From positions 1-21,275 of the forward strand of contig JASFYY010000117.1 of NCBI GenBank assembly GCA_045046875.1: DNA of 21,275 nucleotides, given 5' to 3'. The position numbers were made by a program, and so were the translations under genes. Below the pieces are notes generated by a model that was not told the origin of the DNA, did not search any database, and worked only from the letters and a program-made list of their open reading frames with translations. Below, piece by piece: positions 1 to 21,275 of the stretch. The DNA is from Verrucomicrobiota bacterium. GTDB lineage: Bacteria; Verrucomicrobiota; Verrucomicrobiia; Verrucomicrobiales; DEV007. Position 1 is the first letter of the stretch. Each line of letters opens with the position of its first letter.

Positions 1-817
1 GGTTTTGCCGCAGATGCAAGACTGTCAGCAGCAGTGAACTGATGAAAATAGCGGTGTAGATAGGGGAGAAATCCTCAAAAATACCAAAGCTCCCGCTGAT
101 AAAAAACAAAGCCGAAGTCAAAAAGAGCAAATCGCGATTGATGTTGCGCCACCACGAAGAAGCGGCGCCGGGGTCGTTTTTTTGATCTGAATGTTTTTCG
201 CGGGCGCTGATGAGCAAGCAATTCAACACACACAACGAGGCAAAAAGCAGCACCGGTGGCAATACCTCGGCCGGGTGAACAAAAGCTTCATGCCGCATGG
301 CATCCACCCCTAGCGCCACTCCTCCGGCAAAAACCAAACCACAGGCAAACTCCTTGGCCCGTAGGGGTTTCAAGCGTGGAAACAAACGCACAAAAGCAGC
401 AAAATACAGCCACACCAAGACCGCGAGTATGGAGCCTGTCACTATCAAATCCAGGGGCAAAAAAGTGAGTGTGAACACGGCGGCTATCGGTAACATCACC
501 GCCAATAATAGGATGAAAAATTGCTGGTGCTGACGGGCAAATACATGTCGCCGAGTAGCTGTTTGCCAATCTTTTTGACGCCAGCCATCAATCAAACGAT
601 CAAAAATATAGATCGACCAAACCGCAAGAAACAGCACCGTATAAACCGGAAAGGCCACTGGCGAATCAAAGGCCTTGGAGAAAGCCCACAACCACACCAC
701 AGCCACCACTGGCGCGTCCAGACTGCACAGATTGGCATACAGCCACCACGGCTGGCTGGCTGGCTGGGTACTGTCCGAATCAGCTTCAATAGAGCCTGTA
801 AGAAAAGTAGATTTCAT
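1..817 (-). CDS. Polytopic membrane protein, UbiA prenyltransferase-like hypothetical (3' end runs off the window)
   Basis: Not in the ORF track. Hand translation from ATG at 817-815 is open to position 1: MKSTFLTGSIEADSDSTQPASQPWWLYANLCSLDAPVVAVVWLWAF...LFLAVWSIYIFDRLIDG...ATRRHVF...KEFACGLVFAGG. It has several hydrophobic segments. The IYxxDRLxD Asp motif resembles the first Asp-rich motif of UbiA-type proteins. Confidence 0.75.
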   Translation of the reverse strand, partial: MKSTFLTGSIEADSDSTQPASQPWWLYANLCSLDAPVVAVVWLWAFSKAFDSPVAFPVYTVLFLAVWSIYIFDRLIDGWRQKDWQTATRRHVFARQHQQFFILLLAVMLPIAAVFTLTFLPLDLIVTGSILAVLVWLYFAAFVRLFPRLKPLRAKEFACGLVFAGGVALGVDAMRHEAFVHPAEVLPPVLLFASLCVLNCLLISAREKHSDQKNDPGAASSWWRNINRDLLFLTSALFFISGSFGIFEDFSPIYTAIFISSLLLTVLHLRQN

Positions 818-879
818 TCAACGCACATCTGGATTATCACTCTATAACGGCATCCCCTTGCTTTGAAACCTCCAAAATT

Positions 880-1638
880 ATGAAAGAAGTCAAGCAGATC
901 AAGCAAGCTGGCCCGGTTCTGACATCCTGGTTGTTGTTTTACGCCCTTGTTTACGCCGTTTTCCATATCCTGCCAGTATTTCTGAAAGTCGAAGTCAAAA
1001 GCGGAATCCGACTCGGCGACCTGATGGATCTCAGCACCCCGCTGGTGATGGTTTTTCTAGTTTATAAATTATATAAAATACTGTCCTGCCAAGCGGAATC
1101 GGCGCTTCCAGGCACCAGCCGGCAAGGCAGTAAAATAGTTCTGATTTTGGGAGCGGTCATTTTTGTGGAGGGACACGGCATGCATCTTGCCGCCAATACC
1201 GTCAACCGTCTGATTGATCGTTCTGCCGCTTCGAAACTCTATGAGCTGAATTATTTTTTCGATGAAATACTCGGTCATCTGCTGTGGGACGGCGGCATTG
1301 TGATATTATCGATAGGTTTGATCGCGGTTGCTTTTAAAGTAAAAAATGCGGCCGGGGCCAAACCCAATTTACGCCGGCTGGTCATCGCTTCGCTGATTTA
1401 CGGCCTTACTTATTTCATCAACGCTATCGAAGGCCAGACTGTTATGCTGACTTTGCCAGGTGCAGTGTTGATTCCGGCAGCCATTTTGTTGCTGGCCAAT
1501 AAAAAACGCATGGAGCTGACTTCCCATGCCTGCCTGTTGTTTTTTGTTGTAGCTTACGGTTGGGCCGTTTGCCTTTTTGTCCTGTGGTATTGGTGGCAAG
1601 GCGCGTTCTATCAATTCAGCGACTTGGGCTGGCTTTGA
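880..1638 (+). CDS. Multi-pass membrane protein resembling the CLN6 (ceroid-lipofuscinosis neuronal 6) family
   Basis: 252 aa with about 7 hydrophobic segments. Motifs LGDLMDLSTP, IFVEGHGMHLAANTVNRL, YELNYFFDEILGHLLW and GLTYFINAIEGQ are colinear with motifs recalled from human CLN6. The CDS is well supported; the family call is by eye. Confidence 0.7.
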   Translation: MKEVKQIKQAGPVLTSWLLFYALVYAVFHILPVFLKVEVKSGIRLGDLMDLSTPLVMVFLVYKLYKILSCQAESALPGTSRQGSKIVLILGAVIFVEGHGMHLAANTVNRLIDRSAASKLYELNYFFDEILGHLLWDGGIVILSIGLIAVAFKVKNAAGAKPNLRRLVIASLIYGLTYFINAIEGQTVMLTLPGAVLIPAAILLLANKKRMELTSHACLLFFVVAYGWAVCLFVLWYWWQGAFYQFSDLGWL

Positions 1639-1706
1639 ATGAATGGTGGTGGAGTCCGCGCAAGCTAACCCGCATCCCGTTCCCTCTCCAATTTGTAGGG
1701 CCGCTC

Positions 1707-2553
1707 TCAAGGTTTGACTGGCACTATGGCCAGGCTCTCCACCGAAATGCATGAGACAAAATCTTTTTCAAGGTGAATGCGGCGAATAGCAGCAATCAAT
1801 TTCGCTTTTTCTGAAGTGATTTCACAAGCTTGTTTTGCGTAATAATCTAACGCACAGGCAATCAGATCCGGGTTGGATTTTTTGCCGGCTTTCAAATGAT
1901 TCACCGCCCATTGCAAATTTGCTTTTTCACTTAGTTTATAGTCAACCTGTCACACAGCTTTCGAGTAGCACATAATCGACTTGTTTGGAAAAATCTTTAA
2001 GATACTCCAAACCACGATTAGCCATGATCTTGAGTTCAGGGAATTGCGTACGAATTTCTGCAATCAATTCCACTGCGGCGCGCTGCTGATGAGTTTGATA
2101 TATCAGGTCGAGATCATCCAGAAAGACACCATTAAAACCTCTGTTTATAATTTCAGGAATGATGCGTTGTATGACCAGCTTTTTCCATACAGGCTTGTCG
2201 AGTTTGATCACCTGGCTGGCGAAACCCGGATTCTGTCCGCGCAGGGCATTGGCTTTTTCGAGGGCTTCGAACCACCAACGGTTTTCCCCTACCGCACCGA
2301 GGCTCATATACCCAATAACGGTCTTGCCCTGATCGCGCAGTTGTTTGACGCCTTGCTCGGGGTAAGCAGAGTCCAGGACCAGCAGGTTAAACGCTGCAAG
2401 TTGGGCGGGCGGGATGCTGGGGTTGTAACAAATCGATAAGCGCTCTGCTGAGCGCTGAGCTTGATCTTCGCCGCGTATTTCCGTGCACACTAAAAAAAGG
2501 CCCAGCAGCAGAAAGTTAAAAATGATACTTCTGCTGGAAAGACCTTTTATCAT
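1707..2553 (-). pseudogene. Secreted GH114/PelA-like endo-alpha-1,4-polygalactosaminidase, split by a single frameshift near 1945
   Basis: ORF 2553-1942 has a signal peptide and the motifs LLVLD, GKTVIGYMSLG, GFNGVFLDDLD, KIMANRG and VDYVLLES, then stops at TGA. The +1 frame continues DYKLSEKANLQWAVNHL...ALDYY to 1707 and supplies the expected C-terminal strands. Confidence 0.7.
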
Positions 2554-2558
2554 CAGTA

Positions 2559-4547
2559 TCAGGTGGTTTTGAAATCCGCTTGATCCGTTGTATCCTCAGT
2601 TTTCACAAAAGGCGGGATTGGACAACCAATGGTATCGGCGATGGCGCGCAGCAATTCCGCTTCGTCATCATTGATTTTTTGATCGGCCATGACCACTTTC
2701 CCGCAGGCGTGTAAGAGGCGTTTTTTCACCAGCGGGGTGGCTTCGTCAAAACGATTGAGTGCCTCGTCGATTTGCCCTAGAGCACACTTTTCGGGAGGCA
2801 GCATCTCCAGCGGAATATCTCCAAGTTCATCGACCATCGCTTCCACTCCTTGTTGAAACGCAAAACGAGCTTGCTCTTCATTACGGCTGCCCACTCCGGC
2901 CAGGGTGGACAACAAGATGGCGCTTTCATTGCGTAAAGCTGCAATGCGGCGATAGCGTATTTGCGGTGGGCGCAGCCGGTTAAAAAAGAGATCCAGATGG
3001 CGGCGGATGATTTTTTGCAGAGTGAACTCAAACAAATCGATCTGGCCGTCGCTTTCCATCAGGCGACTGACCACCTGCTGAAAGCGTTCGTATTCGGGTG
3101 CGGATAGTCTTCGTAATGAGGGGATGGTGAGATCGATCAGAGCCAGTTTATTCGATGAATTCAAGTTGCCAAGTTGCTCATAAAAACCCTTCACATAGTG
3201 CAGGGTATCACTGTCCAACAAACTTTCCAGCAGCTCGAATTCCGAGCGGCGAAGTTGATCGTCCTGTCCCAACAAAAGGGCAAAAATGACGGCTTGTGCG
3301 CCCGATTCACTGCGGATTGCTTCGAGCGATGCCGGCGGAATTGATTGAAGCACTTCATGGCCATAGGCAATTTGCCTGGCTCCCGGTTGGCCGATCTGAT
3401 CCATCGCCGACAAATTTGTCATATTTGCCGTTCCCGTCGCCCCCGCTAAACCTGATACCAAACCTGCGGCTGCCGTTTGGCCGGCATTGGATTCAGGCAT
3501 GTCTTGAGAAATAGCAGGCAAGCTCACTTCTGGAAATTCACCGTTCCAGTGTGGGTCGATTTTATTTATCCTGACATCAAGAGGAGGGTGGGTGGCGAAA
3601 GAATTAAAGTTCATCGCTCCGTGTTTGAAAGCATCGCCAAAAAACATGTGGCTGGCTTCCTCCGCCCGGGGATTGCCAATATTCGAGCCCTGACTCAGAC
3701 CGCCGATTTTTTTCAAAGCTCCGGCGATTCCCTCCGGGTTACGGGTGAACTGCACCGCACTGGCATCCGCCAAAAACTCCCGCTGACGAGAAATCGCCGC
3801 TTTGATCAGTTTGGCAAAAAACAAACCGATATAACCAATTGCCATCAGCGCCAAACCAAAAGCAAGGATGGCGATCACGCCACCTCCGTTTGAATCCCGG
3901 TTCCGCGAGCGCGGGGTGAAAGCCACACTTCGCATGATGATCTGTCCAATCATGGCGATAAAAAGAATGCCGAATAACAAGCCAATCAGGCGCATGTTGA
4001 GGCGCATGTCGCCGTTTAGAATATGCGAAAACTCATGCGCCATCACCCCCTGCAATTCATCGCGACTGAGCAAGCGGATCGTACCCCGCGTCACCCCGAT
4101 CACTGCGTCGCTGGGCGTTTTACCCGCAGCAAAAGCGTTGATCCCCATCTCATCATCCATGATGTAAACATCCGGCACCGGCACCCCTGAGGCGATCGCC
4201 ATTTCCTCCACCACGTTGAGCAGACGCCGCTCTTCAAAATCACCGGTATTACGATCGATGCGTCGGCCACCGAGTTCAATCGCCACCACCGAACCACCGG
4301 CGCTGAGCTGCAAGGTTTTGAATCCTGTGCCCAGTGCGATCACCCCGCCCGATCCCAGCGCAGCGTAGAGTAACAGCTCCGGCTGCCACAAATGGAGCGT
4401 AGCGGAACCCTCGTCAGCGAAAAAGAACGAGGCGCCAACGATCACCGCATAAATTGACGCGATGATGCCCAGCACCGCCAAGCTGAAATACAGCACCAGT
4501 AAACGGGTCTTTTTCCGCGCCAGCTCCTGATGTTCGAAAAAATCCAT
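2559..4547 (-). CDS. M48 family (HtpX-like) membrane zinc metallopeptidase with long C-terminal extension
   Basis: MDFFEHQ start, VVEEMAIASG, INAFAAG, AHEFSH (HExxH), SRQREFLADASAVQFTRNP, THPPL. Lies directly downstream of lemA, the usual arrangement. Confidence 0.93.
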   Translation of the reverse strand: MDFFEHQELARKKTRLLVLYFSLAVLGIIASIYAVIVGASFFFADEGSATLHLWQPELLLYAALGSGGVIALGTGFKTLQLSAGGSVVAIELGGRRIDRNTGDFEERRLLNVVEEMAIASGVPVPDVYIMDDEMGINAFAAGKTPSDAVIGVTRGTIRLLSRDELQGVMAHEFSHILNGDMRLNMRLIGLLFGILFIAMIGQIIMRSVAFTPRSRNRDSNGGGVIAILAFGLALMAIGYIGLFFAKLIKAAISRQREFLADASAVQFTRNPEGIAGALKKIGGLSQGSNIGNPRAEEASHMFFGDAFKHGAMNFNSFATHPPLDVRINKIDPHWNGEFPEVSLPAISQDMPESNAGQTAAAGLVSGLAGATGTANMTNLSAMDQIGQPGARQIAYGHEVLQSIPPASLEAIRSESGAQAVIFALLLGQDDQLRRSEFELLESLLDSDTLHYVKGFYEQLGNLNSSNKLALIDLTIPSLRRLSAPEYERFQQVVSRLMESDGQIDLFEFTLQKIIRRHLDLFFNRLRPPQIRYRRIAALRNESAILLSTLAGVGSRNEEQARFAFQQGVEAMVDELGDIPLEMLPPEKCALGQIDEALNRFDEATPLVKKRLLHACGKVVMADQKINDDEAELLRAIADTIGCPIPPFVKTEDTTDQADFKTT

Positions 4548-4583
4548 CGACTTTCGATTCTCGTTTGCAACGATGAAGTTGTT

Positions 4584-5186
4584 TTAATCAAACGACACTT
4601 TGACCGCTTCACGCTGCTCTTCTTCTTTCACCTCGAATAAAGTCGCGGCAACAAAATTGAACATACCAGCGATGATGTTCGAGGGGAACATCTCACGCTT
4701 GATATTGTAGTTCATCACCGAGTCATTATAAGACTGGCGGGCAAAGGAGATTTTGTTTTCGGTCGAGGTCAGCTCCTCGGTCAATTGCATCATATTCTGA
4801 TTGGCTTTCAGATCCGGATAAGCTTCCGATAGCGCAAACAAACGCCCCAACATGCCACCCAAACCGGATTCCGCCTGCGCCAGTTGCTGCATCGCCACCG
4901 CATCACTCGGATCCACTGACGCCTGCTCACGCGCAGATGAGGCCATGTTGCGCGCTTTGATCACATTTTCCAAGGTGTCGGCCTCGTGTTTCATGTAGCC
5001 CTTGGCGGTTTCGACCAAATTGGGGATCAGATCATAGCGTCGTTTCAGTTGCACATCGATCTGGGCAAAGGCGTTTTTGAACTGATTGCGCAGTTTGACC
5101 AAGCCGTTGTAAATGCCAACGATCCAAAAAAGCACCACCACGGCGATACCCGCGATAGCTAGAAGAGTAATAGTTGCAGCTGCCAT
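4584..5186 (-). CDS. lemA: LemA family protein
   Basis: N-terminal TM helix; YNGLV, QIDVQLKRRYDLIPNLVE, EAYPDLKA, ENKISFARQSYND, FPSNIIA. Confidence 0.96.
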   Translation of the reverse strand: MAAATITLLAIAGIAVVVLFWIVGIYNGLVKLRNQFKNAFAQIDVQLKRRYDLIPNLVETAKGYMKHEADTLENVIKARNMASSAREQASVDPSDAVAMQQLAQAESGLGGMLGRLFALSEAYPDLKANQNMMQLTEELTSTENKISFARQSYNDSVMNYNIKREMFPSNIIAGMFNFVAATLFEVKEEEQREAVKVSFD

Positions 5187-5324
5187 AATATTAGAAGAAT
5201 TAGGTTTTAATTGAATATTTGCTTACCCGGACACTCGAAAGCATCGATAGATAGATTGAAAGACGGGGCAGCACCTTTTAAGGTATCACCGATTTTTCAT
5301 CGTCCAACAGACTATAAGCGCAAA

Positions 5325-6878
5325 ATGAATTTGAGTTCGATTATAAAATACCGTCGTGATTGTAATCCGGTTGGAGCCGTCATCCTGATCGCCTTGCTGG
5401 CCATGTTGCTACCGGTCGCGGAAGCGGCTGATTTCACTGCGGATGCCCGCCTGCAGCCCACCCCGCCCTTGCGGGAATTCCGCGGAGTCTGGGTCGCTAC
5501 GGTTTATAATATCGACTGGCCGTCACGCCCCGGGCTGTCCGCCGCCAAGCAACAAAGCGAAATGATCACTATTCTCAACCGCGCCGCCTCACTGCGCATG
5601 AACGCGGTGATCTTCCAGGTTCGCCCGATGGCTGACGCTTTTTACAAATCCCGGGTCGAACCCTGGTCCCATTACCTCACCGGCGAGATGGGCAAAAGCC
5701 CCGGTTACGACCCCTTGGCTTTTGCGGTGCAGGAAGCCCATCGCCGCGGGTTGGAATTACATGCCTGGTTCAATCCTTATCGCGCCAAGACCGGTAGCAA
5801 AATAGCCATATCCCCCAAACACGTTTCCCGTTCCCAGAGCTCGGTTATTCGCCGCGCCGGCAAAGGTCTGTGGATGGATCCGTCATCCAGCTTCACCCGC
5901 GAACGCATGATCACCGTGGTGATGGATGTAGTGAAACGCTACGACGTCGACGGCGTCCACATCGATGATTATTTTTACCCCTACCCAGAGGCTGGCGGAG
6001 GCGCGGCTTTTGATGACAACGCTAATTGGAATTCCTACCGCAAAAAAGGCGGGCAACTTAATCGCAGCGACTGGCGACGCGATCATGTCAATCGGCTGGT
6101 GCGGGAGCTCTACTCCAGCATCAAACGCTCCAAGCCCCAGGTCAAATTCGGGGTTAGTCCGTTTGGAATCTGGAAGCCCGGTTACCCTTCGACGGTCGAA
6201 GGCCATCTGGATGCCCACGGTGAGCTCTACGCTGATAGCCGCCGCTGGTTGCATGAAGGTTGGTTGGATTATGTCTCACCCCAGCTTTATTGGAAAAACA
6301 AAGGGCCGCAAAGTTTCGGCGAACTTTACAATTGGTGGCAAACAGAGAATACCAAAGGACGTCATCTGTGGCCGGGCATCGCGATCAGCCGCATCGGGCG
6401 TGGCGGTGAGGGAGACGGGCGTTCTGCAGGAGAAATCATCACCCAGATCAATATCACCCGCAAAAACCGTGGCCGTGCGCCAGGCACCGGGCATATTTTT
6501 TGGAACGAAAAAGCTTTGCGTAAAAATACCGGCAATATCAATCAAACCCTGATCGAACAAGCCTACACCCAACGCGCCCTGGTGCCGGCCAGCCCCTGGT
6601 TGGGCAATAACAAAAATATGCCGCAAGCTGTCGTCACCCGCGCCAGCCTGAACGGCGACCGCCTGAGCCTCAAATGGTACCCCGAGAGCAAACGTGCCAG
6701 CTCCGTTCGCTGGTGGGTGATCCAGGTGCTGGAAGGCAAACAATGGAGAATCGCTCAAACTGTGCCCGGTGCGGCAACTGGCATCGATGTATTAAACGCC
6801 AGCAAAATCACCGCCGTGGCAATAAGACCGGTGGACGCCGCCGGTGGGGTGGGACGAGCAGCGGCTTTGCGGAAATAA
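5325..6878 (+). CDS. Secreted glycoside hydrolase-like family 10 (DUF187/YddW-type) protein with C-terminal FN3-like segment
   Basis: REFRGVWVATVYNIDWPS, NAVIFQVRP, GYDPLAFAVQEAHRRGLELHAWFNPYR, YDVDGVHIDDYFYPYP, WLDYVSPQLYW. ATG 5325 is preferred over TTG 5211 because it puts the hydrophobic signal peptide near the N-terminus. Confidence 0.9.
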   Translation: MNLSSIIKYRRDCNPVGAVILIALLAMLLPVAEAADFTADARLQPTPPLREFRGVWVATVYNIDWPSRPGLSAAKQQSEMITILNRAASLRMNAVIFQVRPMADAFYKSRVEPWSHYLTGEMGKSPGYDPLAFAVQEAHRRGLELHAWFNPYRAKTGSKIAISPKHVSRSQSSVIRRAGKGLWMDPSSSFTRERMITVVMDVVKRYDVDGVHIDDYFYPYPEAGGGAAFDDNANWNSYRKKGGQLNRSDWRRDHVNRLVRELYSSIKRSKPQVKFGVSPFGIWKPGYPSTVEGHLDAHGELYADSRRWLHEGWLDYVSPQLYWKNKGPQSFGELYNWWQTENTKGRHLWPGIAISRIGRGGEGDGRSAGEIITQINITRKNRGRAPGTGHIFWNEKALRKNTGNINQTLIEQAYTQRALVPASPWLGNNKNMPQAVVTRASLNGDRLSLKWYPESKRASSVRWWVIQVLEGKQWRIAQTVPGAATGIDVLNASKITAVAIRPVDAAGGVGRAAALRK

Positions 6879-6938
6879 GTCCGGCTTCATTTTTCTTCTT
6901 ATTCGCGATCATGCGCGTAAAAATCTAATATATCTGTT

Positions 6939-7724
6939 ATGTCAGAGCAATCACAAATTGACCGTCTGCTGGAAATCATGCACACCCTGCGCGCTCCCGG
7001 CGGTTGTCCCTGGGATATCGAGCAGACTCACGAATCCCTCATCCCTTGCCTGCTCGAAGAAGCTTACGAAGTCGCCGAAGCTCTGCGTGACAATGATACT
7101 CACGCAATGACCGACGAGCTCGGCGATCTGTTGTTGCAGGTGGTTTTTCATGCTGAGATTGCCCAGGAGAGTGACCGTTTTGCTTTCGAAGATGTCGCCA
7201 AAGCGATCTCTGACAAACTGGTGCGCCGTCACCCGCATGTTTTTGGTGACAGTGACGTCAGCGACAGTGAAGGCGTTCTGCGGCAATGGGAAGAAATCAA
7301 ACGGCAGGAAAAAGGGAATTCTAAATCTGATTATCACATCAAAAGAGCCAACGACGGTCTGCCCTCTCTGATGGCTGCACGCAAGTTGCAGAAAAAAGCC
7401 GCCGAGGTAGGCTTTGACTGGCCCGATCTCGCCCCTGTGGTTGATAAAATTCACGAAGAACTGGCTGAAGTCGAAGAGGCGTTGGACGAAAATGACCAGG
7501 AACATCTCGGTGAAGAAATCGGCGATCTGTTGTTCGCTGTTGTCAATCTCGCCCGCAAGAAAAAATTCGATCCAGAAACCCTGTTAGCCGCCGCCAACAG
7601 CAAATTTGTTAAACGGTTCCAACAAGTCGAAGACCGCTTGCAAGCTGAGGGCAAAACTCTGCGACAAGCGAGCCTAGAAGAAATGGACGCCCAATGGGAC
7701 GCCGCCAAACTCGCCGCAAAGTAG
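6939..7724 (+). CDS. mazG: Nucleoside triphosphate pyrophosphohydrolase MazG
   Basis: LRAPGGCPWD, EEAYE, DELGDLLLQVVFHA, KLVRRHPHVF, GFDW, EEIGDLLFAVVNLAR; two-domain MazG. Confidence 0.96.
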   Translation: MSEQSQIDRLLEIMHTLRAPGGCPWDIEQTHESLIPCLLEEAYEVAEALRDNDTHAMTDELGDLLLQVVFHAEIAQESDRFAFEDVAKAISDKLVRRHPHVFGDSDVSDSEGVLRQWEEIKRQEKGNSKSDYHIKRANDGLPSLMAARKLQKKAAEVGFDWPDLAPVVDKIHEELAEVEEALDENDQEHLGEEIGDLLFAVVNLARKKKFDPETLLAAANSKFVKRFQQVEDRLQAEGKTLRQASLEEMDAQWDAAKLAAK

Positions 7725-7872
7725 AATTGAATCCCAGGTAGGATAGATTTCCAAATCTGTCCGCGCGGCTCTAACAGGGCAAGAATAACCACTACCACCT
7801 GGCCCCATTTTCGCTCATCGACATCAACCTGTCAGTGGCTGATATTTAACCCCGTAAGGTAACAGGAACCAT

Positions 7873-7974
7873 AACCACTGATAACACTGATTAGCACTGA
7901 TTAGCACTGATACATTTTAACCACCCAGTCTTTCGCATTCTATCTTATCCGCGCTATCCGTGGAATCCGCGGTT
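7873..7974. repeat. Intergenic element: short tandem units forming a degenerate inverted repeat
   Basis: CACTGAT occurs at 7876, 7885, 7895 and 7905. ATCCG(C/T)G occurs at 7947, 7956 and 7965 (reverse complement C(A/G)CGGAT). The element begins AACC and ends GGTT. Confidence 0.7.
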
Positions 7975-8043
7975 AAAAAACAGAATCTCGGATGTCACAG
8001 AATCCACAATTTGCGTCCCCTTAATCTTCAAGTAACATCCTTC

Positions 8044-8334
8044 ATGATCCGTCACACCGTTGTTTTTACTTTAAATCACCCTGCAGGTTCCACCGAAGAA
8101 ATCGAATTCATGGACGAAGCGCGTAAGCTCACCGCTATCCCCGGGGTGACCTGTTTCGAAATATTAAAACAAGTCAGTCCCAAATGTGATTTTGCCTACG
8201 GCATCTCGATGGAATTTGCCAACCAAGCGGAATTGGATTTCTACGCCGCGCATCCCTTGCACACCGCATTTGTCGAAAAATGTTGGATCCCCAATGTCAG
8301 CGATTTTCAGGAAATCGATTACACGGGGATGTGA
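8044..8334 (+). CDS. Dabb family stress-responsive A/B barrel protein
   Basis: MIRHTVVFTL...LTAIPGV...SMEFAN..LDFYAAHPLH...FQEIDY. Start moved to ATG 8044 (96 aa), which matches the family N-terminus. Confidence 0.9.
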   Translation: MIRHTVVFTLNHPAGSTEEIEFMDEARKLTAIPGVTCFEILKQVSPKCDFAYGISMEFANQAELDFYAAHPLHTAFVEKCWIPNVSDFQEIDYTGM

Positions 8335-8361
8335 ATCTAAGATTGGCTGCGTTTCTCAGGA

Positions 8362-8410
8362 GTTCTCATTCTTTCATTGGCTCCCCCTGAGGGGGGGAGA
8401 AAGTGGTCGG
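8362..8410. repeat. Direct repeat copy 1 (att-like): last 7 nt of tRNA-Pro plus its 3' trailer
   Basis: GTTCTCATTCTTTCATTGGCTCCCCCTGAGGGGGGGAGAAAGTGGTCGG, 48/49 identical to 9967-10015. Confidence 0.95.
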
Positions 8411-8419
8411 TTCACAACA

Positions 8420-8507
8420 TCTGCTAATTCTCTGCTAATCGGACACATTTTAGCAGAAATGACTGTTATTCACATTGTTTTCTGCTAAACTGGCTCTAAT
8501 TAGCAGA
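8420..8507 (+). promoter_or_regulatory. Twin palindromic operator-like sites TCTGCTAA-N11-TTAGCAGA upstream of fic
   Basis: Full sites at 8431-8457 and 8481-8507, 50 bp apart, plus an extra half-site TCTGCTAA at 8420-8427. The second site ends 1 nt before the ATG. Confidence 0.7.
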
Positions 8508-8508
8508 G

Positions 8509-9843
8509 ATGAGATTGCCTACTTCGCCACCAGATCTAAATGAAGCCTTTAGCACGGCTGATGGAATGTTCAAAATTATGAGAGCCGCGAATGAAGAATG
8601 CACGAGAACAGATCGCTATCTTCATTGGGATGAGTTGCGCCATCGGAAACCTCCTAAGGGACTTACAACTACGGAATGGTGGGCCGGCTTGAAAATTAGG
8701 CGTTCATCAGGTGAACAACAAATCCCGTTGGTTGATAAAAATGGGAGTGCTTTCAGTTTTTCTCTGACGCCTGGCATGTTTGAGAAGCTTCATTTAATAG
8801 ACCTAAAATGTGGAGGGTCTGTTGAGGGGCCGGAGCCTGTAACCAACCATGACACACGTGATCGATATTATATATCATCTCTCGTCGCTGAGGCTATTAC
8901 TTCCAGTCAGTTGGAAGGCGCTGCTGTAACGCGGTCTGTTGCTAAAGAGATGCTACGTACTGGCCGAAAACCAACAGACAAAAGTGAGAGGATGATTCTG
9001 AACAATTTTCTTACCATGCAGAAAATTTCTGGATGGAAAAATGAAAGACTAACTCCCAAATTAATCCTGAAGATTCATAAAATGGTGACTAGGGGGACTT
9101 TAGGAAATCCAGATCAAGAGGGGCGATTGCGTAGGGAGGATGAGGACGTAAGGGTGGAAGACGATCAAACCGGCGAGGTGATACACATGCCGCCGCACGC
9201 GAAAGAATTACAAAGTCGATTAGAAGCTATGTGTACATTTGCCAACGACAATAAAATGCAGGGGTTCCTCCACCCAGCTATTCGGTCAATCATACTGCAT
9301 TTTTGGCTGGCATATGATCATCCATTTGCAGACGGGAATGGTCGTACTGCAAGAGCGATATTTTATTGGTCGATGTTAAAACACAAATTCTGGATGTTTG
9401 AGTTTATTTCAATATCTCAGCAAATATTGGAAGCTCCTATGAAATACTATAGGGCTTTTCTTTATACTGAGACTGATAGTAATGATTTAAATTATTTTAT
9501 TTTCCATCAGCTGTCGGTAATCCAACAAGCCATAGAGAAACTACATACGTATATTCAACGGAAATCGGATCAGATTGCGGAAATGCAACAGCTAATGGGG
9601 CGTATGCAAGAGTTCAATCATCGTCAGCTAGGGTTACTGCAATATGCTTTAAGGAATCCGGATGCCATTTTCACAGTGGCAAGTCATCAAAATAGTCATC
9701 GGGTCGCCACTCAAACTGCACGCAATGATCTCATTGCCTTGGTGAAGCATGATTTACTAGCAAGTCATAAAAGAGGTAATGCTAATCTCTATCATCCAGT
9801 GAAAGATTTGCAGAACAAGTTAAAGGCTTTAAGGAGGAATTAA
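8509..9843 (+). CDS. Fic family protein (class II, N-terminal inhibitory helix) with probable C-terminal wHTH
   Basis: Canonical HPFADGNGRTAR motif. SSQLEG fits the (S/T)xxxE(G/N) inhibitory motif. The C-terminal HRVATQTARNDLIALVKHDLL resembles a wHTH recognition helix. Confidence 0.95.
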   Translation: MRLPTSPPDLNEAFSTADGMFKIMRAANEECTRTDRYLHWDELRHRKPPKGLTTTEWWAGLKIRRSSGEQQIPLVDKNGSAFSFSLTPGMFEKLHLIDLKCGGSVEGPEPVTNHDTRDRYYISSLVAEAITSSQLEGAAVTRSVAKEMLRTGRKPTDKSERMILNNFLTMQKISGWKNERLTPKLILKIHKMVTRGTLGNPDQEGRLRREDEDVRVEDDQTGEVIHMPPHAKELQSRLEAMCTFANDNKMQGFLHPAIRSIILHFWLAYDHPFADGNGRTARAIFYWSMLKHKFWMFEFISISQQILEAPMKYYRAFLYTETDSNDLNYFIFHQLSVIQQAIEKLHTYIQRKSDQIAEMQQLMGRMQEFNHRQLGLLQYALRNPDAIFTVASHQNSHRVATQTARNDLIALVKHDLLASHKRGNANLYHPVKDLQNKLKALRRN

Positions 9844-9966
9844 TAGAGATTACAACCCTGCGTGAAAGGCATGTTTCAATTCACAAAAAGTTTTTTCTGC
9901 TACGTTCCATCAAACCCTTCCTGAAGAGCCTGAAGAGGAGTCAGTTGATCCTTCGGCTCGAACTGC

Positions 9967-10015
9967 GTTCTCATCCTTTCATTGGCTCCCCCTGAGGGGG
10001 GGAGAAAGTGGTCGG
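9967..10015. repeat. Direct repeat copy 2, overlapping the tRNA-Pro 3' end; contains the hairpin CTCCCCC/GGGGGAG
   Basis: 48/49 identical to 8362-8410. Confidence 0.95.
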
Positions 10016-10086
10016 GGCGAAAGGATTCGAACCTTCGGCCTCCTGGTCCCAAACCAGGCACTCTAACCAAGCTGAGCTACGCCCCG
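10009..10086 (-). tRNA. tRNA-Pro (anticodon TGG)
   Basis: The reverse complement CGGGGCGTAGCTCAGCTTGGTTAGAGTGCCTGGTTTGGGACCAGGAGGCCGAAGGTTCGAATCCTTTCGCCCCGACCA folds as a cloverleaf. Anticodon arm CCTGG-TTTGGGA-CCAGG, T-loop TTCGAAT, encoded CCA. Confidence 0.98.
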
Positions 10087-10216
10087 AACCGTCCGTTTTC
10101 ATCCGGGCAATTGATTTCTCAATGCCAGATCAACGACGGGAGCTGACATTGGCCGCAATCGGGGTAAGTTTCAAGTGACTTTATTCATATCGGGCAAAAG
10201 ATCTCAAAAAGTCCTA

Positions 10217-10948
10217 TTACAGTGTCTTTTTCAAAAGGGCGATATCTTCCGCCGACAAGTCATTAAATGAGCGTTCAAGCTTGACCCCATCGTCGCCAAC
10301 GAAGATCCCGGTGGCTCCTTTGGCCTCCAGTAAAGCCGCTTTCATCTTCTTGCCGTTTTTGAAAGTCCAGGTGCGTTTTTTGATCAAAAAAAGCGGATCC
10401 TGGCCCATATTGGCGATCTCTTTACCGATTGGCCCATCGACGATGTGATCGTCCTTGGCCATTTTGGCCAATATTTTACGGATTTTTGCCGTATCTTTTT
10501 CGAAACCCGCCTTGGCGCGAGCCAACTGAACCAGCGTGCGGTAAGTCGAAGGATCCGTGCCTGAGGCCGAGGCCACCAGGCCGCCCTCCGCGTCGGTTAC
10601 TGCAGCCAAGGGGGCTTTTTCCGGATCGAGTTTGAATTTGTCCTTAAATATAGCGCGATGGGCGCTCTGACTGGTTTTACAGCGTACAATGACAAACTCC
10701 TTTTCTGATAATACCATGTCTTCCGCCATGATTTTTTCCACGGTTTCGGATTCTTCGGACAGATTTTTCAGCAAAACAAAAAACAGATACTTTTTGCCTT
10801 CCTTGGCGGCAGCGATCGCGGGTTTGATTTGGGTGAAGCTTTGCGGAGCAGATCGGCCCGGGCTGGTGATAAAAACGAGGCACAGAGCCAGGCTAAGGGG
10901 GCAATGTTTGAGCCATGGACGGCAGGCGGGCGGGCGGGACTTTCTCAT
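10217..10948 (-). CDS. Exported protein: thioredoxin-like fold (no CxxC) plus C-terminal SHD1 (SLA1 homology domain 1)-like domain
   Basis: Signal peptide. AIAAAKEGKKYLFF and APLAAVTDAEG fit a thioredoxin_7-like pattern. RTWTFKNGKKMKAALL...FNDLSAEDIALL fits the SHD1 pattern. Confidence 0.7.
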   Translation of the reverse strand: MRKSRPPACRPWLKHCPLSLALCLVFITSPGRSAPQSFTQIKPAIAAAKEGKKYLFFVLLKNLSEESETVEKIMAEDMVLSEKEFVIVRCKTSQSAHRAIFKDKFKLDPEKAPLAAVTDAEGGLVASASGTDPSTYRTLVQLARAKAGFEKDTAKIRKILAKMAKDDHIVDGPIGKEIANMGQDPLFLIKKRTWTFKNGKKMKAALLEAKGATGIFVGDDGVKLERSFNDLSAEDIALLKKTL

Positions 10949-11055
10949 AGAGTGGTGGGGTGAAATGATTTTAGATTATTGAATCTATCGTGACAGGGGG
11001 AGATCTGCAAGCGGCGGACAAAAAAGTCCGCGTTCCTGTAAGCTGCGCTTGTCAG

Positions 11056-11084
11056 TTGACCGCTGCATCCGCTCGCGCTAATAA
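11056..11084 (+). promoter_or_regulatory. Candidate sigma70 promoter for the enolase-family/gntK pair
   Basis: TTGACC-N17-TAATAA ends 8 nt before ATG 11093, which would imply a very short leader. Confidence 0.35.
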
Positions 11085-11092
11085 GAGGCATC

Positions 11093-12490
11093 ATGACTCC
11101 AGATCAATCCGCGATAAAAATCACCGACGTCTCTCTTTATTTCATTCCTGTGAAAATGAGAGTGCCCCTGAAATTCGGCAACCAGGTGATGGATTCCGTG
11201 ACCTGTGCCCGGGCTAAAGTCACGGTCGAGGGTAAGGATGGCAAAACCGCAGTGGGTTGGGGCGAAACTCCAGTGGCTGTCGGTTGGGCCTGGCCGGCAC
11301 CGATTGATTATGAAGAGCGCCACACCGCGATGAAGGATTTCACCGTAGCTGCCGGGCGCGCTTTTGCTGAGTTCAAAGAGGAAGGGCATGCTTTTGACAT
11401 CGGCCATACTTTTATCAATCAGCAATTGGAGAAATTGCGCAGCGAGTTCAATGCGGGAAAATCCGAAGAAGAAGCTTTGCCGCATCTCGCCGCCCTGATT
11501 TGTTTTTCCCTTTTTGACATCGCCACCCACGACGCTTTTGGCAACCTGCACCAGGTTCCGGTTTACGATACTTACAACGCCGATTGGATGCCGCATGATT
11601 TGTCGCATTATCTCGAAGCAGCAGAAGGCAGCGATGTCAGCTTTGACGGACTTTACCCGGCAGACTTTTTTGTCCCGCAAGCTGCGAGCCAATTGCCAGT
11701 GTGGCATCTGGTCGGAGGCCTTGACCCTATCGACGATAGTGAGCTGACCGGAGAAGAGCCCGACGACGGTTATCCGGTTTTGTTGCGCGATTGGATTAAG
11801 CGCGATGGTTTGAACTGTCTGAAAATCAAACTGCGCGGCAACGACCGCGATTGGGATTATTCCCGCTTGCTCAGAATAGGTGAAATCGCGATCGAAGAAA
11901 ACGCCGATTGGCTGACCACCGACTTCAACTGCACGGTCACTGATCCCGATTACGTCAACGGCATCCTTGATCAATTGCGCGACGAGGCCGCAGCGGTTTA
12001 TCAGCGTATCCTCTATGTTGAACAACCTTTTCCCTATGACATGGAAGCCAACCGCATCGACGTGCACAGCGTCAGCGCACGGCAGCCGTTGTTCATGGAC
12101 GAAAGCGCCCACGATTGGCATTATGTCCGTCTCGGACGCGAACTCGGTTGGACCGGGGTGGCGCTGAAAACCTGCAAAACCCAAACCGGCGCATTGCTGA
12201 GTTTGTGCTGGGCCAAGGCTCACGGCATGACTTTGATGGTTCAGGATTTGACCAACCCGATGCTCGCCCAGGTGCCGCATGTGCTGCTCGCCGCGAACGC
12301 GGGAACCATCATGGGAGTGGAATGCAACGGCATGCAGTTTTACCCCGACGCCTCATTACCCGAAGCCGAGGTGCATCCCAATCTGTATCAACGCCGCGAA
12401 GGGGTGTTGGATCTTTCTACGCTCAGTGGCAGTGGTTTTGGATACCGCTTGGATGAAATCACGCGTGAGCTTCCCGAGCCAGCGATTTGA
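11093..12490 (+). CDS. Enolase superfamily (mandelate racemase/muconate lactonizing-like) enzyme
   Basis: N-terminal capping domain (PLKFG, GWGE). KIKLRG (KxK). Metal ligands in TTDFN, YVEQP and MDES. Second Lys in ALKTCK. Confidence 0.88.
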   Translation: MTPDQSAIKITDVSLYFIPVKMRVPLKFGNQVMDSVTCARAKVTVEGKDGKTAVGWGETPVAVGWAWPAPIDYEERHTAMKDFTVAAGRAFAEFKEEGHAFDIGHTFINQQLEKLRSEFNAGKSEEEALPHLAALICFSLFDIATHDAFGNLHQVPVYDTYNADWMPHDLSHYLEAAEGSDVSFDGLYPADFFVPQAASQLPVWHLVGGLDPIDDSELTGEEPDDGYPVLLRDWIKRDGLNCLKIKLRGNDRDWDYSRLLRIGEIAIEENADWLTTDFNCTVTDPDYVNGILDQLRDEAAAVYQRILYVEQPFPYDMEANRIDVHSVSARQPLFMDESAHDWHYVRLGRELGWTGVALKTCKTQTGALLSLCWAKAHGMTLMVQDLTNPMLAQVPHVLLAANAGTIMGVECNGMQFYPDASLPEAEVHPNLYQRREGVLDLSTLSGSGFGYRLDEITRELPEPAI

Positions 12491-12511
12491 GCTAACCAGA
12501 TAGTAGTAGCC

Positions 12512-13057
12512 ATGGAGACTCCAGATCCAGCAGAACTAGAGGGGGAATCCCTGCCCGGCGTGGCTAGGGATCCGATCTATCTGATGGGGGTGTCCGGCTG
12601 CGGCAAAAGTGTCATTGGCAGGGAGTTGGCCACACAGCTGTGCGGCACATTTCTTGACGGCGACGATCTGCATCCAGCTGCGAACAAAGAAAAAATGAAG
12701 CAGGGTTTGGCGCTCAATGATGTTGATCGCCTGCCCTGGTTTGATTTGATTAAGCAGAATATCCTCGATACAAAAAACAAGCCGGTGGTGATGGCCTGTT
12801 CTGCCTTAAAACGGAACTATCGCGCTCTTTTGCGCCAAGGTTTTGAAAACGCGGCATTTGTTTATCTGGAAGGGGACTTTGATCTGATCATGAGCCGGAT
12901 CAAAAAGCGTGATCACGAATACATGCCGGTCGACTTGTTGCGCAGCCAATTTGATACGCTCGAAGTGCCAACAGCCGATGAAAAAGTCATCAAGGTTAAT
13001 ATTGATAATAGTGTGGTTGGGATCGTTGCTGAAATTTGCCAGCAACTGAGTGACTGA
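12512..13057 (+). CDS. gntK: Gluconokinase (GntK/IdnK family)
   Basis: LMGVSGCGKS P-loop, DGDDLHPAANKEKM, LNDVDRLPW, ACSALKRNYR, LLRSQFDTLE. Confidence 0.93.
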   Translation: METPDPAELEGESLPGVARDPIYLMGVSGCGKSVIGRELATQLCGTFLDGDDLHPAANKEKMKQGLALNDVDRLPWFDLIKQNILDTKNKPVVMACSALKRNYRALLRQGFENAAFVYLEGDFDLIMSRIKKRDHEYMPVDLLRSQFDTLEVPTADEKVIKVNIDNSVVGIVAEICQQLSD

Positions 13058-13121
13058 TCGAGCATATAGAATTCTGGTTAGCCGATCATTCTATGGGGTG
13101 CTTTTTGACGGAGAAATAAAA

Positions 13122-13150
13122 TCACTGAGGGTCACTGATATTCACTGATG
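13122..13150. repeat. Three TCACTGA units at a 10-bp period between convergent genes
   Basis: TCACTGA at 13122, 13132 and 13142; same core as the units at 7876-7911. Confidence 0.6.
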
Positions 13151-13158
13151 AAGTGGTA

Positions 13159-14589
13159 TCAGGCGACGATCTCTTCGATCGCTTCGCCGAAGTCCATGTC
13201 GATACGCTTTTGTCCGGGCACTTCGAGCTTGCGTGCATCGAGGCCTAGTTGCTGCATGATGGTGGCATGTACGTCGGTGACATAATGTGGATGCTCAGTG
13301 GCATGAAAACCCAGTTCATCCGTCGCGCCGTGTACCACGCCGCCTTTGATCCCGCCACCCGCCATCCACACACTGAAGCCAAAGGGATGATGATCCCGGC
13401 CATCGGAGCCTTGTGATCCCGGTGAACGTCCGAACTCGGTGGCAAAAACCACAATCGTTTCATCGAGCAGGCCGCGTTGCTTGAGATCCTTGATCAGACC
13501 GGCCACCGGTCGATCCACTTGCATCGCCAGCTCACTGTGTTTGGCTTTTAACTTCGAATGTTGATCCCAGGAGCCGGCGGCTCCGGTGCCATGCATGATC
13601 TGGATGAAGCGGGTGCCTTTTTCGACAAAACGCCGAGCCGCCAACAGCTGTTCGCCAAAGGGTTTGGTTTCTTTTTGATCCAGACCATAGAGCTTTTTGG
13701 TGGCGGCGGATTCACTATCAAAATTGATCACTTCCGGCACCGCGGTCTGCATCCGGTAGGCCAGTTCGTAGGATTTGATCCGCGCTTCGAGTACCGGATC
13801 ATGGGGAAATTTTTTGCTGTTGAGACGATTGAGTTTATTAACCAGAGCAAAACCCAGGCGCTGCTCGCGTTCCGTGATTTTTTCCTCAGGTTGGGCAAAA
13901 GCCAGCGGATTTTTGGGATCCACTTTCAAGGTCACCGCGTCGTGAGACGGGCCGAGGTAATGCCCGTCACGCACATCGAAAAAACGTGAACCCATGGTGA
14001 TGAATTGTGGCAGGCTGTCGTTGAGCGATCCCAATCCGTAGTGAACCCACGCCCCGATGGTCGGCACCCGGGGATCGAGCATGTGGCGTCCGGAAAAAAA
14101 CTGAACCTGGGCCCCATGGTTATTATCGGTCGTCCACATCGAACGAATGATGGAGATGTCATCCGCGCAGGATCCGATATGTGGAAACCAATCACTGATG
14201 CGCGCCCCGCTTTGACCGTATCTCTTGGAGCCGACCTGCAGCGGATAGATTTTGGTGCGTTGTTTGCCATTGGCGTCATTGACCACCACCACTCGCAAGT
14301 CCTTGAATTTTTCCGGATCGAGCACATGGGCGTAGGGTGTTTCTTCGATCGATTTGCCTGCGTATTTGGTCAGCTCGGGTTTTGGGTCAAAGCTCTCCAT
14401 GTGGCTCAGTCCTCCGCGCATGAACAGAAAAATCACCGATTTGGCTTTGGGCGATTGGTAGGGCAGACCCGAGGGGTTGGTCTTGTTCTCGGCCTGCAGC
14501 AAACTTTGCAAGGCGATGTTGCCAAAACCAAAACCTCCATACTGGAGTAATTGGCGGCGACTCAGGGCAGTAGTGATATCAGAACTCAT
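13159..14589 (-). CDS. DUF1501 domain protein (Tat-type signal)
   Basis: SRRQLL twin-Arg; [65 protein letters not shown]. Start set at ATG 14589. Confidence 0.93.
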
Positions 14590-14642
14590 GGTTTTAGGGG
14601 GGGAGGGCGGGCGTTTCGCCTGCCCGGTTTTCACATTAAAAA

Positions 14643-17600
14643 TCAGCGTATATTAATAAAGTCGTTATGATTAAACAAAGCATGCACCAGACGGATACGG
14701 CTTTCCGCTTGGGTGGACTTTGCTTGTAGCTCGTCAATAAATTCGACACAGGCAGCCAGTTCCTCAGCATCCGGTTTGCGATTCAGAATGTGTTCAAAAA
14801 CCTGTTCACTGAACGCACTCTCCTCTTGCTGTTGATAAAACAAGCCATAGACCCGTTTGCTCATTCGAATCGACAGCGCACTGTTTGACAGCGCCAGCGC
14901 CTGTTGTGGCACGATGCTCTGACTGCGACGGTAACAAGCGAGGATGTCCGCATCATCAAACCGTGATAACAGCGGGCCTTTGTGATCCCGGTCATGGAGA
15001 AAATAAATACTGCGCCGCCGGGCATTCTGTGAGGGTTTGATCGACGGGCCACCCATTTTTTTATCCAGCTCTCCCGCCAGATGAACCATCGAATCGCGGA
15101 TCACTTCCGACTCCATTCGCCGGGCATTCATCCGCCAGTAGAAGACATTATTCCCATCCTTGGCCAGGGTGGCGGCATCCGCATTTAAGTTAGAGGAACT
15201 TCTTCGCCAGGTTTTTGATGTCACGATCAAGTGATGCAAATGTTTCATGCTCCAGCCGGATTCCATCAGCTCGGCGGCGAGGTAATCCAGCAGCTCGATG
15301 TGCTCGGGCAGTGGCGCGCGCAAACCAAAGTCAAACACCGATTCCACCAGAGGCTCACCAAAATGGCGCATCCAGATGTGGTTGGCCGCCACTCGTGCGG
15401 TGAGCGGATTTTCACGCGAAGTCATCCACTGGGCGAGCGCCAGGCGGCGGCCGGTGCTGCTGCGCGAGTAGGTGGCAGCATATTGAGGCTCTTTGTGTTC
15501 GGGGGTTTCCAGTGCCTTGAAGCTGCCGCGTAAAGACTGATATTTGGCATCCGTTTTTTTGAGATTGCTCTGCGCCGTTTTAAGAGTTTTCTGCGCTGCT
15601 TTTAACTTGCCTGCTTCCGCGGTGAGCACTGCCAGCTCGGCCTGCACCACTGCATACTCACGTTCGAGTCGCGCTGCATTGAGCGCCGGTTTATTTTTCT
15701 TGTTTGGCTTTTCACCCAACAGCGTTGTTTTGTCGGCAGCGATTCTGGCTTCGAGCAGTTGCAGTGCTAATTGCGCTTCTTTCAGCTTAGCCGCCGTGAG
15801 TTTGATCTGTTCAGCCGGATCCATGGCGGGTGCTTTTTTAGCCGCCGTGCCAGATTTTTTCAACTCAAGCCCTTTATCCAAGGGCTGCAGAGCTATCGAA
15901 TCAAATTCAGCTGTGGCATCAAAGGCAAACAGCTCAATACCGCCGTTGGCATTGCGATTGGGCAAGTGGTAGGCGAGCAAAAACTTTCCGTTGAGCGATA
16001 CATTGATCAAACTCCCACGCACCTGCACCCGCAATTTGTAGTCCTCGTTGACCTTTACCGGATAGGAGATTCGCGCATTCGGGTAGGAGGTTTTGCTGTT
16101 ATGAGTGTGGGAAATCTGCACCTTGGGGCCTTTTTCATGCGCACTGGCATAAACCGTGTGAGAATTTTTCCCGTCATCCGTCACATCAAAACGAATGCCC
16201 ACCGATTTGTAGGTGGCGCCGCCGGTGGTGCGGAAATCGAGTGTCAGGTCAAAATCGGCAGGGTGAGGTTTTTTAGAACGCACATATTGCTGATCCCTGG
16301 ACGACATCGTCTGGATCAGGATGCCGCCGTTGTAGCTCCATCCATTGCCAACCACATCCCACAGTTCCGGGCGCGCCCGGTCGAAATTATCCTGAAGAAA
16401 TGAACCTTGCTCTTTCCCTGTGACGTTTATTTGGGACACCGTGTTTTTATCACTTTTAACTCCTGCCGTCGCCGACTGCCTGGCTTTGGTCAGAGCTTTT
16501 TGCGCCGCATCCAATTTGGCACGAGCTGCAGCCAGTTGATCCTGTTGCACATAATCACGAGCACCGGGCGCCCAGGCGTAGGCTGGCAAGTTTACCTTTT
16601 TTGCTGCCGGAGCAAAACTGGCCAGTATCAAGGGCACACCTGCACTGATCTTTATTTTTTTATCGGGGGTGGCTGGGTTGCCACGGATATGCAGCAAGGT
16701 TTTGGCATCCGGATCAGCATCAAAAGCGCGCGGCAGTCCGTCTTTTTCGAAATCGGTTTCACCGGCGATCGCATCAAGGCGAATCTGATGGGGTTCGAAG
16801 ATAGCACGGAAGCGGTAATAGTCCGTCTGTTCAAGCGGGTCGTATTTGTGGTCGTGGCATTTGACACAATTCATCGTCAGACCCAGAAAAGCCTTGCTGG
16901 TATGCTCGACCGTGTCGTCGAGCCAGGTGGTGCGATTGAAGAGGTAATAGTTACGCGCCAAAAACCCGGTGCCGGCCACCACTTCGGGATTGTCGGGTTC
17001 CAACTCGTCACCCGCCAGCATTTCAGTCAACATGCGGTCATAACCTTTATCATGATTCACCGAGTCGATGATCCAATCACGCCAATGCCATAGATGTTTT
17101 TGGCTGTTGCGCACTTGTTTGCCAAGCCCGTACCAGTCCGAATAGCGCCACACGTCCATCCAATGTCGTCCCCAGCGCTCGCCGTAGTGTGGACTCGCCA
17201 GCAGTTCCTTCACAATCGATTCAAAAGGTGCGGTACTGGCGGCTTGCTCGCGTGTGGGTGGCAGTCCAATCAAATCCAAATAGAGCCGTCGAATCAGCAG
17301 CGAGCGCGGAGCTTGAGCCTGGGGTTTCAGGCCGAGCTGCGCTTGTTTGACTGCCAGCAGAACATCGATGGCATTGTCATTTTTGTCATGCGGTGGCAGA
17401 ACAGGGCGTTCAATGCGTTGGAATGCCCAGTGAGAAGCCGGGTCATCCTCTGGTTTTTCATCTGCTGGCACCGGCATGCCCGCTGCGATCCATTCGCGGA
17501 TCGCCTCGATTTCCTCAGCGTGCAAGGGCGGCCCTTCTTGCGGCATGCGTTCTTCCGCATCGGCAGCTGTCAGGCGTTTGATCAGCTCGCCACTTTTGAC

Positions 17601-17864
17601 GATGCCCGCGTCGATGATCTGCTGTGCGGTATCAATGCGCAGATCCTTTTTCTGCTTGAGCGCGCCATGACAGGCGTAACAACGTTCCTTCAGCACCGGC
17701 TTGACTTTTTCAAGGTATGTCTTCGTTTTGTCATTTTTAGCTGCGGAACTTTCCGTTCCAACATTCGCAGCCTGGGTTTGCAGACAAGCGTAGCTAGATA
17801 AGCTTAATATAATAAGAAGTTTTATGGAAGGCTTGTATTTCATGGGGGAAATGTTTTTTGCCAC
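14643..17864 (-). CDS. PSD1 and planctomycete cytochrome c domain protein (PSCyt1 + DUF1549 + DUF1553) with inserted DUF1080/lectin-like beta-sandwich
   Basis: Heme motifs CYACH and [65 protein letters not shown]. The start may instead be ATG 17843. Confidence 0.93.
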
Positions 17865-17867
17865 GGT

Positions 17868-18725
17868 TCAGATTTTATTCAAAACCGGATGATTAAAACG
17901 GATGTGTCGGGACAAAGCCTTGCGCGCCGCTTGCCATTCTTGCTTTAACAAAGCGGTCAGGATTTTACGGTGATCGTGTGCTGTCTCCAATGCGGCATCG
18001 CGGTCTTTGGCTTCCTTTTTGAAGATCATCGAAAAGTAGCTGCCGTGGCGTTCGAAAAAATCCCTGATGTAAAAGTTATCCGCTTTGTCGATGAAATAAA
18101 CATGCAACGAATTATCAATCATAGGCTCATCCTGAGGGGTTGATGGCACACGATTGTGATCGAGCATCTGCTGCAGATCTTTTTCCACCAGTTGGGGAAT
18201 CGCCAGTTCCAGTGCTTTGAGCTCGAGCGCTTCGCGTGCATCACTGAAAGCATCGAGATCTTCCTGACAGAAAACTCGCAGTCGCCAGCCGCGCCGCGGA
18301 ATGTGATCCAGGATGCCGGTGCCCGCCAGGCGATGAAAAATATTGCGCACCGCCGAACGGCTGAGCCCGTATTTTTCCGCCGTAGCTTCCTCGCGCAAAT
18401 AAACGGCTTCACCTTTTAAGCTCAGATCAATCAGATCGCTGGAGATCAAAGCATAAGAATCCCGCGCTCGTGTGGGTAAGGACGTTTTGCCCGGCTTGAC
18501 TGCCGCGCCATTTTTACCAGGCGTTGCACGGGCCAGACGACCGTTGGAATTTTTGATCAATAAACCCTGCAGGGTTAATTGCTCCACCGCCGTGCGCACT
18601 GGGGTGAAGCTGACCTCATAATGCCGCGCCAGTGCGTTGATGGTCAAAGCTACCGGCAATTCTTGCCCTGCTTGAAGCCGCGCGGCCAAATCTTCATTGA
18701 TGTATGTCGCGATGCTGATAAACAC
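17868..18725 (-). CDS. GntR family regulator with two tandem wHTH domains and an FCD domain
   Basis: HTH1 LARHYEVSFTPVRTAVEQL; HTH2 EEATAEKYGLSRSAVRNIFHRL...PRRGW; FCD AREALE, DNSLH, DHRKIL, LSRHI. Confidence 0.9.
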   Translation of the reverse strand: MFISIATYINEDLAARLQAGQELPVALTINALARHYEVSFTPVRTAVEQLTLQGLLIKNSNGRLARATPGKNGAAVKPGKTSLPTRARDSYALISSDLIDLSLKGEAVYLREEATAEKYGLSRSAVRNIFHRLAGTGILDHIPRRGWRLRVFCQEDLDAFSDAREALELKALELAIPQLVEKDLQQMLDHNRVPSTPQDEPMIDNSLHVYFIDKADNFYIRDFFERHGSYFSMIFKKEAKDRDAALETAHDHRKILTALLKQEWQAARKALSRHIRFNHPVLNKI

Positions 18726-18736
18726 TTCTATTTGCC

Positions 18737-18748
18737 TTTGGCGACAAA
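18737..18748. promoter_or_regulatory. Possible GntR autoregulatory operator
   Basis: Near-palindrome TTTGGCGACAAA (TTTGTCGCCAAA on the minus strand), 11 nt upstream of the gntR GTG. Confidence 0.35.
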
Positions 18749-18852
18749 AGCAAATTATTTAATTTCGGTTTGCTCAAAGGCTTTTCAGCCTGTTATCAGG
18801 GAAAAAGGCCAAAAAGAAGATTTTTCTTGCCATAACAAGGGGAATTGTAAAA

Positions 18853-18870
18853 ACTGTTCAACTGAACAGT
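18853..18870. promoter_or_regulatory. LexA (SOS) box upstream of the integron integrase
   Basis: ACTGTTCA-AC-TGAACAGT. It contains TGTTC-N4-GAACA (Verrucomicrobia LexA motif) and CTGT-N8-ACAG (E. coli-type motif), and lies 48 nt before the intI ATG. Confidence 0.75.
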
Positions 18871-18918
18871 AAAAACCCACTTAATCAACAGGCTGGCAGT
18901 TCTGACTGGCAGCGTTAT

Positions 18919-20280
18919 ATGGATCTACTCAGGCAGGATCCGAAGATCAGAAAAACGACCCATCCGCATTATGGTCGCTGGGTGAGCCATTGGCTGAAGG
19001 CGGGGGGAGAGAAGAATGAAGCGGCGACGCGAAAGTTTTTCGAAAATCTGGGTAGAAAATCGGATTTGCAGGATTGGCACTATATTCAAGCAGTCGAGGC
19101 GGTTGAATTGTGGGCAAAAAAAATGGTGTCATTAGACTGGGCGGAGAATTTTGATTGGCAGGGGCTCGCGGCTCAGGCAGCAGACTTGGGGAGTTCGCAC
19201 CGCACCCTCTACCGAGAGACCAAGCCTGCGTAATCCCGCACTCGTATGAATGCCGCGAGTCTGCCCTGCTCGAGTTCCAAGGACCGTCTTCCGGCTAAGG
19301 GGGAAAAAGAGGCCATTGAAGACATGGTTCAAGAGAGCCAAAAAGCGATTCGATTGGCGGGCTTGGCTGTGATGACGGAAAAAACTTATATTTCCTGGAT
19401 CGTGAGGTTCTCCAAATTCAGGCTGCGACGTTTGCAGCAGAGTTTATGGGAGTTTAATCCCAAATCTCTCAGCCTCTACCTGGAATAGCTCGCTTTGGAA
19501 AGGCAAGTTGCTCCCTCAACTCAGAAACAAGCACTCAACGCCTTGGTATTATTGGCTAAAAAAGTGTATGGCATCGAAGAGCTTGAGCTCGATTATAAAC
19601 CGGCCTGGAGAGGTCATCGACGCCCGCCCACAGTGATGACCCGGGATGAAGTGAAAAAAGTGATCGGTTTTTTGGAGGATCCGTGGAAATTAATTGCACA
19701 ATTGATGTATGGCAGTGGTTTGAGGACGTGTGAGGTTTTAAGATTGAGAGTCAAGGACATCGATTTTGGTCAAGGAGCCATCACCATTCACGACGCAAAA
19801 GGGGGCAAGCACCGGATGGTTCCATTGCCCAATGTTTTAGAGCCGCATTTGAAGGCTCATTTGCGTCTCGCCGAAGAAAAACATCAAGCTGATTTAATAA
19901 TGGGGCATGGGGAAGCGCATTTGACTGAATCCCTGCGGCGTAAGTATCCTAATGCGGCAAAGGAATGGCTCTGGCAACATGTTTTTTCTTCCGCCAAACT
20001 GTGTGCCCATCCGAGAACAGGGCACGTGGCACGACACCATTTGCATGAAAAATCACTGGGTCGCCAAGTGAAAGCGGCAGCAAACAAAGCACGAATTCCA
20101 AAAAGAATCTCCTGTCACACGTTTAGGCACTCCTTCGCTACACATCTTCTTGAGAGTGGTGTGGATATCCGAACTGTGCAAGATTTGTTAGGGCATGTCG
20201 ATGTGTCCACAACGATGATTTACCTGCATGTGATGAAAAGGCCAGGAGCCGGAGCACCGAGTCCGTTGGATTTTACCTAG
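18919..20280 (+). pseudogene. intI: Long-form integron integrase interrupted by in-frame TAA (19231-19233) and TAG (19486-19488)
   Basis: The three ORFs share one frame. TEKTYISWI and LE*LALERQVAPSTQKQALNAL form the SAM-like domain. Catalytic motifs are present: YGSGLR, DAKGGKHR, HTFRHSFATHLL, LLGH, TTMIY. The integron-specific insertion LRRKYPNAAKEWLWQHVF...HPRTG..RHHL is present. Confidence 0.92.
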
Positions 20281-20317
20281 ACGGCTTACTTTTCTAGAAA
20301 AATTAACCCAAATTTTC

Positions 20318-20345
20318 TTTACAAGGCCTCGCATCCAGATAAAAT
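20318..20345 (+). promoter_or_regulatory. Candidate cassette promoter Pc
   Basis: TTTACA-N16-TAAAAT between the intI stop and attI. A weaker alternative is TTGCAC-N17-CAGAAT at 20391-20419. Confidence 0.4.
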
Positions 20346-20407
20346 CGGTTGCGAAGTGTAGGAGACGAAGTCTGCCCAGACGGGTTACCTTTGCACCTAT
20401 TATACAG

Positions 20408-20460
20408 ACTGTCCAGAATAATATGTTATTGCGGACAGTTCCATATTATACTGTTAGGAC
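20408..20460 (+). other. attI site; crossover G|TT at 20453/20454
   Basis: GTTAGGAC (20453-20460) is the exact reverse complement of the attC R'' GTCCTAAC (21059-21066). Upstream lies the imperfect palindrome ACTGTCCAGAATAATATGTTATTGCGGACAGT. Confidence 0.75.
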
Positions 20461-20464
20461 TAAA

Positions 20465-21058
20465 ATGATCAACGGCGACGACTTCTTGGATCTCGATGGC
20501 AATATTCCCGATGAGAATATTCATATTGCTATCGAATACCCCATTCCTTCGTGCGGCTATATTTCTTTCGCTCAAGATGTGTCTTGTGAGCAAGAATATA
20601 TTATTTTTGAAGCTCTAGCTGGCGTGCCTACGCATCCATCACCGCTATTTCCGCCCAAAGGCTTCCCGAAGAACGCTTCTAGGCAGACTATGTCTCGATA
20701 TTACCAACCAGTGATCACTTCTGAATCAGCAGAAATATGGACAGGCTACGACTATATCTTATTGAAGGATTATCAAAAAACCTATTCTCATCGGGAGCTG
20801 ATCCAGCCCGAATGTCTTCCTGTATCAAATCATGGGTGGATGGTTCGACCTGATTTTCACACATCTTCCCACCTAACCGTAAGCGAGATCGAAGACGCTT
20901 TAGAGAAAGCAAGAATAGCGCCGGGGCCGCTATTGAATACAGTTCTTCTAGCGCTGAGAGCTCTCACAACGAGTTTTGGAGAACGCTGCAGAATTGTCTT
21001 CTGGTTTGAGACATTTGAGGATGTAACTCCAGCGATGGTAGACAGGTTATACGAATAG
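20465..21058 (+). CDS. Gene cassette 1: hypothetical protein (197 aa) resembling a phage-associated uncharacterised family
   Basis: The ATG lies 11 nt after the crossover and the stop abuts R''. Motifs NIHIAIEY, YIIFEALAGV, PKGFP, FHTSSHLTVSE, RIVFWFE. Confidence 0.8.
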   Translation: MINGDDFLDLDGNIPDENIHIAIEYPIPSCGYISFAQDVSCEQEYIIFEALAGVPTHPSPLFPPKGFPKNASRQTMSRYYQPVITSESAEIWTGYDYILLKDYQKTYSHRELIQPECLPVSNHGWMVRPDFHTSSHLTVSEIEDALEKARIAPGPLLNTVLLALRALTTSFGERCRIVFWFETFEDVTPAMVDRLYE

Positions 21059-21059
21059 G

Positions 21060-21185
21060 TCCTAACAAATCGTGGCTGCGAACAGGCTACCCGCTGTGTG
21101 TTGAAATTTACATGAAAATTCAAACATTAACCTTGAACATAAAGCGCGCTCTCAGGTAGCCTGTCGTAGCACTCAAACGTTATCT
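21060..21185 (+). other. attC recombination site (about 126 bp)
   Basis: R'' TCCTAAC and R' GTTATCT. The arms GTGGCTGCGAACAGGCTACC and GGTAGCCTGTCGTAGCAC pair with two unpaired positions, matching the attC extrahelical-base pattern. Confidence 0.9.
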
Positions 21186-21192
21186 GAAGAAA

Positions 21193-21275
21193 ATGAACGC
21201 GGAACTTTGGGCGAACTTTGAAGGCGCAATAGTGCCTAATCTTGGCGAGGAAGACGATCCAGAGCTTTGGCAAGC
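21193..21275 (+). CDS. Gene cassette 2, N-terminal fragment (hypothetical)
   Basis: ATG 13 nt after the G|TT at 21179/21180; MNAELWANFEGAIVPNLGEEDDPELWQ is open to the window end. Confidence 0.65.
   Translation, partial: MNAELWANFEGAIVPNLGEEDDPELWQ

Follow-up and report, generated by a model that had tools for sequence, protein, structure and literature searches.

The protein encoded at 880..1638 on the plus strand of the window, by which we mean the whole 21,275-nucleotide stretch of Verrucomicrobiota DNA that was analysed, is genuinely, though distantly, related to human CLN6, the Batten-disease enzyme. To judge from the sequence, it keeps the metal and nucleophile core of the human protein and does not keep the side that would read the retained glycerol. 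The gene is present in a single copy in the genome, begins with ATG and encodes 252 aa with seven transmembrane helices. Its GC content (0.48) and GC3 (0.55) are close to those of its neighbours and of the genome (0.51). A second allele (P0191) carries six substitutions, none of them at core residues. A promoter and terminator scan was uninformative. An earlier note, made from the letters of the window without database searches, had proposed a bacterial homologue of CLN6 by setting motifs of the two proteins side by side. All five bacterial motifs that it quoted are present in the translation, and the human motifs that it gave are those of the CLN6 plasmid sequence in PMC13692256, compared by eye.

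We regard the homology as very likely. The Pfam scan by which the note proposed to check it returns CLN6 (PF15156) as the sole match up to E=1, over residues 94–238 at E 1.1e-5, though the score of 25.4 bits falls below the cut-off of 27. Six motifs are colinear with human CLN6 from TM2 to the C-terminus. Five of the 131 homologues scanned singly score above the Pfam cut-off, P0002, P0007 and P0019 (42–53% identical to the query protein) among them, and 19 match CLN6 at E<=1e-4. The match widens to TM2–TM7 in P0004, P0007 and P0014, which are 46–48% identical to the query. One homologue, P0027, has DUF4386 above the cut-off instead of CLN6. In alignment A2, CLN6 appears at E<=0.01 in 46 of 127 rows and any other family in one row at most. 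PF15156 was found in none of 14 control genomes, and the NCBIfam scan assigned no family to the protein. The homologue described in the earlier note is real, and it is far from alone: a word search found 36 relatives and a full profile search found 791 prokaryotic representatives at E<=1e-3. Animal CLN6 appears neither in the word search nor among the best 150 of the 791 profile matches. The Atlas neighbours are mostly bacterial clusters, one of which carries CLN6 on 12% of its members (TM 0.85), and some prokaryotic members are already auto-labelled CLN6 in databases. Two of the homologues, P0179 and P0157, have eukaryote-looking N-termini together with the prokaryote-type TM3 motif and are possibly protist members bridging to animal CLN6.

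The AlphaFold2 model (pLDDT 89.7, pTM 0.89, from a 32-row alignment) has seven long helices, at residues 10–34, 45–72, 78–109, 118–151, 164–185, 188–208 and 217–240, in agreement with the count of about seven membrane segments first made from the sequence. The protein has no sequence match among solved structures, and Foldseek found none that matches the model at E<=1e-3. The best VIA-align Z of 9.8 is to generic helical bundles over residues 1–159, which argues neither for a new fold nor for the absence of a likeness to the CREST superfamily. Prediction of two copies with four Ca2+ gives a homodimer at 0.87 versus 0.42 for the best control, with 98% contact agreement between runs and pLDDT 89. 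Among solved proteins, 20 of 30 homodimers and 1 of 23 monomers get as far as this mark, though such figures are only a rough guide for a job of this kind. The predicted interface is formed by TM2, TM3 and TM4. Within it, E97 contacts the H99 of the partner; on this model the two residues, both of the prokaryote type, would have a structural function. The placing of basic residues in loops 62–86, 152–168 and 207–217 agrees with an N-in, C-out orientation, the one that has been measured for human CLN6. The charge-based assignment is weak, since loops 35–46 and 107–124, assigned to the outside, also hold three basic residues each. With the N-terminus in and the C-terminus out, all of the core residues would lie on the outer, periplasmic side.

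The earlier note took the biochemical activity of CLN6 to be unclear, and that is now out of date. In the portions available of two preprints of 9 October 2026 (bioRxiv 10.64898/2026.10.07.757350; PMC13692256), human CLN6 is reported to be a Ca2+-dependent epimerase that converts R,S- to S,S-glycerophosphoglycerol (GPG) and belongs to the synthesis of S,S-BMP. According to the same portions, the D59A, D131A, D173A, E174A, H178A and E227A mutants do not rescue, and R62, H127 and Y182/Y223 are also required; R62H/C, Y182A/Y223A, D59A and D131A each abolish or cripple the activity (10.64898/2026.10.07.757350; PMC13692256). The first preprint, in the part available, models the protein as a homodimer and gives QM/MM support for a 1,3-phosphoryl migration via phospho-His178 between two Ca2+, with E298 inside the active-site region, the S-glycerol that is retained on phosphorus facing D59, and R62 also touching GPG. 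Human CLN6, the only characterised member, migrates the phosphate without hydrolysis (10.64898/2026.10.07.757350). A word search of the main text of either preprint finds no mention of bacteria or prokaryotes. That the protein binds metal and is catalytic, as was guessed from the bacterial sequence, agrees with these reports, and the DE..GH and EGQ residues picked out at that time are essential residues of the human protein.

Conservation was scored over 146 near-full-length homologues (215–330 aa, out of 183), none of which is an animal CLN6, and human numbering was read by eye from the plasmid text in PMC13692256 rather than from a tool alignment. The top five of the 252 columns are D128, E184, E129, H133 and N106, equivalent by this reading to human D173, E227, E174, H178 and D131. 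They cover five of the six human residues whose alanine mutants fail. D128, E129, H133 and E184 occur jointly in 143 of the 146 homologues, and together with H102 in 132. Four of these residues lie in two motifs: E97-G-H99-G-M-H102-L-A-A-N106 in TM3 (1168..1197, +), where H102 is human H127 and N106 human D131 by eye, and D128-E129-x3-H133-x3-D137 in TM4 (1261..1290, +), which takes in human D173, E174, the proposed nucleophile H178, and Y182. The E184-G-Q element at the end of TM5 (1429..1437, +) matches human E227, and its glutamate is present in 146/146. In TM2 the acids D47 and D50 (1018..1029, +) fall by eye on human D83 and H86; they are D/E in 143/146 and 128/146, and D50 is possibly a metal ligand peculiar to prokaryotes. 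Finally, the C-terminal segment (1603..1620, +), with the family motif G-F-P-E/Q-F-S, places Q245 at human E298. Of the 146 homologues, 137 have E or Q in this column (95 of them E), and the query has Q.

The position of D131 is N106 in the query, and the column is N in about 141/146 and D in 2. Read by eye, the positions of D59 and R62 in TM1 are variable, and columns 22–35 of that helix hold no conserved acid or base among the 146 homologues (at column 29, 8 of them have D/E and 40 have H). Y182 becomes D137, in a column with H in 64, D in 42 and Y in 8, and Y223 becomes I180. H99 is His in 97 of the 146. The suggestion that the bacterial protein would make a tractable model stands for the fold and the catalytic core; it does not necessarily carry over to the reaction, as the human substrate contacts are not kept.

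The immediate neighbourhood of the gene says little about its substrate. Next to it is a divergent UbiA-like gene of the LA_0991 type (2..817, −). Since 32 of the 37 genomes of the order have a match to this gene, set among other neighbours, its adjacency is probably incidental, and we rejected a functional tie between the two. The UbiA-like gene is near-core in the order, and in all five other genomes of the genus that were searched, serS comes after it. The CLN6-like gene here is an orphan, and its genome lacks the kinase-ThiL-UbiA module that is described below for some relatives. The window also carries DUF1501 and PSD1/PSCyt genes, by which the host would be a bacterium of the PVC type. 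A GH114 glycoside hydrolase gene at 1707–2553 (−) is split into a 203-aa frame and a 69-aa downstream piece, and is one 282-aa ORF in the close relative G005. A Fic-domain gene at 8509–9843 (+) has a GC3 of 0.39 and was probably acquired horizontally. A tyrosine recombinase at 18919–20280 (+), which we take to resemble an integron integrase, has its N-terminal part in separate ORFs. After it, at 20423–21058 (+), comes an ORF of lower GC that matches nothing in Pfam and may be a cassette.

The distribution of the gene is sparse. It is matched in 2 of 61 genomes, its own included, and the second (G003) has an internally deleted remnant. In G005 only about the first 35 bases are left, joined to what is window position 1700. 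Given these remnants in sister species, the gene was once present in the genus and was lost at least twice. A sample of the phylum gives 7 matches in 301 genomes, again including its own; four are a divergent subfamily and two are spurious. The divergent subfamily (L141–L144) keeps H102, N106, D128, H133 and E184. In it, G-x-G-M-H-D and D-D/N-x2-G-H replace the usual motifs. In a quick tree of 90 rows the query sits on a long branch; its clade of 21 rows (SH-aLRT 98) also includes Ignavibacteriales, Zixibacteria and Stahlbacteria, among others. Horizontal gain of the gene is likely, and we leave the donor unnamed because the tree is a quick version and the branch of the query is long.

The lipid clusters around some of the relatives are a better guide to the substrate than the uninformative locus studied here. 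We collected 46 GTDB loci and scored 43, leaving out three in which ORF clustering had missed the CLN6-like gene. A POTRA-less Omp85 barrel is encoded directly upstream in 19 of the 43, many of them kin; a YegS-type lipid kinase is nearby in 8, a ThiL-like gene in 7, a DGGGP-synthase-like UbiA gene likewise in 7, and an SPT-like gene, whose best PDB match is serine palmitoyltransferase (E 1e-98), in 2. Lipid clusters containing CLN6-like relatives occur in three lineages (Aminicenantia, L006 and Zixibacteria), and most relatives lie outside such clusters. The Aminicenantia cluster has the kinase, the ThiL-like gene and the DGGGP-synthase-like UbiA, with the SPT-like gene in two GTDB loci. The Zixibacteria cluster has a thioester reductase, kinase, UbiA, PEP-dikinase, GNAT and PS decarboxylase. 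We likened this GNAT to bacterial ceramide synthase and rejected the assignment, as it has no PDB or NCBIfam match. At L002 (8992–16716), L015 (2309–6568) and L165 (4617–8823), a YegS-type kinase and a UbiA-type transferase stand with a ThiL-like kinase or PEP-dikinase, in some with an SPT-like gene; these clusters suggest phosphorylation, pyrophosphorylation and transfer of a lipid alcohol.

None of these associations is obligate. Across 151 Aminicenantia genomes, the CLN6-like profile is found in 16 (one weak, three partial), the module UbiA in 8, of which 5 (the centre genome among them) are shared with the CLN6-like gene, and the Omp85 gene in 22, of which 4 are shared. The module UbiA is present in only 3 of 38 further genomes with a CLN6-like gene, namely those of the 46 loci after leaving out six with UbiA in the locus and two that were weak or duplicate, and the kinase-ThiL-UbiA module is also found without the CLN6-like gene. 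We therefore rejected an obligate tie to the module, and likewise one to the Omp85 barrel, given the 4 of 22 Omp85-positive Aminicenantia genomes. Against that barrel, the genome studied here has matches of 25–29% only. The association with lipid clusters is neither necessary nor sufficient, and the context points no further than to chemistry on the head groups of membrane lipids, as an optional extra.

The reading that we tentatively prefer is a metal-assisted phospho-His enzyme of the outer face, acting on a lipid-linked glycerophosphate head group by flipping or exchanging it. The phospho-His core, which is common to this reading and to the epimerase and hydrolase alternatives below, we take jointly to be quite probable. 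On the predicted fold and dimer and the charge-based topology, the enzyme would be a homodimeric seven-helix protein of the inner membrane with an acidic pocket open to the periplasm. A divalent metal, probably Ca2+, would be bound by D128, E129, E184, N106, D47/D50 and the Q245 segment, and would position a phosphodiester. H133 would attack the phosphorus, as in the QM/MM model of the human protein, and hold the phosphoryl group covalently while one alcohol departs and another returns. Because the positions of D59 and R62 are non-polar or variable here, we infer that the part retained on phosphorus would be a lipid (acylglycerol, ceramide or alkyl chain). The head group would then be flipped or exchanged on a membrane lipid, not on free GPG. 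The broader proposal that a 1,3-phosphoryl migration at the outer face lets the prokaryotic proteins invert the stereochemistry of glycerophosphate, on GPG or on lipid head groups, is one that we hold as doubtful, if conceivable.

It is unlikely that the protein carries out the GPG epimerase reaction proper, turning R,S-GPG and S,S- (or R,R-) GPG into one another in the periplasm with D50, D137 or H29 replacing D59 and D131. The catalytic core, the H127 equivalent and the C-terminal motif are kept, the query has six carboxylates over eight pocket positions, and R,S-GPG arises in bacteria via PG deacylation. However, the query differs at D59, D131, R62, Y182 and Y223, all of which are needed in the human protein; the asparagine at 106 and the lack of a conserved basic or acidic residue in TM1 extend this to most of the 146 homologues; and we know of no BMP pathway in bacteria. 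Of low probability as well is that water resolves the same phospho-His intermediate, making an outward-facing lipid phosphodiesterase or phosphatase for head-group removal, lipid-phosphate recycling or phosphate scavenging. Hydrolysis is the simplest outcome of such an intermediate, as in PLD and PAP2; the kinases that adjoin some relatives would supply mono- and diphosphates of lipids; and the patchy, dispensable distribution suits an accessory catabolic enzyme. Yet the only characterised member migrates the phosphate rather than hydrolysing it, and in genomes without the CLN6-like gene no hydrolase was seen to stand in for it beside the Omp85 or module genes.

We consider it improbable that the likeness to CLN6 is convergent or compositional, or that the protein merely binds metal or lipid in the membrane and has no catalytic activity. 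The query does score below the Pfam cut-off, 112 of the 131 homologues miss E<=1e-4, and the Atlas matches listed include no eukaryotic CLN6 cluster; but there are six colinear motifs and five homologues above the cut-off, no other membrane protein in the Pfam scans matched CLN6, and conservation peaks precisely at the human essential residues. A ceramidase-like zinc amidohydrolase, with a site made of H99, H102 and H133 on two adjacent helices and with SPT-like and GNAT neighbours at some loci, is very improbable, as H99 is His in only two-thirds of the homologues (97/146) and, in the dimer model, contacts E97 across the subunit boundary, and the top-conserved residues are carboxylates like those of the CLN6 Ca2+ site.

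In the literature that we searched, mostly outside the subscription journals, there is no account of prokaryotic CLN6 relatives. New here are the conservation ranking, the match to E298, the dimer prediction, the gene losses in sister species, and the survey of lipid clusters, limited as it is. No solved structure matches CLN6, and what is proposed for its mechanism comes from modelling; a bacterial homologue that is compact and has the same His/acid core is therefore a candidate both for structure determination and for trapping phospho-His. Its natural substitutions (D131N, and D59 and R62 missing) are a test of the residues that decide the substrate and the stereochemical outcome. If the stereo-inverting reading is true, bacterial lipids would have an interconversion of sn-1 and sn-3 glycerophosphate that is free of dehydrogenases, and lysosomal BMP synthesis would owe its stereo-inverting step to an enzyme inherited from prokaryotes. 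Prokaryotic enzymes that flip the handedness of glycerophosphate would also bear on the reports, in PMC13400652, of bacterial phospholipids that are heterochiral and of a G1P source yet to be identified.

Among known systems, the likeness to other lipid enzymes is looser than that to CLN6. PLD/cardiolipin synthase and sphingomyelin synthase/PAP2 are lipid enzymes that work through phospho-His. They share with our protein a proposed covalent phospho-His on a lipid phosphodiester, as an analogy of chemistry only, with no sequence or fold match. Members of the CREST superfamily (alkaline ceramidase, PAQR) have seven helices with intramembrane His and Asp. The CLN6-like protein has the same general layout, but its core is D-E-x3-H plus E; Pfam finds nothing of CREST in the query, and the top fold matches listed contain no CREST chain. 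Compared with human CLN6 (UniProt Q9NWW5), the bacterial protein has N for D131, Q for E298, D for Y182 and I for Y223, lacks D59 and R62, and has D50, E97 and H99 in addition. Its TM3–TM4 loop is about 20 residues shorter, it does without the long N-terminal tail, and its gene is outside the CLN8/CLN5/BMP context of human CLN6. The two share seven helices, a predicted homodimer, the order and spacing of the motifs and the C-terminal P-E element, and they are identical at D173/E174/H178, E227 and H127.
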